Part shown: one piece after another, positions 1 through 64,000 of the stretch
How the letters are laid out: every line of letters begins with the position of its first letter
How positions within the stretch are numbered: the stretch's first letter is position 1
Position numbers and translations under genes: made by a program
Notes under the pieces: generated by a model
Database searches by the model: none
What the model was told of the DNA's origin: nothing
Seen by the model: the letters and a program-made list of their open reading frames with translations, nothing else
Source: Escherichia phage vB_EcoP_PW8
DNA: 64,000 nucleotides
Sequence record: PQ362703.1
Reading direction: 5' to 3' (one strand)

Positions 1-257
1 TCCATGAATACAGCAGTCTTACCTGCACCACGGAAGCACAGGTTAACTACATACTGGTTCGGACTAATCATCTTATCCAGCATCTTCAAGTGAACTGGCG
101 GTGTTTTGTTGGATTCACCTTCCTTACCATTAACCAACTTAATGAAGTTGGCAAAGGTAAGAGCAAACTGACTAGGAACATAGTTAGATGAATTTAGGTG
201 GGAGTAATCCACCTGGTCTAGCCATTCATCCAGTTCCTGTTTAATTAACTCAGACAT
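1..257 (-). CDS. 5'-truncated-by-window P-loop protein, probable terminase large subunit (N-terminal ~85 aa only)
   Basis: Minus-strand ORF starting ATG at 257..255 and running off the window start; translation ends ...NLCFRGAGKTAVFM, a Walker A P-loop of the kind seen in terminase ATPase domains; position matches the right-end genes of N4-like genomes. Confidence 0.4.
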   Translation of the reverse strand, partial: MSELIKQELDEWLDQVDYSHLNSSNYVPSQFALTFANFIKLVNGKEGESNKTPPVHLKMLDKMISPNQYVVNLCFRGAGKTAVFM

Positions 258-939
258 CTGTAATGTCCTCATCTGCACGTACTAGTTTAGAACCAGCAAC
301 CTCTTTGGTAGGTACACCACTATTGATTGCATTAATCTGCTGTTCAGCTAATGCAGCAAGTGTTGCCTTGAGGTCGGTCAATCCAGAGTTCTCTCTCAAG
401 TCCAGATTGATATTTGTTACCTGGTCTTTTGGTTTAGCTAAGTGAGTAAGGATAGAGTTAGCTGCATCACATCTTACCTTCTCGCTTGCTGCTGTAGTCA
501 TCAGTTCAACCTGAACGTTGATTGCCTTCTGGTAGTTGTCCTGGTTCACAATCCACACTGGAACCAGACTTTGTTCCATGATGAGGTTAACTAACTTACC
601 TCTGTGATATGCAGATACATAAGCACTAATATCTTTCTCACTGGTTCCTCGTGCTACTAGTTCTGCTTGTCGGTTAGGGAATGTCTTGAAGTAGGCTTCC
701 TTATTTGAGTAGCCCATATGTTTATAAGTCACATACTGAACTGCATTCATGTAGTCCTGCGTCTTAAACTTACCTTCCTTCATTACACCAGAGTAGGAGA
801 TAAAGTTTTCACGGAAGGACTCAGCAACCAGTTGATCTTGGATTATGTTGTTAATTGTGTCTACCAACTCCTGGGTCACACTGTTCTTAAAGTTAGTAGG
901 TAGTGCATTAATAATCTGCTGCTTAGTTAGTTCACTCAT
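250..939 (-). CDS. hypothetical protein upstream of the terminase-like gene (N4 gp69-like position; possibly small terminase subunit)
   Basis: 229-aa ORF from track; stop TGA at 250-252 overlaps the next start by a few nt (operon-like); no diagnostic motif. Confidence 0.5.
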   Translation of the reverse strand: MSELTKQQIINALPTNFKNSVTQELVDTINNIIQDQLVAESFRENFISYSGVMKEGKFKTQDYMNAVQYVTYKHMGYSNKEAYFKTFPNRQAELVARGTSEKDISAYVSAYHRGKLVNLIMEQSLVPVWIVNQDNYQKAINVQVELMTTAASEKVRCDAANSILTHLAKPKDQVTNINLDLRENSGLTDLKATLAALAEQQINAINSGVPTKEVAGSKLVRADEDITDV

Positions 940-1109
940 ACTTATCTCGCTACAAAGTTATGTCTATTAAAGAAGATTCTTTTCTTGGGGTGAGTTACCC
1001 CTTGAATAGACGATACCATACAGTTACACTTTAGTCATGATATAGAAAAGTTCATGATACTGTATAGTATGTAATGTTCCGATGACCTTATTCCCCAAAG
1101 GAGTAACCT

Positions 1110-1400
1110 TTGAGAATCTATATGAGAGTCCACGACTCTAAAGATGAATACAAAGAGCTAGACCACACCAAGGCTGGTATTCTTTCAGGTGATATTATCA
1201 TTACCCATGATGAAGATACTTACCATGAATTAGCTGGGATGATGCTGTTAGATAATCGTCATGGCATTAAGATCCTAGAACCAAGAGAAACTTACTCTTT
1301 AGAAAAACGTCCTTCATCTCTTGTGTTCTTCACAAAATTACCTCATAGTGTCTCCGTCAGTCGAAGCAAAGACAGTGTTCGGATGATGGTGACGATGTGA
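1110..1400 (+). CDS. hypothetical early protein
   Basis: 96-aa ORF, TTG start preceded by GGAG at about -10; followed by intrinsic terminator. Confidence 0.45.
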   Translation: MRIYMRVHDSKDEYKELDHTKAGILSGDIIITHDEDTYHELAGMMLLDNRHGIKILEPRETYSLEKRPSSLVFFTKLPHSVSVSRSKDSVRMMVTM

Positions 1401-1548
1401 TTAGTCATGCCGCCTAGTAGACAGTGGCGGTACTCGTAAAGAGTTAATAACTTCTACAGTCAGGGTTGCCCGGCTCCTTTCCTACCTAGTAGGCTAACGA
1501 TACACATGTATCTAGGGTGATGAACTGACCCGTGATAGAAAACGGTAA

Positions 1549-1584
1549 GGGGTAGAGTCGAGAGGCTCTACCCCATTTCTTTTT
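1549..1584 (+). terminator. rho-independent terminator
   Basis: GGGGTAGAG / CTCTACCCC 9-bp stem followed by ATTTCTTTTT. Confidence 0.6.
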
Positions 1585-1600
1585 CAGGAGGTATGCAATT

Positions 1601-1996
1601 ATGAGCATCTACGCCTTTGACATTGATATTACCGGTGTACTCCGTAAGCAGGAACCCTACTACCTAGGGGAACCTGAGATGGTTAGTAAATTCCTATCTA
1701 AACATGTAGTCTTCCTACCAGACTGTGGGGAATCCCATGAGATAGTTGGTTCATTTTTCTTAAGTAATCTGCAAATTAACACTGAGATACTTACTGAACC
1801 AAAGGTGTATGATCTTACTGAGTACTCTGACTTCGAAACATTCTTCCCAGGAATCAGGTTCTATAAAGTACCTGGTTGGGAAATGATTGTTGAACATAAC
1901 CTATTTAATAAAACGCTTTCCGTTTACTTCAGACACATTCCTAAAGGAAGGAAAATCCATCATGAAATTCATACTAACCGCCCCCAGTTTTGTTAA
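1601..1996 (+). CDS. small early protein, paralog family member 1
   Basis: 131-aa ORF with AGGAGG RBS; carries motif VVFLPDCGESHEIVGSFFL shared with neighbouring ORFs. Confidence 0.55.
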   Translation: MSIYAFDIDITGVLRKQEPYYLGEPEMVSKFLSKHVVFLPDCGESHEIVGSFFLSNLQINTEILTEPKVYDLTEYSDFETFFPGIRFYKVPGWEMIVEHNLFNKTLSVYFRHIPKGRKIHHEIHTNRPQFC

Positions 1997-2276
1997 AGGG
2001 GAATTCTTATACACAACAGACTTTACTTTAGAAGAAGTCATAGATAGCAATCCTCAGCATGTAATCCTGGTTCCTACCTTAGAGGATTATCATGAAGTAA
2101 GGGGTCAGCTCTTCTTATCAGGTAACGACCGTAAAGTTGTATGCATCATTCCTCCATCAGTGTATACCGATAGTAGTGCGTATGACGCTTTGCCTTTCAT
2201 GATGGTATCCGATAACTACCAATGGGATTGTAGGCATGAGGATGAGAAATACCATTACTACTATGTAAGGAAGTAA
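1962..2276 (+). CDS. small early protein, paralog family member 2
   Basis: Track ORF 1887..2276 trimmed to internal ATG (Met26) preceded by AAGGAAGG; motif VILVPTLEDYHEVRGQLFL. Confidence 0.5.
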   Translation: MKFILTAPSFVKGEFLYTTDFTLEEVIDSNPQHVILVPTLEDYHEVRGQLFLSGNDRKVVCIIPPSVYTDSSAYDALPFMMVSDNYQWDCRHEDEKYHYYYVRK

Positions 2277-2279
2277 GAT

Positions 2280-2603
2280 ATGCACCTGTATTGCCTGCTT
2301 AGTTTTGCCACTACATGTTATTTATCCCCATACACGCTGGATAATATTCTGGCAGGTAAGGGCAGTGTTACCACCATCCTGTATGAACCAAGTGAAGAAG
2401 CAGAAGAGTTCATTGGTTCCTGTATCATGTTAGGAATACCTATTACCTTGACTAAGATAAATACTTCCATTGTAGTACCAGAAGGTAAGCTAGTGTATAT
2501 CTTCTCTTCCCAAGAACCCATGGTAGTTACTACCCTAACTGGTAGACTTATTACCCTCTATCCTTCTACCTCATATTTATCTAGCGACGAGTGTGCCCCA
2601 TGA
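2280..2603 (+). CDS. small early protein, divergent paralog 3
   Basis: 107-aa ORF with AAGGAAG RBS; degenerate copy of the motif (TILYEPSEEAEEFIGSCIML). Confidence 0.5.
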   Translation: MHLYCLLSFATTCYLSPYTLDNILAGKGSVTTILYEPSEEAEEFIGSCIMLGIPITLTKINTSIVVPEGKLVYIFSSQEPMVVTTLTGRLITLYPSTSYLSSDECAP

Positions 2604-2938
2604 ATAGAGTACTGTATCTCCATCAGTATAAGGATGAAGTCTCTGTTTACTCCGAGAATATCAATGAAGCTATTGAGTGGTTACTACTACAAGACTGTCA
2701 TATGCTTATGCTATCAGGAGATCTAGCAGATAGTACCCGTGGTTCAATTCTTCTACTTAATAGCCCGGCTAAGTTAACCATCCTTAATCCGGGGGAATTC
2801 ATAAAGATACCTGCTGGTGAATCTGCATTCTTGTTCTTTGAACCAAGGATAGAAGAAGGGTTTGTCGGGCTTACTATAGATAGTAGACCTAATAAAGATT
2901 TTAAAAGAGTAAGGATTATATCCCATGAAACTTACTAA
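2600..2938 (+). CDS. small early protein, divergent paralog 4
   Basis: Track ORF 2591..2938 trimmed to ATG at 2600 (ATGA overlap with previous stop); weak copy of motif. Confidence 0.45.
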   Translation: MNRVLYLHQYKDEVSVYSENINEAIEWLLLQDCHMLMLSGDLADSTRGSILLLNSPAKLTILNPGEFIKIPAGESAFLFFEPRIEEGFVGLTIDSRPNKDFKRVRIISHETY

Positions 2939-3251
2939 GATAGGTTATGCTGGTGGACCTATTTCCACTACCCATACAACCTTACAAGACCTTGTGCCAG
3001 GTAGGCTCACTCCTATTATCCTAGTACCGGACGAACAAACACTGCACGAAGTTAAAGGATTAGCTTTATTACTAAACAAGGAGGTTATCGTAGAAGTCCT
3101 TGAACCAGGAAAAGAACTACCATGGTCCTCCTACATGTACTCCCCCTGGCATGTGAATGCGGATAAGTACACTCTTACCTTTGGTATCACAAATGAACTG
3201 CAAACCCCTCACTTGGTATATGCTTCCTCCTATTTATCTGCTTATAAGTAA
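2925..3251 (+). CDS. small early protein, paralog family member 5
   Basis: 108-aa ORF; motif IILVPDEQTLHEVKGLALL. Confidence 0.5.
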   Translation: MKLTKIGYAGGPISTTHTTLQDLVPGRLTPIILVPDEQTLHEVKGLALLLNKEVIVEVLEPGKELPWSSYMYSPWHVNADKYTLTFGITNELQTPHLVYASSYLSAYK

Positions 3252-3395
3252 GATAGCTATCATATTTTTGCATATGAAAAGTAGCATAGTTATGTATGGC
3301 TATAGTGCTACACCTGGGGCTACACCCTTACACTCAACCATCCCCCCCGGTATGTTGACGGTGTAGCCACTACCCTACCCCACCTTACACGTTAC

Positions 3396-3410
3396 ACATG
3401 CTCCGCATGT
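3396..3410 (+). promoter_or_regulatory. conserved hairpin ACATGC-TCC-GCATGT, candidate virion-RNAP early promoter
   Basis: 6-bp stem, 3-nt loop about 45 nt upstream of the 3453 gene; same GC-TCC-GC core as hairpins at 3885 and 7048. Confidence 0.35.
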
Positions 3411-3452
3411 TATGGACATGTCGTCCTATCATCAACTATTGGAGCTATCATC

Positions 3453-3776
3453 ATGACTACTCAAGCTACTGTACGTATGACTGCAGGAACTTTACTTGGT
3501 ACTGTTAACTCAGCTGCTACTACTGTTGCAGATACATTCAGCACTGCAACTAAAGCAGTAGGTATGCTTAATTCGTATGTTAGTACGATGGCAGAGAAAC
3601 AAGCCATTCGTACTAAATTAGAAATGCATACCTTTGTTAATAAACTGGCTGAAGAAACAGCTATGACCGAGACTCTGCGTAAGAAAAGTATTGAGGAATT
3701 CTGCAAGGATTCAGAGAACGCTCGTATCTATAACGCAGAATATTCAAAAGTAATCGACATCCTGACTAAAGACTAA
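3453..3776 (+). CDS. hypothetical early protein
   Basis: 107-aa ORF, GGAG RBS; flanked by promoter-like hairpin and strong terminator. Confidence 0.6.
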   Translation: MTTQATVRMTAGTLLGTVNSAATTVADTFSTATKAVGMLNSYVSTMAEKQAIRTKLEMHTFVNKLAEETAMTETLRKKSIEEFCKDSENARIYNAEYSKVIDILTKD

Positions 3777-3784
3777 GTCACCTA

Positions 3785-3810
3785 GGAGGCTCTTCGGAGT
3801 CTCCTTTTAT
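3785..3810 (+). terminator. rho-independent terminator (TTCG tetraloop)
   Basis: GGAGGCTC-TTCG-GAGTCTCC followed by TTTTAT. Confidence 0.65.
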
Positions 3811-3884
3811 AAACATTAGATAGATAGTCAAAAGTAGATAACTATCTACTTTAAGTTAACTAACTCGCACTATCTTTAAAAGAA

Positions 3885-3899
3885 AGACGCTCCGCGTCT
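3885..3899 (+). promoter_or_regulatory. conserved hairpin AGACGC-TCC-GCGTCT, candidate virion-RNAP early promoter
   Basis: 6-bp stem, 3-nt TCC loop directly upstream of the 3911/4010 gene. Confidence 0.35.
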
Positions 3900-4009
3900 A
3901 AAGGATAAGAATGAATCCACTTCTTATCGAAATCTTAAGTCTTTTCTTGGGTTTAGTCACCGACGGACAAACCCATAAATCAAAAAATCATTTATCTGGA
4001 GAGTACAAA

Positions 4010-4390
4010 ATGTCTATTCAAAAATTCACTTTCGGTCAATCTAACGCTGCTGCTTCTACTGCTAAAACTGATAAACCAAAAGCTCAGTTATGGCTGAACA
4101 TTGGTTATGTAGCTAATGAAGGCTCTGATGATGAGAAATTCATCTCTCTGCCTACTGGTATTCCACTGGATACTCAGGAACCGCTGCCTACTAATAGCAG
4201 CAATGCTGACTTCCGTGCTATGCGTTGTGCACAGAACGACTTGCTGGAACAGTTAATCGCATATGCTCAGAACCTGGAACCAGGTGAAGAGGGTATCATT
4301 AACCTGCAAGTTCAACTTCGTCGTGTGAAAGCAGAGGCTGCTGACATCCCAGCAGACGAGAATAAATATGCCCGTAAACTGACTTTCTAA
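4010..4390 (+). CDS. hypothetical early protein
   Basis: Track ORF 3911..4390; internal ATG at 4010 (Met34) has GGAGAG RBS, whereas the 3911 start sits on the hairpin; alternative start 3911. Confidence 0.55.
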
Positions 4391-4399
4391 TCAACTACT

Positions 4400-4427
4400 A
4401 GACTCCCTTCGGGGAGTCTTTTATTTT
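4400..4427 (+). terminator. rho-independent terminator (TTCG tetraloop)
   Basis: AGACTCCC-TTCG-GGGAGTCT perfect 8-bp stem followed by TTTTATTTTT. Confidence 0.7.
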
Positions 4428-4530
4428 TAACTATGCGAAAGGCTATTTCTACTTTTTGAGTATCTTTAGACGAAGGGTACTGAAACAGTAACCAGATAGA
4501 TATAGATTTATATTAGAAGAGGAATTAACC

Positions 4531-4719
4531 ATGTTAGATTTCATCACTTTCTGTGTAATCTTCTACTTTCTGGGTTGGAAGTTACGTCATAAATGGTTGC
4601 TTATTGCTAAGCTGCCATTCGTTACTATCGAGTGTCTCATTGCTAGTGTTAAACATAAGAAAGCAATGACTCAGTACTACAAGCAACAAGCAGAAGAGTT
4701 TGCAAAGAGGAACCAGTGA
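4531..4719 (+). CDS. small membrane protein
   Basis: 62-aa ORF, AGAGGA RBS, hydrophobic N-terminal segment. Confidence 0.5.
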   Translation: MLDFITFCVIFYFLGWKLRHKWLLIAKLPFVTIECLIASVKHKKAMTQYYKQQAEEFAKRNQ

Positions 4720-4898
4720 TATTCACTAACATAGAAGATGCCATTGAAGAATGTATCTTTCGTAGGTATCACACTGGTGTACAGAAACGACACTATGGTG
4801 TTGTGCAACTCAATGGTTATCAAATGGTTGTAAGAATTGTACGTAACAATAAACCTTTTAACTTTATGTGGAGTACTAAATCATGCGTAAATCATTAA
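4716..4898 (+). CDS. hypothetical protein
   Basis: 60-aa ORF, GTG start overlapping previous stop, AAGAGG RBS. Confidence 0.4.
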   Translation: MIFTNIEDAIEECIFRRYHTGVQKRHYGVVQLNGYQMVVRIVRNNKPFNFMWSTKSCVNH

Positions 4899-5011
4899 TC
4901 ATGGGAACCAAAGAAGATGTACAGAAGATGAAAGGGCGTCTGGCTGCTAAGAAACAGGCATCTGAACCAGTACGTAAGATTGTTACCTTCAACCATCCAT
5001 GTATCAAATAA
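4883..5011 (+). CDS. possible small basic protein (42 aa)
   Basis: ATG ORF below track cutoff, ends immediately before a strong terminator; not supported beyond ORF geometry. Confidence 0.25.
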   Translation: MRKSLIMGTKEDVQKMKGRLAAKKQASEPVRKIVTFNHPCIK

Positions 5012-5014
5012 CAA

Positions 5015-5047
5015 GGAGTCCTCCATTAGGAGGGCTTCTATTTTTTA
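5015..5047 (+). terminator. rho-independent terminator
   Basis: GGAGTCCTCC-ATTA-GGAGGGCTTC stem (two G.U pairs) followed by TATTTTTTATT. Confidence 0.6.
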
Positions 5048-5089
5048 TTCTTGAATAGTTAGATATGTATTTAAATAGGAGAAATAACC

Positions 5090-5407
5090 TTGAACGAAAT
5101 TGTTTGTATACTTCCACATTCAGCTAAGATAGCTGACCGGAATATACGTATCCACTTACCATTCCCACTAAGCAATCCATTCTCTCGTAATGAAAGAACC
5201 ACAGTAGAAGATATAGAGGTAGCTTATGAAGCTTACCTTCGTAATCGTCTTATTAGTGGTGACAAGTTAATTACAGCAGAGATGGAAAGGATTGCATCCT
5301 TTGTAACAGATAGTACAGGTAAGCCTGTAGGCCTAATAGGTACTGAATCTGATGTAAATGTTATTCGTAAAATACTACTGGAGGCACTAAGTGAACAACC
5401 TCAGTGA
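5090..5407 (+). CDS. hypothetical protein
   Basis: 105-aa ORF, TTG start with TAGGAG RBS. Confidence 0.5.
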   Translation: MNEIVCILPHSAKIADRNIRIHLPFPLSNPFSRNERTTVEDIEVAYEAYLRNRLISGDKLITAEMERIASFVTDSTGKPVGLIGTESDVNVIRKILLEALSEQPQ

Positions 5408-5624
5408 TGTAATTGTAGGTAATGAGATATTCGTTGACCGAAAAGGCTATGCAAGAATTAAACTAAAGGGTACTAACAGAACTATTGTTCGTAAGGTGTA
5501 CTCTAAACCTTTTAGCAATTTCTCTATTGATGAAGTACGCATTAATAACAAGATGTACTTCATAGATAGTAAAGTATCTGTATGCCATACAGATGGTAAA
5601 ACCTCTCTTGAATATACTTACTAA
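5391..5624 (+). CDS. hypothetical protein
   Basis: 77-aa ORF, GTG start with GGAGG RBS. Confidence 0.45.
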   Translation: MNNLSDVIVGNEIFVDRKGYARIKLKGTNRTIVRKVYSKPFSNFSIDEVRINNKMYFIDSKVSVCHTDGKTSLEYTY

Positions 5625-5636
5625 GGAGTAAGCAAA

Positions 5637-5858
5637 ATGCTGTTCAGCACTAATTATGGAATCTGCCCAATCTGTAAGAAAGGAAGAGGAGTTGCTAATC
5701 ATAAGAAGTGTAGTCGTATCCTACAGAAACAACGGAACCAGAAGGAATGGGATAAGATACTGGAAAATCAGCACAAAGATGAGTTCAAGGAGACAGCTAT
5801 TAAAGCATCTACTCAGCTTATTCGTCGTACTAACTTCATAGAAGGCTACCAGAAATGA
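5637..5858 (+). CDS. small protein with CxxC pair (possible Zn-ribbon)
   Basis: 73-aa ORF, TAAGGAG RBS; N-terminal CPICKK...C. Confidence 0.5.
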   Translation: MLFSTNYGICPICKKGRGVANHKKCSRILQKQRNQKEWDKILENQHKDEFKETAIKASTQLIRRTNFIEGYQK

Positions 5859-6109
5859 TTATTACGTATCCTACGGGCAAGAACGTGGAATATATGAAAC
5901 ATACTATTCAAGTGCCTCACTGGGTTAAGTATATAGCGTTATATACTCGACAGTATAAGAGTGCTAATACCTCATTAATAGGATTCTCTAAGAAGCCTAA
6001 ACTAACAGAAAACAATATCTGGGTATCCTCTGGGAGACAAGAAGAGATTGGTTTTTGCGATTTGAGTATTGTCGATAATAACATCTATGGGACATTGAGA
6101 AAGGTATGA
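5855..6109 (+). CDS. hypothetical protein
   Basis: 84-aa ORF, start overlaps previous stop. Confidence 0.5.
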   Translation: MIITYPTGKNVEYMKHTIQVPHWVKYIALYTRQYKSANTSLIGFSKKPKLTENNIWVSSGRQEEIGFCDLSIVDNNIYGTLRKV

Positions 6110-6426
6110 AAACTATTCTAGTAGTTCATGATTCTACATTTACTGATGTAGATAAGATGATGCGTAATATTGATTATGTATCTCAGACAAGCCAGGCATT
6201 CAACGAAGAGTTTACTCTCTACTGTAATGCTAAATCACCGCTGGTTCCTATTCTTAAGGAATCAGGTCTACCCTTCTCTACAGAGAACTTCCCGGAAGAA
6301 CCAGACTATGTAATCTCATTTATCTATGACTTACATGATGGTTCTGAAATAAGTGAATTAGCTATGAACCAGTGGCGTAGTAAACGTCCTGTGTTCGCAT
6401 TTCAGGTACTTAAACCAAAGGATTAA
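6106..6426 (+). CDS. hypothetical protein
   Basis: 106-aa ORF, translationally coupled. Confidence 0.5.
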   Translation: MKTILVVHDSTFTDVDKMMRNIDYVSQTSQAFNEEFTLYCNAKSPLVPILKESGLPFSTENFPEEPDYVISFIYDLHDGSEISELAMNQWRSKRPVFAFQVLKPKD

Positions 6427-6428
6427 AT

Positions 6429-6779
6429 ATGAAAGAAATCTTAGTATTCACTACCAATGTACTTGGGCAGCATACTAATGCTGCTGCCAAATTAGCTTAT
6501 AAGAAACACGGTGCTCGCTGGGGTATGGCCTATGGTCATTATGGTAATAGCTTTGCCATTCCAGTAAGAGATGGCAATGGTAACCGAATTAAAGAGGGAG
6601 CTATTTATGGCTTCATCGAAGGCTTCATTGCCTATTCATCTTCTAATCCACAGTGGGATTTTAAAGTCATGAGTAATGACTATCTGGACCCATACCAGTT
6701 CATCAATGTAACAGGCAATGTACTGTTACCAGAAGCATGGCGTAAACACTTAGGTGATGCTTACAACTACTGGAGTTAA
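6429..6779 (+). CDS. hypothetical protein
   Basis: 116-aa ORF. Confidence 0.5.
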   Translation: MKEILVFTTNVLGQHTNAAAKLAYKKHGARWGMAYGHYGNSFAIPVRDGNGNRIKEGAIYGFIEGFIAYSSSNPQWDFKVMSNDYLDPYQFINVTGNVLLPEAWRKHLGDAYNYWS

Positions 6780-6781
6780 TA

Positions 6782-7042
6782 ATGACATATGAAGAACTGT
6801 GGTCTGCTCAAGTCAGAGCCAGAGCACTCACACGACACGATATCTATTATGCATTACAAAATGAATTAAAGAGTCGTACTAAGCTGGGTCACATATCTGG
6901 TTTTATTAAGATACCTATGACTAGCCTAGTCTGGCCTTATCAAAAGAAAAGTAATGAGTTTAACAGTAATGGTCTGCATGTACGTATCGACTACCTTGGT
7001 CAAGAGAACAGTATTCGTATTACCTTTTGGACTAAGCGTTAG
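6782..7042 (+). CDS. hypothetical protein
   Basis: 86-aa ORF. Confidence 0.5.
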   Translation: MTYEELWSAQVRARALTRHDIYYALQNELKSRTKLGHISGFIKIPMTSLVWPYQKKSNEFNSNGLHVRIDYLGQENSIRITFWTKR

Positions 7043-7047
7043 GTAAC

Positions 7048-7062
7048 AGCTGCTCCGCAGCT
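7048..7062 (+). promoter_or_regulatory. conserved hairpin AGCTGC-TCC-GCAGCT, candidate virion-RNAP early promoter (or terminator)
   Basis: 6-bp stem, TCC loop, 34 nt upstream of the RNA polymerase II subunit gene; followed by TTTTGG. Confidence 0.35.
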
Positions 7063-7095
7063 TTTGGTTATTAATCACATTTAGGAGAATAAGCG

Positions 7096-7911
7096 ATGTA
7101 CTCATCTATTGAACATCAGAAGCAGCTCGAAAAACTATTCAATAAAAATCAGCTCTTGCCTCGCATGAGGAAGGAATTCGAGGACTCCGAAGAAATTGAC
7201 TTTAAGGCTTTTGCTGCCTATTTAGAAATTGATTATAAGCTGCTCATTGATGCAATGGTGCAGATTGCCCTACATAAACGTGCTGACATCCAAACTATGA
7301 TTGGCTCTCTCATGAGTCATTCAGATGATGCTCAGTATATCGCTGACTGTCTGTATAAGATGGCAGAGAATGACTGCTTCAACTATGACCCTACCATCGA
7401 CAAGTTCGGTGTTATTTATGAGATTAGTGAAGATGTACAGATGGAACTGGAAGCATTCCAGTACCCATTGCCTATCGTAAGTGCTCCTAAGCCTGTTAAG
7501 TGTAACCGTGATACTGGTTACTACGAAAGCAGAGGTAGCATCATCCTCAAGAAGAACCATCATGAGATGGATGTCTGTCTTGACCATATCAACCGTATGA
7601 ACAATCAACGTCTCTGCATTAACTGGGACGTTGCTAACTATGTAAAAGACTCCCGTCCTAACATGGATAAACCCAAAGAGGGTGAAACCCGTCAGGACTA
7701 CGAGAAGCGTGTTAAAGCCTTTGAGAAGTACAGCCGTACAGCTAAGGAAGTAATGGAGCTAGTGACCAAAGAAGGTAATAACTTCTCCTTGGCTCATCGT
7801 TACGATAAGAGAGGACGCACTTACTGTTCCGGATATCATATATCCTATCAAGGCACTTCCTATAACAAAGCTGTTATTGAATTTGCAGACAAAGAACTAG
7901 TAGAGGACTAA
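7096..7911 (+). CDS. phage RNA polymerase II small subunit (N4 gp15-like; N-terminal part of a T7-like single-subunit RNAP)
   Basis: 271 aa, matching the size of N4 RNAPII small subunit (established knowledge); sits upstream of the ORF carrying the T7-RNAP catalytic motifs. Confidence 0.55.
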   Translation: MYSSIEHQKQLEKLFNKNQLLPRMRKEFEDSEEIDFKAFAAYLEIDYKLLIDAMVQIALHKRADIQTMIGSLMSHSDDAQYIADCLYKMAENDCFNYDPTIDKFGVIYEISEDVQMELEAFQYPLPIVSAPKPVKCNRDTGYYESRGSIILKKNHHEMDVCLDHINRMNNQRLCINWDVANYVKDSRPNMDKPKEGETRQDYEKRVKAFEKYSRTAKEVMELVTKEGNNFSLAHRYDKRGRTYCSGYHISYQGTSYNKAVIEFADKELVED

Positions 7912-8417
7912 TGAAACCAACTCAAGCAGAGTTGATGGAACTAATCGACTATGGCCCAGTGAATGGAACATTTCATTGGACTCATAGTCCATTGGTGTAC
8001 ATCAACGTAAGAGGTAAGGAGACTGGCTTATCAGGCTCCAGAGGACATCGAAAGATTGTCATTAATAAACAGGAATACAAGGCTCATCACGTAGCCTGGT
8101 GTATCATGACTGGTTCATGGCCTGAACAGGTGGATCATAATGATACAAACCGGGCCAACAACCGTTGGAATAACCTACGTGAGGCAACTCATGCACAGAA
8201 CATGTGCAATAGAACCATGAACAAGAATAACACTTCTGGATTTAAAGGTGTGCGTATTCGTAATGGTAAATACTTAGCCCAAATTCAAGTCAAAGGCACC
8301 AAAATAGCATTAGGTTCATTCACTGATCCAGTGGATGCTGCTAAGGCTTATGATGCTGCCGCAATTAAATACTTTGGTGAGTTCGCCAAAACAAACAAAG
8401 AACTCAATAACTATTAA
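7911..8417 (+). CDS. free-standing HNH homing endonuclease with AP2-like DNA-binding domain
   Basis: HHVAW...VDHNDTNRANNRWNNLREATHAQN HNH motif plus C-terminal AP2-like block ...AAKAYDAAAIKYFGEFAKTN; paralog of the 29675 ORF; inserted between the two RNAP subunit genes. Confidence 0.75.
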   Translation: MKPTQAELMELIDYGPVNGTFHWTHSPLVYINVRGKETGLSGSRGHRKIVINKQEYKAHHVAWCIMTGSWPEQVDHNDTNRANNRWNNLREATHAQNMCNRTMNKNNTSGFKGVRIRNGKYLAQIQVKGTKIALGSFTDPVDAAKAYDAAAIKYFGEFAKTNKELNNY

Positions 8418-8461
8418 TCCATTATGCGAGCCAAGTGGCTCAAGACGCTAAGGAACATAAA

Positions 8462-9679
8462 ATGCAACTGTTAACCGCTCGTGAATACCTGAAAGTAGAT
8501 ATCGCCAATTCTTATGGCTTGGATAAAAAGACATGGGATGAACGTATTGCTTGGTTTGATGAGAACGAAGCTAACCTGCTTAATCTGGTAGATGAAGCTG
8601 AAGATTCTGCTCTGTTCTTTGCTGGTGTAAACGCATGGAAAGATATGAAAGCAGGTAAACCTATTGGTTATGCCGTAGCTCTTGATGCTACATCATCTGG
8701 CTTGCAGTTACTGGCCTGCCTGACTGGTGACCGTTCTGCTGCTGAACTGTGTAACGTAGTTAACTACATGGGCGAGAATGGTAAGCCATTACGTCGTGAT
8801 GCTTATACAGTCATCTATCACAAGATGCTGGACATCCTTGGTGAAGCATCCCGTATTAAACGTAGTGACACTAAGCAGGCAGTTATGACTGCATTCTATG
8901 GTTCAGAAGCCAAGCCTAAAGAAGTATTCGGTGAAGGTATTCGTCTCAAGACTTTTGAGAATGTAATGGAAACTGTTGCTAGTGGTCCTTGGGCACTTAA
9001 CAAGTTCTTACTGCAATGTGGTAATCCAGATGCCAACCGTTATGTATGGGTACTTCCTGACAACTTCCACGCTGTCATTAAGGTCATGATTCCAGAAGTA
9101 CAGACTGTTAACTTCTTAGGTAAGCCATTTGACATCACTCGTATGGTTCAAGGTACTGAAGAGAAGACCCGTATGCTCTCTGCTAACATCACCCACTCTA
9201 TTGATGGAATGGTGGTACGTGAGATGCTGCGTCGTTGTAACTTCGACATGAACCAGATGAGCTATGTTAAGGCTCTTTGTGAGGGAACTGGTGAATACAC
9301 GGTAGGTTCTGATGATAATTATGAAATGGTTAATACACTATGGACTAGTTATGAGAAGTCTGGATTCCTGTCTACCCGTATCTTTGATTATCTGGACTCA
9401 GAAACCATTGCATTGGTAGATACAGATGTAATCTTAGCTATGCTCAATACTATGCCTAAGAAGCCATTCCCTGTAATGACTGTACATGACTGCTTCCGTT
9501 GCCATCCTAACTACGGTAATGACCTACGTCGTCAGTACAATCAGATTCTGTCCGACATTGCTAAGAGTGACCTACTGGGTTTCATCCTGTCTCAGGTACT
9601 AGGACAAGAGTTCTCTGCTGGTAAGCTGGATGACAGCCTCTGGCAGGACATTCTTGAAACAGACTATGCGTTGAGTTAA
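8462..9679 (+). CDS. phage RNA polymerase II large subunit (N4 gp16-like, T7-like RNAP catalytic part)
   Basis: T7-RNAP-like motif A LDATSSGLQ, motif B RSDTKQAVMTAFYGS, motif C VHDCF; track ORF 8435 (GTG) trimmed to ATG at Met10 with AAGGA RBS. Confidence 0.75.
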   Translation: MQLLTAREYLKVDIANSYGLDKKTWDERIAWFDENEANLLNLVDEAEDSALFFAGVNAWKDMKAGKPIGYAVALDATSSGLQLLACLTGDRSAAELCNVVNYMGENGKPLRRDAYTVIYHKMLDILGEASRIKRSDTKQAVMTAFYGSEAKPKEVFGEGIRLKTFENVMETVASGPWALNKFLLQCGNPDANRYVWVLPDNFHAVIKVMIPEVQTVNFLGKPFDITRMVQGTEEKTRMLSANITHSIDGMVVREMLRRCNFDMNQMSYVKALCEGTGEYTVGSDDNYEMVNTLWTSYEKSGFLSTRIFDYLDSETIALVDTDVILAMLNTMPKKPFPVMTVHDCFRCHPNYGNDLRRQYNQILSDIAKSDLLGFILSQVLGQEFSAGKLDDSLWQDILETDYALS

Positions 9680-9686
9680 TAAACTA

Positions 9687-9719
9687 GCCTCATTCCTTCG
9701 GGAGTGAGGCCTATTTTTT
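9687..9719 (+). terminator. rho-independent terminator (TTCG tetraloop)
   Basis: GCCTCATTCC-TTCG-GGAGTGAGGC followed by CTATTTTTTG. Confidence 0.7.
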
Positions 9720-9736
9720 GCTTGGAGGTAGCAACT

Positions 9737-9919
9737 ATGCTAATCAATTTTGAAGTAATCTTTCAGCTAATACTGATAGTTTTATCTGTACTGGTTCTGG
9801 CTACGATAATCCGTGCCCACAAATCTAAGTTTGCTTACTGCTACTATGGAGCATACTCACTTGGCTGTTTTGTAATAGCAGGATGGATAGCTTTTGCTAT
9901 CTACTGCGTAAACAACTAA
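9737..9919 (+). CDS. small two-TM membrane protein
   Basis: Track ORF 9704 starts inside the terminator; ATG at 9737 has GGAGGT RBS; hydrophobic. Confidence 0.45.
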   Translation: MLINFEVIFQLILIVLSVLVLATIIRAHKSKFAYCYYGAYSLGCFVIAGWIAFAIYCVNN

Positions 9920-9920
9920 C

Positions 9921-9946
9921 CCTCCTAACGGAGGATTTATTTTTTT
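9921..9946 (+). terminator. rho-independent terminator
   Basis: CCTCC-TAAC-GGAGG followed by ATTTATTTTTTT. Confidence 0.55.
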
Positions 9947-9993
9947 ACATGTCATGTATACTAATCCTGCTATTTACTTATGAGGAAATTGAT

Positions 9994-10827
9994 ATGCCAA
10001 CTTTGAAAGTAGGTTTTAACAAAACCACTAATGTTGTAACCGTACTGGATGCCGGTGGTTCTATCCCGGGTGGTTCCGTAGAAGTAGGAACCTTTGTACA
10101 CCCGGACGCCACTTACCCAGATAGCTTAGTTATCTTCCATGGTGTTCGTGATCTGCTGTATAAACGCTCTGCTAAAGATCCTAGTAAAGCAGGCTTCTGG
10201 CCTAACAATATCGTGGATATGCAGTCTATCTCTATTGATATGAAAGCTACCCCACGACTGACTATTGCTACTAAACTAGCTCGTGTAGTCTCCGCTATCG
10301 AAGGTGAAGACATCAACTGGCATGTTGATGTAGCGGGTGGCAAAGCACCATTTACTTATAAATGGCAGTTCAAAGCTGATACTGCTGGTGCAGCATTCGC
10401 TGATATTAGCTCCAGTACTAACCAATCAGCTGCTACTGCAACGCTGACCCTTAAAGGCGTAACAGCTGCTTCTGCTGGTACTTACAAAGTGATTGTTACT
10501 GATGCTAATGGAACCACGGTAGAAGATGAGTCACTGCTGGCTGTAGGCTACTACGAAGCAAGCTCTCTGGTAGCTACTCCTGCTTCACTGGATCTGTCTG
10601 TTGCTGCTGATATTACCGATGGCAAGACTGTAACCATTGTTGCTATGCCTGTTGGTTCTTCTTCTGGTGCTTTATCTATCAAGACTGCTCCAGAATCTGG
10701 TCGTGCTACAGCTACCATTGCTGGTAACGTACTGACAGTTAAGCCTGTGGCTGCTGGCGATGCTACTTCTGTAGTAGTTACCAACGGTACTGTCGATGTA
10801 ACTATCCCTATTACTGTTGCAGAATAA
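9994..10827 (+). CDS. Ig-like (Big_2-type) domain protein, candidate capsid decoration protein (N4 gp17-like position)
   Basis: Track ORF 9883 trimmed to ATG Met38 with GAGGAAA RBS; Ala/Thr/Val/Gly-rich beta-strand repeats such as ATATLTLKGVTAASAGTYKVIVTDANGTT; follows the RNAPII genes as N4 gp17 does. Confidence 0.55.
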   Translation: MPTLKVGFNKTTNVVTVLDAGGSIPGGSVEVGTFVHPDATYPDSLVIFHGVRDLLYKRSAKDPSKAGFWPNNIVDMQSISIDMKATPRLTIATKLARVVSAIEGEDINWHVDVAGGKAPFTYKWQFKADTAGAAFADISSSTNQSAATATLTLKGVTAASAGTYKVIVTDANGTTVEDESLLAVGYYEASSLVATPASLDLSVAADITDGKTVTIVAMPVGSSSGALSIKTAPESGRATATIAGNVLTVKPVAAGDATSVVVTNGTVDVTIPITVAE

Positions 10828-10877
10828 GGGTATTCTTTGTTTGGGGTTATAAACCCTGAAATAAAACTCCCAAGTTT

Positions 10878-10907
10878 GACCTCCCTATTGAAGGGAGGTC
10901 TTTTTTT
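10878..10907 (+). terminator. rho-independent terminator
   Basis: GACCTCCC-TATTGAA-GGGAGGTC followed by TTTTTTT. Confidence 0.75.
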
Positions 10908-10932
10908 GACTTAAAAATCCTGGAGCCAGGAA

Positions 10933-11121
10933 ATGTATAAAGAAATTGCATTCTTCTCGTTCTTACTTGGTGGTTTGATAGGTGCAGGATTTGTAGCTAT
11001 TTCTAATACCTACTTTGGTTCTACCCCAAACTCTGTAACACAAACCCTCAAGCATGAATGTGAATTGAATATCCCTCGTAATCAAAACTGTGTAATGCAG
11101 TTCATACCGGAGAAGAGATGA
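10933..11121 (+). CDS. small membrane protein
   Basis: 62-aa ORF, hydrophobic N-terminal segment. Confidence 0.45.
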   Translation: MYKEIAFFSFLLGGLIGAGFVAISNTYFGSTPNSVTQTLKHECELNIPRNQNCVMQFIPEKR

Positions 11122-11303
11122 AATTAACCCAGTCCCAGATTATTTTCCTTCGCATGGTTCAAGGTGGTTCTGCCACCAGCAACCGTAATAACAAAACTGC
11201 ACAGTCTCTTAAGAAACTGGGCTTAGTACAGTTCAATACTGGTCTTGGGTGGTCATTAACCCCTATCGGTGTACTTCAACTCAGTGAAATGAAAGGTAAC
11301 TAA
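11118..11303 (+). CDS. hypothetical protein
   Basis: 61-aa ORF, overlapping start/stop. Confidence 0.45.
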   Translation: MKLTQSQIIFLRMVQGGSATSNRNNKTAQSLKKLGLVQFNTGLGWSLTPIGVLQLSEMKGN

Positions 11304-11633
11304 ATGAAAACTTTACTTAAAGGTGTTGCTGTAGCTGCACTGATAGCTTTGGTTCCAAATGCACAGGCAATTAAACCAGAACCAATTCTGGAAGGTGCTC
11401 AGGCTTACCTGGATGACACTCGTGATGCGTTCGGACAAGGATTCTTCATGGGCAGTATGATCTCTTACATCGAGAACACTAATAACTGTGTTCCTGAAGG
11501 TATTAAGTATTCAGTCATTCTGCCTAAGATTGCCAAAGTAGTTATTTACGACTCTGCAATCCTCAAGATGAAGAATACATCTCAAATTGTTGTGTACTCA
11601 GTACACAAGGCATACCCCTGCACCAAATCTTAA
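11304..11633 (+). CDS. secreted/periplasmic protein with signal peptide
   Basis: N-terminal MKTLLKGVAVAALIALVPNAQA signal-peptide-like segment. Confidence 0.55.
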   Translation: MKTLLKGVAVAALIALVPNAQAIKPEPILEGAQAYLDDTRDAFGQGFFMGSMISYIENTNNCVPEGIKYSVILPKIAKVVIYDSAILKMKNTSQIVVYSVHKAYPCTKS

Positions 11634-11667
11634 TCAGTAATTCCATTAGCTTTAGGAGAGTAAGTAA

Positions 11668-11874
11668 ATGGCAAGCATCGACTCCTTGACTGTATGTAAT
11701 TCACGTCAAGCTCGTAACTTTATTATCCGTGCCCTGAAAGCAGGTAACGTACCGTTCCTGACTTCATCACCAGGCATGGGTAAATCTGCAATTATTCGTT
11801 CTATTGCAGAAGAATTTGGTATGAAGCTGATAGACCATCGTCTGTCTACTTCTGCCCCGGAAGACCTTAACTAA
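11668..11874 (+). CDS. MoxR-like AAA+ ATPase, exon 1 (Walker A); ORF stop at 11872 lies inside a putative intron
   Basis: Walker A SSPGMGKS; ORF ends after 68 aa but the ATPase continues in ORF 12743..13588. Confidence 0.6.
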   Translation: MASIDSLTVCNSRQARNFIIRALKAGNVPFLTSSPGMGKSAIIRSIAEEFGMKLIDHRLSTSAPEDLN

Positions 11875-12745
11875 TAGGGCTTTGTGAGGGTGACCTCACA
11901 TCGAAAGCTATCTAAATGGGGAAACTCCTACTATTACAGGGAAACCATGATACACTCTGGTTTCCCAATAGAGGACAATCCCATGCTAAATATTAATGAA
12001 AGTTGGAAAGACATTGTTGGTTATGAAGGTTACTACGAAGTCTCTACGCATGGTCGTGTTAGAAATACCCATACAGGTATGATAAAGAACCAATGTGTAC
12101 AGACTAGCGGCAAGTATCTACAAGTTAGTTTGTGGAAAGGCAACAAAGAAAAAAGATGTTTAGTACATCGCTTAGTTGCTATAGCCTTCATTCCTAACCC
12201 CGAAGACAAGCCTCAAGTAAACCATTTAGACAAAAATGATAAGAACAACCATGTTCAAAATTTGGAATGGGTAACCATATCCGAGAATCATTTACATGCA
12301 TTTGCTAATGGTAGAAAAGGCTCCAAATCCCGACTAGGTGAAAAAACTAGTAAAGCCTCTCAGTATCGATATGTGTACTGGGATACCAAAAGAGCTGTTT
12401 GGAAAGCATCTATAAAGATAGACGGCAAAACAGTAAACATTGGTAGATTCAATACTGACCTAGAAGCAGCTTTAGCCGCTGATGAGGCAATTGATTCCTG
12501 GGGCTGGGATAGAATTAAAAACTTTCAATAATTAAATGCCTAACGACTATCGAAAACACGTAGTGATACGGAAGTGAGTAGAGTAGGGTGCAAGCCAATG
12601 GCACTCGAAAAGATAGCCACCCGGACAGGTAAAGCTGAGGGTGTTGATATAGTCTGGTCTGCGTAGTAATACGTAGCTGTATATGTCCAACTCGCATATA
12701 CGGGTAGAGCCTTGCAAACTCTACTGAACATAACGTAGTGGTTTG
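11869..12745 (+). mobile_element. putative group I intron carrying an HNH homing endonuclease ORF (boundaries approximate)
   Basis: Splits the ATPase between Walker A and Walker B; begins CTT|AACTAATAGGGC like the second intron; 3' part has stem-loops and blocks AACGACTATC, GAGTAGGG, GATATAGTCTGG shared with the intron at 33690. Confidence 0.55.
11983..12531 (+). CDS. intron-encoded HNH homing endonuclease
   Basis: WKDIVGYEGYYEVSTHGRV N-terminal module, HNH block QVNHLDKNDKNNHVQNLEWVT, C-terminal AP2-like block; track ORF 11884 trimmed to Met34 with AGAGGA RBS. Confidence 0.65.
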   Translation: MLNINESWKDIVGYEGYYEVSTHGRVRNTHTGMIKNQCVQTSGKYLQVSLWKGNKEKRCLVHRLVAIAFIPNPEDKPQVNHLDKNDKNNHVQNLEWVTISENHLHAFANGRKGSKSRLGEKTSKASQYRYVYWDTKRAVWKASIKIDGKTVNIGRFNTDLEAALAADEAIDSWGWDRIKNFQ

Positions 12746-13588
12746 CCATTCCGTAATGGTGACCGTGCAGAGTTTATTCCATTCGCTGACTTATTTCCCA
12801 TTGAGGGAGACGAAGTACCCGAAGGTTATAATGGCTGGCTCCTGTTCCTTGATGAGTTCAACTCAGCTAGGAAAGAAGTGGTAGCTGCTGCATACAAACT
12901 GATTCTCGACCGTATGACTGGTCAGAAAAAACTTCATCCCAATGTGATGATTGTTTGTGCTGGTAACAAAGCTACCGACCGTGCAATTGTTAACCCACTA
13001 GGTACTGCAATGCAGTCTCGTGTGGTTCACTTTGAAATGGAACTTAACTTCGACATCTTCGTTGAAGACGTAATGATTCCACAACAATGGGATGAACGTC
13101 TGGTTGCATTTCTACATGCTAACCCTGGCTATCTGCACGACTTCGACCCTGCTCATAAGAACAAAACATTCTGTTGTCCTCGTACCTGGGACTTTGTTAA
13201 CAAAGATCTCAAGAACCAACCAGAAGGTGCATTGCCTGACGAGGATTCCCTGTACTACAGTGGATTTGTTACACCAGGTAAGGCTGTAGAGTTTGTTCAG
13301 TTCACCCAGGTGTACAATCGTATCATTACGATCGAAAAGGTAGTCAAAGACCCATTGGGCTGTGCACTACCAGAAGATAACAACCTGTGCTGGGCTACCG
13401 TTAACCACTTGGCTAACAAAACTACTGAAGAGAACTTCGCTGATGTTCTTCAGTACATTGAACGCTTTAAAACGTTCACTCATAAGATTCTGTACTTCCG
13501 TACAGTAGGCAGAGCATTGCCAGAACTTCAGGCTACCCCTGAATGGCGTAAGGCTGCTGCTAATATCTCTCGTTACATTCACGGATAA
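12743..13588 (+). CDS. MoxR-like AAA+ ATPase, exon 2 (Walker B onward); true exon start about 12746
   Basis: Walker B LLFLDEFNSA; the track's TTG start is probably an artefact of the intron. Confidence 0.6.
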   Translation: MPFRNGDRAEFIPFADLFPIEGDEVPEGYNGWLLFLDEFNSARKEVVAAAYKLILDRMTGQKKLHPNVMIVCAGNKATDRAIVNPLGTAMQSRVVHFEMELNFDIFVEDVMIPQQWDERLVAFLHANPGYLHDFDPAHKNKTFCCPRTWDFVNKDLKNQPEGALPDEDSLYYSGFVTPGKAVEFVQFTQVYNRIITIEKVVKDPLGCALPEDNNLCWATVNHLANKTTEENFADVLQYIERFKTFTHKILYFRTVGRALPELQATPEWRKAAANISRYIHG

Positions 13589-13592
13589 AACA

Positions 13593-14768
13593 ATGAACCA
13601 ATTTCCTCAGCACACTCTTAGTGATGAACAACTCATGCGTGAGTATGACCGTATTCAAGCTCAGGCTTTCCTAGGACGCAGCGCAGCCTTCTTTGGTTCA
13701 TTACTATGTAGTCTTAAATTCTCATGGAAACGTGGGGATTGCCCCACTGCATGTACGGATGGGATAGAACTCCATTTCAATCCTGATTTCTTTATCTGGA
13801 TGTGTCCAGATGCAAGAGAAACAGTATTAATGCACGAACTATGGCATGTGGCATATCTACATGACATCCGTCGTGGAAGCCGTGACCCAGAAGTCTGGAA
13901 CCAGGCATGTGACCACTTCATTAACCTTCAGTTAGAAGAGGATGGTTATAAGTTCACTGGTATTGATGAAGGCATTTGCAAAGACCCCCAATATAAAGGA
14001 TGGGTCGAAGAAGACATCTATGATGACCTGATGAAGAACCCTCAGAAAAGGCAAAAGCCGTCAGGGGGTGCTGGAGCAGGTCTTGCTGGCGACATGAAAT
14101 CCCCCACTTCGGGGCAGTCCCAGGGTGCTGTCGTCAACAACGTAGTACGTGCAATGCAGAGCCAGAAGATGGCAGGTGGAACAATGCCTGGTAAGGGTGC
14201 TGGTCGTATGGAAGAGGTCATTACCCAATTCCTTAAACCAGTGGTTCCCTGGCAGGAAGTTCTGATGAATTTCTTTACCGACATTGATGACACTCATTAT
14301 ACGTGGGCCAGACCTAACCGTCGTTACACTGACATCTATCTACCTTCCCTGGAAGATGATGAAGGGCGATTACGACACTTAGCCTACTTTGAGGATGTAT
14401 CCGGTTCTATTAGTAGTGCTGACTCTCTGCGTTTTAACTCAGAGGTTGCCTACGTTAAGAGCCAGTTCAATCCTAAGAAGATGACCCTAATCACCTTCGA
14501 TGATGTTATCCAAGAAGAGATAGACATCACTGAAGAAGATACTTTTGAGGAGATTAAGATTACTGGTCGTGGTGGTACAAACCTGGAACCAGTACGTGAT
14601 TGGATTATTAAGAATAAGCCAACCGCTGCAATCATATTCTCTGATATGTATGTTCGTCCAATGGAAGAACTACCATTTGATATCCCAATCATCTGGTGTG
14701 TTCTGAATAATCCTAATGCTACCGTACCTTTTGGGGAGGTAGTTCATATCCCTAAAGGAATGAAATAA
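13593..14768 (+). CDS. VWA-domain protein with N-terminal HExxH metallopeptidase-like motif
   Basis: HELWH zincin-like motif; MIDAS-like DVSGSIS; immediately downstream of the MoxR-like ATPase, a known pairing. Confidence 0.65.
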   Translation: MNQFPQHTLSDEQLMREYDRIQAQAFLGRSAAFFGSLLCSLKFSWKRGDCPTACTDGIELHFNPDFFIWMCPDARETVLMHELWHVAYLHDIRRGSRDPEVWNQACDHFINLQLEEDGYKFTGIDEGICKDPQYKGWVEEDIYDDLMKNPQKRQKPSGGAGAGLAGDMKSPTSGQSQGAVVNNVVRAMQSQKMAGGTMPGKGAGRMEEVITQFLKPVVPWQEVLMNFFTDIDDTHYTWARPNRRYTDIYLPSLEDDEGRLRHLAYFEDVSGSISSADSLRFNSEVAYVKSQFNPKKMTLITFDDVIQEEIDITEEDTFEEIKITGRGGTNLEPVRDWIIKNKPTAAIIFSDMYVRPMEELPFDIPIIWCVLNNPNATVPFGEVVHIPKGMK

Positions 14769-15274
14769 TGGTTGTTAATGGTAATTCTCTATATCGTTCA
14801 TCCCAGTTGCTAGATGTTCCTGACCATAAGGTATCCGAGCACGGTGTAAGCTATGGTTTAGGTGAAGCTGGTTATGATATTCGTATCAAACAAGACATTA
14901 CCTTCTATCGCTTATTTGGGTTGATTCCAATGGTGAAAGTCGTTGATGGAAAACAAGTATCACGTCATTTCGGCAAGTTCACGTTGGCTTCAGCAATCGA
15001 GAAATTCAACATGTCCCCATCCTGTGTAGCAATCGTTCACGATAAATCTACCTGGGCAAGACATGCATTATCAGTGTTCAATACCGTAATCGAACCAGGG
15101 TGGAAAGGTTGGCTTACTTTAGAGCTTGTCTATCATGGTCGTAAGAAATTGCATATCCCGGCTGGTTCTGGGATAGCTCAAGTATTATTTCATCTGGTTC
15201 AAGAACCTGCTAATTACAATGGCAAGTACATGAATCAGGAAAACAAACCAGTAGCTGCAAGAAGCAGTAAATAA
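14768..15274 (+). CDS. dCTP deaminase / dUTPase-family protein
   Basis: 168-aa ORF; GYDIR and C-terminal IEPGWKGWLTLEL...GSGIAQVLF resemble dCTP deaminase/dUTPase trimer-family motifs. Confidence 0.6.
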   Translation: MVVNGNSLYRSSQLLDVPDHKVSEHGVSYGLGEAGYDIRIKQDITFYRLFGLIPMVKVVDGKQVSRHFGKFTLASAIEKFNMSPSCVAIVHDKSTWARHALSVFNTVIEPGWKGWLTLELVYHGRKKLHIPAGSGIAQVLFHLVQEPANYNGKYMNQENKPVAARSSK

Positions 15275-15283
15275 GGAAACAAC

Positions 15284-15493
15284 ATGTCAGTATTTCAAGT
15301 AACTCATGCAACCTCAGATGTACGCTTAACCATTAATGCTGCAAATGTAATTGCAGTAGAACAGATTCCACAGTCTGACCATGCACGCGTCATATTTGTA
15401 GATAATAACTATATAGAAACCAAAGAAACCTATCGTTCAGTACGCAATTACCTGAAGAAAGCTCTTACACCTGCAAGCAAAGACTCTGAGTAA
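15284..15493 (+). CDS. hypothetical protein
   Basis: 69-aa ORF with AAGGA RBS. Confidence 0.45.
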   Translation: MSVFQVTHATSDVRLTINAANVIAVEQIPQSDHARVIFVDNNYIETKETYRSVRNYLKKALTPASKDSE

Positions 15494-15504
15494 GTAGCTG
15501 CCTA

Positions 15505-15530
15505 AATAGCCCAACTATGTTGGGCTATTT
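15505..15530 (+). terminator. hairpin / weak terminator
   Basis: AATAGCCCAA-CTATG-TTGGGCTATT 10-bp stem, short T tail. Confidence 0.4.
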
Positions 15531-15566
15531 GTGAAGAAACTAACTCAACCCCACATAGGAACCATC

Positions 15567-15809
15567 ATGGAATCTTTAGCAGCAATCCTTGTTATGTTAT
15601 TTGTATTAGCTGTATACCTTATCCCTACTATCATTGCTTTTTCACGAGGCCATGTCTCTAAGTGGGGCATTGGTGTGCTTAATATCGTATTAGGCTGGTC
15701 TTTAGTCTTCTGGGTAGTAGCACTGATTTGGTCACTGTCCAACAAAGGTCAGAACCAGGTTACGAATGTAACTGTTGTTCAAACCAATGGTGGCAGTAAA
15801 GCAGAGTAA
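15567..15809 (+). CDS. superinfection-immunity-like small membrane protein
   Basis: Two TM segments with GHVSKWGIGVLNIVLGWSLVFWVVALIWSL, resembling the Imm superinfection immunity family; ATG at Met13 with AGGAA RBS. Confidence 0.5.
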   Translation: MESLAAILVMLFVLAVYLIPTIIAFSRGHVSKWGIGVLNIVLGWSLVFWVVALIWSLSNKGQNQVTNVTVVQTNGGSKAE

Positions 15810-15884
15810 CTAATCTAAGCATCATTACATAGTGGTGCTTGTGGAAGTTGCTTCCAGCTCATTGCTTATCCATCTCCTAACCCA

Positions 15885-15910
15885 AGCCCACCTAACCCGT
15901 GGGCTTTTTT
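15885..15910 (+). terminator. rho-independent terminator
   Basis: AGCCCAC-CTAACCC-GTGGGCT followed by TTTTTT. Confidence 0.7.
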
Positions 15911-15926
15911 AATTACAGGTACTCTT

Positions 15927-16310
15927 ATGCCAAACAGACAAAATGGTAAGTCTATCTTATATGGACTGGACTTAAGTAAACTGGAACAAACTGCAATGCT
16001 TACTTTAGGTAAAACTATGCATGACCAAGTGGAGAATGAAACTGAATCAGATGTTTATGCATTAATGCAGGATCTTATTCAGAAAGGATGGCCCAGCAGA
16101 ATATTTAATGTCCCTTCATACATCCCCCCAGAACCTCATCTGAAATCTAAGGTAGATCATATCATAGATAAGTTCTGGGCATATCCAGGAGAAGGTCACA
16201 TGTACCTATACCTGGAGCAGTTACGAAAGAATCCCATTACTCGTGACTTGTTCAAGGGTAAAAGCACTACTCACCACTGCCCCTGGTATAGAAGAGGTAG
16301 TAAATACTAA
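15927..16310 (+). CDS. hypothetical protein
   Basis: 127-aa ORF. Confidence 0.5.
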   Translation: MPNRQNGKSILYGLDLSKLEQTAMLTLGKTMHDQVENETESDVYALMQDLIQKGWPSRIFNVPSYIPPEPHLKSKVDHIIDKFWAYPGEGHMYLYLEQLRKNPITRDLFKGKSTTHHCPWYRRGSKY

Positions 16311-16753
16311 TGCGTATCCCATTCCTAAGAAAAAGAGAACAAATACATGTTCTTTATAAGAAAGGTATAGAAAATGAGTATGAACTCAACCGTAAGTCTC
16401 GTTCCTACATAACAAAATTATTTATGGGGACTAACAACCCTGATAGATTACTGGACTTTGTTTTTGAACAAGTCTTTATCATATACAGCTTAGCTATGTC
16501 TGCTGGTTCACAGGAAGTAAGTGATAAGGCAAGACATGCTCTCTGTATGCTCCGTAAAGAGTATGAAGCCCTCATGTATGAAGACTTGTACTCCTTTAAA
16601 AAAGAAACCGCTGTAGCGTGTTCTGAGGCTCTTACTGAAGGTGTAGCAGTATTACAAGAACTACCTCGTAGTGAGTTTAAGCTGGTATATGTTCAGGTTA
16701 AGAGAATCACAGAGACGAGAAGTGGTATCACCAACTATCTAAGGTCATTCTAA
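16310..16753 (+). CDS. hypothetical protein
   Basis: 147-aa ORF, ATGA-coupled. Confidence 0.5.
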   Translation: MRIPFLRKREQIHVLYKKGIENEYELNRKSRSYITKLFMGTNNPDRLLDFVFEQVFIIYSLAMSAGSQEVSDKARHALCMLRKEYEALMYEDLYSFKKETAVACSEALTEGVAVLQELPRSEFKLVYVQVKRITETRSGITNYLRSF

Positions 16754-17697
16754 TGATTAAGGCATCAGTAATTGCAGATTCCGTTCATCCAGAAACAGGA
16801 ACTCGTATCACAACATTTGAATTGGTTTATCCCCGATTCATTCACAGTGAGTTTATGACTCACCGTGTATTCAACCGTAATGCCTCAAGCAGTCGTGCAA
16901 TCCCTACTTCTAAGTTGATTGAACAGGTTCGTAATGAACCAGTGATGCCAAGTCACTGGGGTAAGAACCAGAAAGGTATGCAAGCATTTGAAGAACTTAC
17001 TCCTATGGAGATTGAAGATGCTAAGTTTATCTGGGATAACGCTGCTTCTGCTGCTGCTGTGTATGCCGAACAGTTACGTCGTGGGCAAGTACACAAGCAA
17101 ATTGTTAACCGTATTCTGGAACCATTTACACATATCCGTGTAGTGGTAACCTCAACTAGCTGGGCTAACTTCTATGGACTGCGTGACCACAAAGATGCAC
17201 AACCAGAGATTCGTGAACTGGCTCAGGCAATGCGTAAGGCACATGAAGAAAGCACACCAAGAGCACTATCATATGGTCAATGGCATATGCCGTACATTGC
17301 TCATATTGATCGTGTTGGTGCTCACAATTTCTGCAAACGCAATCGAATTACACGCGATGAGCCAAGTGTTGCAGAAGTGTATGGACTGCTTCTTAAAGTA
17401 AGTGCTGCACGTTGTGCTCGTGCTTCTTACAACAATTTCGAAGGCCGTCCTTCTACTATCGAAGAAGACCTTGGCTTATTTGCTAAGTTAGTGGAAGACC
17501 AACCTATTCATGCTTCTCCAACAGAACATCAGGCTACTCCTATGAATCTTGGTGAGAAGTACGTGAATAACATGAACCCAGTTACATGGGAACAAGGTGT
17601 TACATCCATGGATAAAGAAGGGAATCTGTACTCGGGTAACCTGCTCCACTTTATCCAATTCCGTAAGTTAATTCCTGGTGAGGCCATTACTGAATGA
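16753..17697 (+). CDS. flavin-dependent thymidylate synthase (ThyX)-like protein
   Basis: 314-aa ORF; EFMTHRVFNRNASSSRAIP resembles the ThyX RHR...S signature. Confidence 0.45.
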   Translation: MIKASVIADSVHPETGTRITTFELVYPRFIHSEFMTHRVFNRNASSSRAIPTSKLIEQVRNEPVMPSHWGKNQKGMQAFEELTPMEIEDAKFIWDNAASAAAVYAEQLRRGQVHKQIVNRILEPFTHIRVVVTSTSWANFYGLRDHKDAQPEIRELAQAMRKAHEESTPRALSYGQWHMPYIAHIDRVGAHNFCKRNRITRDEPSVAEVYGLLLKVSAARCARASYNNFEGRPSTIEEDLGLFAKLVEDQPIHASPTEHQATPMNLGEKYVNNMNPVTWEQGVTSMDKEGNLYSGNLLHFIQFRKLIPGEAITE

Positions 17698-17906
17698 AAA
17701 AACTAGCTCTGTACGCAATGCTAATTAGTGCCTTACTCACACTGACCTACGCATACAAAGTCGCCTTTGTGGTAGGAACAGATATACAGTTAATTCTAGC
17801 TAGTGTTCTGTTTTTTGTAAGTGAGATTGGTTTGTGGTGTATCTATTATTTTGCTCGTGACTATGAAGCAATTCGTGAACATGATGAAGCAAAAGAACGT
17901 ATGTGA
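17694..17906 (+). CDS. small membrane protein
   Basis: 70-aa ORF with two hydrophobic segments. Confidence 0.45.
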   Translation: MKKLALYAMLISALLTLTYAYKVAFVVGTDIQLILASVLFFVSEIGLWCIYYFARDYEAIREHDEAKERM

Positions 17907-17938
17907 CACTTCATTGAAGAAAATAGTAAGTAAACCTA

Positions 17939-17964
17939 AGACCTCCTCCGGGAGGTCTTTTTTT
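17939..17964 (+). terminator. rho-independent terminator
   Basis: AGACCTCC-TCCG-GGAGGTCT followed by TTTTTTT. Confidence 0.75.
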
Positions 17965-17993
17965 GGTTTCAATTAACTCTTTTAGGATGGTTT

Positions 17994-18206
17994 ATGCCTG
18001 CTAAATACCGTATCAAAGACACACCCGTAATGTGTGAGGGAGAGAAAGGTGACATTGTACATGCCTGTATCCAGGACGATTTCAATGCTGCTCAAATGTT
18101 AACTCAAATGACAAATACACTGCATGTATCAGTAACACTGGACCCTACTGGTGACTATCCATGCTTCCCCATTCCTGCCCATAACCTGGAGCAAATTTAT
18201 GATTAA
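17994..18206 (+). CDS. hypothetical protein
   Basis: 70-aa ORF, AGGATGG RBS. Confidence 0.45.
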   Translation: MPAKYRIKDTPVMCEGEKGDIVHACIQDDFNAAQMLTQMTNTLHVSVTLDPTGDYPCFPIPAHNLEQIYD

Positions 18207-18513
18207 CCCTGAAGTAATTCATAGTAAAACCGGTAAAGCTGTCCCACTTAGTGAGATTGCAGTAACTGGGGATATTGCTGCTTGCCCAGCAAACATTGCC
18301 TCTCTATGTATGTGCATTGCTGCACTGGCAGAGGAACGTAAGTTATGGCTGGAGCCAAGCAAGGAAATGGTTCTAGCTGGTATGGCTGAACTGAATGCAC
18401 TTCTGAAAGAAATGTATGACGAGAATGGTCAATTAGTTGAACCAACTGATGACCAAATTTCAGACGCTGTAGTATTTGTCCTTCAAGCAATGGCAGGTAA
18501 ACGTAATGGTTAA
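18199..18513 (+). CDS. hypothetical protein
   Basis: Track ORF 18151 trimmed to ATG Met17 with GGAG RBS. Confidence 0.45.
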   Translation: MINPEVIHSKTGKAVPLSEIAVTGDIAACPANIASLCMCIAALAEERKLWLEPSKEMVLAGMAELNALLKEMYDENGQLVEPTDDQISDAVVFVLQAMAGKRNG

Positions 18514-18718
18514 ATTTAAACCTGGTGATGTGTTCTATGATTCAAAAAATAAATGTCATTTTGTTTTGGAACTGGAGCTTAGAGTACTGGAATCTTTCTG
18601 TGTAAGAATGCTTACCAAAAACAATAATTTATATGGAAAACCTCTGACACTGGTAGGTTATAACCACCTAGAACTTTCACGATTCACATTAGTGGGACGC
18701 AAAGCAGTAATCAAATAA
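18506..18718 (+). CDS. hypothetical protein
   Basis: Track ORF 18476 (TTG) trimmed to ATG Met11. Confidence 0.4.
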   Translation: MVKFKPGDVFYDSKNKCHFVLELELRVLESFCVRMLTKNNNLYGKPLTLVGYNHLELSRFTLVGRKAVIK

Positions 18719-18745
18719 GCAACATTTAATCCGGAGAGTAAATAA

Positions 18746-21313
18746 ATGTTAGTTGCAGATACCAATGAAGTAGCTACCTCAGCGACACTGGGTGGCAAAG
18801 AAACAATTGCCTTTGGCATCTCCGATGACCCGGCATTCTTTCACGTATTAAGTACTTCCCTGTATAACAATCCTACCCTGGCAGTAGTCCGTGAGACTAT
18901 CTGTAACAGTTGGGATGCTCATATTGAAGCAGGTAAGACTGATACCCCTATCCGTATCACTATTGATACAGACAACTTTATTACCTTCCGTGACTACGGT
19001 AATGGTATTCCAGATGAACTCATTGGTTCCATTTATGGTGTCTATGGTGCATCTACTAAGAAAGCCAACAGTAGTGCTACTGGTGGTTTTGGTCTGGGAT
19101 GTAAATCCCCATTCGCTTATACAGATAGCTTCCAGGTTACTTCATGGAACCAGGGAAAGATGTCGGTATATAACGTAGCTAAGGCTGCGATTGAGAATGA
19201 TGGTAAGCCTGGCATTGTTCCTATCGTTACTAATATTCCTACTGAGGAATCCGGTATGGAAGTTAAATTCCAGTTAGGCAAGCATGATGTAAATACCTTT
19301 GTACATTACATCACATCAATTGTGTTCAATGGTGAGATTAAAGCTGAGCTTAGTATCCCTAAACTCGTTAAAACAGAAGCAGGTAATAGTATTCAACAAG
19401 GTGATTACACTTTACTGAATACGTTAGGTATGTCATTTGAACCTGGTTCATATGATATGTCTGATAGCTGGTATAAAGGCTATATGGGTAACAGTAACAT
19501 ATTCGTTCGTTACGGTAACGTAATGTACCCAATAGTATCTAGCCCAGCTAGTGAAGAAGCTGTAGGTCTTATCCTCAACTTTATGAACATCATTGGTGCT
19601 TCTAATTTAGTAGTTCAGGCTGCACCAGACACCCTGGCTATTGCTCCTAGTCGAGAAACTCTGTCTAACCAGAAGTTAACCGACGATGGTATTACTACTC
19701 TGTGTGTTGATTTAGTAGACCGTATGGAGAAAGAGATTAAGGCTAAAATTCCTGAAGCTATTAAGCAGGTTGAGAAATATGCCTCTGAAGCCACTACTTG
19801 CTATTGGAAATATCCACCTTTCCTGTCTGCTGTTAAAGACTCCATTGTTCAACGATATATGTCCTCTAGTTTGTGGGCTAAGCAACGTAAGCATCATATC
19901 AAGCACTGGCGTAACTTATCCAATAAGGCATTATTAGCTCGTCCTGAATATGCAGGTCTTAAGAAACTGTATGGTAAGGCTATGCGTGCTCTTAAGGATA
20001 CTCGTGAAGAAAGTACATACTCCCCATTCCATGAATTAGTATATCGTCATCTGCACTTACCCCAGCTTGCTGCTTTAAAAGCTATAGGTATTAAGTGGTC
20101 TGGCTACATAGTGAACCAGGGTAACAGTGTTGATTTGGAGAAAGGTAAACTCGCTGACTACTTTAGAATATTCCATAACTCCCACCAGAGTATTGGCATA
20201 TTCACTACCAAGAACGTTGTAGTTACCCGACGTTTATCTGACTGTGCAGACTCTTTCTCGTACTTCCCTGAGTACAACCGAGGTGACTTGGAGCGTACAG
20301 CTTTTGTTCACGTCGTTGGACCTAAGAAGGGTGCGGCAGAGGAAGCTGTAGCTAAGTTCACTGCTATGGGTTATCGGGTAATTGACCTTACTCAATACAA
20401 TGAGTGGGACAAACCAACTAACTTCCGTAGGGAACAGGCTAAGATAGCTGCTGAGAGACGAGCTAAGACAATAGCTACCAATAAAACCAAAGCAGGAGGT
20501 AAAACTAATGCTCTGATTTCATTGAATGCAGTTAATGGTACTACTATTGTACGGGATAAAAATGGTGATTGGTTATCTAAGCCTTATATTCAGAAGGAGT
20601 TTGCTGACCCAAGCCGCCATGATAAATCTGGTTTCGTTGAAGTAGAGAAGCCAAAGTACTATGTACTGGCTAATCAGGTTGGTTCAGGTAGCCCAGTAAC
20701 TGCCAGTATTGGAACCATGTGGAAATGGCATGAGTTGTCCGATGAGATGAAAGCAGAGACAGTTGTCTGCCGCAATCAAATCGAAGCTAACAAGGCCAAA
20801 CGACGGGGTGCTATCCACATTGATGATGTTCGCTTTAGGGAACTGATGTCAGTCATTACCAGTAAGGGATTCAAGAAGTATATCACTGAACACCGTATTG
20901 GTATTCTGGAATACGTAGGACTAGATGACAGAGAGTATTGGGAAATCCTAGATATTCTTGGTCTAACATTCAAACCATTACAGAATCTGATTTTTAAACC
21001 AGAGTATGAATGGGCATATGACTTTTTACGAAATCGACCACACGACAACAAAGAAAAACTTGTTGAAATGGGTTGTATTAAGTCAGTTGATGACCTAGAG
21101 CCATATATAGTGATGACTAATCCCCGTAACCATAAGTATTTCCAAATACTTAATGATTACAAAGGACTATTCAGCTATAGCTGGGCTAAAAATGACATCC
21201 TACAGACACTGGACTTAGGTAGTTTGGTCAAGCACCTTAAGAAGAATCCAGAGGATATTCCTGGGTTTAAGTGCCTCTACCGTAATCGTCTAAATAAACT
21301 GAAAGGTAACTAA
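18746..21313 (+). CDS. rIIA: rIIA-like protein with N-terminal GHKL (histidine-kinase-like) ATPase domain
   Basis: GHKL-like N box CNSWDAH, G1 box RDYGNGIP, G2 box GGFGLGCKS; T4 rIIA carries such a domain and N4-like phages encode rIIA/rIIB homologs (established knowledge). Confidence 0.5.
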   Translation: MLVADTNEVATSATLGGKETIAFGISDDPAFFHVLSTSLYNNPTLAVVRETICNSWDAHIEAGKTDTPIRITIDTDNFITFRDYGNGIPDELIGSIYGVYGASTKKANSSATGGFGLGCKSPFAYTDSFQVTSWNQGKMSVYNVAKAAIENDGKPGIVPIVTNIPTEESGMEVKFQLGKHDVNTFVHYITSIVFNGEIKAELSIPKLVKTEAGNSIQQGDYTLLNTLGMSFEPGSYDMSDSWYKGYMGNSNIFVRYGNVMYPIVSSPASEEAVGLILNFMNIIGASNLVVQAAPDTLAIAPSRETLSNQKLTDDGITTLCVDLVDRMEKEIKAKIPEAIKQVEKYASEATTCYWKYPPFLSAVKDSIVQRYMSSSLWAKQRKHHIKHWRNLSNKALLARPEYAGLKKLYGKAMRALKDTREESTYSPFHELVYRHLHLPQLAALKAIGIKWSGYIVNQGNSVDLEKGKLADYFRIFHNSHQSIGIFTTKNVVVTRRLSDCADSFSYFPEYNRGDLERTAFVHVVGPKKGAAEEAVAKFTAMGYRVIDLTQYNEWDKPTNFRREQAKIAAERRAKTIATNKTKAGGKTNALISLNAVNGTTIVRDKNGDWLSKPYIQKEFADPSRHDKSGFVEVEKPKYYVLANQVGSGSPVTASIGTMWKWHELSDEMKAETVVCRNQIEANKAKRRGAIHIDDVRFRELMSVITSKGFKKYITEHRIGILEYVGLDDREYWEILDILGLTFKPLQNLIFKPEYEWAYDFLRNRPHDNKEKLVEMGCIKSVDDLEPYIVMTNPRNHKYFQILNDYKGLFSYSWAKNDILQTLDLGSLVKHLKKNPEDIPGFKCLYRNRLNKLKGN

Positions 21314-21317
21314 TCTG

Positions 21318-23363
21318 ATGAAAATCGAATTGATTTCTATCATCGCACTGGCAGTTGACAGTCGTAACCTTACACTGTGGAAGCCTGATGGCTCCACGAT
21401 TGTATATCCCCAGAGCGACCTACGGGTTGCTCGCATTGTATCTGAAGCACAAACCAAAGGTCTGGGAACTACCAAAGACCAAGTAGAAGTAAACATTGCA
21501 CCGGAAGTAGAACTGCGTACTGAATATCTGGAAGCAGAGAAGAACACTAACGGATTCGTCCGTTTCTTCAAGGTAGCAAAAGCTAAACTCAAAGAGTTCT
21601 TCCAGGATGGTACAGGTACTCAACCTGACCGTATTATTTCTGATATTAAGCTAGGTAATCCTACTAAGACACTGGTGTCTAAAGCTATGGATACCTTCCT
21701 GGCTGTACAGGCTAATGAACCAGAAGTAACCGTATCTGACGGTTTTTATGACAGTCGTGACAATCTGATGTGGGTTACTGGCTGGAATAAGGACCATAAC
21801 CATCCTGCACTGGTTCGTTTTATCAATGACGTACTGCGTTGTGGTTATGACCATACCAACCGTACTCTTGCACAAGATTGGCCTATTGCAATTCGTGCAG
21901 TATCTGATGATGAAATGGGTGAGTTTGCTAAACAAGCTCAGCACATCAAAGGAGTACACATTGTATTTACCAGTCGTGATGAAACGCCACTACCCTATGT
22001 GGAAGTGGTTAAAACTACGAACCAGGATAAGCTGGCTGCTGCTTCTGAGAAACTAGCTGCATTAGGTGCTATCAGTACTGATGATGCTAACTTCCACACT
22101 GACGTGAAGGAAGATGAAGTGGTTGTTGCTGTTACCAACAATGGGGTTATCCCTGGAGTTGAGAATCTGCATCGTCACTTACGTCAGTCTGCAAAACTGA
22201 AAGATTACAAGGGCTTTACTAAGTTCCTTGAGCGTCTGGCTCCGGTTATTAAAGACCGTCTGCACTCAGTGGAAGACCTGATGAAGTTCATGGAAACTGC
22301 TGAACTGCCTATTGCTGATGACGGTTCAATCCTGTTCCTGAAGCGTCTGAAGTTTAAAGAAGTAAATGGTGGTAAGCGTGTATTTGTTGACTGTCACTCA
22401 GGTAATATCCGTCAATGGGTAGGCTGTAAAGTGCAGGTACGAGAAGACCTGGTAGACCCTGACCGTCGTCAGGACTGCTCTAACGGTTTGCATGTAGCAT
22501 CCATGAGCTATATCCGTAGCTTCGGTGGTAACGTAACTATCCTTGGTAAAGTAGCACCGGAAGATGTATTTGCTGTTCCTCAGTACAGCACCAATAAGAT
22601 GCGTGTATCTGCATATCATATTATTGCTGAACTGCCGGAAGAAGAACGTAATAACGTTAACAACGGTATCTACCTGTCTAAAACAGAAGTAGGTAAGAAG
22701 TTGCTTAATGATGCCATCGTTGGGAACCATAGTTCACCTACCACACTTATTATGGTTGGTGGTCATCGTGGTACTAACCTCAAATACACTAATCTCACAT
22801 CTGGTTCTGTAGAACAATTCCGTACAGTTGCTAGTAAAGAAGCACTGAACATGGAAGAGTCACTAAATGAAGCTGTAGCTGCTGAACCAGTGAAAGCTAC
22901 TGACCTTAAACCTGTTATTAAGAAGGCTCCTACTGTGAAAGAACAAATCCAGGAACTGGTCAAAGAGTTCCTCAATGCAACAACACCAGAAGATAAGTTA
23001 GCTGCTGCTGATTTACTTGTGGAAATGCGAGGCAAGGCTCGTAAGCCATGGGCTGCTTTAGGAGTTAGTTCCGATGTGGTGGATGCAATTGCTACTATTC
23101 GTAGTACTCGTATTCCTGCACCAAAAGCTAAGTCAGTGAAGAAAACTAAACCTATGCGTTCTGCTACTGCCACTAAAGTAGCTCCGTCTGGTAAACATGC
23201 TGATAATCTGCGTAGCATCCTGAACGATACGACGTACTCTGACTATCAGAAAGGCCATGCTCTGCAAGACTATAAGCGTCATGCCAAGAAGTCATTCACT
23301 GCAATGGGTCTGACTGAAGAAGAAGCTAAGTTAGCTACCAAGCTAGTTAAGGCTGCTAAGTAA
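21318..23363 (+). CDS. rIIB: rIIB-like protein (by position after rIIA-like gene)
   Basis: 681-aa ORF immediately downstream; assignment by synteny only. Confidence 0.4.
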   Translation: MKIELISIIALAVDSRNLTLWKPDGSTIVYPQSDLRVARIVSEAQTKGLGTTKDQVEVNIAPEVELRTEYLEAEKNTNGFVRFFKVAKAKLKEFFQDGTGTQPDRIISDIKLGNPTKTLVSKAMDTFLAVQANEPEVTVSDGFYDSRDNLMWVTGWNKDHNHPALVRFINDVLRCGYDHTNRTLAQDWPIAIRAVSDDEMGEFAKQAQHIKGVHIVFTSRDETPLPYVEVVKTTNQDKLAAASEKLAALGAISTDDANFHTDVKEDEVVVAVTNNGVIPGVENLHRHLRQSAKLKDYKGFTKFLERLAPVIKDRLHSVEDLMKFMETAELPIADDGSILFLKRLKFKEVNGGKRVFVDCHSGNIRQWVGCKVQVREDLVDPDRRQDCSNGLHVASMSYIRSFGGNVTILGKVAPEDVFAVPQYSTNKMRVSAYHIIAELPEEERNNVNNGIYLSKTEVGKKLLNDAIVGNHSSPTTLIMVGGHRGTNLKYTNLTSGSVEQFRTVASKEALNMEESLNEAVAAEPVKATDLKPVIKKAPTVKEQIQELVKEFLNATTPEDKLAAADLLVEMRGKARKPWAALGVSSDVVDAIATIRSTRIPAPKAKSVKKTKPMRSATATKVAPSGKHADNLRSILNDTTYSDYQKGHALQDYKRHAKKSFTAMGLTEEEAKLATKLVKAAK

Positions 23364-23378
23364 TAGCCTGTTCAAACG

Positions 23379-23409
23379 CCCTCACTTGTAATAAAGTGAG
23401 GGTAATTTT
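23379..23409 (+). terminator. rho-independent terminator
   Basis: CCCTCACTT-GTAATA-AAGTGAGGG followed by TAATTTTG. Confidence 0.55.
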
Positions 23410-23425
23410 GAGGAGGAAATGTACT

Positions 23426-23821
23426 ATGAGTAAAGTATTCAGAAGTAATCGCAAAGCAACCGATGAAGACATCATTCGTATGAATGCTGTTGGGTTATCC
23501 CTCGCAACTATCGCTAAGACGTTGGGGGTTCACCCCACTACGGTTACTTTGCGATTGCGTTCTCTAAACATTGAACCAGCCGACACACGTCGGACGTTCA
23601 TGGAAAACGTATTACGTCCTTTACCAACCCATGTGGCTGATTGGCTGTCAGAACAAGTTGGTCCTGCTTATGAGATTCGCTCATATGTAAGAGACTTGAT
23701 TCTGGAAGCATATAATAATCGCCACCTTAACCAAGAGAGTGAGCATGACAAGTTCATCCGTTTGTACGCTGGCAAATACGGAAGCCTGGTTCCGGAAAGC
23801 AGTACCAAATCCGACGAGTAA
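23426..23821 (+). CDS. HTH DNA-binding protein
   Basis: Helix-turn-helix-like LSLATIAKTLGVHPTTV; ATG Met11 with AGGAGG RBS. Confidence 0.5.
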   Translation: MSKVFRSNRKATDEDIIRMNAVGLSLATIAKTLGVHPTTVTLRLRSLNIEPADTRRTFMENVLRPLPTHVADWLSEQVGPAYEIRSYVRDLILEAYNNRHLNQESEHDKFIRLYAGKYGSLVPESSTKSDE

Positions 23822-24206
23822 AAACATTAGTACCCAGATTGGTTGCCATCTGGAAGAAGTAGTAGAAATGTTAGATGAATTGACCCCATCCTGCGAGGAT
23901 AGTATGCAAGTGTTAGCCGATGCACAGGCTGCTTTGGGTAAATTATCACTGCTGATGAAAACAAACCACATGGCTATTTTCCCAGCGAATAGCAATCGCT
24001 TAGCCTTGCTGGATTCACTGGCAGACCAGATTGTTACAGCAACTGGCGTCGGTACTTTCCTTGGGATGAATGTCCCTGGAGCATTGGCTGAGGTCAATCG
24101 CTCAAACTATTCTAAGTTTGAAGATGGAGAACCTGTCTTCAATGAGAATATGAAAGTTATGAAAGGGAAAGACTATACTCCCCCGGATTTAACGCCGTAT
24201 ATCTGA
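23739..24206 (+). CDS. hypothetical protein, possibly MazG-like NTP pyrophosphohydrolase fold (start uncertain)
   Basis: Glu-rich helix IGCHLEEVVEMLDELT; overlaps the previous gene by 83 nt in another frame; alternative start 23868. Confidence 0.35.
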   Translation: MSMTSSSVCTLANTEAWFRKAVPNPTSKNISTQIGCHLEEVVEMLDELTPSCEDSMQVLADAQAALGKLSLLMKTNHMAIFPANSNRLALLDSLADQIVTATGVGTFLGMNVPGALAEVNRSNYSKFEDGEPVFNENMKVMKGKDYTPPDLTPYI

Positions 24207-24213
24207 GGTATGT

Positions 24214-24345
24214 ATGACTGAAGATTTTCTGACATGGTTTGAAAAGACTTTTCCCGTGCATCTTTGGCCCTCTGAAGAAGAACGGGAGGAACTAAAAACC
24301 TACACCTGGCTAGCTTGGCGTGATGCCAAAAGAGTAACTACTTAA
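24214..24345 (+). CDS. possible small protein (43 aa)
   Basis: ATG ORF with GAGGT RBS lying between two longer genes, followed by a strong terminator; below track cutoff. Confidence 0.3.
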   Translation: MTEDFLTWFEKTFPVHLWPSEEEREELKTYTWLAWRDAKRVTT

Positions 24346-24349
24346 AAAC

Positions 24350-24372
24350 AACCCTCTACGGAGGGTTTTTTA
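24350..24372 (+). terminator. rho-independent terminator
   Basis: AACCCTC-TACG-GAGGGTT followed by TTTTT. Confidence 0.75.
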
Positions 24373-24384
24373 CTGGAGATTTTA

Positions 24385-25695
24385 ATGTTTTCCAAACCTA
24401 CCAAAGCCCCACTGAACAAGGGGCAAGAAGCGGTTGCGAAGGAGTTCTTCGACTTCCTGCTCGACCCTAATGCTACCGAATTCAATATTAGTGGCCCAGG
24501 GGGAACTGGCAAGACATTCCTGATGTCGCACCTCATTGATGACACTATGCCTGCATATATGGAAACTTGCTCCCTTATGGGAACCAAGCCTATGTATAAC
24601 GAGGTTGTTATGACTGCGACCACGAACAAGGCTGCTGAAGTTCTGGCTCAGGCTACTGGACGTCCAACATCTACCTATCATTCCTTCCAGGGATTGATTG
24701 TTAAGAATGACTTTAAGACTGGTGAGGCTAATGTCGTACCGTCCAAATCATTCAATATTAAGAAGAACAAAATCATCTTCGTAGACGAAGCATCCATGAT
24801 TGACCGTCAGCTGCTTAAGTATGCTCGTGAAGGTACTCACCAGTGCAAACTGGTATTCGTAGGCGATGCTTCTCAGCTTCTACCTGTTAAAGAGAATAAA
24901 TCTCCAGTATATGCAGGTAATATCCCAACACACTACCTGACTGAACAGATGCGTACCGATGCACCGGAACTCAAAGCATTGCACCAACAATTGCGTGATA
25001 CAGTGGAAGGTAAGACAGGCTTCCTGCCTATTAAGTGTATTCCAGGCATCATTGACTGGGTACAAGGAGAAGAGATGGAGAAACTGGTTCTCAGCCACTT
25101 CACTCAACCCACCAATAGTCGTATTGTTGCTTACACGAATGACCAGGTTATTAATTACAATAACTACATTCGTGAAGCCAATGGTTACGTAGGTGAGTAC
25201 TCCATCGGTGAACAGTTAGTTTCTAACTCTGCTGTTCGCTTAGGTGTGGAAGACCGTCTGTCTATCGAGCAAGACGTAAAACTCATTGACCAGGATAGCA
25301 GTACTCGCATGATTCAGGTTACAGGTGACCTGGAACTAGAAGTTCGTGATAGTACTCTGGACCTTGGTTATGGTGGTATTGTAAGTGAAGTTCCAGTACC
25401 TACTGACCCAGAATACTTCAACCGTTTGGTTAAGTGGCTAGGTAAAGAGAAGAACTGGGAACCATACTTCCGTCTTAAAGAAACCATTCCAGACCTGCGT
25501 GCTACTCATGCATGTACTGTCCATAAATCACAAGGCTCTACTTACGACACAATCTTCATTGATGCAGATGACCTCTCAAGCTGTCGCCAACCTGATATGG
25601 TTGCCCGTCTGCTTTACGTAGCTGTGTCTCGTGCCCGTAAACGAGTAGTGTTCTATGGCAATCTTGCCAGTAAGTACGGTGGCCTAACTTTCTAA
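24385..25695 (+). CDS. SF1 DNA helicase (Dda/RecD-like)
   Basis: Walker A GPGGTGKT, Walker B FVDEASM, further SF1 motifs VFVGDASQLLPV and VHKSQGSTYD. Confidence 0.8.
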   Translation: MFSKPTKAPLNKGQEAVAKEFFDFLLDPNATEFNISGPGGTGKTFLMSHLIDDTMPAYMETCSLMGTKPMYNEVVMTATTNKAAEVLAQATGRPTSTYHSFQGLIVKNDFKTGEANVVPSKSFNIKKNKIIFVDEASMIDRQLLKYAREGTHQCKLVFVGDASQLLPVKENKSPVYAGNIPTHYLTEQMRTDAPELKALHQQLRDTVEGKTGFLPIKCIPGIIDWVQGEEMEKLVLSHFTQPTNSRIVAYTNDQVINYNNYIREANGYVGEYSIGEQLVSNSAVRLGVEDRLSIEQDVKLIDQDSSTRMIQVTGDLELEVRDSTLDLGYGGIVSEVPVPTDPEYFNRLVKWLGKEKNWEPYFRLKETIPDLRATHACTVHKSQGSTYDTIFIDADDLSSCRQPDMVARLLYVAVSRARKRVVFYGNLASKYGGLTF

Positions 25696-25705
25696 GGGAG
25701 GATAT

Positions 25706-26236
25706 ATGCCTCAGATTGGTTCAGCGACTATTGGTCAAGTTGCCAATAGCAGCGAGATAGTCAAACACCTGTTCTTAGCAGAACTGGTTCGTCTTGATAG
25801 TGTGTTAAATGGTATCATTGATAAGAACGACCGTATTAATGGTATTGATGTATCGGCTGGATTCCTTTATCAAGGGGAATTCTATCAGCGTTCTAATGCT
25901 GCCAGACCTCCTACCTATGGTGAACGGTTAACACTTAATCCAGAACTTTGGCCTGCAATGGACAAGTATCTGAAAGCCTCCAGTCGTCTGATTATGGAAG
26001 TACACCTTGTGAACCAGACTGTATATCGCCTGGTTCGTGGTTGTATGTCCTATCAGGATGTACGTGATGCTTTACCTGAATGCCTGGTAGCCCAAGACCA
26101 GACTGGTAAGTACAAGGAACTGCCACGTACTCGTGAAGCAGCCTGGACACTTGCTGGTGATCCTATGGCAATAAAACAGTATGAGAAGATTCTTCCATCT
26201 ATTGAGTACTATGCAGCTTCTCATCTGATTTTCTAA
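25706..26236 (+). CDS. hypothetical protein
   Basis: 176-aa ORF with GGGAGG RBS. Confidence 0.5.
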   Translation: MPQIGSATIGQVANSSEIVKHLFLAELVRLDSVLNGIIDKNDRINGIDVSAGFLYQGEFYQRSNAARPPTYGERLTLNPELWPAMDKYLKASSRLIMEVHLVNQTVYRLVRGCMSYQDVRDALPECLVAQDQTGKYKELPRTREAAWTLAGDPMAIKQYEKILPSIEYYAASHLIF

Positions 26237-26245
26237 GGTAAAGCT

Positions 26246-28825
26246 ATGCGTTATATCACCTCTCAAGACACGGGTAAGTATCCTATTGCTATCCTCGGTC
26301 ATCAAATCCGAAGGGAGGAGATGATTAAAACCTACCTGCTGCCTAATGACTTAAGCATGGAAGATTTCATCTTCATTGAACTTCATTCTGCCCCTGGCAA
26401 GAAGAAGACTCCTGCAAGGGAAATTAAAGAGTTCATACAGCAGGAACTGCAACAAGTACTGGATGATGCAGAGACTCAATACATTATCTGTACTGATTCT
26501 GATTACTTCAAAATACTGACCAAAGAAGCTAAAGCAGAGGCTAATCTCGGCTACGTTTGTGATTCAGTATGGGGTAAACAGAAGGTTATCTATGCACCTA
26601 GCTACAGGCAGGTCTTTTATGACCCACCTGTAGTGAAAGCCAAGATTGCTCAGGGCATGGATGCATTACTTAACCACATTCGTGGACAGTATGCCGAACC
26701 AGGTCAGGGAATCATTGAGTTTGAGGCTTACCCGGATACTCCAGAGAAGATTAAAGCCTGGTTAGACCAATTGCTTGAGATGAATAAGCCTCTGGCTATA
26801 GACATTGAAGCATTTGGTTTAAAGCACTATAACGCCGGTATAGGAACAATTACGTTCTGTTGGAGTAAGACACAGGGCATAGCCTTTAATGTGGACTACG
26901 AGCCAATTCCTGGAGCTACAGAAGCACCTTATGGGCGTATCAACAGAAATGATGTTGTTCGAAATCTTCTGCGTGAGTTCTTCATTAAGTACACCCAACG
27001 GCAGATGTATCACAACATTAGCTATGACGTGTATGTGCTTATCTATCAGTTATTCATGGATAACCTGATTGATACAGAAGGCTTACTGTATGGCATGGAA
27101 ATCATGCTACGTAACTGGGACTGTACTAAGTTAATCACCTACCTGGCTACTAACAGTTGCGCTGGTAATCACCTTAGTCTGAAAGACCAGGCTCAGGAGT
27201 ATGCTGGTAACTATGCTCAGGATGATATTAAAGACATCCGTCTTATTCCTAATGAGCAATTGTTACGCTACAACCTCATTGACGGCTTGTGTACCTGGTA
27301 CACCTATGAGAAGCACTGGGATACTCTCATTGCTGACGACCAGCTAGATGTTTACAACAACATCTTTAAGCCAGCATGTGAAGACATCATCCAGATGCAG
27401 TTAACCGGTATGCCCATGAATATGGATACCGTTAACCAAGTAGCTAAAGAGATGGAAACTGACAGGAACCAGGCCCTGAAAACTATTCGTGAGTCCAAGC
27501 TCATGAAGAACTTCACCCTGATGCTTCGTCAGGAATGGGTAGACGATAAGAATGCTAAGCTCAAGAAGAAGCAAGTAACACTTGCTGACTGTGACATAGA
27601 GTTTAATCCTAACTCAGGTCCACAATTACAAAAGCTGTTATTTGATTATATTGGCTTACCGGTTCTTGGTCTTACTAAGAACAAGCAACCTGCTACTGAT
27701 GGTGACACCATTAAAGCACTGCGAACACATACGCAGAGTGAAGATGTTAAGGAACTGCTCAATGCACTTATCGACTATAAGCTCGTGGATAAGATTATCA
27801 CTAGCTTCATCCCGGCTTTCAGGAATGCACAACCAGGACCGGATGGCTGGCACTATCTATTCGGCAACCTCAATCTGGGGGGAACGGTTTCTGGTAGATT
27901 ATCTGCCTCCGAGCCAAACCTGCAAACCATACCGTCTGGCTCCAAATATGCCAAGAAGATTAAAAAATGCTTCGAAGCCCCACCAGGTTGGATCTTTTGT
28001 GGACTGGACTTTGCGAGCCTTGAAGACCGTATCTCAGCTTTAACTACTAAAGACCCACAGAAGCTTAAGGTATATACCGATGGCTATGATGGACACAGTC
28101 TACGTGCATATGCTTACTTTGGTGAGCAGATGCCAGACATAGAGGACACAGTAGAATCCATTAACTCCATTCAGCACAAATACAAATCATTACGTAGTGA
28201 CTCGAAGGCTCCAACCTTCCTGCTTACCTATGGTGGTACGTATATGGGCTTAATGAAAAACTGTGGCTTCTCAGAAGAGAAAGCTAAAACAACAGAGAAA
28301 CGTTATCACGATCTCTATGTAGTTAGTGATATGTGGGTTCAGGCTAAGCTAGATGAAGCTGCCAAAACTGGTTATGTTACTGCCGCATTCGGTTTGAGAG
28401 TGCGTACTCCTTTACTGGCTCAGGTTTTACGTGGGACATGTAAGACTCCGTATGAAGCAGAAGCAGAAGGCAGAACTGCTGGTAATGCTTTAGGGCAAAG
28501 CTGGTGTCTACTGAATAACCGTGCTGGTTCAGAATTTATGCGTAAAGTCAGAGCCAGTGAGTTCAGGTTAGATATACGTCCTAGTATTCATATCCATGAT
28601 GCTCAGTACTTCATGATTCGTGACAACATGGATACCTTGCAGTTCACAAACAAGCACTTGGTTGAAGCCGTTAACTGGCAAGACCATCCTGATATTGCTC
28701 ATTCAGAGGTTGGCTTGGGTGGGGAACTATCCTTGTTTTACCCAACGTGGGCTAACGAGATTGAAATTCCAAATCACGCTACCCCAGAAGAAGTTCATCA
28801 AATAATTCAAAAGGCATTCTCATGA
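26246..28825 (+). CDS. family A DNA polymerase with 3'-5' exonuclease domain
   Basis: Exo I LAIDIEAFGL; Pol A motif A LDFASLEDRI; motif B ...KAPTFLLTYGGTYMGL; motif C IHIHDAQ. Confidence 0.8.
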   Translation: MRYITSQDTGKYPIAILGHQIRREEMIKTYLLPNDLSMEDFIFIELHSAPGKKKTPAREIKEFIQQELQQVLDDAETQYIICTDSDYFKILTKEAKAEANLGYVCDSVWGKQKVIYAPSYRQVFYDPPVVKAKIAQGMDALLNHIRGQYAEPGQGIIEFEAYPDTPEKIKAWLDQLLEMNKPLAIDIEAFGLKHYNAGIGTITFCWSKTQGIAFNVDYEPIPGATEAPYGRINRNDVVRNLLREFFIKYTQRQMYHNISYDVYVLIYQLFMDNLIDTEGLLYGMEIMLRNWDCTKLITYLATNSCAGNHLSLKDQAQEYAGNYAQDDIKDIRLIPNEQLLRYNLIDGLCTWYTYEKHWDTLIADDQLDVYNNIFKPACEDIIQMQLTGMPMNMDTVNQVAKEMETDRNQALKTIRESKLMKNFTLMLRQEWVDDKNAKLKKKQVTLADCDIEFNPNSGPQLQKLLFDYIGLPVLGLTKNKQPATDGDTIKALRTHTQSEDVKELLNALIDYKLVDKIITSFIPAFRNAQPGPDGWHYLFGNLNLGGTVSGRLSASEPNLQTIPSGSKYAKKIKKCFEAPPGWIFCGLDFASLEDRISALTTKDPQKLKVYTDGYDGHSLRAYAYFGEQMPDIEDTVESINSIQHKYKSLRSDSKAPTFLLTYGGTYMGLMKNCGFSEEKAKTTEKRYHDLYVVSDMWVQAKLDEAAKTGYVTAAFGLRVRTPLLAQVLRGTCKTPYEAEAEGRTAGNALGQSWCLLNNRAGSEFMRKVRASEFRLDIRPSIHIHDAQYFMIRDNMDTLQFTNKHLVEAVNWQDHPDIAHSEVGLGGELSLFYPTWANEIEIPNHATPEEVHQIIQKAFS

Positions 28826-29127
28826 CCAAAAGTACTAAAGAAACTGTAGTCAGAAAATATCATTGGATGGTAGCAGCACAAGTAGTATTCCAGCTTCCTA
28901 AAGTGGACGATGGTTCCCTGCTTACCATGAACACAATGCTGCTCACTGACGAACCTTATGTGACTTATAAAGATTTGGCCCGTGCTAATCATTCCCTGAA
29001 GATTAGTCTGGACCAGCGTTTTGATACCTCGGTTGACCTGAAAGACATTGTTTATCTGTCCCTTAGCAACCTGGGTCTGATGTCCGAACCAGAGTTCCAG
29101 GCAAACATGATTCCTAAGGATAAATAA
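28822..29127 (+). CDS. hypothetical protein
   Basis: 101-aa ORF, ATGA-coupled to polymerase. Confidence 0.5.
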   Translation: MTKSTKETVVRKYHWMVAAQVVFQLPKVDDGSLLTMNTMLLTDEPYVTYKDLARANHSLKISLDQRFDTSVDLKDIVYLSLSNLGLMSEPEFQANMIPKDK

Positions 29128-29603
29128 TGGCTAAGCTCTCCGGTGGATTAAATAACTGGTATGTAGTGCCAGTTAAGCACCCTCAACGGAAAGAGCAAGA
29201 GCCATACCAAGCAGAGTGTGAGGATATTATCCAAGCACTGGGCATGACCTTCGATGAAGGTTGTGCCTTTAAAGCTCTATGGCGAAATGCTGCTGCCCGT
29301 ATGGGTAATGGTAAACCTGGTAATACTGCTGTTTACGATGCAGAGAAGCTGGTTCATTATGCTAATCGTATTCTTGCTAAGGAGAAGTTAGCTAGTGAGT
29401 TATTTCCGGATCCTGCTACGAATGTAAATACCGTTGGTAGTTATTGGCATCATACAAACAATGGTAAACCTCACTTCACTAAAGAATTTTCATTCATTGA
29501 GATTGTTTATAAAGATGAACGAGATGAAATTTACTCGTATAACTTCAATCAGCTAAGTGAAATTAAGTGGAACCGGGTTCACAGATACAGGATTACTTAC
29601 TAA
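29127..29603 (+). CDS. hypothetical protein
   Basis: 158-aa ORF. Confidence 0.5.
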   Translation: MAKLSGGLNNWYVVPVKHPQRKEQEPYQAECEDIIQALGMTFDEGCAFKALWRNAAARMGNGKPGNTAVYDAEKLVHYANRILAKEKLASELFPDPATNVNTVGSYWHHTNNGKPHFTKEFSFIEIVYKDERDEIYSYNFNQLSEIKWNRVHRYRITY

Positions 29604-29668
29604 TGAAGATAACCAACAATCATGATGTCTCACTGGCCCTGGCTGTATGGCTATTACATGATGAGTAA
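29603..29668 (+). pseudogene. 21-codon remnant duplicating the 5' end of the downstream nuclease gene
   Basis: Encodes MKITNNHDVSLALAVWLLHDE*, matching the N-terminus MKLTNKHDVSLALAVWLVTDD of ORF 30169 with many synonymous differences. Confidence 0.4.
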
Positions 29669-29674
29669 CTAATT

Positions 29675-30172
29675 ATGAAACAGAGGATTGCCCATGACAG
29701 GCTTTTACAGCTTGTTAGTTATGACCCTATTTCCGGAATTTTTACTCGTAGGAATACTGGGAAGGTATCCGGTTACCTAATGAAGAGTGGCTACACTCAG
29801 CTCCGTGTGGATAGCGTGTTGTACTATGGGCATATCCTTGCATGGTTCTATGTGCATGGCGTATGGCCTACGGATAGGATTGACCATAAGGACAATATAC
29901 GCCATCACAACTGGATAGATAACCTCAGAGAAGCGACCCACAAGCAGAATAACCAGAGTGCTGTTTTATCTAAAACAAACACATCTGGATTTAAGGGGGT
30001 ATCCTTTTCAAAGAATTTAGGTAAATACAGAGCAACTATTTGGGTTAACAGCAAACCAATTACATTAGGTTTCACAGATGACCCAAGAGAAGCTGCTGTT
30101 CTCTATGATGAAGCTGCTATAACTCATTATGGTGAGTTTGCTAAAACTAATAAGCAATTGGGACTGTTATGA
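29675..30172 (+). CDS. free-standing HNH homing endonuclease with AP2-like domain
   Basis: HILAW...IDHKDNIRHHNWIDNLREATHKQN and C-terminal AP2-like block; paralog of ORF 7911. Confidence 0.75.
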   Translation: MKQRIAHDRLLQLVSYDPISGIFTRRNTGKVSGYLMKSGYTQLRVDSVLYYGHILAWFYVHGVWPTDRIDHKDNIRHHNWIDNLREATHKQNNQSAVLSKTNTSGFKGVSFSKNLGKYRATIWVNSKPITLGFTDDPREAAVLYDEAAITHYGEFAKTNKQLGLL

Positions 30173-31149
30173 AACTTACCAACAAACACGACGTTAGTCT
30201 TGCACTAGCGGTATGGCTTGTAACGGATGATTATGATTACGTAGATAACCCCAAATATCTATCCGTTACTACACTGCTTAAACCCATTAAGCAAATCGTC
30301 ATGAAGCATCGTGTAGATTTAAGTGACCAGTCAATTGATGTTATGGATTTCGTCTCCACATCAATGGGTACTGGTTTACATGATTCTATCGAGAAAGCCT
30401 GGAAGCTGGGTCATAAGACTGCATTGAAGAAGCTAGGTTATCCTCAGCGTGTAATTGATGCAGTAGTCATTAACCCAACCAAGGAAGACTTTGATGCTAA
30501 CCCTGACCTTATCCCAATCTACATTGAACAACGTGGAACCAAGGTAGTTAAGGGTTGGACTATCGGTGGTAAGTTCGACATCGTAACAGAAGGTCTGCTG
30601 CAAGATTTTAAGTCTACCTCAACCTATTCCTGGGTTGCTGGTTCCCGTGATGATGAACACAAGATGCAAGGTAGCTTGTACCGTTGGATTCACAACGACA
30701 TCATTACCGAGGATGTAATTCGCATTAACTACATCTTCACTGACTTCATGAAGCACATGGCTAATAGCAATCCGAACTATCCTGCTAATCGTATTATGCA
30801 CAAGGATATTCCGTTGCTATCTGTCGAGAAGACTGAACGTTGGGTAGAAGAGAAGATTCACCTCATTGAGAAGTACTGGAATACACCTGAAGAGGAAATT
30901 CCTGAGTGTACTGACGAGGAGTTGTGGCGAACAGAACCACAGTTCAAGTACTTCTCTGATGCTTCTAAGGTAGATGTACCTGGAGCCAGAAGTACCAAAA
31001 ACTTTGACGATATGGCATCTGCTCGTATCTTCATGGCTGAAAAAGGTGGCAAGGGTGCTATCAAGGTCGTGGAGGGGCAGGTTAAGCGTTGTCTGTACTG
31101 CCCTGTCGCATCCATTTGCAAACAAAGAGAGAGATATTTTCCATCATGA
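30169..31149 (+). CDS. PD-(D/E)xK-family exonuclease, Cas4/RecB-like with C-terminal Cys cluster
   Basis: C-terminal CLYCPVASIC cysteine cluster typical of Cas4-like Fe-S nucleases; phage exonuclease context. Confidence 0.5.
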   Translation: MKLTNKHDVSLALAVWLVTDDYDYVDNPKYLSVTTLLKPIKQIVMKHRVDLSDQSIDVMDFVSTSMGTGLHDSIEKAWKLGHKTALKKLGYPQRVIDAVVINPTKEDFDANPDLIPIYIEQRGTKVVKGWTIGGKFDIVTEGLLQDFKSTSTYSWVAGSRDDEHKMQGSLYRWIHNDIITEDVIRINYIFTDFMKHMANSNPNYPANRIMHKDIPLLSVEKTERWVEEKIHLIEKYWNTPEEEIPECTDEELWRTEPQFKYFSDASKVDVPGARSTKNFDDMASARIFMAEKGGKGAIKVVEGQVKRCLYCPVASICKQRERYFPS

Positions 31150-33299
31150 GTATTGACCTGACCGGAGTCACTCACCACGCTGCAATTGAAGAAATTGTAG
31201 ACGTGCTGTGTAACAAGACACAAAACAACGACAGAGGATTCTTCCGTGTCGAAGTAGCCTACTTCCTGGCTAAAATGGCATCCTGCATGGGTGCAACCAT
31301 TGTCACTAAAGACCGTGGTGACTTACCAGTCAACATTTACGCTATGGCATTAGCAACGTCTGGCTTCGGTAAAGGTCACTCGGTAAATATTATTGAAGAC
31401 GGGTTCATGACTGGCTTCCGTAAACGCTTTATGGAAGACACCATGCCCGTCATTGCAAATGACCGTTTATGGAAGATTGCTAACGAACGTGCTGCTCGTC
31501 AGGGTACAGACCAGAATGATGAGTTTGATAAAGTTGAAGCAGAGTATAAACGTGCTGGGGCATACCCGTTTACGTTTGACTCAGGTACTCCACCAGCAGT
31601 TAAACAACTACGTCATAAACTGTTAATGGCTGGGTGTGGTTCAATCAACCTTCAGATTGATGAAATTGGTTCAAACCTGCTGGCTAACACAGACGTACTA
31701 ACCTTATTCCTGGAGCTATATGACCAGGGTAAGGTTAAGCAGAAGCTAACCAAGAACACTGCTGAAAGCGTTCGTGGTGAAGAACTGGATGGTAAGACTC
31801 CAGCTAACCTATTGCTGTTCGGTACACCAAGTAAGCTACTGGATGGGGGTCAGACTGAAGACCAGTTCTATGACTTCCTTGATACGGGGTATGCACGTCG
31901 TTGTCTATTTGCCATTGGGCATTTAGACAAACGAGCACATGCAACAATGTCTCCTGAAGAAATCTACCGTAACCTCATTAAGCAGGATAACGTTCAGTCT
32001 CTAGGTAAGTGGGCTAACCACTTTCATAGTTTGGCTGACCCAAACCTGTTCGGTTTTAAGATGGTTGTGGAAGATGCAGTGGGAATTGCTTTGATTACTT
32101 ACAAAATTGATTGTGAGAAGAAAGCAGAAGCTATGGCTGACCACGAAGAGATTCGTAAAGCTGAAATGTCTCACCGTTACTTCAAAGCTCTTAAACTGGC
32201 AGGTGCATTGGCGTTTGTTGACCAGAGTTCCTTCATTGAGATGTCTCATCTTAAACAAGCAATTCTGCTTGTAGAGGAATCTGGGGCAGCATTCCAGGGT
32301 ATTCTCAATCGTGAGAAAGCCTATGTGAAGCTGGCTAAGTACATTGCTTCTGTAGGTAAAGAAGTGACTCATGCTGATTTACTTGAGTCATTACCGTTCT
32401 ATAAGAGTGGCAATGCAGCTCGTAATGAGATGATGACCCTTGCTACAGCATGGGGCTACAAACAGCACATCATCATTAAGAAAACCTTCAACGAAGGCAT
32501 TGAATTTTTCCGTGGGGAAACTCTGAAAGAAACTGACATCAATGAGATCATAGTGGCATATAGTGATAGCTTTGCCTATGACTACATTGGTGAACGTGTA
32601 CCGTTCGACCAGTTGCATGTATTAACCCAAGCTCCTGGTATGCACTGGGTAAACCATCACATGAAGAATGGGCATCGTTCTGAAGAGAACGTTATTCCAG
32701 GATTTAACATGATTGTTATTGACTGTGATGGTGGAGTACCACTGCATACGTGCCATGAACTGATGAAGGAATATAAGTTCATGACCTATACCACTAAACG
32801 TCATTCCGATGAAGAGAACCGATTCCGACTGATTATTCCAATGAACTATGAGTTACACCTAGACACCGAGGAATACAAAGAGTTCATGAATAACGTTATG
32901 TCTTGGCTACCGTTCGAAACGGATGAATCTGCTAACCAACGAGCCAAGAAATGGATGTCCTGTGAGACTGGTTCTTATCATTACAATCTTGAAGCAAATC
33001 TGTTAGACGTGCGTGACTTTATTCCTCGTACTAGTAAGAACGAGCAGTTCCAGAACCAGATGAAGGAAGTACAGTCGTTGGATAGTCTGGAGCGTTGGTT
33101 CGCTAGTCGTATTGCTACCGGTAATCGTAATAATCAAATGATTAAGTACGCACTGGCATTGGTTGACAGTGGTTGGGATTTTGCCCAAGTACAGCAAGCC
33201 GTACACTCATTCAATAAGAAACTGGCTAATCCATTGCCAGATGATGAATTGAATGCAACCGTAATGGTCACCGTGGCTAAACGCTTCGCTGGCAAGTAA
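31146..33299 (+). CDS. putative DNA primase (primase-polymerase-like C-terminal region)
   Basis: Track ORF 31089 trimmed to ATG Met20 (ATGA overlap); N-terminal P-loop-like TSGFGKGHS; acidic block NMIVIDCDGG; sits between nuclease and recombination genes. Confidence 0.45.
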   Translation: MSIDLTGVTHHAAIEEIVDVLCNKTQNNDRGFFRVEVAYFLAKMASCMGATIVTKDRGDLPVNIYAMALATSGFGKGHSVNIIEDGFMTGFRKRFMEDTMPVIANDRLWKIANERAARQGTDQNDEFDKVEAEYKRAGAYPFTFDSGTPPAVKQLRHKLLMAGCGSINLQIDEIGSNLLANTDVLTLFLELYDQGKVKQKLTKNTAESVRGEELDGKTPANLLLFGTPSKLLDGGQTEDQFYDFLDTGYARRCLFAIGHLDKRAHATMSPEEIYRNLIKQDNVQSLGKWANHFHSLADPNLFGFKMVVEDAVGIALITYKIDCEKKAEAMADHEEIRKAEMSHRYFKALKLAGALAFVDQSSFIEMSHLKQAILLVEESGAAFQGILNREKAYVKLAKYIASVGKEVTHADLLESLPFYKSGNAARNEMMTLATAWGYKQHIIIKKTFNEGIEFFRGETLKETDINEIIVAYSDSFAYDYIGERVPFDQLHVLTQAPGMHWVNHHMKNGHRSEENVIPGFNMIVIDCDGGVPLHTCHELMKEYKFMTYTTKRHSDEENRFRLIIPMNYELHLDTEEYKEFMNNVMSWLPFETDESANQRAKKWMSCETGSYHYNLEANLLDVRDFIPRTSKNEQFQNQMKEVQSLDSLERWFASRIATGNRNNQMIKYALALVDSGWDFAQVQQAVHSFNKKLANPLPDDELNATVMVTVAKRFAGK

Positions 33300-33355
33300 G
33301 CAAACAGGAGTCTTTCTTTGGTTTGAAGGACTCCTAAATTAAATGAGGAAAAATA

Positions 33356-33691
33356 ATGACCGAAGTAATTCCCAATGATATGAACACTCAGCTAATCCTG
33401 ATTGCAGGATTCTCAGCGAGTGGTAAATCAGCATCACTGCGTAACATCCGGAACCAGGAACGCTGGCTCTATCTGAATACTGAAGCAGGTAAACGTCTGC
33501 CTTTCCGTAACAAATTCAATACCTACAACATTGAAGACCCATACCAGATTTGGGAAGCATTTGATGTTGCATCTCCTGGTGGAGAAATGGCAGATGATGT
33601 TGATGGTATCATTATTGACTCAGCAACCTTTATGATGGACATGCTGGAATCTCAGTATGTATTACCCTCTGCAAACACGCAAAAGGCTTAA
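33356..33691 (+). CDS. Sak4-like (AAA_24-type) ATPase, exon 1; ORF stop lies inside a putative intron
   Basis: Walker A GFSASGKS and Walker B GIIIDSATF; reading frame resumes after the HEG in ORF 34461. Confidence 0.5.
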   Translation: MTEVIPNDMNTQLILIAGFSASGKSASLRNIRNQERWLYLNTEAGKRLPFRNKFNTYNIEDPYQIWEAFDVASPGGEMADDVDGIIIDSATFMMDMLESQYVLPSANTQKA

Positions 33692-34488
33692 CTACTAAGG
33701 CCCGTTAGTCAGTAATGATTAACGATAACTGATTGAATTCAGGGAAACCCCTAACGTAAAGACGAGGGCAATCCTGAGCCAAGACTTAATCTTTCTCCGG
33801 TTTTTATTAACGGAGTTACAAACATGAGTAAGAAAAGATTCGGTAATGAATTACATCCTCTGTATTACACATGGTTAACCATTAAACAGAGATGCGATAA
33901 CCCTAAGCACGCTAGTTACAAAAACTATGGGGCTAGGGGGATAACTAGAGCAGAAGAGTTCTCTGACTTCAAAGTGTTTGCTGCCTATCTAGAATCATTA
34001 GATGGTTACGCAGACAGGGAGAGACTGGGTCTTACTTTAGATAGAATAGATGGTTCACTTGGCTATGTGCCAGGAAATCTGAGATGGGCAACTAGAACAA
34101 CTCAGGCCATTAATTCCAGAAAAAGAAGAACCAGTAAAGCTACCTACTTAGGTATAGGTTTAAACACCACTAAGAAAAAATGGTCAGCAAGAATCTGCAA
34201 TGGTAATGAAAGAATCTTTGTAGGTAATTTTGATTCCGAGATTGAAGCTCTGGAAGCTAGAAATGCCTACATTATTGAGCATGGATTACCTCATGCCATT
34301 CAAAAGATTAAGTAAGGTGCAACGACTATCCAGTAATGGAGTAGGGCAGAAGCTAATGCTGCTCGAAGCGGTCAGCATCCTATCGTAATTAACGAGGATG
34401 AAGATATAGTCTGGACTGCATGGAAACATGCAGATGCAGGTAATGCTGCTGGGAGTGTAGTTGCGTACGCTCTTGAACGTATCGTGGG
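33690..34488 (+). mobile_element. putative group I intron carrying a homing-endonuclease-like ORF (boundaries approximate)
   Basis: Begins CTT|AACTACTAAGGCC; shares blocks AACGACTATC, GGAGTAGGG, GATATAGTCTGG and 3' end ...ATCGTG with the intron at 11869. Confidence 0.5.
33824..34315 (+). CDS. intron-encoded homing-endonuclease-like protein (degenerate HNH_3 plus AP2-like domain)
   Basis: RIDGSLGYVPGNLRWATRTTQ resembles HNH_3 core; C-terminal AP2-like block YLGIGLNTTKKKWSARI...FDSEIEALEARNAYI. Confidence 0.55.
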   Translation: MSKKRFGNELHPLYYTWLTIKQRCDNPKHASYKNYGARGITRAEEFSDFKVFAAYLESLDGYADRERLGLTLDRIDGSLGYVPGNLRWATRTTQAINSRKRRTSKATYLGIGLNTTKKKWSARICNGNERIFVGNFDSEIEALEARNAYIIEHGLPHAIQKIK

Positions 34489-34904
34489 GGGATTTTGCAC
34501 AGTTCTTTAAGATACTGCTGCAACAGAAAGTCGTTAAGTTTGGTAAGCCAGTAATCATTACTGCTCATGCTAAAGACGAACTGGATGAAGCTGCTGGTGT
34601 GATGAAAACATTCATCCCAGTGAAAGGTTCCCTTAAGAATAACGGACTTGAAGCCTACTTCTCTACAGTGGTTTACGCAGAACGTGTAGACATCAAAGAA
34701 CTGGAGAAGTACGGAAACAAGATGTTAGAAATTACGGAAGAAGAACGTGACTTAGGATATAAGCACGTATTCCAGACCCGTCCAACCAAGAAGTCTGTTG
34801 GTAAACGACTTCGTTCCCCTATGGGTATGTTCGATAAGTCCGAGACTTACATTGATAACGATGCCCAGAAACTATTAGACCATCTGGCTGAATACTACGC
34901 TTAA
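34461..34904 (+). CDS. Sak4-like ATPase, exon 2 (true exon start about 34485-34491)
   Basis: C-terminal half of a ~245-aa AAA_24-like protein; the track's TTG start is probably an artefact of the intron. Confidence 0.5.
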   Translation: MRTLLNVSWGDFAQFFKILLQQKVVKFGKPVIITAHAKDELDEAAGVMKTFIPVKGSLKNNGLEAYFSTVVYAERVDIKELEKYGNKMLEITEEERDLGYKHVFQTRPTKKSVGKRLRSPMGMFDKSETYIDNDAQKLLDHLAEYYA

Positions 34905-34943
34905 GCGTTTGCCTGGTTGTTAATCACTTATTAGGAAAATCAT

Positions 34944-35747
34944 ATGTCATTGTTCAGTAATCTGAAAGAAAAAACCAAAAACGTTGAAGCTGTAAAAGAC
35001 TCCCTGGGTGGTGGTGGCTTCGGTGTAAAAGAGTCCGATATCTACACTGGTACTGTAAAAGTAGCTTACGTAGGTAAAGCTGATTCTGGTGCAGACTGGA
35101 TGCAGTTAATCATTGAAGACCTGAAAAACTCTGATGGAGTACCTGCCGGTGAGTTCCGTGCTCAGGTGTACTTCACTTCTGGTAATGCTAAAGGCAATAA
35201 GCCGACTTATGAGAAGAACGGTAAAGAATACTTCTTGCCTGGTTACACTGTCATTAACGACATGATGCTGATGGCTACTGGTACTGAGCTGCCTGAAGCT
35301 GACTTCGAAGAGAAGATTGTCAAAGTCTATGACTTCGATGCTAAAGCAGAAGTTAATAAGTCTGTCATGGTTCCGGTTGACCTGGTAGGCCAGACTGTTA
35401 CCTTCGCTCTGGAAAAGGTTCTGGAATCCAAGCAGGTTAAAGGTGACAACGGTTACGTTGATTCCGGGGAAACTCGTGAAGTAAACGAGATTCAGAAAGT
35501 GTTTCACTCGGAACTGCTGGTCACAGTCGTCGAGGCTCAGGAAGCAGAGAAGGCTGAGAAAGAACTGACCCCAGAACTGGCTGTATTCTATGCAGCATGG
35601 CTGGAAAAGAACAAAGGCAAGACTCGTGACAAGACCAAGGGTTCTGCTGGTGGTAATGGTAAAGGTGGCTTGCCTCCTAAGCCTGGTGCAGGTACAGGTA
35701 CAGGTACTACTCCTGCTGGTGGTAAATCACTGTTCGGTAAACGCTAA
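34944..35747 (+). CDS. single-stranded DNA-binding protein (N4 gp45-like), Gly-rich C-terminal tail
   Basis: 267 aa (N4 SSB is about 265 aa); position at end of replication module; assignment by size and synteny. Confidence 0.45.
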   Translation: MSLFSNLKEKTKNVEAVKDSLGGGGFGVKESDIYTGTVKVAYVGKADSGADWMQLIIEDLKNSDGVPAGEFRAQVYFTSGNAKGNKPTYEKNGKEYFLPGYTVINDMMLMATGTELPEADFEEKIVKVYDFDAKAEVNKSVMVPVDLVGQTVTFALEKVLESKQVKGDNGYVDSGETREVNEIQKVFHSELLVTVVEAQEAEKAEKELTPELAVFYAAWLEKNKGKTRDKTKGSAGGNGKGGLPPKPGAGTGTGTTPAGGKSLFGKR

Positions 35748-36301
35748 TGAAAATCCCAATTGTCGGTGCAGACATTAGTCTCCGCAATTGGGGTTTAGCT
35801 CGTGGGATGCTGGACATTGAGTCCGGCGTCTTCGAGCAGGTCGAACTTAAACTGGTTCAAACTGAAGTTGACCACAACAAACAAGTTCGAACCAACTCCA
35901 AAGATATACAAGCCGCTCACGATTTGTTTCTTGGTTGTGAGGAATGGTTACGGTCTGCTAAAGCAGTATTCGTAGAAGTACCAGTAGGCTCTCAGTCTGC
36001 TAACGGTATGAAATCCTATGGAGTATGCGTAGGATTAATTGGTGCATTTCGTGCATTGGGTTGTCCAATCTTTGAAGTATCCCCAATTGAAAACAAACTT
36101 GCACTGGTCGGTGATAAAACTGCATCAAAAGACACGATGATTCGTGCTGCTCATGCCATCTATCCTGAAGCCAACTGGCTCACTGATAAGAAGGGCAAAC
36201 TTCTAAATAAGAATGAGCACTTAGCAGATGCAATCGGTGCAATCCACGCTGGTGTAAATCTCCCAGCTTTCCAAAACCTCATTAAGTTATTAAAGGCGTA
36301 A
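35747..36301 (+). CDS. RuvC-like Holliday junction resolvase
   Basis: N-terminal IVGADISLRNWGLA resembles RuvC IxGIDPG; C-terminal ADAIGAIHAG resembles the RuvC acidic/His region. Confidence 0.55.
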   Translation: MKIPIVGADISLRNWGLARGMLDIESGVFEQVELKLVQTEVDHNKQVRTNSKDIQAAHDLFLGCEEWLRSAKAVFVEVPVGSQSANGMKSYGVCVGLIGAFRALGCPIFEVSPIENKLALVGDKTASKDTMIRAAHAIYPEANWLTDKKGKLLNKNEHLADAIGAIHAGVNLPAFQNLIKLLKA

Positions 36302-36302
36302 T

Positions 36303-36755
36303 ATGCAAATCATTTTGAACCAGTCCGAAGTAGAAGCTGCTGTACAGGCTTATGTTGATGATCAAATCAATCTTGCTGGTGACATTAATATTGTCATCAA
36401 TGCAGATGGTACTGCCTCCGTTGGTATCAACGAAGAGGTGAGTCATGAAGATGACACTCCACCCTTGGTAGAGAAGAAAACTCGTCGTTCCCGTAAAAAC
36501 CCTCAAGAAGCTAAGCATCGTCCGGTAGAACCGGAGCCAGAAGAAGTAGTTGAAGAGGCAAAGGTAGAAGAAACCCAGACCTCTACTGGTGGTCCGAACG
36601 GGAATTCTACGCCGGAACCTGAAGAAGCAGTAGCTGAACCAGAAGCACAAGAAGAAGTTGTGCAGGAAGAGGATATGAAAGAAGACCGTGAGCTTCCTCC
36701 GGAAGAACGACCGGTAACGAAGCCTTCACTGTTCGCTGGCCTTAAACGTAGTTAA
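36303..36755 (+). CDS. acidic Glu/Pro-rich protein
   Basis: 150-aa ORF, C-terminal half dominated by E, P, V. Confidence 0.5.
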   Translation: MQIILNQSEVEAAVQAYVDDQINLAGDINIVINADGTASVGINEEVSHEDDTPPLVEKKTRRSRKNPQEAKHRPVEPEPEEVVEEAKVEETQTSTGGPNGNSTPEPEEAVAEPEAQEEVVQEEDMKEDRELPPEERPVTKPSLFAGLKRS

Positions 36756-36763
36756 TCTGGTAG

Positions 36764-36925
36764 GTGGCTCAGAAGCTGCTGCTATTTGTGGTAGTGTTCG
36801 TAATTCTGATGCTATTGCTTATCAGGATTCTGGACGTGTCGGCTCCATACATAGCATTTATCATCACTGTGCTTATACTTTGGAAACTCAGTGATAAAAA
36901 CGGTGGTGACAAGCCGCCAGAGTAA
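36764..36925 (+). CDS. possible small hydrophobic membrane peptide (53 aa)
   Basis: GTG ORF encoding LLLFVVVFVILMLLLIRIL...; below track cutoff; weak RBS. Confidence 0.25.
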   Translation: MAQKLLLFVVVFVILMLLLIRILDVSAPYIAFIITVLILWKLSDKNGGDKPPE

Positions 36926-37464
36926 CAACAACAACAACCGAACCAGTGGACTTTAATACTCTCCGAAGTCCATTGGTTCAATCTAAACTAAGCGGAAAAG
37001 TTAGCTTTTTCTTGGGTGTAGAACCTGTTGTAGAAAATAAATTATTCCGTAGTGAGTAGTTAATATCGTAAATGATTCTGTTAGAATCCTTTGAGATAGG
37101 AACTCCTATCATAACCTTTCTTAACTTAATCTTTGCCGTATGGCACTGACGCTAGGGGTGGCCCCCCATCCGTCAGGTAGACTATTTTAAGAATGGGTTA
37201 TCTCAGAAAATGTAAAGCAACATTCGGGTTAATCAATGGCCTCTCCCTATAGGGGCCATTTCTGAATCTTAGGCTATATCCCAAAGGTTAGTATCTTTGG
37301 GATAAGGCTTCAGATCCCTTATCAACTAACGCTCATGTTGAGCAAAACATTAACCAATAATGTCGGATAGTTCATTAAGCTATTCATCCAGCATCGAGAT
37401 GTTAGGTCTTACATGCAATATAGGGTATAAAGGGAGGACTCGTCCCCTCCCTCTTATTATAATG

Positions 37465-37534
37465 GTCGGGGTATCACGTAGGCATGTGTAGAAGGTCGCT
37501 ACTTCTCCCGCTGGTTCTAATCCAGCCCCCGACC
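37465..37534 (+). tRNA. tRNA-like element (atypical: short variable loop, weak D stem)
   Basis: 7-bp acceptor GTCGGGG/CCCCGAC, anticodon stem AGAAG/CTTCT with loop GTCGCTA, T arm GCTGG-TTCTAAT-CCAGC. Confidence 0.3.
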
Positions 37535-38322
37535 TACTGACATCCTATCAATGAGTACATTAAGCTAACGTGCGGAGGTTTACACTGTAGCCGGTGTAGG
37601 TGGAGAAGACGGCAGGATAGCTACCTGTGCTTAGTGTACTCTTTGATAGGTTGTGCTATCAAAGTCCAGACGATACCTGAGTGACTTTAAAAACAGATGG
37701 AGCCAGGTGGAATCCCTGGCAATTAATTCAAAGTAGCATTGTACTAATCCATCCCGGAGTTCAAAGGCCAATCATGGAGCAGTGCTACTCTGAATTAGAA
37801 GAATTAAGACGGGTCTGGTGAAGTAGATGGGGTTCGATTCCCTCCGGTAGAGTAATCTACTAGCGTGCTTGGTGCACGAATAAGACTTAATACTGGTGGT
37901 TTGATTCCATCCCCCGTCATCCGAAGTCGCCAGGTACTTATGGCAAACGGGTAGTAACGAACTGGTCATTCGTCAAACGCCCACCTAATTACGAGTCAGC
38001 AAGAACGCCTTCACTTAAACTTAAACAAAAAAGCTTAACGCAATAATTATGTAGGGGTATGTAAGGATTGCGAAGAAGGAGCCAGTTAAAGCCTGGCATG
38101 ACTCACCTAATTGAGGCTGTACTTATGTTCTACAGTAGGTGCACAACACTGGGCTGCTACACCCAGAGGTACAGCCTCACCCTATTACGGGCAATTTAGC
38201 TTAACCTAGTTAAGTAGGTATCATGATTCATTGCTGTAAAATGAGGCTCTTATCAAGCCTCTTCAGACACAGAATCAAGTAAGCTAATGTTGTGGGTATC
38301 TCACAACATGCCCTCCCAATAA

Positions 38323-38398
38323 TACCCGGTAGGCTTAGTGGTAAAGCCCCACTAGTAAACCAGCTAGGACGCAGGTTCGAATCCTGTCCGGGTAACCA
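38323..38398 (+). tRNA. tRNA-like gene with encoded CCA; anticodon arm atypical
   Basis: Acceptor TACCCGG/CCGGGTA, D arm GGCT-TAGTGGTAA-AGCC, T arm GCAGG-TTCGAAT-CCTGT, 3' ACCA; anticodon region folds only as a 4-bp stem with an 8-nt loop. Confidence 0.45.
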
Positions 38399-38403
38399 TT
38401 TAT

Positions 38404-38477
38404 GCCCACTTAGCTTAGACGGGGAAAGCAACCGACTAATAATCGGAAGGTCACTGGTTCAAATCCAGTAGTGGGTA
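38404..38477 (+). tRNA. tRNA gene, apparent anticodon AAU (unusual; assignment uncertain)
   Basis: Acceptor GCCCACT/AGTGGGT, D arm GCTT-AGACGGGGA-AAGC, anticodon stem (A)CCGA/TCGG(A) with loop CTAATAA, T arm ACTGG-TTCAAAT-CCAGT. Confidence 0.5.
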
Positions 38478-38714
38478 CTCATTTAGCAGTAACATAGTCC
38501 TGATTGCATTGCACTCTAAAGACAACACTGGTAAGACAGTCCAGTGGCTGCTATTGTATTGATATTCCCCTCGACGGGAATTTCGCTAGTGAAGGTAACA
38601 CTTAAAAATCCAAACCCACGTCTTACTACTATCGGGCTATCAACCCATGGTCGCTTAACACACTAGTGATAGTAGTTTGACGGACTAGCCTCGTTAGCTG
38701 CGTTAAAGCTACTA

Positions 38715-38744
38715 AGTCCCTCTTCGGAGGGACTTTTTTATTTG
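38715..38744 (+). terminator. rho-independent terminator (TTCG tetraloop)
   Basis: AGTCCCTC-TTCG-GAGGGACT followed by TTTTTTATTT. Confidence 0.7.
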
Positions 38745-38803
38745 AGTATTAATAAACGCAATCATGTTTAAGTACAAACTCAAACCACTCTATGAGGCTA
38801 ATA

Positions 38804-39184
38804 ATGGCAACAGTAAGTAAAGAAGCAATCGAAGCTAAGATTAAGAGCGTTTACTATTTCAATGGTGCTGACGCAGTGAAATCTGCATTCGTTGACCCCT
38901 CTGCACTTCCAGCAGATGATTTGGCTAACCTGGGTCTGACAACCCATTGCATTATCATTCTGGAAAACGACTTCAAAGTGGAAGGTGTATCTGCCTGTGT
39001 TGACCCGGCTATCTATGATGAACAGAAAGGCCGTCAATATGCATATGAAAATGCATTCAATAAGATTTGGGAATTAGAAGGTTACCTGCTACGTCAGGCA
39101 CTGCATGAGAAAGAAGAGACTGCTAAAGCTCTGGCTTCCTTTGCAGAAAACAATACCTGTGACGGTGGTGGTTGTACAATCTGA
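38804..39184 (+). CDS. hypothetical protein
   Basis: Track ORF 38792 trimmed to ATG Met5 with GAGG RBS. Confidence 0.5.
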   Translation: MATVSKEAIEAKIKSVYYFNGADAVKSAFVDPSALPADDLANLGLTTHCIIILENDFKVEGVSACVDPAIYDEQKGRQYAYENAFNKIWELEGYLLRQALHEKEETAKALASFAENNTCDGGGCTI

Positions 39185-39264
39185 TCCAAAGGTGTAAGGT
39201 AGTTTTTACCGAAAGGTACTGAACTACCCGACAAGTAGCAAGGCTCTATAAGCCAAAACAAAAC

Positions 39265-39293
39265 AAGCCCTCACTAGGAGGGCTTTCTCGTTT
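39265..39293 (+). terminator. rho-independent terminator
   Basis: AAGCCCTC-ACTAG-GAGGGCTT followed by TCTCGTTT. Confidence 0.55.
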
Positions 39294-39308
39294 ATATAGG
39301 AAAATAAC

Positions 39309-39542
39309 ATGACACAAGTATCTATTACCTCTGTTGTTCGTGAGGCCATTCTCAACAATACTGTTCGTACATATTCATTCGATGAAATCTCAGAAAAACT
39401 GGGAGTAACTCGTTACATAGCTAAGAAGCTTTACTTCTCATTCCTGTGGTTCCCATCAGAGGAAACATTACGGAAGATTAAAGAGACTGGCAAATTTCCA
39501 AGTGAAGGGCGTAAGCCTAAGATGTGGAGAACACATGACTAA
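39309..39542 (+). CDS. small HTH-like DNA-binding protein
   Basis: 77-aa ORF; SFDEISEKLGVTRYIAKKL helix-turn-helix-like segment. Confidence 0.45.
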   Translation: MTQVSITSVVREAILNNTVRTYSFDEISEKLGVTRYIAKKLYFSFLWFPSEETLRKIKETGKFPSEGRKPKMWRTHD

Positions 39543-39741
39543 ATCATTTGCAGCACACCAACTTCGTGTATTAGATGAACTGGGCGCACTGAATCAAAAA
39601 ATACATGACCTATCCGTATTTATTAATACAAATGAAACATTTACCAAACTGGACCAGTTTGACCAGGCATTACTACGCACACAATTAGATACTATGTCTG
39701 CGTATGCTCGCGTACTTGAATTGAGAATTTCACGCTTCTAA
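39535..39741 (+). CDS. hypothetical protein
   Basis: Track ORF 39502 trimmed to ATG Met12 with GGAG RBS. Confidence 0.45.
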   Translation: MTKSFAAHQLRVLDELGALNQKIHDLSVFINTNETFTKLDQFDQALLRTQLDTMSAYARVLELRISRF

Positions 39742-39746
39742 AGTAA

Positions 39747-39770
39747 AGCCCCTCATTAGAGGGGCTTTTT
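39747..39770. terminator. bidirectional terminator between convergent genes
   Basis: AAGCCCCTC-ATTA-GAGGGGCTT with T-run after it on plus and A-run before it, between the 39535 gene end and the virion RNAP gene end. Confidence 0.7.
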
Positions 39771-39773
39771 CAT

Positions 39774-42700
39774 TTAGTTAGTAAGGTTGAGCCACGGGTT
39801 CAAGGTATGGGCACGTAAGCCTTGTCCGAAACCGAAGGAGTAACCAAGGTTACCCTGTGCAGCAATGCTGAAGATGTTGTCCTGAATAGGCAGACCAACA
39901 TTACCAAACATAGTAGGAGTTGGAGCCAGCATAGCCATAGCAGCATGTACTGGGTTATTACGAATCATGGACACTGCAACTTTTGCAGAACGAATCTTAA
40001 AGTTGTAGAACCACATCAGACCAACACTTTCCATATACCCACGGAATCGACCCGGCAGACGGTCGTAGTTAATAAACTCTTCCGTTACACGTCCCAGTGC
40101 TTCTTCACGAGTCTTACCTTTACGCTGAGTCAGTTCATCATAGATGATTGCTTTAGCAATAAAATCAGAGTACTCAACCGTCTTCTGGATACCCTGGAAG
40201 AGAGCAGTATCCTTAGTGATAAGTGCATAACGACCTGCATTACGTACAGACTTAGGTAACTTATCAGCCAGCTTTTCCATGTATTCGTGAAGTTTACCTT
40301 CAGTAATCAGGATGTCATCGCGACCAATACCAGCATCTGCAATTGAAGAGAACTCACCAGCTTCTAACAGAGGCCAGATACTCAAACGCTTATGGCTATC
40401 CGTAATGGACTGAATCTCTGCTTTCAGCTTACGAATCTGGTTCGGGTTAGTAGCTGCACGTAATTCTGCTTCTGCATCTACCTGACGCAGACGAGATTTC
40501 AGATACTGGTTAATCTCAGCAGTTTTCTGTGGAATGCTCTTAGCAATGTTCTTAACAGGTACACCACGAGCAACCATCTGGTAAAGGTTAGCCAGGAAGT
40601 TAACAGCAGGTACAACTACCGACTTAACTACAATCAGGGTCTTAGCTTCTTTAACTAAGTTCTGAACCAGATTCTCACCACCCATTACGTACTTATAAGC
40701 ACGGTTACCGAATACACCCAGCATAGCTTTCTTAAAGGTATCCAGTGTTTCTGGGGACCAACGAGAATTGCCAGACCAAGCATCACCAACAGAAGCTGCA
40801 CGGTAACCCAGTGCATCATTCAGCATGTCACGACGTACCCATAACTCACCCGGACCAAACAGACTTTCTGCTTTCTGACGAGTTTCACTGTTCATCAGCT
40901 TAAGAGCATCAGCAGTCACTGGGTCCAGTTTAGAACCAAGAAGGTTAACGTACTGGGACTTATTAGAGGCAGACATCTTAAGGTCGTTCTCATACATGCT
41001 ATGCAGGTTCTCAATCAGCATATCATTGAAACGTTGTGCCTTAGCTTCTTCCACCTGACGTCCACGCCATACACCAATTGCACGAGCAAGATGGTTCTCA
41101 CCCTCAATATGCTTCAGCATGTTAGGGTCAATGGATTGCTCATAAGCAACTACATTACCATTGGCATCATATACAGGCAGCAGTGGTTCATTACCACGTT
41201 CACCTCGAGCCAGTGCTTTAGTGATACGGTCTACGGAAGGCTTGTCAGTAATACGACCAGCTACCATGGTCCCCATCGTAAAGCCTGTGCCGAGGTCTAC
41301 ACCACCAGCAGTATTACGGACGTTCTGTAGGATACCTTGTGAGAATGGGGCCTGTGCCTGTACCGGTGCAAAGTAGTAACTACGTGCTGGGCCACGGTTA
41401 GCAGAACTACCCTGATAAGTACCCAGGCGTACATAGGATTTCTCAATCAAATCAGCAAACTGACTATCTTCAGCAACAATCAGGTTAACACCTTGTTTAG
41501 TCTCACTAGGGATATACCCTTTGTACTGGTTCAAGGTTGCACGGCTATCAGACTTGGCTTTAGCCATTTCATCCTTACGCTGACCAACCAGGTAAGAGGT
41601 AGCAAAGTCCATGCCTTCAATTTCAGTCTGAGCCAGTGAAGATAGCATCTCACGGTCAGTCTTACCCATTGCTTCCAGTGCATACAGGGTAATCAGTTTA
41701 TCCAGTTGAGCTACATCTACAACAGAACGTGTAGTCTTACGTTCACCCAGCAATCGAGAAATTGCTGTAGCATTACGCAGCAGGTTATTACCGACTGTAC
41801 CGTTAATCATGTACTGAGCCAGTTGCTTAGATTTACGACTAATCAGGGGCCAGTTACGTCCTGCTTGCTTCTGCAAATCTGCTTCCAGCTTATTCACTTC
41901 ACGATCAACAATCTTCTGGTCAGTCAGTAGGTCACGAATTTCACCTAAAGACATAGTGTCACGTAGAACGGCTAGGTCAGTTTTACCCATACCGGTATGC
42001 ATTGCTTTCCACTCTTCATTAGTCAGTCTACGACTGAACTTAGATGCGATAGCGGTAGGCAAATGCTCACGGAACTGCTGACGGTCAGCTTGTACCTGTG
42101 CGCGTACTGCCTTAATCAAATCGTATACAGAAGCATTGCTCTTAGTACGACCAACTATGTCATTAACCAGGTCGTGGAAAGGTTGCCATACCTTACCCTG
42201 GTTCATTGCAGCCATAACACCCTCGGCTACGATTGAACCATTCTTCTCTGTAGCAATAGCAGCTACCAGTTGTGCAGCATGAGCAGCACCTTTAACCAAT
42301 GGGTTCTTGGTATTAGCTGCAACTTCACGAGCACCTTCTAAAGCACGGGTAGACAATACATCAATAGAATCCACCAGATACTGATTAGCACGGTCAATAG
42401 CATTACCGGTAGGGGTAGCAACAGAATCATAGAAGGACTCTGCATTAAGACTGGTCTGCATAATTGTCTGAGCTAATGCATCCATACCTTCCTGTACGTT
42501 GGTAGCTTTAGTGTCACCTGCTACACGAGCATTCAGACTAGCCATTGCAGCAGTACCGATGTTAGTCAGCATTGCGTCAACAGTATTGCCTGATTTCTTA
42601 TCTGCTTTCATAACAGGAATTTCAGCCAGTACCTTACGTACCTCTTCACTTACCATTGCCAGACCAACAAAGGTAGGCAGTAAGGAAGAACGACCTTGTG

Positions 42701-45700
42701 CATCAAACTCAATGTTGTTAGCACCCATGATGGTATCGAACTTCTGCTGTGCATAGTAACGGTCAGCAGGGTTAGTACTATCCGGGTTAGCCATGAATGA
42801 TTCAACAGTCAGGTTCTTAGTAACATGCGTGTAGTATTCCTGTGCACGAGCCATAGCAGCAGGGTTAACAGCAGCCTCGGTAGCCAGTGCAGCAACAATA
42901 TTGGTAAAGAGACGCTGTTCCTGCATATTCATGGTGAAGCCATGAGCCTGAACATCACGGGTTACTTTAGTTGCATTTACTACTGCATCAGAGAACTTAC
43001 CTTTACGAATTACTTGCTGTACTGGTTCTGAACCAATGTAGTCAGTAATCAGCTTATCAAATGTTTTCCCTAACTCTTCCAGACGGGTATTGTCACCATA
43101 TGCCTTGTTATGGAACAGGGTAGTGTCTTTGGCTACAGCAGCAGTAGGAGCCTGTCCACGCATTACTACAGCAGAGTTAAACAGTAAGCCTGAGAACATA
43201 TCATCTGCATTAGCAGGAGCTTTCTTACGTCCAAATACCAGACGTTTGATTGCTTCATATACAGCCTGAACCATAGTTTTAAGTGCAGTGGTTTTCTTCT
43301 GCTTATTAATAAGTTCACGGTTAGTTAAACCCCAAGCCATGTACTCATTCAGAGCAGCAGCTTTAGCCATCGCCGGTTCAATGAAGCCATTAGACAGGTG
43401 TCCATTAATGGTATTCAGTGCATCTGCATATGCTTCACGTACTGCCGGAGATTCATCCTTAACATCCAGAGCACGGAACTGGTTCATCAAATCTTCAATG
43501 TTCTGAACTGCTTCATTAGGAGTACCTTCATAGTGAGCCAGTACAGATTCAAAAGTAGAAGCGTGTACCAATTCATGAACCAGAGTTTCTAAGGAAGGAG
43601 TAACTAAGTAGATGGTCTTATCTTCAAAGTTAGTCCAGCCGTATGCATTACCTGCTTCAGCAGCTTCAATATCTTCTGGTGCTGGACGAGCAATGTTCTT
43701 CTCAATAGCGTAGGCATCCAGTTGAGAAGGCGTACCGTAAACAACCTTATAGTCTTTAGCAGCAAGGGATTTCTGTATCTCTTTCAATACTGCTTGCTGT
43801 TCAGGAGACATCTCTTTAGCTAGTTTAGCAATGGCAGTATTAGACAGCAGACGTACACCAGACTTCAGTACATGACCAACCAATTCTATTGCTGGTACTT
43901 CTTTCACTGGTTCTGCTTTAGCAGCACGTACTGCATCACGACGCTTGTTTAATTCAGCATCAAACAGTTCGTTCAGCTTAGCTACTTGCTGGTCTACGGT
44001 AAGCCCTTCCAGAGAGATTTTACCGTTGTTCACGTAAGGAGCACCTACGGCAGCCATCTGGTCAACAGTGACCTGTACCTGGTCCATTACCTTGTGACGA
44101 ATATCTACACCCAGAGCAATGTTACGCAGATTACGTTCAATCTGTTCAGCACCAACACGTAACAGGTCATCAGTAGCACCCTCACGCTGGTCATATTCCA
44201 GAGCAGACTTAGCAATAGCCTGTTTAGTTTCATCAGACAGTTTACTGAAGTCTACGTTCTTCATGAACTTAGCGAAGGAGTCATAAACATTCTTGATAGG
44301 GTTTCCTTGCCAAGAAGTATATACAGCCTCATTAGCTTTACGACTTGCATCAGTGATGTCATTGATACCAATGTTCATACCGTCAAAGATTTTCAGGGTA
44401 TTCTTCGGAGCACCCTTCATAGTAGAAAGAGTCTGCATCATCATGCCATCACCAGTACCGATGGTCATAAATGGAATACCTGCAACACCTGCCTGTGAAG
44501 GAGCATAGATGCTCATTGGCACACGCATACGATCATCTAAGTTGGTAGCCAATACTTGGTTAGCAACATCAGTATTCTCACTACCAGCAATGTAGAAAGT
44601 CTGTGAACCAGTCTCAATCATTGGAGCCAGTGGAGCTAAGCTATTCTGGATTTCATTCAGTTCTTTCTGTGTTAAGAAATCACCTTTCTTCCATGTTGGG
44701 TCTTTTTCTTTTTCTGCCAGCTTAGCCTGTACTGCTTGTTGAAACATATCCTGCAATACCAGTGATTGAATCTGAGTAGCCTTCTGCAAATTCTCAGTAG
44801 AGTACATCAGACCTTCGCCAACAGTATTTCGGATACCAGTACGCATTGGCTCAACGAATAAGTGAAGCATGTTCTCTTGTAAGTTCTTAAGAGCATTACC
44901 AGATACGGTAAACTTCTGGGGATCTAGCTTACCAGTCAAAGCACCATCTACTTGTTGAATAGATAACTCACCTTTACGCATAACTGGAACATTACCAGTC
45001 AGTGCTTCCATAGAAGTAAGGAAAGTATCCAGCATAGCCTGAGCAGCAGCCTCAGATGCAGCCTCCTTACCAAACATTGCCATAGCTGGGGAAATGCTAG
45101 GGTCAGCAGCACGGGCTTGCAGAACGTCACTGAAGCGTTCGTAGATGGTATCAGTAATTGCACTTACCATTTTGCCTGCAATACCACGAGCACCGGAACC
45201 ATAGATGGTAATGGTCAGTGGGTTTTTAGCTATACCACGTTTCAGGTCCAGAGTACCATCTTCATTCAGATTAAAGTCTTTAATGAACAGGTCCATTAAC
45301 TTCTGGAGATGCTTCATCTGGTTCGTAACAGGAACGTTGTTACGGTAAGTATTACGTAGCTCATTCAGTGCCTGTTGCAGACCATTAGTGGATGCTTCAT
45401 ACAAGTCAACACTATCCTCATGCGAATGATGCTCATTCATAGTCTTGCCAGCTTTACCGAAGAACAAGCCACCCTTAGCAGTATTCTTAATCCAGTCTGG
45501 GGTGAACTTACCACCAGTCATTAATACCATTGCGTTGATTGGACCGTTGGTTACACCATCAGCTTCAACGTACAGCGGAGTATTAAAATTGGTACGGTCA
45601 TCACTGTTAAGATAACGGGCATATTCCATAAGAGCCATGAGAGCTACGAATGATTTATCACTACCCAGAGAAGTCTTCAGAATATCCACTGCATTGGTTG

Positions 45701-48700
45701 GTAAGTGTCCAGACTTATCAAACTCAACCATCATATCAACAGCAGGTTTCAGTTTGCCTTCCAGGGCTTTAGTCAGCTCATCTGACATAACTTCACGAGA
45801 CATTTTATGAACTTTGATGCCTAATGCTTGAGCCAGACCTAACTGGAAGTCAGAGAAGGTTTGGCTGTTTTCATTACTCAAGTCGATAGTAGAGAAGGTT
45901 GGTAGGATTGCTTCACGTACCAGCTTGCTGGACTGTGGATTGTTCTTACCAAGCATCTGCATACGACCTACACGGGTCATGTTGTAACCATAGTGAATAG
46001 GTGTATCCAGTCCATTCTCTTGTTCCTTAATCTGATTGATTACACCAAACAAGGAATCATATGCCATAGAAACGGATAGGTTTTTACCTTCCAGAGATTT
46101 AGCAGTATTCACATTCAGCAATTCTGGGTTAAGAGCACCAGCACCCATCAGTTCAAGAATGTTGTCACGACCCAATGCCTCATAGAAATTAACCATCGGC
46201 ATATGTACACGGAACTCAGTAGCCTGTTCAGCTTTAAGAGCAGCTTTCTGTTCCGGGGTATTGCGGACAGCCGGGTTACGTAACTGAGTTTGAGCCACAG
46301 AAGGAATATCATCACCCAGATACAGTTTCTCTTCTGGTTCTAAAAGGACAGCTTCCTCAATAGCAGTGGGGAATTTATTAATGGCATCATTATCATCCAG
46401 CTTCTCAATGGTATACAGACCAATAGTCTTATTAGATTCTGGGTCAATCTCAGATACATCCAGCATGGACTCTTTAACTTCACCCATCTCAATAAGGGAA
46501 GACAGAATCTCTGTAGCCATTGCCATTGGGATACCCTTGGTATAGCCCAGTGGTGCATTAGGATTACGATTCAAACCCCAATAGGATTCAATCTTTTGAG
46601 CCAGTGAGTTAGTAGCCTCAACCAGAGTCTGAGCATTCTCGAAGTCAGCCAGAATACCTTCTGGTAACAGAGATGCTTCTACTCCAGTAATAGCAGCTAC
46701 GTCTTTCATATCTTTAACAGCAGCATTCTGTGTAGCAGTTAGTCGCCATTGCAAACCAGCAAGTACAGCAGTCTCTAGCAACTGGTCATTGAACTTAAAG
46801 GTGTCACCATCTTTCTCTACGATGTTAAGTAATTTACCACCTACCCAACGGTTAGCCTCAGTTCCTTCTGCAAAACGTTTACCAACATTCTTGTTAGCAA
46901 GGAACTTAGCCAGACGGTCAGACAGTGTAGTCTTCAGAGTTTCACCAAAAGCAAACAAATCCTGGTAACGCTTAATCACATCACCTGTAAGAGCGTTATT
47001 TTCTTTTTGAGTAAATGCTTCAAAACGAGCAGCAGAAGATAATGCTTTCTTAACATCAGTCAAAGGAGATTCAGAACCAATGGTACGGGACTTAGGTTCC
47101 TCTGGCAGAGAAAATGCTTTAAGGAACTGGTTCGGTGTTTTGTCATTGTTATAGACATGGAACACTGCTTCCATTTCTGTTTTAGTTTCAGCTATTTCCT
47201 GAGTGTTATCCTCATTAGTGAGGGTAACATCCTGTTTTTCAGACTGGTTCTCAGGTTCTTTTACAGCCTGTGGTTTAGACTCTTTAATAGTAGGTTCTGT
47301 TTTAACAGCTTCACTAACAGAGGGTTTAGTCTGTACAGTAGGGGTAACTGGTTCCTGTTTTGTAACAGGAGTATCATCAACCTGATTCACTGGTTCATTA
47401 GTCTGTTGGGATTGAGCAGCGTCAAGATTGCCCTGACGGAACTCTTTAACTACCTGAGCAGCAGGTTTGTTCAGACGTGAATCCAATGGGATAACTTTCA
47501 CATGAGAAACATTAAGCTCCGGGTAAGCCGTAGCAAGTGCGTTAGCAATATCAGCTACGGTCTTGGCTTCCAGTCCTACTTGCTGGGCAAACTTAACCGA
47601 CTTGGTATCATACGGATTGACACCGAGGCCAGTACGACTACGTACCCATTCACGCGAGGAAGTAAGAGCCTGATAATGGACAGACTTATTCTTATCCGCA
47701 TTCCCCGAAATCAGATGCTCATTCAACGCTCCGACCTTATTCTGCATGTGCTGGGCGAACTTCATAAAGTCGTCGAGATAAGCGGAAGCCAAATCGAAGT
47801 TACCAGAGTTGTACGCAGAACGAATGCGTTTAGCATGTTGCAACGCAGAGTACTGGCCTTCATTAGAACGAGATTCGTCGGTTTTAATTTGTTTACTAAC
47901 AATGTCTTGAGGACGTAAGCCTAGTTCTTCTGCTTTAGCGTCAAACTCTCGTGCTCCTTGCAATAAAGCAGCAGCAGATTGCAGGGCAGCACGCTGACGA
48001 TTCCCAAGTGTAATCTTACCTTCACTTGCATGTTTCAGAACCATGTTCACTGAATCTGCATCCAGTACTTCTGGAGACATGTCAGCAGCCATGGCAATGC
48101 TGTTTGCCTGAGCTTGATTAGCTTCTTCAGTAGCTTTCAGTTTACCTGCTTCAGCCTGTTCCTGAATCATGGAATGAATAGCACGGAATGCACGGAGTAC
48201 CTTCGGTGTATTCTGAACGTTAGCCATCAGACCGGAGAACTGGTCAACAATATTAGCAGCAGGAGAACCTTGTTCCAGATTAGCTAATGCACCAGGGTCA
48301 CGGTTAATGAAGCTATCCATAGACATGATGTTGTCATACATCTGGATTGCAGCTTCCATTTGAACGTTAGGGTCTTCAGCAGTATTAACCAGGTCAGCCA
48401 TCTTCTGAATAGCTTCAACACGGTTAGTGGAACCAGAAACAGCTTCACGGATTGCTGGACTAGCTTGCTCCAGTTCTACTGGGTCAAACTTCATTACCTG
48501 AGTTAAATCAGCAGCGTACTGGGTAGCAGCAGCTTTCTCTTCTGGAGTAATATCCATTGCATCTACTGCTTCCTGTACAGTTGCTTGTGCTTGTTCTGCT
48601 TGAGCAGTAGCTTCCTGTGCAGCAGCATTAACTGTAGCGTCTGATACAGGAGATGCTTGTTCATTACGCTTAGCAACTTCTTCACCACGCTGAACCAGAA

Positions 48701-50132
48701 TGTTAGTAATAGGGGAGGCAGCTTTTGCTAATACATTACCCGCCAGAGAAGCACCAGCCAGGGTAGTACGTACAGCAGGACCAACGGCAGCACCAGCAGC
48801 CTTAACAGTTGCACCAGGAGCTTGAGCAACTCCAGCAGAACCAAAGCCATACAATGCACCAAGACCAGTTTGTTCACCCACACCTTTAAGCAAATCACGC
48901 TTAGCATCTACATTACCCTGAATTGCCTTGTTCTGTGCAAACTGACTTGTACCAGACTGGATACCTTCTTCCACAGTTTCACGGAGCAAGTTAGAACCAG
49001 CACCAGCCAGAGAACCTACCTTAAGTGGGTTAAGTTCAAACTTAGATACCAGTGGGCCAGTAAGAGCAGCAACCGGAGCAGTTAGGCCAGCAGCAGTGAT
49101 ACCCGTTTCAGATGCAGTCTGACGACGAGCTTCTTCAGGAGTTAAGCCGTCTTTAATGTGTTGTTGGTATACAGGAGATTTAGCAGCCAGTTCACTGAAT
49201 GGCATTTCCATAATTTCATTAGCAGTCTGTTGGTATGCACCACCAGCTTCCATACCACCAATTGCTATAGCAGGTGCAGCAATACGCCCGGTAGCTAATG
49301 CAGTACGTGCAGGACGCGAACCTAACTCAGCAGCTAAGGTAATACCCTTAACAGCTTTATCACCACCTACCATTACTTTACCGAGTGCAGATACACCACG
49401 GATTAATGGACCACCAGTAAACAGAGAACCAACACCTTCAGCAATACCATCTGTAGCAGCCATGTCATTGGATAAGGTGTTAGCAACAGAATCATAAGCA
49501 TCACGACCAATACGAGACAGAGAAGCAACGAGTTCACTTTCCCCTTTAGCAATATCCTGCTTATAGAGTTTCTCATTTTCCTGTGCAGAGATTACATTCT
49601 GGTTCTGTACTACATTACGACGAGCATTCAATGCATCAGACTGTAGGTTGTGTACACCTTTATTCAACCAGTCAAGACTGGAAGCAATGGATGCCCCGGC
49701 ATTATCATTGACCAAGCCTGTGCCAAGAGCAGCAATGCCCCCAAGGGTATTAGCAACACCAAGACCAACACCAGAAAGGGTATCGCCAAATGCTTCTGCG
49801 TTAGTACGTTGTTTAGATAAGTCCTGGCGTACAGCATCAGCAGCATTAGCTCGACTATTAAGAATCTGTAGACCTTGCTCATTACCATACTTATTAATGA
49901 TTTCTAATGGGGAGGCCTGAGTGAAATCTGCCTGAAGTGAACCTGGTTCAAATGCACCAGCACCTAAGTTACCTGCACGACCTGCCTGTAATTGGTAAGC
50001 GTTCTGTGGGGTTAATTGGAAAGGGTTTTGCCCTTGTTCAGCTTGCTTCCGGGAGGTTGCAGTAGAGACATCGACTTGCTTAGCATTAGTGATGCTGTCT
50101 GCGAAACCTGCCAGACGGTCAAATGTTGACAT
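39774..50132 (-). CDS. giant virion-encapsidated RNA polymerase (N4 gp50-like vRNAP)
   Basis: Uninterrupted 3452-aa ORF (track 3458 aa from TTG; ATG at 50132 has AGGAAA RBS); a ~3500-aa virion RNAP is the hallmark of N4-like phages; located at the end of the structural gene block. Confidence 0.85.
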   Translation of the reverse strand: MSTFDRLAGFADSITNAKQVDVSTATSRKQAEQGQNPFQLTPQNAYQLQAGRAGNLGAGAFEPGSLQADFTQASPLEIINKYGNEQGLQILNSRANAADAVRQDLSKQRTNAEAFGDTLSGVGLGVANTLGGIAALGTGLVNDNAGASIASSLDWLNKGVHNLQSDALNARRNVVQNQNVISAQENEKLYKQDIAKGESELVASLSRIGRDAYDSVANTLSNDMAATDGIAEGVGSLFTGGPLIRGVSALGKVMVGGDKAVKGITLAAELGSRPARTALATGRIAAPAIAIGGMEAGGAYQQTANEIMEMPFSELAAKSPVYQQHIKDGLTPEEARRQTASETGITAAGLTAPVAALTGPLVSKFELNPLKVGSLAGAGSNLLRETVEEGIQSGTSQFAQNKAIQGNVDAKRDLLKGVGEQTGLGALYGFGSAGVAQAPGATVKAAGAAVGPAVRTTLAGASLAGNVLAKAASPITNILVQRGEEVAKRNEQASPVSDATVNAAAQEATAQAEQAQATVQEAVDAMDITPEEKAAATQYAADLTQVMKFDPVELEQASPAIREAVSGSTNRVEAIQKMADLVNTAEDPNVQMEAAIQMYDNIMSMDSFINRDPGALANLEQGSPAANIVDQFSGLMANVQNTPKVLRAFRAIHSMIQEQAEAGKLKATEEANQAQANSIAMAADMSPEVLDADSVNMVLKHASEGKITLGNRQRAALQSAAALLQGAREFDAKAEELGLRPQDIVSKQIKTDESRSNEGQYSALQHAKRIRSAYNSGNFDLASAYLDDFMKFAQHMQNKVGALNEHLISGNADKNKSVHYQALTSSREWVRSRTGLGVNPYDTKSVKFAQQVGLEAKTVADIANALATAYPELNVSHVKVIPLDSRLNKPAAQVVKEFRQGNLDAAQSQQTNEPVNQVDDTPVTKQEPVTPTVQTKPSVSEAVKTEPTIKESKPQAVKEPENQSEKQDVTLTNEDNTQEIAETKTEMEAVFHVYNNDKTPNQFLKAFSLPEEPKSRTIGSESPLTDVKKALSSAARFEAFTQKENNALTGDVIKRYQDLFAFGETLKTTLSDRLAKFLANKNVGKRFAEGTEANRWVGGKLLNIVEKDGDTFKFNDQLLETAVLAGLQWRLTATQNAAVKDMKDVAAITGVEASLLPEGILADFENAQTLVEATNSLAQKIESYWGLNRNPNAPLGYTKGIPMAMATEILSSLIEMGEVKESMLDVSEIDPESNKTIGLYTIEKLDDNDAINKFPTAIEEAVLLEPEEKLYLGDDIPSVAQTQLRNPAVRNTPEQKAALKAEQATEFRVHMPMVNFYEALGRDNILELMGAGALNPELLNVNTAKSLEGKNLSVSMAYDSLFGVINQIKEQENGLDTPIHYGYNMTRVGRMQMLGKNNPQSSKLVREAILPTFSTIDLSNENSQTFSDFQLGLAQALGIKVHKMSREVMSDELTKALEGKLKPAVDMMVEFDKSGHLPTNAVDILKTSLGSDKSFVALMALMEYARYLNSDDRTNFNTPLYVEADGVTNGPINAMVLMTGGKFTPDWIKNTAKGGLFFGKAGKTMNEHHSHEDSVDLYEASTNGLQQALNELRNTYRNNVPVTNQMKHLQKLMDLFIKDFNLNEDGTLDLKRGIAKNPLTITIYGSGARGIAGKMVSAITDTIYERFSDVLQARAADPSISPAMAMFGKEAASEAAAQAMLDTFLTSMEALTGNVPVMRKGELSIQQVDGALTGKLDPQKFTVSGNALKNLQENMLHLFVEPMRTGIRNTVGEGLMYSTENLQKATQIQSLVLQDMFQQAVQAKLAEKEKDPTWKKGDFLTQKELNEIQNSLAPLAPMIETGSQTFYIAGSENTDVANQVLATNLDDRMRVPMSIYAPSQAGVAGIPFMTIGTGDGMMMQTLSTMKGAPKNTLKIFDGMNIGINDITDASRKANEAVYTSWQGNPIKNVYDSFAKFMKNVDFSKLSDETKQAIAKSALEYDQREGATDDLLRVGAEQIERNLRNIALGVDIRHKVMDQVQVTVDQMAAVGAPYVNNGKISLEGLTVDQQVAKLNELFDAELNKRRDAVRAAKAEPVKEVPAIELVGHVLKSGVRLLSNTAIAKLAKEMSPEQQAVLKEIQKSLAAKDYKVVYGTPSQLDAYAIEKNIARPAPEDIEAAEAGNAYGWTNFEDKTIYLVTPSLETLVHELVHASTFESVLAHYEGTPNEAVQNIEDLMNQFRALDVKDESPAVREAYADALNTINGHLSNGFIEPAMAKAAALNEYMAWGLTNRELINKQKKTTALKTMVQAVYEAIKRLVFGRKKAPANADDMFSGLLFNSAVVMRGQAPTAAVAKDTTLFHNKAYGDNTRLEELGKTFDKLITDYIGSEPVQQVIRKGKFSDAVVNATKVTRDVQAHGFTMNMQEQRLFTNIVAALATEAAVNPAAMARAQEYYTHVTKNLTVESFMANPDSTNPADRYYAQQKFDTIMGANNIEFDAQGRSSLLPTFVGLAMVSEEVRKVLAEIPVMKADKKSGNTVDAMLTNIGTAAMASLNARVAGDTKATNVQEGMDALAQTIMQTSLNAESFYDSVATPTGNAIDRANQYLVDSIDVLSTRALEGAREVAANTKNPLVKGAAHAAQLVAAIATEKNGSIVAEGVMAAMNQGKVWQPFHDLVNDIVGRTKSNASVYDLIKAVRAQVQADRQQFREHLPTAIASKFSRRLTNEEWKAMHTGMGKTDLAVLRDTMSLGEIRDLLTDQKIVDREVNKLEADLQKQAGRNWPLISRKSKQLAQYMINGTVGNNLLRNATAISRLLGERKTTRSVVDVAQLDKLITLYALEAMGKTDREMLSSLAQTEIEGMDFATSYLVGQRKDEMAKAKSDSRATLNQYKGYIPSETKQGVNLIVAEDSQFADLIEKSYVRLGTYQGSSANRGPARSYYFAPVQAQAPFSQGILQNVRNTAGGVDLGTGFTMGTMVAGRITDKPSVDRITKALARGERGNEPLLPVYDANGNVVAYEQSIDPNMLKHIEGENHLARAIGVWRGRQVEEAKAQRFNDMLIENLHSMYENDLKMSASNKSQYVNLLGSKLDPVTADALKLMNSETRQKAESLFGPGELWVRRDMLNDALGYRAASVGDAWSGNSRWSPETLDTFKKAMLGVFGNRAYKYVMGGENLVQNLVKEAKTLIVVKSVVVPAVNFLANLYQMVARGVPVKNIAKSIPQKTAEINQYLKSRLRQVDAEAELRAATNPNQIRKLKAEIQSITDSHKRLSIWPLLEAGEFSSIADAGIGRDDILITEGKLHEYMEKLADKLPKSVRNAGRYALITKDTALFQGIQKTVEYSDFIAKAIIYDELTQRKGKTREEALGRVTEEFINYDRLPGRFRGYMESVGLMWFYNFKIRSAKVAVSMIRNNPVHAAMAMLAPTPTMFGNVGLPIQDNIFSIAAQGNLGYSFGFGQGLRAHTLNPWLNLTN

Positions 50133-50196
50133 AGCATGTTTCCTGTTCAAACTTATATCGTATATAGGAAGCTTACTCTACAGTAAGCCAGTGTAA

Positions 50197-50220
50197 GAAA
50201 AAAGCCCCGAAGGGCTTTTG
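50197..50220 (-). terminator. rho-independent terminator on minus strand
   Basis: On the minus strand AAAAGCCC-TTCG-GGGCTTTT followed by TTCTTAC. Confidence 0.55.
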
Positions 50221-50226
50221 TTAGTA

Positions 50227-52191
50227 TTACCGATTTTGTCTTGGTTGCATATACTCAGGCAAACCTTGTGCCTGACGTAGGTAACGTGCAGCACGTTCTT
50301 CATCTTCCTTGGCTCGTGCTCTGTCCACACTAGCCTGTGACCGGAAACCTCTTGGAGCCAAGTTAGATGGGTCTGCTTGAACTTGAGCTTGTGCAGCTTG
50401 TAGCATTGCAGCAGCTTTAGTAACAGCTTCCTGACGAGCGGGCAACAATGCAGTAAGACCTGTCTGTCCGGTGTTAATCTTGTTCTGGGTATTTGTCAGT
50501 GCAGCTACAGCAGCATCATAAGCAGTCTGTGCTGCCTGAATATTCTGCATAGCCTGTGCACGTCCAAGATTACGTACACTGCCTTCTAGTGGTTCACCTC
50601 GTTGTACGCCCTCAATTAACTGGTCTACCAGACGGTCATTAAGACGCATACCATTACCGGCTTCGTTAGTAATGAATGGGTTAACTGCATCAATAGCACG
50701 ACTAATATAACCCTCTGGAACACCTGTCTGTGCACGTTGCATAACAGCAGCAGCCATAGCTGGAGACATATTCCCACGTTGAGAAATATCAGTTAGTCGG
50801 TTAAGTACCCAGTTACGGTCAGCACCCTTAAAGTCACCATCCAGCAGACGATTAGCAATCTCACCTACTGGAGTATTATCGGTGACAGTACCCAGGAAAT
50901 CGGTATTAAGACTACCGGTATTATCCTGCATAGAGCGAGTACCAATCATACCTTGAGCCAAGGTAGATACTGCCTGATTTCCTTGATTATTCTGAATCAG
51001 AGCGAATGGGTCAGCTCCTACCTCAGCTTGAGCAATAACAGGCTTAATCTGTTCCCAAGTCATATCCTTATAAGCACCTGGAGTTGAGTTAGGTAAAGCA
51101 GCCCAGGTATCTTTAAGGTTACCGTTCTTACGAGCCTCAAAAATGGCCTTACCAATCTTCTCCTGGTTCTCAGGGGAAAGGGGCTGGTTCTGCCAATCTG
51201 AACCAAGAACTTTGGGAGCAAAGTCTTGTAAAGTAGCCTGGTTAATCTGGAATGCACCAACAGGGGAAGCACCCTGATTAGTCTTCATGACATCCTGGTG
51301 TTTAATTACATCACCAATACTCATTTGAGTAATAGGAGTAGATGTACCGGCAAACTGATAAGTAACATCATAAGGAGAACCCTGGCGAGTACCAGCAGTA
51401 CCAGGAGCAGATGTAGCACCGACATTATTGCCGTAAACACCCGGGTATGCACGGGCTAGTATTTCCTGTAAACGTGCCTGTGCAACAGGGGACAGATTTT
51501 TACTATATGCTTCTGCCAACAGACGAGCATCGTTGGGGTTCTCAGCGCCACGGGTAATTTGTGACATTACACCCATAGCTGCTTGACTATCCGCATCATT
51601 ACGTTGAGCCACACCCAAATCAAAACGGTTCTGTGCTTGGTTAATAGCAGCACCACCTTGTCCTTGGAGACTACTCAACAATTCCAGTTGTTGGTCAGCA
51701 GGAAGTGCAGATAATGCATCACGGGTTTGACCTAATGCAGTATTAATACGGTTCTGGTCACCAGACTGATAAGCCTCAGACAGTAATCGAATAGCTGGTG
51801 AAGCATTATCTAGTGCAGAGTTAACATCCTTTAAGCGACCGAAGGTATAAGCATTATAGTCGTTGGTCCCCTGTTGACCTTGTTGAGTCAGAAGAGTACC
51901 TGCTCGCTCATCCAGATTCTGAAGAGTACGCTGACTTACCAATGAAGGGTCAACTCCCTGAAACAATGCACCAGATGCCAGAGCATTACGATACTCAGTA
52001 GGGTCTTGATACTGCATAGCATTCATCATGACGGCATTGCCAGCCTCCTGCTTGGCAGCGTTCTGGAAATTACCCAGTGCATCACTTAAGCCGGAGGTGG
52101 CGTTACCAATCATGTTTCCAAATGTGCGAATGTTGTCACCAACTCCAGAGAAGTTAGGTGCATCAACATTACGCCATGTTATCTGACTCAT
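50227..52191 (-). CDS. virion structural protein (N4 gp51-like position), Gln/Ala-rich
   Basis: 654-aa ORF immediately upstream of the vRNAP gene. Confidence 0.5.
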   Translation of the reverse strand: MSQITWRNVDAPNFSGVGDNIRTFGNMIGNATSGLSDALGNFQNAAKQEAGNAVMMNAMQYQDPTEYRNALASGALFQGVDPSLVSQRTLQNLDERAGTLLTQQGQQGTNDYNAYTFGRLKDVNSALDNASPAIRLLSEAYQSGDQNRINTALGQTRDALSALPADQQLELLSSLQGQGGAAINQAQNRFDLGVAQRNDADSQAAMGVMSQITRGAENPNDARLLAEAYSKNLSPVAQARLQEILARAYPGVYGNNVGATSAPGTAGTRQGSPYDVTYQFAGTSTPITQMSIGDVIKHQDVMKTNQGASPVGAFQINQATLQDFAPKVLGSDWQNQPLSPENQEKIGKAIFEARKNGNLKDTWAALPNSTPGAYKDMTWEQIKPVIAQAEVGADPFALIQNNQGNQAVSTLAQGMIGTRSMQDNTGSLNTDFLGTVTDNTPVGEIANRLLDGDFKGADRNWVLNRLTDISQRGNMSPAMAAAVMQRAQTGVPEGYISRAIDAVNPFITNEAGNGMRLNDRLVDQLIEGVQRGEPLEGSVRNLGRAQAMQNIQAAQTAYDAAVAALTNTQNKINTGQTGLTALLPARQEAVTKAAAMLQAAQAQVQADPSNLAPRGFRSQASVDRARAKEDEERAARYLRQAQGLPEYMQPRQNR

Positions 52192-52203
52192 GATGGATTC
52201 CTA

Positions 52204-52647
52204 TTAACGAGTTAGCTTATTAGCTGCAATGTAAGCATCAGCAGTAGATTGGTCACGGTTTTCTGCTGTAGCACGACTACGAGCACGGTCTTCCAGTGCA
52301 GTGTTATAAGACTTAATCTGGTTATTCAGATTAGTGTTAGTAACACTCTTAGTAAAGTTCAACTGGTCTTTAGCTAACTTATTGGCTTGGAAACCACTAT
52401 AGATATTAGCCAATGAACCAAGTGCACCCAGTCCTAATTGGAAGGTAGGTACGTTCATACCTAACTGACTAGCCGAGCCAGACATGAAAGTATTGGGAGC
52501 AGATGTACCAAAATTCGTACTCATACCAATAGCTGCACCTGGGTTGTAGTTCATAGCTGGGGTATTAAAGTTCTGATTGTTATTAGACATCCAGGACATA
52601 GCAGCTGGCTGTGGGATTTGGTTGCCTGTTAAGAATGATAAATCCAT
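52204..52647 (-). CDS. virion structural protein (N4 gp52-like position)
   Basis: 147-aa ORF with AGGAGAA RBS. Confidence 0.5.
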   Translation of the reverse strand: MDLSFLTGNQIPQPAAMSWMSNNNQNFNTPAMNYNPGAAIGMSTNFGTSAPNTFMSGSASQLGMNVPTFQLGLGALGSLANIYSGFQANKLAKDQLNFTKSVTNTNLNNQIKSYNTALEDRARSRATAENRDQSTADAYIAANKLTR

Positions 52648-52660
52648 GGGGATTCTCCTG

Positions 52661-55315
52661 TTAAACTAGGTCGGTATTAAGGGTCATGTCAGAGTAGTTA
52701 CCTATCATGTCTAGAGACAAGTCAGCTATATCTGAACCAGTCATGAGAGTACGTGATAAGAATGAATCCAGTGACTCCATTGACACGAATTGCATAGGGT
52801 CAATTACACCCTGCCCAGCAGTACCAAACATTTCTTCATACTGCTTATTGATTGCCATCATATCAGTGTTGTACTGCTGCATTACTTTCTCTGCTTTCTG
52901 AATAGTAGCAGCCGTAGATGCATTAATATACTGACTAATACCATTACCTACTGAACTGGTAAGCTGCATGATGTTTTGTGCATTCATCATCTCACCTGCT
53001 AGGGTGGATAGGGATGTACCAGTAGACAAAGCAGTACCAACATTCATAGCTACCATTGAAGCAATAGCTGCAATAATAAAGCCTAATTTATCACCGAACA
53101 GTGCAGTGGATACTTTTGTAATAATGGATACCAGAATCATTCCAGCAATAGCGTTTGCTACAGCACCAACTATCACGGCAGCTAATCCAACAAAGCCAAG
53201 TGATGCACCAACTGCACCATATGCTCCAAGTATGCCTGCACCACCAGCACCCATAGTGAATACGGATACAACGACAGCAACTACAACAACCACAATCTTA
53301 AAAGCAGATGTTTGATACCACTTCTTCTTAACCTTCTTATATGAGTTCATCACTAAGTAGGAGCAAGCAGTGGATAGCTGAGTACTTCGAACCAGTGACA
53401 TTGAACGGTAGATGTTAGTATGTAGTGGAATAATGAATCCGCTCTCCTCTGCATCACCCATTGCTTCGGCGACATCAATGTGCACTGACTTATTCTTATA
53501 TACCCTGTTGTTGTGGTTTAGGCCCAGTATTCTAAGTTTACGGTAGGTATTATTACCATCCTGCCAAAGTAACTCATACTCCTGCATTGAATAGAATGTG
53601 TACGTTACCTCAAGTTTCTTAGAAGAGCCGGAGTTACGGGAGGTACGCATATTCTTACGAGTAAGGGTTATATCCCCTGCATACCTGGATCGAAGCTGCC
53701 CCTGTTTAGCACCAGACCATGCTTGCCCTGAGTGGGTAGTTTCAAATACATAGTTCCAGCCAATAGTCATGTCATACTTGTAATGCTTATTACTATGTAC
53801 CCTAAATTCTCGCTTAGGTATAACAGGATATTCAGGTAGTGGTGGCGGTGTTCCAATAGTATGCCCTCCAGTCATATTCCACCATTTTACATATGCATCA
53901 ACTGCATCATTAGCTGCCTGATAACCTGCAATTACTGCTTCCAAAGTTGGGTAGGTTGGGTCAGGTGGAAATGCTTCTGTAGCCATCTGAAAGAAACGGT
54001 AGATGTATTCCTTAGCAGTATCCTCTGGAGAATTAAGAGATACACCGAATGTGCCATAAATGTATTGGATATCACCTATGTCCTTATTCTTCTTAAGCTC
54101 AGTTATTACATTATTGAGTTTGCCACCAGTAGCTTTATAAAGAGCCTTTTTACAGTGAGGGTAGATTGGGTCATTCTCTACCCATTGCTTATCATTCCTG
54201 ATTGGAATGAATGGGTAGAATCGATTATCAGTAGCTTCAGTCTCAAACAGTGAATCCAGTGCAACGTTACCAGAGTTCTGCTTATAGATAAGCATCTTAG
54301 GTGTACCAACAGCAGTCATCTCTGTATCAGTACGAGTAGTCTGGGATGAATACTTACGAACCAGTGTCTCTGTGGTTGTAGTGATTGTATCGGTACGAGT
54401 AACTCCACCACCTAAATCAACTACATTAGTAGTTACAGAAGTACTAGACTGAACCTCACCAAACTTTTTATGAGTCATTACCCGGTCAGATACAACTACA
54501 GTCACATCATTAGGTTTCTCAGTAAACCCTCTGCGGTAAACCTTAACGTAAGAGTTCCAGTTATCTACACTTGGTTCAGTGACTGTACTATCCTCATCCG
54601 GTCTGTCATCAGAGTAAACAGAATGAGTATGTATAGTCTTAGTAAGGTTAGTTGTATTAGCTGTTGTATCACTTGATACAGTATTCCATAGCAAAGTAGA
54701 AGGTAAGTCACTCTCGCTATCATAAACAGTAGTCGGTCCTACTACCGGTGGATTGATAGTAGGAGATTTATAGAAAGAGTAGTCAACATAGAGATACAAA
54801 GCACCTGGTTCAAAGTTAGTTGGTGTGAATTTAATAGTAGAACCTCCATCCAAGGAGGTCATAGTAATTTCATTGGTATCTTCATCAATGTCTATGTCGA
54901 ATCGTTCCATGATTCGACTCGGAGCATTCTCATAAAGATACTGGTCACACCATTGCTCAAAATCAGCAAAGCCAATCTCTGCTGCCTGAACATAAACAGA
55001 TTCTCCAGCAGGGGGCGTAATTTGACCCTCTATAACAGTAGGGTCAATCTTAGCCAATACACCCAATGAAGAACCAGCCATACCTATTTTTGAATCATAG
55101 TGGTTCTTACTCCAGCTGGAGAACAATCGCATACGAATACCAGGTCCATTCAGATAACTATCAGAGATAGTGTCTGCCATAGTGAATCCTGTATTGGAAA
55201 CAATGTTACCAATGACTACAGTCTTCATATAGTTAGGACGTTTGTGTATGTCCCCTGCCATATTGTAGACAGAGGATGCTACGTATACTTTGGTCTTACT
55301 ACTGAATAAGCCCAT
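52661..55315 (-). CDS. large virion protein with central hydrophobic/TM region (possible internal or ejection protein)
   Basis: 884-aa ORF; long Gly/Ala/Val-rich hydrophobic stretch IVVVVVAVVVSVFTMGAGGAGILGAYGAVGASLGFVGLAAVIVGAV. Confidence 0.5.
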   Translation of the reverse strand: MGLFSSKTKVYVASSVYNMAGDIHKRPNYMKTVVIGNIVSNTGFTMADTISDSYLNGPGIRMRLFSSWSKNHYDSKIGMAGSSLGVLAKIDPTVIEGQITPPAGESVYVQAAEIGFADFEQWCDQYLYENAPSRIMERFDIDIDEDTNEITMTSLDGGSTIKFTPTNFEPGALYLYVDYSFYKSPTINPPVVGPTTVYDSESDLPSTLLWNTVSSDTTANTTNLTKTIHTHSVYSDDRPDEDSTVTEPSVDNWNSYVKVYRRGFTEKPNDVTVVVSDRVMTHKKFGEVQSSTSVTTNVVDLGGGVTRTDTITTTTETLVRKYSSQTTRTDTEMTAVGTPKMLIYKQNSGNVALDSLFETEATDNRFYPFIPIRNDKQWVENDPIYPHCKKALYKATGGKLNNVITELKKNKDIGDIQYIYGTFGVSLNSPEDTAKEYIYRFFQMATEAFPPDPTYPTLEAVIAGYQAANDAVDAYVKWWNMTGGHTIGTPPPLPEYPVIPKREFRVHSNKHYKYDMTIGWNYVFETTHSGQAWSGAKQGQLRSRYAGDITLTRKNMRTSRNSGSSKKLEVTYTFYSMQEYELLWQDGNNTYRKLRILGLNHNNRVYKNKSVHIDVAEAMGDAEESGFIIPLHTNIYRSMSLVRSTQLSTACSYLVMNSYKKVKKKWYQTSAFKIVVVVVAVVVSVFTMGAGGAGILGAYGAVGASLGFVGLAAVIVGAVANAIAGMILVSIITKVSTALFGDKLGFIIAAIASMVAMNVGTALSTGTSLSTLAGEMMNAQNIMQLTSSVGNGISQYINASTAATIQKAEKVMQQYNTDMMAINKQYEEMFGTAGQGVIDPMQFVSMESLDSFLSRTLMTGSDIADLSLDMIGNYSDMTLNTDLV

Positions 55316-55316
55316 A

Positions 55317-56159
55317 TTAGTTCAGCCCGTTGTTAGACTTCAGCTTGGTTAAAATGGTATCAATACTTGCGTTAGTGAAACCATTTGGTGGGTTCAAGCC
55401 TTCATCAATAGTCTTCTGTGTAATCCATGCATCAGTAAACAGCTTAGATGCTTTAACCTCTGCATCACGTTGGTAAGAAGTAATCTGTTGAGAGTACAGT
55501 TCTTTCTGTTTACCTACAGAACCAGTAACAGTAGCACCATCACTACGGGTATCTAGTGTCTGTGCACGTTGTGCTTCGGTCTGCTCAGTAATCAGCTTAA
55601 GCTGTTGAGGTAACATCTGATTAGCATTAAACAATGCAGCACAGTACGTCTCAGACTCAGTAGCAATCTTCATCTTAGTAAGAGCGTATTCACTCTTAGC
55701 AGACAGTGCCTGAATCTTAGCTAGTACAAACTGAGCTTTAGAAGTAGCCAATGTAACACGTGCAGTAACTGCCTGAATCTGTGCCAGTGCAGCAGCCCAG
55801 TATGCCTGGTCACGACCAAGTAAGAACTGAACAGCATTACTCATGCATGATTCCATCATAGCAATGTATGCTTTGGTATATTCACCACCTGTAATACGGT
55901 TAGCTTTAAACTCAGCTTTAAGGTGATTATGTGCAGATTCCATTAATGCATCAAACGTACCACTACCACCTACTTCACGAGTAGTAAGAGATTCATTGGT
56001 TATTTTAGTAATGGCACCAAAGATTGGAGAACCATCCCCACCAGGGATATCCCATTCGGGGCCAGACATATCAATATCAGGAAGGGCAAAGTCATCACCC
56101 TTAGTTAACTCTTCAAGGAGTCGGTTAGCTTCTACCTCAGCAGAACAAGACATAATCAT
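55317..56159 (-). CDS. virion structural protein (function unknown)
   Basis: 280-aa ORF in the structural block. Confidence 0.5.
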
Positions 56160-56229
56160 TCCTCTTGGTTCAAAAAGAAACGGCCCACGGAGTTACCCCA
56201 GTGAGCCGTGTTGAACTGTAGCTTATACG

Positions 56230-56871
56230 TTAATCGTTAAGGCTACCAGCAGCAATCTGTGCTTGAGCCAGTTGAGCTAATTCAGCTTCAGTCAACGGAG
56301 GCAGTACTTCGATGGAGAACTCTCGTGCTTCTGTTGCACGGATATCCGGTAAGCCATTCTTGCCTTTACGGGTAGTAATGTTAATGAACTTACGTTCTTT
56401 AAGGAACTCGTAGATACAGTACGGAATATGATAACCATTGTCGGTTACTTCACCGAATGGAACAAACTTACGTACAGTACCCATATATTCGTTAGCTACG
56501 GTGATAATCTCACCCGGCAGGTCTTTCTTCTTAGGATCAAGGTTCTGGATACGTACACGGATCAGTCGAGTCTGCTCTGCACGAATCTTTTGACCCAGGG
56601 TCATCTTCTTAACACCAGCTTCTTGCTTAGCACCCAGTGGATTAACAGCAGCTTCTTCTACTACTGGTTCATCTTTTACTTGTGCAGCTTCAATCTTTTC
56701 ACGAAGCTTCTCAACGGAAATGTTGTTAGAGAACTTGATATTCATCAACGTTGCACGTTGCTTAAGAACTTCAAGTTCACTAGGCATTGCAATATCGTTA
56801 ACGGTATCTTCGTTGCCCTGTACGTTCTGTTCCACGCCAGTGGTCGGTTTATCGTTAATGCTCATGTTCAT
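56230..56871 (-). CDS. structural-module protein (function unknown)
   Basis: 213-aa ORF downstream of the capsid gene. Confidence 0.5.
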   Translation of the reverse strand: MNMSINDKPTTGVEQNVQGNEDTVNDIAMPSELEVLKQRATLMNIKFSNNISVEKLREKIEAAQVKDEPVVEEAAVNPLGAKQEAGVKKMTLGQKIRAEQTRLIRVRIQNLDPKKKDLPGEIITVANEYMGTVRKFVPFGEVTDNGYHIPYCIYEFLKERKFINITTRKGKNGLPDIRATEAREFSIEVLPPLTEAELAQLAQAQIAAGSLND

Positions 56872-56901
56872 ATTTCCTATGGTTCATTTAGTTTTATTAA
56901 G

Positions 56902-56930
56902 AGGGGGACTAATGTCCCCCTTGTTTTATT
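56902..56930. terminator. strong hairpin just downstream of the capsid gene
   Basis: AGGGGGAC-TAAT-GTCCCCCT 8-bp perfect stem; T-run follows on the plus strand, A/U-rich flank on the minus strand. Confidence 0.45.
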
Positions 56931-56938
56931 TCGGACTA

Positions 56939-58141
56939 TTACAGAGGAGCAACAGTCTTAATCAGAGCCAGACGTTCTGGGCGTTTAACCAGAATACCAT
57001 AGTACCACTTGATAGAACTGAAGCCAGTTTCACCATACGGGTCATTACGGTCAGCAGTTTCTTTACCCGGCATCTTAGTCATGATGGTGAACTTAACAGA
57101 CTTACCATCAGTCTGGAAGCCAATGGTAGAGAAGGAATCATCACCAACTACCAGCATCGGGAATACGTCGTAGTGCTCCTGACCAGATACCATAGAAGTA
57201 CGATAACCTGGGTTAGTAGTAACCTGTGCACCAGCACCTGCCCAGTGCAGCATCTCAGGAACCTGGATAATACGGAACTTATCAATACAACCGATTTCAC
57301 CATTCATCAGAGTACCAGCATCTGCATAGTGCTGAACTTCAATGAATGCTTTGTTACCGAACAGGTCTTTCATCGCTTTCAGTTCTGGAACCAGTTCAGA
57401 ACCAACGTACATTACACGAGTACCACCAAGTACTTTGGTATCAGTAAGTTTAGAACCAGTAATGATAGTAGTCTGAGTCGGGGTACGGTTCTCAGTAAGA
57501 ATCTGGTCAAGACGCATCAGGTTCTTATAAGAAACTACAGACGGGGTAGCACCTTCACCGGTGATGGTAGCATCAGAGACAGCAGCACCTGCATACAGTA
57601 CAGTACCAGCAGCAGCCAGCAGGTCTTTCTGAAGAACAGCTTCAGTCAACTGTACAGCACCGTTCATCAGTTCACGAGACAGGTGTTCTTTCAGTTGATC
57701 ATCAGAATCGAAGTCCAGAGACTCTTGGGTAAATTCATAGAAGAAACCGAACTTATGAATAGAACCTTCACGAGCCAGACGAGTAAAGCCTACACGGTTA
57801 ACACGACCACCGTTCTCTGACAGCAGAGGCAGTTTAGAGGTGATGTTACCAACGTCTTTAGAAGAACCATACAGGTTACCGTTAACGATGGTAGCACCAT
57901 TAGCATCAATACCCTGGTCGTTAATGTTCTTGTCATCGAGCAGAGGAACGTACTCATACACCTTAACAGTCTTACCATAGTTCTTCGGCATGTTAACGGT
58001 GTTAGCCAGTGGCATAAAGTACTGGTCTTTACGGGACTGAATAATAGCTTTCTTCAGCCAGTAATAGGTATTCATCTGGTCGGAACCAGCACCGTCAATG
58101 CTAGATTTCTGACCGTCAATTGGAGCGTTATAGTTTAACAT
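56939..58141 (-). CDS. major capsid protein (N4 gp56-like)
   Basis: 400-aa ORF between a scaffold-like acidic protein and a strong hairpin; size and position match N4 major capsid protein. Confidence 0.6.
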
Positions 58142-58157
58142 ATCATCTCATTCCTGT

Positions 58158-59378
58158 TTAAAGACTACCCGGTACTGGGAGTTTAGCGAAATCTTCATCA
58201 CTCATAGCGAGTGGGTTTACAATAGGTGTTGCTTTACGTGTAGCAGCCCGATTAAGGGAAGCTGCTTTAGCTTGCTCACTGTTAGCCAGAGTCTGCTTAG
58301 GTCGTGCTACACGCACTACCGGCTGAACTGCTGGTTTAACTGCTTGTACCGGTTCAGGCTTAGCCACTTGGTTAAATGCACCCTGCTGTGCAAGGAGATT
58401 ACCAACGTGGTTATAAGCCTGAATAAATGGAGTACCTACCGGAATCTGGCCTAACATCTGAAGACGATTCACTTCATTAGTAATGATGTCATAAATACCA
58501 TTCTCACGTTGTTCATGAATGGTATGAAGTAAGCCACGATTCTGATAAAGAGCATCTTTACTGGCAGCATCCCATGTCGAGCTAATAACACCTAATGTAG
58601 CTTGTCCTTCTTGAGTAGACTTTAAGTCGTCAATTTCGGTTGCAAAATCTGCTTCGGTGTCTGTAACACGGTGTTTGCCACCCTGGTAGTTAATTTCCTC
58701 TTCTGGATTAAAATCCAGAGGATCTGTACCAGAGTCTTTCAACAACTTTTTAATGGCTTCAGGATTCTTCTTATCCAGGTCAATTAGGAAAGAAAGTTTT
58801 TCCTCATCCATTAAACCGTTGTTCTGTAACATCAGCATTACCTTACGATATGGCTGAAGTTCTTGCATCTTACGAGTATAGTTAGCACCCATCTGCATCA
58901 GGCTAATGGCCTCCTCCGGAGAACGGGGAGTAATCATCTTGCCGTTAGCTTTAAAAGGAGCCATCAACTTCTCGTAACCTTCCTTATAGTTGAAGTCAGC
59001 AGGCAGACCTTCAGACTGTTTGCCTTCTTCTTTCTGTTCCTGGCCTGGATCAGCAGTAGAAGGTTCAGCTTCAGTAATCGGCTTACCGTTACTATCAACT
59101 TCTGTGTCAACAACTTTATCATCAACTTTATTAGAAGTTAAAGAATTTGCTGAATCATCTTCATCTGGTTCAGTTTCAGGGGAGGTTTCTTCGGTTGGTA
59201 GGTCTTCAACAGCAGAGGGGTCAACTTCTTCATCAGGAGTCTGTACGCCGTTGGTTTCTGGGTTGTTCTGAGTGGAAGTATCTTCCTCAGCAATAATAGC
59301 TGGGGCTTCCATATTCAGAATCTCATCATCCGACATTGCGAGAATGTCGGAAGCTGTGGTTGCAGCTTCCGTAGTCAT
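58158..59378 (-). CDS. acidic protein upstream of capsid gene, possible scaffolding protein
   Basis: 406 aa, highly acidic N-terminal third; located between portal and capsid genes. Confidence 0.4.
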   Translation of the reverse strand: MTTEAATTASDILAMSDDEILNMEAPAIIAEEDTSTQNNPETNGVQTPDEEVDPSAVEDLPTEETSPETEPDEDDSANSLTSNKVDDKVVDTEVDSNGKPITEAEPSTADPGQEQKEEGKQSEGLPADFNYKEGYEKLMAPFKANGKMITPRSPEEAISLMQMGANYTRKMQELQPYRKVMLMLQNNGLMDEEKLSFLIDLDKKNPEAIKKLLKDSGTDPLDFNPEEEINYQGGKHRVTDTEADFATEIDDLKSTQEGQATLGVISSTWDAASKDALYQNRGLLHTIHEQRENGIYDIITNEVNRLQMLGQIPVGTPFIQAYNHVGNLLAQQGAFNQVAKPEPVQAVKPAVQPVVRVARPKQTLANSEQAKAASLNRAATRKATPIVNPLAMSDEDFAKLPVPGSL

Positions 59379-59397
59379 AAGAAATATCTCCGGTTAA

Positions 59398-59742
59398 TTA
59401 TTCGTCTTCAGGTTCAGCACGAACTGCATCGAGTTCTTCTTCTACCTGAAGAATAACATCAGCTTCGTTCTCACCCATACGAATGGCAAGGTCGAGCCAA
59501 CGACGTAAGTGACCAGCAGCTTGGGCCATATTCAGTGCATCTGCACGGTTATTAGGTTCAAGCAGTGGATCACCAGACTCCTGCACGTAACGTGCACAAT
59601 CTTCCACGCAGAATTGGCGAAGGATTACTTTACGGAACAGTGGATTCTCTAGAAGTTTACGTACATCTTCTGCATGTGCAACTGCACCTTTAGCAGCTTC
59701 CAGTCGATGTTCCAGTCCTGCGATTGTTGATTCTTTACTCAT
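59398..59742 (-). CDS. hypothetical structural-module protein
   Basis: 114-aa ORF. Confidence 0.5.
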   Translation of the reverse strand: MSKESTIAGLEHRLEAAKGAVAHAEDVRKLLENPLFRKVILRQFCVEDCARYVQESGDPLLEPNNRADALNMAQAAGHLRRWLDLAIRMGENEADVILQVEEELDAVRAEPEDE

Positions 59743-59755
59743 GTGAAGGTCTGCC

Positions 59756-62026
59756 TTATAAGTTCATACCAAGAGCCGATGCTGGGTCTTGGCTAGGGTC
59801 ATAATGCTGGGAACTAAGCGAATAGGTCGGGTCTTGCTGTGCAGCTAAGTCACGTTCCTGTAAAGAGTTCCCGTTAGTCAAAGCGTTATATCCGACAGCA
59901 GCAGATATGTTGGGGGTAGTTTCACCTTCTTTAGTAGGTGTTGTCAACGCCTTAGTTATTTGAAGGTTCTGGTTTCCTTGAGATTGTGCTTTTTGTTTTT
60001 CCATATCACGAGCATGTTTAGTACCAGATTCCTGTTCCAGATAATCCAGGTCTTTAAGGTCACCACTAGAAATAGCTTCTTTAGCCTTAGCATTATTGAG
60101 TGCAATCTTACTTTTCAGCTCTTCATTCTCAAGCTGTGCTTTCTGAATTGCTAATTGCTTGAGCTGTTCTTCCATAGGGTCTGGTTGTGGTTTCCAGGTA
60201 CGTAATTCATGTGCAAGGTCGGGCATACGTTTAAGCTCTGCAATCTTAGCCACAAGAGATAACGTAATAGTCTGGTCAACTGTATTACCTAATGTTTGAA
60301 CCATGAAGCTCAAATCCTGGGACTTCTGGTTATCAATCTCAGCAGTATTAATATCAACCTCAATGTCGAAATTACCTTTAAGGTCTTCTCGGTTAATTTC
60401 TACATACTGCTCATTGGTAATACGCACCACTTCTTTCTCAGATAAAAACACAGCATTCATTGCACAAATCTTAGTACCAATGTCTGCCATACCCTTAGCT
60501 AATCGGCGAAGGATTGCCATCTCACGTTTGGATGCTGCATCAAGTGCACCTCGAATACCAGCAGCTACATCTCCATAAGCTGCACCAGTTACACCACCAG
60601 AAAATGCTTTAACACCAGTTAGTGCTTCTGCTTCCTGGTTCTGCATCTGAGTCATTACTATTGCTGATTGAGGTAACTCAGGGAACTTGTGTTCCATAAT
60701 GGCCTGACTAGGATTACCCTGCATTGGGTTATACTCATAGTCTTGTCCATCATCATATCGACGTCGGTTCAGGGTATCTAACATCCCTTTAGGATAACCA
60801 CGTTGACCATTAGCACTTCGACCTAACAGGTCAATCATCCCACGCATGGTTGCACCAAGAATTGCTTGGTTATCTCCTAACAGTTCAGCATCAGCCTCAC
60901 CAAAGAGTTCACGTTTACGTGGCATGTAAGGAACAACTACCAATGGTAGCTTACCATCCGGGAATGGGTTCTTTTCCATACGAATAAGAGTAGAACCAAT
61001 CCAGGTAGCAACAATTGGTTCCAGTGAACCATCATCATTAATGTCGTAGAATCCCCAATATTCATAAGCAACTACTTTCTTACGTAGTGCATCTTTAAAC
61101 TGGAAATCACTAGGGGTTTTACTTTCATGGTCCGGGTCAGTCATAGGGCTAGAACTTTCCCAGTCAATCTTATCCAGGTTGTGATAACGGTCTTTATTCT
61201 TCATAAGGTCTGCTTTGCATGTCTCAAATGAGATAACTGCATACAGAGCTTTGTCCAAATCGCCATTACAGCTTGGGTCAATAACTACGTTATTGGGATT
61301 AAGCATCTCAACAGTAGGTCTGTTAACTAATGCTTTCTCTACCTCTACCTCAGTAACACCAGTCTGAATTGCATAAGTAGCTTCACCAGTTTCATTGAAG
61401 TAGTTAACAGCCTCCTTAATATCTTCCGGCATTGTTTCATCATATTCGCGAGGATTCTCTGCCTGAAGCTGTAGAGCCTGCTGAAGAATATCTGCTTGTT
61501 CCTGGTTCTCAATTGGATACAACTGGAAGACTGGGGTTTCTGTTTTAATCTTAACAGTCTTACGTTCCCAACCAATACGAGCAATGCCAGTACCATCGTC
61601 TACTACACTATGTACGTAATCATCCACCAGTTTTACTTTATTAAGCTGGGTACGGAATTGGTAGTTAAGAACTAATTCATTCTGGCGAGCAGCCAACTCA
61701 TCCTCAAAAGTAACCGGAGTTACTTTAAAAAGTTTATTGGATGAGAGGAATGGTTCAGACAATGGTGCATAACGCCATTCTGCCTGACGGCGAACCAGTC
61801 TAGGTTGGACTTGTGAACGACCTTTAACCTTTGGGGGTTTAGCCTTACCTTTGACTTCCATCAAGTCATTCCACTCACGAATCTGAGCCATGATTGCATC
61901 GTGAGCAGGTTTAGCTGCTTCCAAATCACCCTTGAGTAATTGGATACTTGGTTCCTTTTTCCAGTCCGTTAACTTCTCTGATTGAGCCGGGTCTGGTAAA
62001 GGCTTAAAAGTGTCTTGGTGTTCCAT
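59756..62026 (-). CDS. portal protein (N4 gp59-like)
   Basis: 756-aa ORF, matching size and position of the N4-like portal between lysis cassette and capsid gene. Confidence 0.65.
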
Positions 62027-62028
62027 AG

Positions 62029-62535
62029 TTATTCCTGTGCAAAAAGTTTACGGTCAGCCTGAATCTGTTTACCCAACTCAATTAGTTGGCTGTCACGGAG
62101 TCTAACAGTTGCCCTGAGTTCTTCAACCAAACGTCTGCCTTCTTCAAGACTGTTGTCGAGTCTGGATGCATGGCTTGCAAGACTTCTACACTCAAAGGTT
62201 CCGGCTTCGGCTTGACGTTTATATACCGATGCTCGTCTTTCAGACTGTTGCATCCGGCTGTCGTAATCACTGCTAACGCGAGCAAGCTCGCTTGCGTAAT
62301 TACTCTCAGCCGTCTGCAACCGGGAAGTGAGTAACCCGACTTCATAACTATGGTTTCTTTGGAGAGCATTGTATTTGTCCTGTAATTTTTGTAGTGCCTT
62401 TTGATCTTCAACCTTTTGGGCATCCCACTCCTTTTGAACAGTAGACTGCCCATTGGAGTTACCCCAAAAGTAAATGGTGGCCCCTAGGACCACCACCAGA
62501 AGATAAGGCCAACCTTTAGAGATTAGCATCTTCAT
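62029..62535 (-). CDS. i-spanin (Rz-like)
   Basis: N-terminal TM segment [16 protein letters not shown] then charged coiled-coil-like region; adjacent to endolysin; contains embedded lipoprotein ORF. Confidence 0.6.
62082..62345 (-). CDS. o-spanin (Rz1-like), embedded in the +1 frame of the i-spanin gene
   Basis: Lipoprotein signal with lipobox ...[12 protein letters not shown] and short Pro-rich mature part; start taken at Met37 of track ORF 62082..62453 (alternative Met29 at 62369). Confidence 0.55.
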   Translation of the reverse strand: MKSGYSLPGCRRLRVITQASLLALAVITTAGCNSLKDEHRYINVKPKPEPLSVEVLQAMHPDSTTVLKKADVWLKNSGQLLDSVTAN

Positions 62536-63160
62536 TACATGCCTCCAGTGGCACGTTGCCTATTCGGTTAGCTACCCAACCATACGTAAAGTCTGGCATG
62601 TTTAGTGAGGTGTAGTGGTTAAGTTGTTTGGCATCGAGTAACTTAATCATTACCTGACATGCTGCAACTTTGCCTCGCTTTTTCTGTAATGCTTTATATG
62701 CATTAACAGTACTTGTACCGACTTTACCATCAACCTGTATTTTAGGGTAGTCTTTGCCATCACGGGACATTTCATTAAGAGATAACTGCAACCACTTAGC
62801 TGGACGAGTAACACCAGTGTTTACACCAGCATCAACCAGCTTATGTGTTACAGCAGGAGATATATCAGCGAAGGCTACGAAGTTAGGCTTAAGTACGTAG
62901 TCATCAATGTATATCTCAGCAGCCATCTCTTTAGATAAACCCTTCATAGAACCATCCCAACCATACTCAGTAGCCAGAACTTCTTTGTGAGACTTAGCTA
63001 CTGAATGGGTAATTCCATGATTAGTTTCCCCACCTGGGTCACGAGGATTGTTTACATATCCTCCTTCCATATAAAACACTGCCCCCAGGATAGCAGCGAC
63101 AACCCCTCCCACTGCACCACCTTTCGCAGCAAGTTTCTGTTTAGCTTTCATGTGAATCAT
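62516..63160 (-). CDS. SAR endolysin, GH108 N-acetylmuramidase type (N4 gp61-like)
   Basis: N-terminal weakly hydrophobic Gly/Ala-rich segment AAKGGAVGGVVAAILGAVFY (SAR-like), then GH108 signature EGGYVNNPRDPGGETNHGIT. Confidence 0.75.
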   Translation of the reverse strand: MIHMKAKQKLAAKGGAVGGVVAAILGAVFYMEGGYVNNPRDPGGETNHGITHSVAKSHKEVLATEYGWDGSMKGLSKEMAAEIYIDDYVLKPNFVAFADISPAVTHKLVDAGVNTGVTRPAKWLQLSLNEMSRDGKDYPKIQVDGKVGTSTVNAYKALQKKRGKVAACQVMIKLLDAKQLNHYTSLNMPDFTYGWVANRIGNVPLEACNEDANL

Positions 63161-63401
63161 CCTTTGGACGGAATCGTATCAATCTGCCTATGATGTTTAA
63201 GGCAAACAGTGCGATTGCAATATTGGAACCCTGAGGAATATCTTCCAGGATATGTCGAGGTAGTCCTGTCAGCATTGGTTGGATAATATCTATGGCAGAA
63301 AACAAAATTAAACCTAATGTACTAATCTGAACGGATGCCCACTTCCAGCATCTTTTCCAGTTAGGTACTAGCTCTACCTTTCTTTTTAACCTGCGAACCA
63401 T
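63141..63401 (-). CDS. holin (two TM segments; possibly pinholin given SAR endolysin)
   Basis: Track ORF 63141..63467 trimmed to Met23 with GGGAG RBS; two hydrophobic helices; immediately upstream of endolysin. Confidence 0.5.
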   Translation of the reverse strand: MVRRLKRKVELVPNWKRCWKWASVQISTLGLILFSAIDIIQPMLTGLPRHILEDIPQGSNIAIALFALNIIGRLIRFRPKDDSHES

Positions 63402-63715
63402 GTGAATATCTCCCGTCTTGCAGCAGCCAATACACCAATAATTGCACCTGCCCCAGCCCATACCCACTTACCGAAAATCCCAGCACCAACAACTTTATGC
63501 TTAATGGTAATGAACTCTTCAATAGTAGGTTCATTCTTAGCTAAGCTATCCTCCACATTTTTAAGTCTATTACCTATGTCATTGATTGAATTCCGTAGCT
63601 CTGACAGAGTCTCCTCCAGTTTCTCACGGTCCTGTCTGTCTCTTGTCTGGTTCTCAAACAGAGTCTTCAATCGTTCCTCTAGCCTGACTAGGAGCAGTTC
63701 ACCTGATTCATTCAT
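63386..63715 (-). CDS. membrane protein with C-terminal TM segment (lysis-associated?)
   Basis: 109-aa ORF; coiled-coil-like N-terminus and C-terminal VVGAGIFGKWVWAGAGAIIGVLAAA. Confidence 0.45.
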   Translation of the reverse strand: MNESGELLLVRLEERLKTLFENQTRDRQDREKLEETLSELRNSINDIGNRLKNVEDSLAKNEPTIEEFITIKHKVVGAGIFGKWVWAGAGAIIGVLAAARREIFTWFAG

Positions 63716-63878
63716 AATATTACCGTAGTTGTATAGTTAGAATCCCCAATAGAGTCATATCATAAGATGACTCTTAGATAATACTTAGTATGATGAAGTA
63801 CATCCAGACATAGTGTCTAGTATCAACACATGGTAGATAGTATTCAGTTTGATATGTTTAATATCAGGACAAGTAATC

Positions 63879-63904
63879 ACCCTAACATCAATATCTGTTA
63901 GGGT
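63879..63904. promoter_or_regulatory. perfect 9-bp inverted repeat in the region upstream of the lysis/structural operon
   Basis: ACCCTAACA-TCAATATC-TGTTAGGGT; not followed by a U-run on either strand. Confidence 0.3.
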
Positions 63905-63932
63905 AATGCAAATGGTAAACTTTATATAAGAA

Positions 63933-63952
63933 AGCCCCCGATTAAGGGGGCT
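63933..63952 (-). terminator. rho-independent terminator on minus strand
   Basis: On the minus strand AGCCCCC-TTAATC-GGGGGCT followed by TTCTTATATAAAG. Confidence 0.5.
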
Positions 63953-64000
63953 AGTCACTTCTTACGCTATACCGTCCATGTTCCGTATGAGCTTATTATT

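Follow-up and report, generated by a model that had tools for sequence, protein, structure and literature searches.

A family-wide hairpin downstream of the major capsid gene in a Gamaleyavirus coliphage, a probable weak terminator

The capsid–gp55 gap and its hairpin

The window analysed here, the whole 64,000-nt stretch of Escherichia phage vB_EcoP_PW8 (PQ362703.1), derives from an N4-like coliphage of the genus Gamaleyavirus, family Schitoviridae (G7C/EC1-UPM type). Plus-strand genes extend up to ~39.2 kb of the window, and between ~64 and 39.8 kb every large open reading frame, including that of the 3,458-aa virion RNA polymerase (vRNAP), lies on the minus strand. In N4, late genes are transcribed by host σ70 RNA polymerase, which the phage SSB activates (PMC4496689), and by analogy we assume that the minus-strand block is the late region and would be transcribed in the same way. 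Within this block lies the major capsid gene (Table 1), which matches the N4-gp56 major capsid family TIGR04387 with an E value of 2.4e-100 and shares 96–97% nucleotide identity with Gamaleyavirus records labelled major coat or head protein. The N4 capsid has T=9 geometry, and the capsid protein is required in hundreds of copies. A gap of 67 nt separates the capsid gene from a homologue of gp55, a protein absent from the list of ten N4 virion proteins (PMC6027278). The 2 kb around this gap are 96–97% identical to G7C-like N4-type coliphages such as EC1-UPM, ECBP1, Bp4 and St11Ph5. The capsid reading frame closes with tandem in-frame stops, TAA TAG (56936–56941, minus strand; TAG at 56936–56938), a pair found also in N4 and Moo19 and replaced by TAA TAA in KP8; tandem stops are typical of very highly expressed genes.

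Table 1. Features of the capsid–gp55 region, in window positions
Feature	Position	Strand	Basis or remark
Major capsid gene, N4 gp56 homologue	56939–58141	−	ORF list; TIGR04387
Capsid stop, TAA	56939–56941	−	
Antisense T-run, TTGTTTTATTT	56921–56931	+	Consensus scan call; discriminant +26.7
Hairpin 5′ arm in late transcript, AGGGGGAC	56914–56921	−	
Hairpin loop, AUUA	56910–56913	−	Hypervariable among close relatives
Hairpin 3′ arm in late transcript, GUCCCCCU	56902–56909	−	
Degenerate sense tail, CUUAAUAAAACU	56890–56901	−	Discriminant −7.5
TGAACCATAGGA box with gp55 Shine–Dalgarno	56875–56886	−	Conserved 5′ of gp55 homologues
gp55 homologue	56230–56871	−	Named after PhAPEC7 annotation
Next hairpin, canonical intrinsic terminator after gp55, stem + UUUCUUUUU	56172–56210	−	Fold; ARNold annotation in PhAPEC7 GenBank record

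The gap contains a hairpin that begins 17 nt past the capsid stop and ends ~30 nt ahead of the gp55 start. On the plus strand, positions 56902–56921 read AGGGGGAC-TAAT-GTCCCCCT, a perfect 8-bp stem with six G:C pairs and a 4-nt loop, to which a G·U pair (56901/56922) can be added as an optional ninth on that strand. The perfect G/C-rich stem of 8 bp past the capsid stop that the initial annotation had described is confirmed by the sequence, by folding and by shuffling: a 41-nt segment folds at −16.0 kcal/mol on the minus strand (z = −4.2, equalled by none of 200 shuffles) and at −17.7 kcal/mol on the plus strand (z = −2.9), and the entire gap gives z = −2.5 and −3.1 on the minus and plus strands, respectively. 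The window has 39 perfect stems of 8 bp or longer with loops of 3–8 nt, against 7.6 ± 3.1 in dinucleotide shuffles; for those with six or more G:C pairs the count is 6 against an expected 0.37, an excess of ~16-fold. Most of the other such stems in the window are clear terminators of plus-strand genes with clean T-runs. The capsid hairpin is not a chance structure.

Among Gamaleyavirus genomes more than 91% identical in this region (L007–L011, L050, L062, L068, L001), the stem is invariant and the loop hypervariable. Minus-strand loop variants occur as reverse-complement pairs, one comprising ATTA in the window and TAAT in IME11, and a second ATAA in ECBP1 and PhAPEC5/7 and TTAT in pSb-1; these look like loops flipped through template switching within a perfect palindrome.

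The two strands differ in what follows the stem. In the late transcript the tail is (U)CUUAAUAAAACU, and the initial annotation was correct in finding no clean U-run on the coding strand: the stretch UCUUAAUA has four U among its first eight bases, the stem-terminal U included. On the plus strand nine pairs are followed by GTTTTATTTC, and a consensus terminator scan called a terminator there, having made no call at the hairpin on the minus strand. Likewise, the ARNold annotation in the PhAPEC5 and PhAPEC7 records has the gp55 terminator and not the capsid hairpin. We scored tails with a d'Aubenton-Carafa-type discriminant with a threshold of 0, and the sense value of the window falls just under it. 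As an intrinsic terminator, the sense strand offers a GC-rich stem-loop within the usual size range (stem ~5–14 bp, loop 3–8 nt) and a position past the stop in an intergenic gap and lacks the U-rich tract (~7–9 nt), and the antisense strand offers both the stem-loop and the T-run. This T-run predicts a canonical intrinsic terminator for plus-strand transcription. The initial annotation ended the element at 56930, which takes in TTGTTTTATTT, and was silent on the canonical T-run of the opposite strand. A degenerate sense U-tract combined with a textbook antisense T-run suggests that the element is probably bidirectional, weak in sense and strong in antisense. Two direct copies of the 8-nt sequence GTTTTATT (in minus-strand reading, AATAAAAC) bracket the hairpin at 56891–56898 and 56923–56930 (plus strand), and could be a small duplication that interrupted an original sense U-tract or a chance occurrence in AT-rich DNA.

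Conservation and a mapped counterpart in LUZ7

To place the hairpin in its family, we collected 71 loci with capsid relatives of 45–100% amino-acid identity from IMG/VR and added N4, Moo19, KP8, Ea9-2, Jgk1 and PhAPEC7 from GenBank. Every sequence that reaches past the capsid stop carries a strong hairpin 7–32 nt downstream of it. Among 57 distinct N4-like sequences, window included, 56 form an ungapped hairpin at least as stable as −13 kcal/mol within 80 nt of the stop (median energy −17.6 kcal/mol), a level reached by only 2.5% of control 80-nt windows within the capsid gene, and 53 of the 57 beat all 100 of their dinucleotide shuffles. Folding energy favours neither strand across the 57 sequences (coding over opposite in 30, the reverse in 26; p = 0.16). 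We define here a positional family, that of a strong hairpin no more than ~35 nt past a gp56-type capsid stop and before a gp55-like gene, and the window belongs to it. No feature is annotated at the hairpin position in the 55 related GenBank records that we examined.

Stem sequences are diverse across the family, including GGGGGAC, GGGGAGG, GGGAAGGGG and GAACCAAGGGG. In 30 sequences with 4-nt loops, all seven aligned stem pairs have changed on both sides, with 64 such cells against 17 ± 4 in shuffles and 5–13 with slid partners; pairing in this alignment is 100% by construction, because its register was fixed to the structure, and the independent evidence is the positional result. At least 120 unrelated viral contigs share the stem pattern of the window, AGGGGGAC-N4-GTCCCCCT, and 93 of 121 copies are T-rich on at least one side. 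It is therefore a generic terminator stem, and we rejected the idea of a specific or mobile element.

Tail quality divides the family by lineage. In the 48 sequences outside Gamaleyavirus, the discriminant exceeds 0 on the coding strand in 22 and on the opposite strand in 4, and the coding strand is the better-scoring orientation in 45 and the opposite strand in 3. By contrast, the nine Gamaleyavirus-type sequences, window included, score −3 to −10 on the coding strand and +23 to +27 on the opposite strand, and in all nine the canonical T-run is confined to the plus strand. The preference of the 48 for coding-strand tails points to sense-strand termination past the capsid gene as the family-wide function. 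Sense tails are U-rich in Jgk1/L067 (UUUAUUAA), KP8 (CUUUAAU), Moo19 (UUAUUUAU) and N4 (UUACUUUAU), which argues for sense termination as the ancestral role; the Ea9-2 hairpin at the same spot is followed by UACUUCUC. Set against these near outgroups, Gamaleyavirus appears to combine a decayed sense tail with a canonical antisense one. Inversion of hairpin and tail in Gamaleyavirus was considered and rejected because the sense tail CUUAAU can be aligned with CUUUAAU of KP8.

A literature search for N4 or Gamaleyavirus transcriptome or 3′-end data found only that of LUZ7. Past its capsid stop, LUZ7 (L080) has GGGGAGG-GAAA-CCUCCCC followed by UUUUUU, and this post-capsid sequence is identical to the 50 nt upstream of the mapped terminator T56 (Table S3 of the LUZ7 ONT-cappable-seq study by Putzeys et al., 2022). 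T56 (59943, minus strand) follows the capsid gene orf79, is predicted as intrinsic by TransTermHP and ARNold, and terminates with an efficiency of 0.65 at 20 min (bioRxiv 10.1101/2022.03.18.484859), a figure not directly transferable to the window because LUZ7 has a Pseudomonas host and a clean U6 tract. T57 (59974, plus strand; efficiency 0.39–0.44; bioRxiv 10.1101/2022.03.18.484859) is the same hairpin in antisense reading, without a T-run. Mapped transcription units there include TU70, 1,317 nt from PL23 to T56 and carrying the capsid gene only; TU71, from PL23 to T55 and carrying the capsid gene with orf78 by read-through; and TU69, a 214-nt antisense RNA from PL22 to T57 (bioRxiv 10.1101/2022.03.18.484859). 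The gene reached by read-through, orf78, is gp55-like, and the mapped start sites include none between it and T56 (bioRxiv 10.1101/2022.03.18.484859). The authors allow that part of the mapped 3′ ends may stem from processing (bioRxiv 10.1101/2022.03.18.484859). The LUZ7 hairpin in the capsid slot is thus a partial terminator whose read-through feeds the next gene and which also acts on the other strand.

The LUZ7 and window elements share their late-strand slot between an N4-gp56-type capsid gene and a gp55-like gene, and both have a GC-rich stem of 8–9 bp with a 4-nt loop. They differ in the stem, which is GGGGAGG/CCUCCCC in LUZ7 as in N4, and in the tails: LUZ7 has a clean U6 in sense and no antisense T-run, so that the polarity of tail quality in the window is the reverse of that in LUZ7, and the hosts are E. 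coli and Pseudomonas, respectively. Elsewhere in LUZ7, between gp54-like and gp53-like genes (L080 7835–7854), a hairpin with the stem of the window, AGGGGGAC-CGAA-GTCCCCCT, has a U5 tail. Its loop contains the late start site PL21 (58279, minus strand), and the LUZ7 tables list no termination site there.

Signals downstream of the capsid hairpin

In the block from the portal gene to the vRNAP gene, intergenic gaps exceed 20 nt only after gp56, gp55 and gp51, and each of the three holds a hairpin. Clean U-runs lie past the gp55 (UUUCUUUUU) and gp51 (UUUUUUCUU) hairpins. A consensus scan found no promoter on either strand between the capsid hairpin and gp55, and candidates picked by eye beside the hairpin, the best with 7 of 12 matches and without the −7 T, were rejected. 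Because no promoter-like site follows the capsid hairpin, gp55 would be reached by read-through and its expression would depend on it. Such a layout is consistent with a strong signal placed behind one that is weak by design.

Short motifs accompany these hairpins. A box, TGAACCAnAGGA, lies just 5′ of the gp55 start, and a similar one, GAACCAAGAGGA, lies 5′ of the gp54 start (56160–56171, minus strand), each directly past a hairpin. The start of the mechanically called gp54 reading frame, ATG at 56159 (minus strand), directly abuts AGGA; the true start is probably the ATG at 56153, because this restores normal Shine–Dalgarno spacing and agrees with the PhAPEC7 annotation. As a repeated motif TGAACCANAGGA was rejected: the window holds a single exact copy, and the excess of matches with two mismatches is scattered in coding sequence. 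A gapped search for TGAACCANAGGA found an extra copy before gp54 and a coincidental one within a plus-strand reading frame at 39.4 kb. In more distant members of Schitoviridae, the outer stem of the capsid hairpin consists of GAACCARG and the complementary CYTGGYTC (many loci among L012–L076); these occur in 28 and 26 of 56 loci, respectively, against a background of ~0.1 per 100 nt. Their conservation appears to exceed what a terminator needs.

Two further hairpins lie elsewhere in the window. One, AAAGCCCCTC-ATTA-GAGGGGCTTT (39745–39768), lies between the end of the last plus-strand reading frame (39741) and that of the minus-strand vRNAP gene (39774), and marks the point where the two strands converge; the other, AAAAGCCCC-GAAG-GGGCTTTT (50200–50219), lies past gp51. 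Both are GC stems, symmetric and A/T-flanked, and are likely to be bidirectional terminators.

Interpretation of the capsid hairpin

With a probability of about 0.7, we consider the hairpin to be this phage's form of a family-wide signal that makes mRNA 3′ ends just past the capsid gene. Late minus-strand RNA would fold into the 8-bp stem (−16 kcal/mol), and at the poor U-tract behind it some polymerases would terminate. Any transcript ended or cut farther downstream would be shortened as far as the stem, which would then protect it, so that termination or trimming would each yield stable, abundant capsid mRNA. The remaining polymerases would read into gp55 and then meet the strong canonical terminator past that gene, giving graded expression with capsid high and gp55 lower. 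On the plus strand, the palindrome followed by TTGTTTTATTT would efficiently stop antisense transcription. By the likeness to LUZ7, partial termination, read-through and antisense termination would occur here as well, though not necessarily with the same efficiencies. The initial annotation had proposed a partial terminator or 3′ stabiliser favouring capsid mRNA, a proposal supported by the conservation in 56 of 57 sequences and by LUZ7 T56.

Known systems offer partial parallels. The T7 terminator Tφ lies after gene 10. Leaky terminators past highly expressed phage structural genes resemble the element in the window in having a stable post-capsid hairpin and a step-down in abundance with read-through; Tφ, by contrast, acts on a phage single-subunit RNA polymerase, whereas the late polymerase of the window would be the host σ70 holoenzyme with an N4 SSB-type activator. 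Inefficient T7 terminators are also cited in the LUZ7 study (bioRxiv 10.1101/2022.03.18.484859). Bidirectional intrinsic terminators share with the capsid hairpin a palindromic stem that is flanked by A-rich sequence on its 5′ side and by partly U-rich sequence on its 3′ side. They usually lie between convergent genes, unlike the hairpins of the window and of LUZ7 T56/T57, where both neighbours are on the same strand; we infer that T56/T57 is the one stated exception among the four bidirectional pairs of that study.

Could the hairpin act after transcription only? For want of a U-tract there would then be no sense termination, and the hairpin would block 3′-to-5′ exonucleases after endonucleolytic cleavage and so give a long-lived capsid mRNA. 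The degenerate sense tail, the stable stem and the processing origin that the LUZ7 authors allow for some 3′ ends are all consistent with such a stabiliser. However, the coding-strand tract scores positive in 22 of 48 sequences from other lineages and outscores the opposite strand in 45, and LUZ7 T56 was found in 5′-triphosphate-enriched, full-length reads. A U-tract on the coding strand in most other lineages points to termination as the conserved function, and we regard stabilisation alone as rather unlikely. A role mainly in antisense is distinctly improbable: the Gamaleyavirus hairpin would end plus-strand transcripts from inside or beyond gp55, as between PL22 and T57 in LUZ7, and keep antisense RNA or colliding polymerases away from the capsid gene, with a negligible effect in sense. 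The plus-strand-only T-run of all nine Gamaleyavirus-type sequences is as this would predict, and in LUZ7 the 214-nt TU69 ends at the capsid hairpin and the antisense start PL22 lies in the equivalent place. Against it, no σ70-like plus-strand promoter is predicted within 55.3–56.9 kb by a consensus that N4-type late promoters only weakly resemble, the tandem stops and an AT-rich spacer account for part of the A-richness upstream of the stem, and Jgk1/L067, KP8, Moo19 and N4 retain a U-rich sense tail.

A composite proposal is clearly unlikely. It holds that the Gamaleyavirus hairpin has switched its efficient direction and chiefly ends a short RNA antisense to the gp55 5′ end, in the manner of PL22 to T57, with sense 3′ ends arising by U-tract-independent termination or trimming, and that the GAACCARG/CYTGGYTC box is a cis-regulatory site used across the family by a protein or RNA and not a relic of the stem.

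A signal that makes 3′ ends past the capsid gene remains the preferred reading. Since the hairpin is family-wide and occupies the slot of the LUZ7 partial terminator, it may be taken as an ordinary, understood gene-dosage signal. It appears to be an unannotated member of a known terminator type, and its polarity, weak in sense and strong in antisense, suggests bidirectionality as a minor genus-specific twist. Read in this way, the hairpin would delimit the capsid transcription unit of G7C-like coliphages on its 3′ side, and could serve as a compact natural attenuator or bidirectional terminator in engineering phages that are therapeutic candidates. Family-wide conservation and the mapped LUZ7 counterpart indicate that the step-down in expression past the capsid gene is both ancient and fixed in the late operons of Schitoviridae, and the capsid hairpin opens no new question.

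Other structural identities fit less well. An RNase III site, for which ~20 bp or more of double-stranded RNA is expected, was rejected, the stem having only 8–9 bp and the 67-nt gap no longer helix on the minus strand. A scan of 56100–57100 with Rfam covariance models, at E values up to 10, gave no match overlapping 56872–56938. The proposal of an element acting in DNA, whether an N4-type vRNAP hairpin promoter, a LUZ7-type hairpin middle promoter or a functionless inserted palindrome, is barely credible. Extruded DNA hairpins do serve as promoters in N4-like phages, an 8-nt direct repeat flanks the hairpin, and LUZ7 PL21 lies in the loop of an identical-stem hairpin at another locus. However, no −10 element with its invariant final T precedes the hairpin, and both its universal position and the coding-strand T-tail of the family would be unexpected for a promoter or for junk. 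The promoters of N4 vRNAP, which have 5–7-bp stems, 3-nt loops and conserved purines (G at −11 and −10) and lie upstream of early genes (PMC4496689), resemble the window hairpin as short GC-rich inverted repeats in an N4-like genome and differ from it in loop length and sequence, stem length, location and orientation. Here the loop has 4 nt, is all A/T and varies freely, and the hairpin lies past a late-gene stop; the vRNAP promoter identity was rejected on loop length, loop sequence and late-region location. A search with the vRNAP promoter consensus returned nothing similar at 56.9 kb. A plausible early-promoter hairpin does occur at 3886–3898, where the minus strand reads GACGC GGA GCGTC, a 5-bp stem with a 3-nt GGA loop.

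Follow-up and report, generated by a model that had tools for sequence, protein, structure and literature searches.

Escherichia phage vB_EcoP_PW8 (PQ362703.1) carries a lysis cassette that is very probably of the N4-like (Gamaleyavirus) multi-gene type and orthologous, gene for gene, to the cassette of phage N4. We analysed it within a window of 64,000 nt, which is the whole stretch of PW8 DNA examined. The cassette encodes, in this order, a gp63-type predicted pinholin, a gp62-type holin with two TMDs, a SAR endolysin, an i-spanin and an o-spanin whose gene is embedded in that of the i-spanin (Table 1). It is an ordinary and already known lysis system, the N4 orthologues of which have been dissected experimentally. 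The gene content, gene order, reading frames, protein families, sequence signals for membrane segments and lipidation, and conservation of the embedded frame are direct observations on the PW8 locus and its relatives. The first-pass annotation had read the locus as a holin, a SAR-type GH108 muramidase, an i-spanin and an embedded o-spanin, and every element of this reading holds; its four minus-strand ORFs (62029–62535, 62516–63160, 63141–63401 and 63386–63715) were all recovered at those positions. The embedded ORF passes a lipoprotein rule and the endolysin has a SAR-like segment, the two signals on which that reading had been staked.

Table 1. Features of the PW8 lysis locus, with coordinates in the 64,000-nt window.
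Feature	Coordinates	Strand	Size or residues	Basis
Lysis cassette of Escherichia phage vB_EcoP_PW8	62029–63715	minus	five genes	
gp63-type pinholin (predicted)	63386..63715	minus	109 aa, ATG start	phrog_5211, E 4.6e-50
gp63 'LIN domain' and TMD	63404..63532	minus	residues 62–104 (EPTIEEFITIKHKVVGAGIFGKWVWAGAGAIIGVLAAARREIF)	gp63 alignment
gp62-type two-TMD holin	63141..63401	minus	86 aa	Pfam DUF7940, E 1.5e-14; phrog_1356 'holin', E 2.4e-30
SAR endolysin, GH108 N-acetylmuramidase with PG_binding_3	62516..63151	minus	211 aa	Pfam; phrog_315 'endolysin'
SAR segment of the endolysin	63071..63133	minus	residues 7–27 (LAAKGGAVGGVVAAILGAVFY)	KD19 peak 1.78
i-spanin, gp60-type	62029..62535	minus	168 aa	phrog_6197 'Rz-like spanin', E 2.8e-76 over full length
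o-spanin, gp60a / gp60' type	62082..62345	minus	87-aa precursor	lipoprotein rule, conservation
Terminator-like GC hairpin and T-run	63933..63952	minus		pattern scan, AGCCCCCTTAATCGGGGGCT TTCTT; consensus match only

Overall organization of the PW8 cassette

DNA comparison groups the PW8 window with Gamaleyavirus (G7C-like, N4-like Schitoviridae). The DNA identity to relatives is ~93% across 24 kb, and the whole cassette is ~95% identical to those of St11Ph5 (~95.6%), Bp4, pSb-1, ECBP1 and others. The gene order is that of N4 gp63-gp62-gp61-gp60/gp60a and is followed directly by the portal gene, whose product matches the SU10 portal family. The same five-gene order and then the portal gene are common to G7C, N4, KP8, Moo19, Paxi, inbricus and others; N4 also shares the gene overlaps with PW8. 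The PW8 proteins share 67%, 60%, 68%, 55% and 65% amino acid identity with N4 gp63, gp62, gp61, gp60 and gp60a, respectively.

Proteins were assigned to families by searches of Pfam, PHROGs and NCBIfam, plus a PDB match for the endolysin, and membrane segments were scored by Kyte-Doolittle hydropathy in a 19-residue window (KD19). In NCBIfam, the four proteins other than the o-spanin yielded nothing beyond a sub-threshold match of the endolysin. Upstream of the cassette, where the preceding tailspike module ends, the pattern scan found a terminator-like hairpin. The scan for sigma-70 promoters returned 4 sites versus 4.6 expected, which is no enrichment, and no promoter is claimed.

The endolysin combines a GH108 muramidase with an N-terminal SAR segment

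The endolysin matches Pfam Glyco_hydro_108 (PF05838) with an E value of 1.6e-19 (70.6 bits, gathering cut-off 21.2) and PG_binding_3 (PF09374) with an E value of 1.6e-7 (31.8 bits, cut-off 24.6). The PDB entry 6v3z, a GH108-type muramidase, matches with an E value of 1.3e-26, and the sequence contains both the EGGY and the D-P-GG-E-T motif (MEGGYVNNPRDPGGETNHG). The endolysin lies outside the narrower NCBIfam equivalog 'holin-associated N-acetylmuramidase', because it scores 57 bits versus a cut-off of 240.

The N-terminus contains a hydrophobic, Gly/Ala-rich segment (LAAKGGAVGGVVAAILGAVF; KD19 1.78) that is preceded by lysines. Gly and Ala account for 11 of the 21 residues of the SAR segment, which is flanked by the basic MKAKQK before and MEGGY after and aligns with the SAR domain of N4 gp61. 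By these N-terminal features the endolysin is of the SAR type, and its export and its release upon depolarisation are predicted by analogy with N4 gp61. N4 gp61 is reportedly the subject of an earlier study by Stojkovic and Rothman-Denes (2007), which Awuah et al. cite. The N4 protein complements together with a pinholin and is leaky if expressed alone, and Gly-to-Glu changes in its SAR domain lead to rapid lysis (Awuah et al., bioRxiv 10.1101/2025.11.12.688109).

The first-pass annotation had placed the endolysin at 62516–63160, the mechanical ORF of 214 aa. Its assignment as a GH108 protein with a SAR-like N-terminus stands, but translation probably starts at ATG 63151 rather than at 63160, as judged by Shine-Dalgarno spacing and by relatives: AAGGA lies 8 nt upstream of ATG 63151 and the same start is annotated in St11Ph5 and G7C, whereas the start at 63160 has no spacer after AAGG.

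The gp63-type and gp62-type membrane proteins

The gene at 63386–63715, which the first-pass annotation had recorded as an unnamed membrane protein, encodes a gp63-type pinholin, the counterpart of the N4 lysis timer; its hole-forming activity is predicted by analogy with N4 gp63. The protein consists of a cytoplasmic N-terminal coiled-coil and a single Gly/Ala-rich C-terminal TMD, with the hydrophobic segment at residues 74–100 (KD19 1.59), and its gene overlaps the gp62 start as in N4. It matches phrog_5211, a family of unknown function. The identity to N4 gp63 rises from 67% overall to 86% across the C-terminal 49 aa. The stretch formed by the LIN domain and the TMD is near-invariant among 15 homologues; N4 has the same juxtamembrane PTIEEFITIKHKVVGAG and shares at least 86% identity in the TMD. 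The residues that match the N4 rapid-lysis sites T65, I70, T71 and I72 are conserved in PW8. In contrast, the rapid-lysis site S62 of N4 is replaced by Asn61, PW8 lacks the alternative Met17 start of N4, and the N-terminal 60 aa are only ~52% identical.

A two-TM holin had been proposed at 63141–63401, and the DUF7940 match (54.7 bits, cut-off 27), the match to phrog_1356 and two hydrophobic segments (KD19 peaks of 1.79 and 1.46, the second weaker) agree with this. The class is therefore kept, and comparison with N4 gp62 refines the predicted role to that of a late-triggering, non-essential holin. ATG 63401, with GGGAGA 7 nt upstream, is an internal start in the mechanical ORF 63141–63467. A longer form of gp62 may be made from GTG 63467 or ATG 63461; the 22-codon extension upstream of the holin start is open in 7 of 11 phages. 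As a minor possibility, gp62 could be a dual-start gene that encodes both a holin and an antiholin, with the long form beginning at GTG 63467 inside the TMD-coding sequence of gp63.

Work on N4 identifies gp63, which complements S21 and not S105, as the pinholin and lysis timer; N4 can do without gp62, a holin that acts late (bioRxiv 10.1101/2025.11.12.688109). The converse assignment, in which the gp62-type protein is the primary holin and the gp63-type protein only an accessory, antiholin or structural protein, is implied by the first-pass annotation and by most GenBank records and accords with database usage, as PHROG and RefSeq call gp62 'holin' and gp63 unknown, tape-measure or tail needle; the roles could also differ from N4 in G7C-type phages, which reportedly do not show the lysis inhibition that N4 shows. 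We nevertheless consider it highly unlikely. Deletion of N4 gp62 leaves plasmid-driven lysis as it is, whereas deletion of gp63 delays it by 20 min; N4 gp63 on its own kills cells and can complement for the S21 pinholin; and rapid-lysis mutations of N4 occur in gp63 and gp61, never in gp62. In PW8, the LIN and TMD region of gp63 is near-identical to that of N4, and a Pfam search of the 109-aa protein with its C-terminal TMD gives no significant match and nothing that points to a tape-measure role.

PW8 gp63 is of the St11Ph5 allele type, being 96% identical to St11Ph5 and only 68% identical to G7C gp63, which is due to a mosaic break in the 5´ half of the gene. Within Gamaleyavirus, the N-terminal coiled-coil falls into discrete alleles: one found in St11Ph5 and PW8, one typified by G7C and one resembling that of KP8. 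Between alleles, the first ~60 aa are 50–58% identical, whereas the LIN/TMD region and the remaining cassette are 86–98% identical. The N4 model may not carry over to PW8 in its regulatory part, because G7C belongs to the same genus and reportedly lacks lysis inhibition. A speculative and rather doubtful explanation is that the coiled-coil serves as an exchangeable regulatory interface for a signal of lysis timing or lysis inhibition; if true, this would account for lysis inhibition in N4 but not in G7C. More mundanely, the allele break would simply mark a module boundary, that of the variable tailspike (host-range) region, which happens to lie within gp63.

The i-spanin and the embedded o-spanin

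The i-spanin has one N-terminal TMD (residues 3–21, KD19 1.61) and a hydrophilic remainder, which together give the arrangement of a type II inner-membrane i-spanin, a single N-terminal TMD followed by a helical periplasmic domain. It contains a single periplasmic cysteine, Cys115. GGAGG lies 6 nt upstream of its ATG, and tblastn finds homologues in 158 phage records. Neither spanin protein matches the Pfam families of lambda Rz and Rz1 at E ≤ 0.1, and the best spanin-related Pfam match, DUF2514, has an E value of 0.03 and is below its cut-off. The name 'Rz/Rz1' that the first-pass annotation gave to the pair thus denotes functional analogy and not homology, since there is no Pfam-level similarity to lambda Rz/Rz1; it is adequate as a functional label but not as a sequence family. 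The PW8 spanins are members of the same spanin family as N4 gp60/gp60a.

The o-spanin gene lies wholly inside the i-spanin gene (62029–62535), directly after the endolysin gene, and spans 0.38–0.90 of the i-spanin length. Embedded spanin genes are typically found at such a relative position within the i-spanin (Kongari et al. 2018, PMC6139136). The distance between the two starts, 62535 − 62345 = 190 = 63 × 3 + 1, places the o-spanin in the +1 frame, and the alternative-frame ORF 62082–62453 sits entirely within the i-spanin ORF. An o-spanin embedded in the +1 frame with the lipobox TTAGC had been claimed, and both the frame offset and the peptide agree with it.

The lipobox reads ITTAG followed by the lipobox cysteine (codon 62250–62252), which yields a signal of 31 residues and a mature lipoprotein of 56 aa. 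The Thr at position −3 is outside the classical [LVI] and inside the wider o-spanin pattern. The residue at +2 is Asn and not Asp, as is expected for sorting to the outer membrane; homologues have S, N, G or A. The PROSITE PS51257-type rule is passed only from ATG 62345 (Cys32, Lys2), which is the ATG nearest to the cysteine and has a weak Shine-Dalgarno and an unusually long signal peptide of 31 residues. ATG 62369, the start annotated in St11Ph5, is a possible alternative; it has a better Shine-Dalgarno, and the cysteine then falls at residue 40, outside the PROSITE range. The start at 62453, equivalent to the G7C annotation, was rejected, as the cysteine would be residue 68. As annotated, the o-spanin of G7C has 123 aa and that of St11Ph5 has 95 aa, whereas the lipoprotein rule favours 87 aa in PW8. 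The mature o-spanin is identical whichever start is used.

An embedded ORF may also arise by chance. If the +1 ORF were merely a chance open frame, the phage would use gp60 alone or a spanin encoded elsewhere. Several observations leave room for this: searches of Pfam, PHROGs and NCBIfam return no match for the o-spanin, ATG 62345 is preceded by a weak Shine-Dalgarno, the embedded ORF is unannotated in most related GenBank records, and shuffling of synonymous codons with the i-spanin protein fixed yields +1 ATG-ORFs that reach 87 codons or more in 7–14% of the shuffles. A stop-free +1 run of at least 133 codons occurs in 1–2% of them. The length of the ORF in a single sequence is therefore weak evidence, and we rely on comparative evidence.

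Thirteen Schitoviridae were compared, which come from at least 6 host genera and reach down to ~37% i-spanin identity. In all 13, the +1 frame is open, the lipobox cysteine is at the aligned position and the mature peptide is strongly conserved, with a length of 56–59 aa; the +2 frame is open for 49 codons at most. Eleven of the 13 pass the strict PROSITE-type lipoprotein rule. KP8 fails because no canonical start lies within 35 residues of its cysteine, and Philippe because its first basic residue is at position 8, but both still have the lipobox cysteine at the aligned position. Moreover, the third codon positions of the i-spanin are about threefold less variable where the genes overlap: wobble variability drops from 38% before the overlap to 12% in the part that codes for the mature o-spanin (Fisher p = 0.0017). 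In addition, N4 gp60 and gp60a complement the ambers of lambda RzRz1 (bioRxiv 10.1101/2025.11.12.688109). A chance origin is hardly credible in view of these results, and the conservation indicates that the embedded o-spanin ORF is a real gene and more than a product of chance. PW8 thus has the architecture of an embedded two-component spanin; disruption of the outer membrane by the pair is predicted from the N4 orthologues (55% and 65% identity), for which it has been shown.

Predicted lysis pathway and comparison with known systems

In N4, the orthologues act as a pinholin, a holin, a SAR endolysin and a two-component spanin (Awuah et al., bioRxiv 10.1101/2025.11.12.688109). These functions were tested by heterologous expression and by lambda/hy21 complementation, and gp60-63 suffices for rapid lysis (same preprint). 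For PW8, the activities and the order of events are predicted by orthology to N4 (55–68% identity; preprint source). The cassette, immediately upstream of the portal gene, would be expressed late. The endolysin would be exported via Sec, and its weakly hydrophobic, Gly/Ala-rich SAR segment would hold it, inactive, in the inner membrane; the gp63-type protein would build up in the same membrane, its one C-terminal TMD inserted and its coiled-coil facing the cytoplasm. At a set time, the gp63-type pinholin would trigger and form small depolarising holes; depolarisation would let the SAR endolysin escape into the periplasm and break down the murein with its GH108 muramidase domain. The gp62-type two-TMD holin would trigger later, as a back-up or to provide an exit route. 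The o-spanin, a 56-residue lipoprotein of the outer membrane, would join the inner-membrane i-spanin in a periplasm-spanning complex, which would disrupt the outer membrane once the murein is gone.

PW8 resembles N4 in the +1-embedded o-spanin with a 56-residue mature form and in the SAR segment and EGGY motif of the endolysin. The o-spanin signals differ: that of PW8 has 31 aa and the lipobox TAGC, whereas N4 has a Met 15 aa before the cysteine and the lipobox IVGC. G7C belongs to the same genus as PW8, and its endolysin, i-spanin and o-spanin are ~95–96% identical to the PW8 proteins. With lambda Rz/Rz1, PW8 shares a type II i-spanin whose gene holds that of the o-spanin in its +1 frame, at ~0.4–0.9 of its length; in contrast, no sequence homology to lambda is detectable (no Pfam Rz/Rz1 match). 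The mature o-spanin of PW8 has 56 aa and is not notably proline-rich, compared with 40 aa in lambda, and it has no periplasmic cysteine, so that Cys115 of the i-spanin is the only one in the pair. With S21/R21 of phage 21, PW8 shares the logic of a SAR endolysin and a small-hole holin, the activities being assigned by analogy. However, the PW8 pinholin has one C-terminal TMD and S21 has two, and the PW8 endolysin is a GH108 protein and does not have a T4-lysozyme-like fold.

Annotation of the lysis genes in related records

The cassette has little discovery value, and its practical use lies in the annotation of related records. The first-pass annotation had expected gene callers to miss the o-spanin. 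This is true of most related records, as the gene is absent from the annotation of N4 RefSeq, KP8, Moo19, inbricus, Fifi067, RiverRider and RG-2014, but it does not apply to G7C, St11Ph5, Paxi and Philippe, in which the gene is annotated by hand; the o-spanin is therefore not new. The embedded gene is named gp60' in G7C and gp60.1 in St11Ph5, both of the same genus as PW8, with the explicit annotation "ORF60'; embedded within ORF60; potential Rz/Rz1-like spanin"; the annotated cassettes run gp63, gp62, gp61, gp60, gp60' in G7C and gp63 to gp60.2/gp60.1 in St11Ph5. In related records, gp63 is widely mislabelled; no domain match supports either of the names it bears in GenBank, 'tail length tape-measure protein' and 'tail needle protein'. 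Because related records omit the o-spanin and mislabel gp63, a curated annotation of PW8 should list five lysis genes, with the starts assigned above. In one Klebsiella phage record the spanin is covered by the label 'RIIA lysis inhibitor', which is likewise unsupported by domain matches. The records of Axy10 and HN01 show the reverse omission: the embedded frame alone is annotated and the i-spanin is missed.

Gene layout of the lysis cassette

Four minus-strand ORFs lie in a row within 62029-63715, with small overlaps between neighbours, and a further ORF is open inside the i-spanin gene in the +1 frame (62535-62345 = 190 = 3x63+1). The ORF coordinates, the frame and the lipobox string (TTAGC) given in the first-pass annotation are all right. 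With only two bases between the TAA that ends the i-spanin gene (62029-62031) and the ATG of the portal gene (62026), the cassette sits within the late structural operon and is probably co-transcribed with the structural genes, not as a separate unit.

Features of the lysis cassette and the adjoining portal gene
Feature	Position	Strand	Description
gp63-type protein	63386-63715	minus	ORF, 109 aa
gp62-type two-TMD holin	63141-63401	minus	ORF, 86 aa counted from ATG; mechanical ORF reaches GTG 63467
GH108 endolysin	62516-63160	minus	mechanical ORF, 214 aa
i-spanin	62029-62535	minus	ORF, 168 aa
+1-frame ORF inside i-spanin gene	62082-62453	minus	open frame; lipobox, Cys codon 62250-62252
Portal protein	59756-62026	minus	ORF, 756 aa; SU10/N4-type, Pfam PF23899, E 2e-150

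At the DNA level, the 1.9-kb cassette region shares 94-96% identity with ~55 phages that infect Escherichia or Shigella and belong to Gamaleyavirus, a genus of the Schitoviridae (Enquatrovirinae); St11Ph5, Bp4, pSb-1, ECBP1, EC1-UPM and G7C are among them. Over the final 24 kb of the window, identity to these phages is ~93%. On this basis the window makes up the greater part of a podophage genome of the N4-like, G7C-like kind, and its lysis genes correspond to the N4 'gp63-gp60' block. The order of C-terminally anchored small protein, two-TMD protein, muramidase, spanin and portal is common to 11 phages (G7C, St11Ph5, N4, KP8, Moo19, inbricus, Axy10, HN01, Fifi067, Paxi and RiverRider). Philippe and RG-2014 keep muramidase-spanin-portal, but in them just one small gene precedes the endolysin.

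The spanin pair

The i-spanin at 62029-62535 is borne out by its match to phrog_6197 ('Rz-like spanin', E 2.8e-76) and an N-terminal TMD. GGAGG stands 6 nt upstream of its ATG, and identity to N4 gp60 is 55%. By tblastn, homologues occur in 158 phage records, with Escherichia, Klebsiella, Erwinia, Achromobacter, Pseudomonas, Stenotrophomonas, Burkholderia, Xanthomonas and Delftia as hosts. The i-spanin has a single periplasmic Cys (Cys115), conserved in homologues; the mature o-spanin lacks one.

The length of the embedded ORF is not compelling on a single sequence, because synonymous-codon shuffles with the i-spanin protein fixed yield a +1 ATG-ORF with 87 codons or more in 7-14% of cases, and 133 or more codons uninterrupted by a stop in 1-2%. 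We regard the comparative evidence as decisive for gene status. Across 13 Schitoviridae loci, whose i-spanins are as little as ~37-40% identical, every +1 frame is open and no +2 frame is longer than 49 codons. All 13 products carry a hydrophobic stretch followed by a lipobox Cys at one shared aligned position. The mature peptide past this Cys is strongly conserved in sequence and comprises 56-59 residues in 12 loci, being longer in HN01. A strict PROSITE PS51257-type rule is passed by 11/13 products; the two failures come only from how far the start codon lies from the Cys (KP8) or where the first basic residue falls (Philippe). None of the 13 loci has Asp directly after the Cys, in keeping with outer-membrane sorting of the predicted o-spanin. 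In a set of 10 distinct i-spanin genes from Gamaleyavirus, the share of variable third-codon positions is 38% ahead of the overlap, 32% after it and 12% in the part encoding the mature o-spanin (Fisher test, p = 0.0017), where i-spanin third positions are o-spanin second positions; this drop matches the signature expected of dual coding. The o-spanin spans 0.38-0.90 of the i-spanin length, a placement typical for embedded spanins (PMC6139136).

The most likely o-spanin start is ATG 62345, since it is the only start in the window that passes the lipoprotein rule (31-residue signal, Cys32). ATG 62369, used in St11Ph5, comes with a better AGGA, yet it places the Cys at residue 40; both give an identical 56-aa mature lipoprotein. 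The lipobox o-spanin proposed inside the i-spanin gene is thus upheld by the 13 open frames with their lipobox Cys, the lipoprotein rule from 62345 and the wobble suppression.

In Klebsiella phage KP8 (1631-1954), the o-spanin frame has a conserved lipobox (LLGC) and mature peptide. No ATG, GTG or TTG occurs 12-38 codons upstream of the Cys, so translation would begin at an ATG unusually far away (39-40 codons) or at a non-canonical codon. Only the embedded frame is annotated, and the i-spanin left out, in Achromobacter phage Axy10 (1501-2013) and Burkholderia phage HN01 (1498-2253). The HN01 i-spanin frame lacks a stop at the usual site and runs into the portal region (251 aa), which points to a frameshift from sequencing or assembly, or else to a real extension.

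The earlier term 'Rz/Rz1 spanin pair' holds for the embedded two-component architecture but not for the sequence family. The spanin proteins have no Pfam match to the lambda Rz or Rz1 families (DUF2514 only, sub-threshold) and belong to the N4 gp60/gp60a family, with 'Rz/Rz1' read as analogy, not homology. Gene callers are biased against embedded o-spanins (PMC6139136), and the expectation that they would miss this one is generally right: it is lacking in seven records (N4 RefSeq, KP8, Moo19, inbricus, Fifi067, RiverRider and RG-2014). However, it is not new: G7C annotates it as ORF60', embedded in ORF60 and potentially an Rz/Rz1-like spanin, and it is also annotated in Paxi, Philippe and St11Ph5 (gp60.1).

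Endolysin and holins

The endolysin matches Glyco_hydro_108 (E 1.6e-19) and PG_binding_3 (E 1.6e-7) in Pfam, both over cut-off, and is labelled 'endolysin' by PHROG match. The closest solved structure is GH108-type Sen1395 (PDB 6v3z, E 1.3e-26), and N4 gp61 is 68% identical. Its N-terminus reads MKAKQK-LAAKGGAVGGVVAAILGAVFY-MEGGYVNNPRDPGGETNHG. As the hydrophobic segment is lysine-flanked, has Gly/Ala at 11/21 residues and leads directly into the catalytic EGGY motif, it bears the sequence signature of a signal-anchor-release (SAR) domain. The SAR-type GH108 muramidase therefore stands, but its start is likely ATG 63151, not 63160; AAGGA lies 8 nt upstream of 63151, the start annotated in St11Ph5 and G7C.

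The two-TM holin at 63141-63401 is corroborated by DUF7940 (E 1.5e-14) and phrog_1356 'holin' (E 2.4e-30) matches and two hydrophobic segments; it is 60% identical to N4 gp62, and GGGAGA stands 7 nt upstream of ATG 63401. Its frame is open for 22 codons above this ATG (63402-63467, minus strand), to GTG 63467 or ATG 63461, wholly within the gp63 TMD-coding sequence. N4 has ATG at both positions, a possible dual-start motif (bioRxiv 10.1101/2025.11.12.688109). Of 11 phages, 7 have the extension open; a stop closes off this reading in Moo19, Paxi, Fifi067 and RiverRider, so it is not kept throughout.

The unnamed 'membrane protein' at 63386-63715 is a minus-strand ORF with a coiled-coil-like N-terminal region and a Gly/Ala-rich C-terminal TMD, and orthology with N4 gp63 (67% identity) refines it to a predicted pinholin. 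A Pfam search gave no significant family, and the PHROG match is phrog_5211 (unknown function). The stretch EPTIEEFITIKHKVVGAGIFGKWVWAGAGAIIGVLAAARREIF is nearly invariant in 15 homologues. Unlike the S21 pinholin, the window gp63 has a single C-terminal TMD.

The N4 orthologues were dissected in a Ramsey laboratory preprint (bioRxiv 10.1101/2025.11.12.688109; PMC12642591). There, gp60-gp63 behind the lambda late promoter lyse E. coli in ~25 min. gp61 complements endolysin defects with lambda (large-hole holin) and phage 21 (pinholin) and is leaky alone, which identifies it as a SAR endolysin. gp60 with embedded gp60a (56-residue mature lipoprotein) fully complements lambda Rz/Rz1 ambers. gp63 kills cells and complements the S21 pinholin, though not lambda S105. 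The holin gp62 makes large holes, triggers late and is non-essential. Rapid-lysis mutations fall in the gp61 SAR segment and the juxtamembrane LIN domain of gp63 (S62, T65, I70, T71, I72). The window gp63 keeps equivalents of T65, I70, T71 and I72, with S62 replaced by Asn.

Gene content, signals and conservation were observed in the window; the activities of its proteins we infer by orthology with N4. By function, the cassette would combine a pinholin, a SAR endolysin and a two-component spanin whose embedded architecture resembles that of lambda. The SAR endolysin would be anchored in the inner membrane until the gp63 pinholin fires and depolarises it; the released endolysin would break down murein and the gp60/gp60a complex the outer membrane, with gp62 as a late alternative route. 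The observation is confirmed and its interpretation supported, for a system already known.

Mosaic break and upstream region

In the 5' half of gp63 (63529-63715), DNA identity to G7C and a KP8-like Gamaleyavirus contig drops from ~85-95% to ~56-63% within the first ~60 codons, and from gp63 upstream to 64000 it is <45% to both. The LIN/TMD half and all downstream genes remain conserved, and the genus has at least three N-terminal gp63 allele types. The break is probably the border of a variable tailspike module, yet lies inside the pinholin's cytoplasmic domain.

Homologues of gp63 are commonly annotated 'tail length tape-measure protein (T)' or 'tail needle protein' in GenBank/RefSeq records of relatives, including KP8, and the spanin region is called 'RIIA lysis inhibitor' in one Klebsiella phage record. 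Domain searches of the cassette proteins gave no evidence for these labels, which appear to be mis-annotations passed between records.

At 63933-63952 (minus strand), ~215 nt upstream of gp63, AGCCCCCTTAATCGGGGGCT TTCTT makes up a GC-rich hairpin and T-run; it is followed by an AT-rich non-coding stretch (63716-63932). This region could hold the terminator for the tailspike gene before it as well as a late promoter; a sigma-70 consensus scan found no enrichment here. In G7C, a 16-nt repeat_region is annotated in the equivalent spacer.
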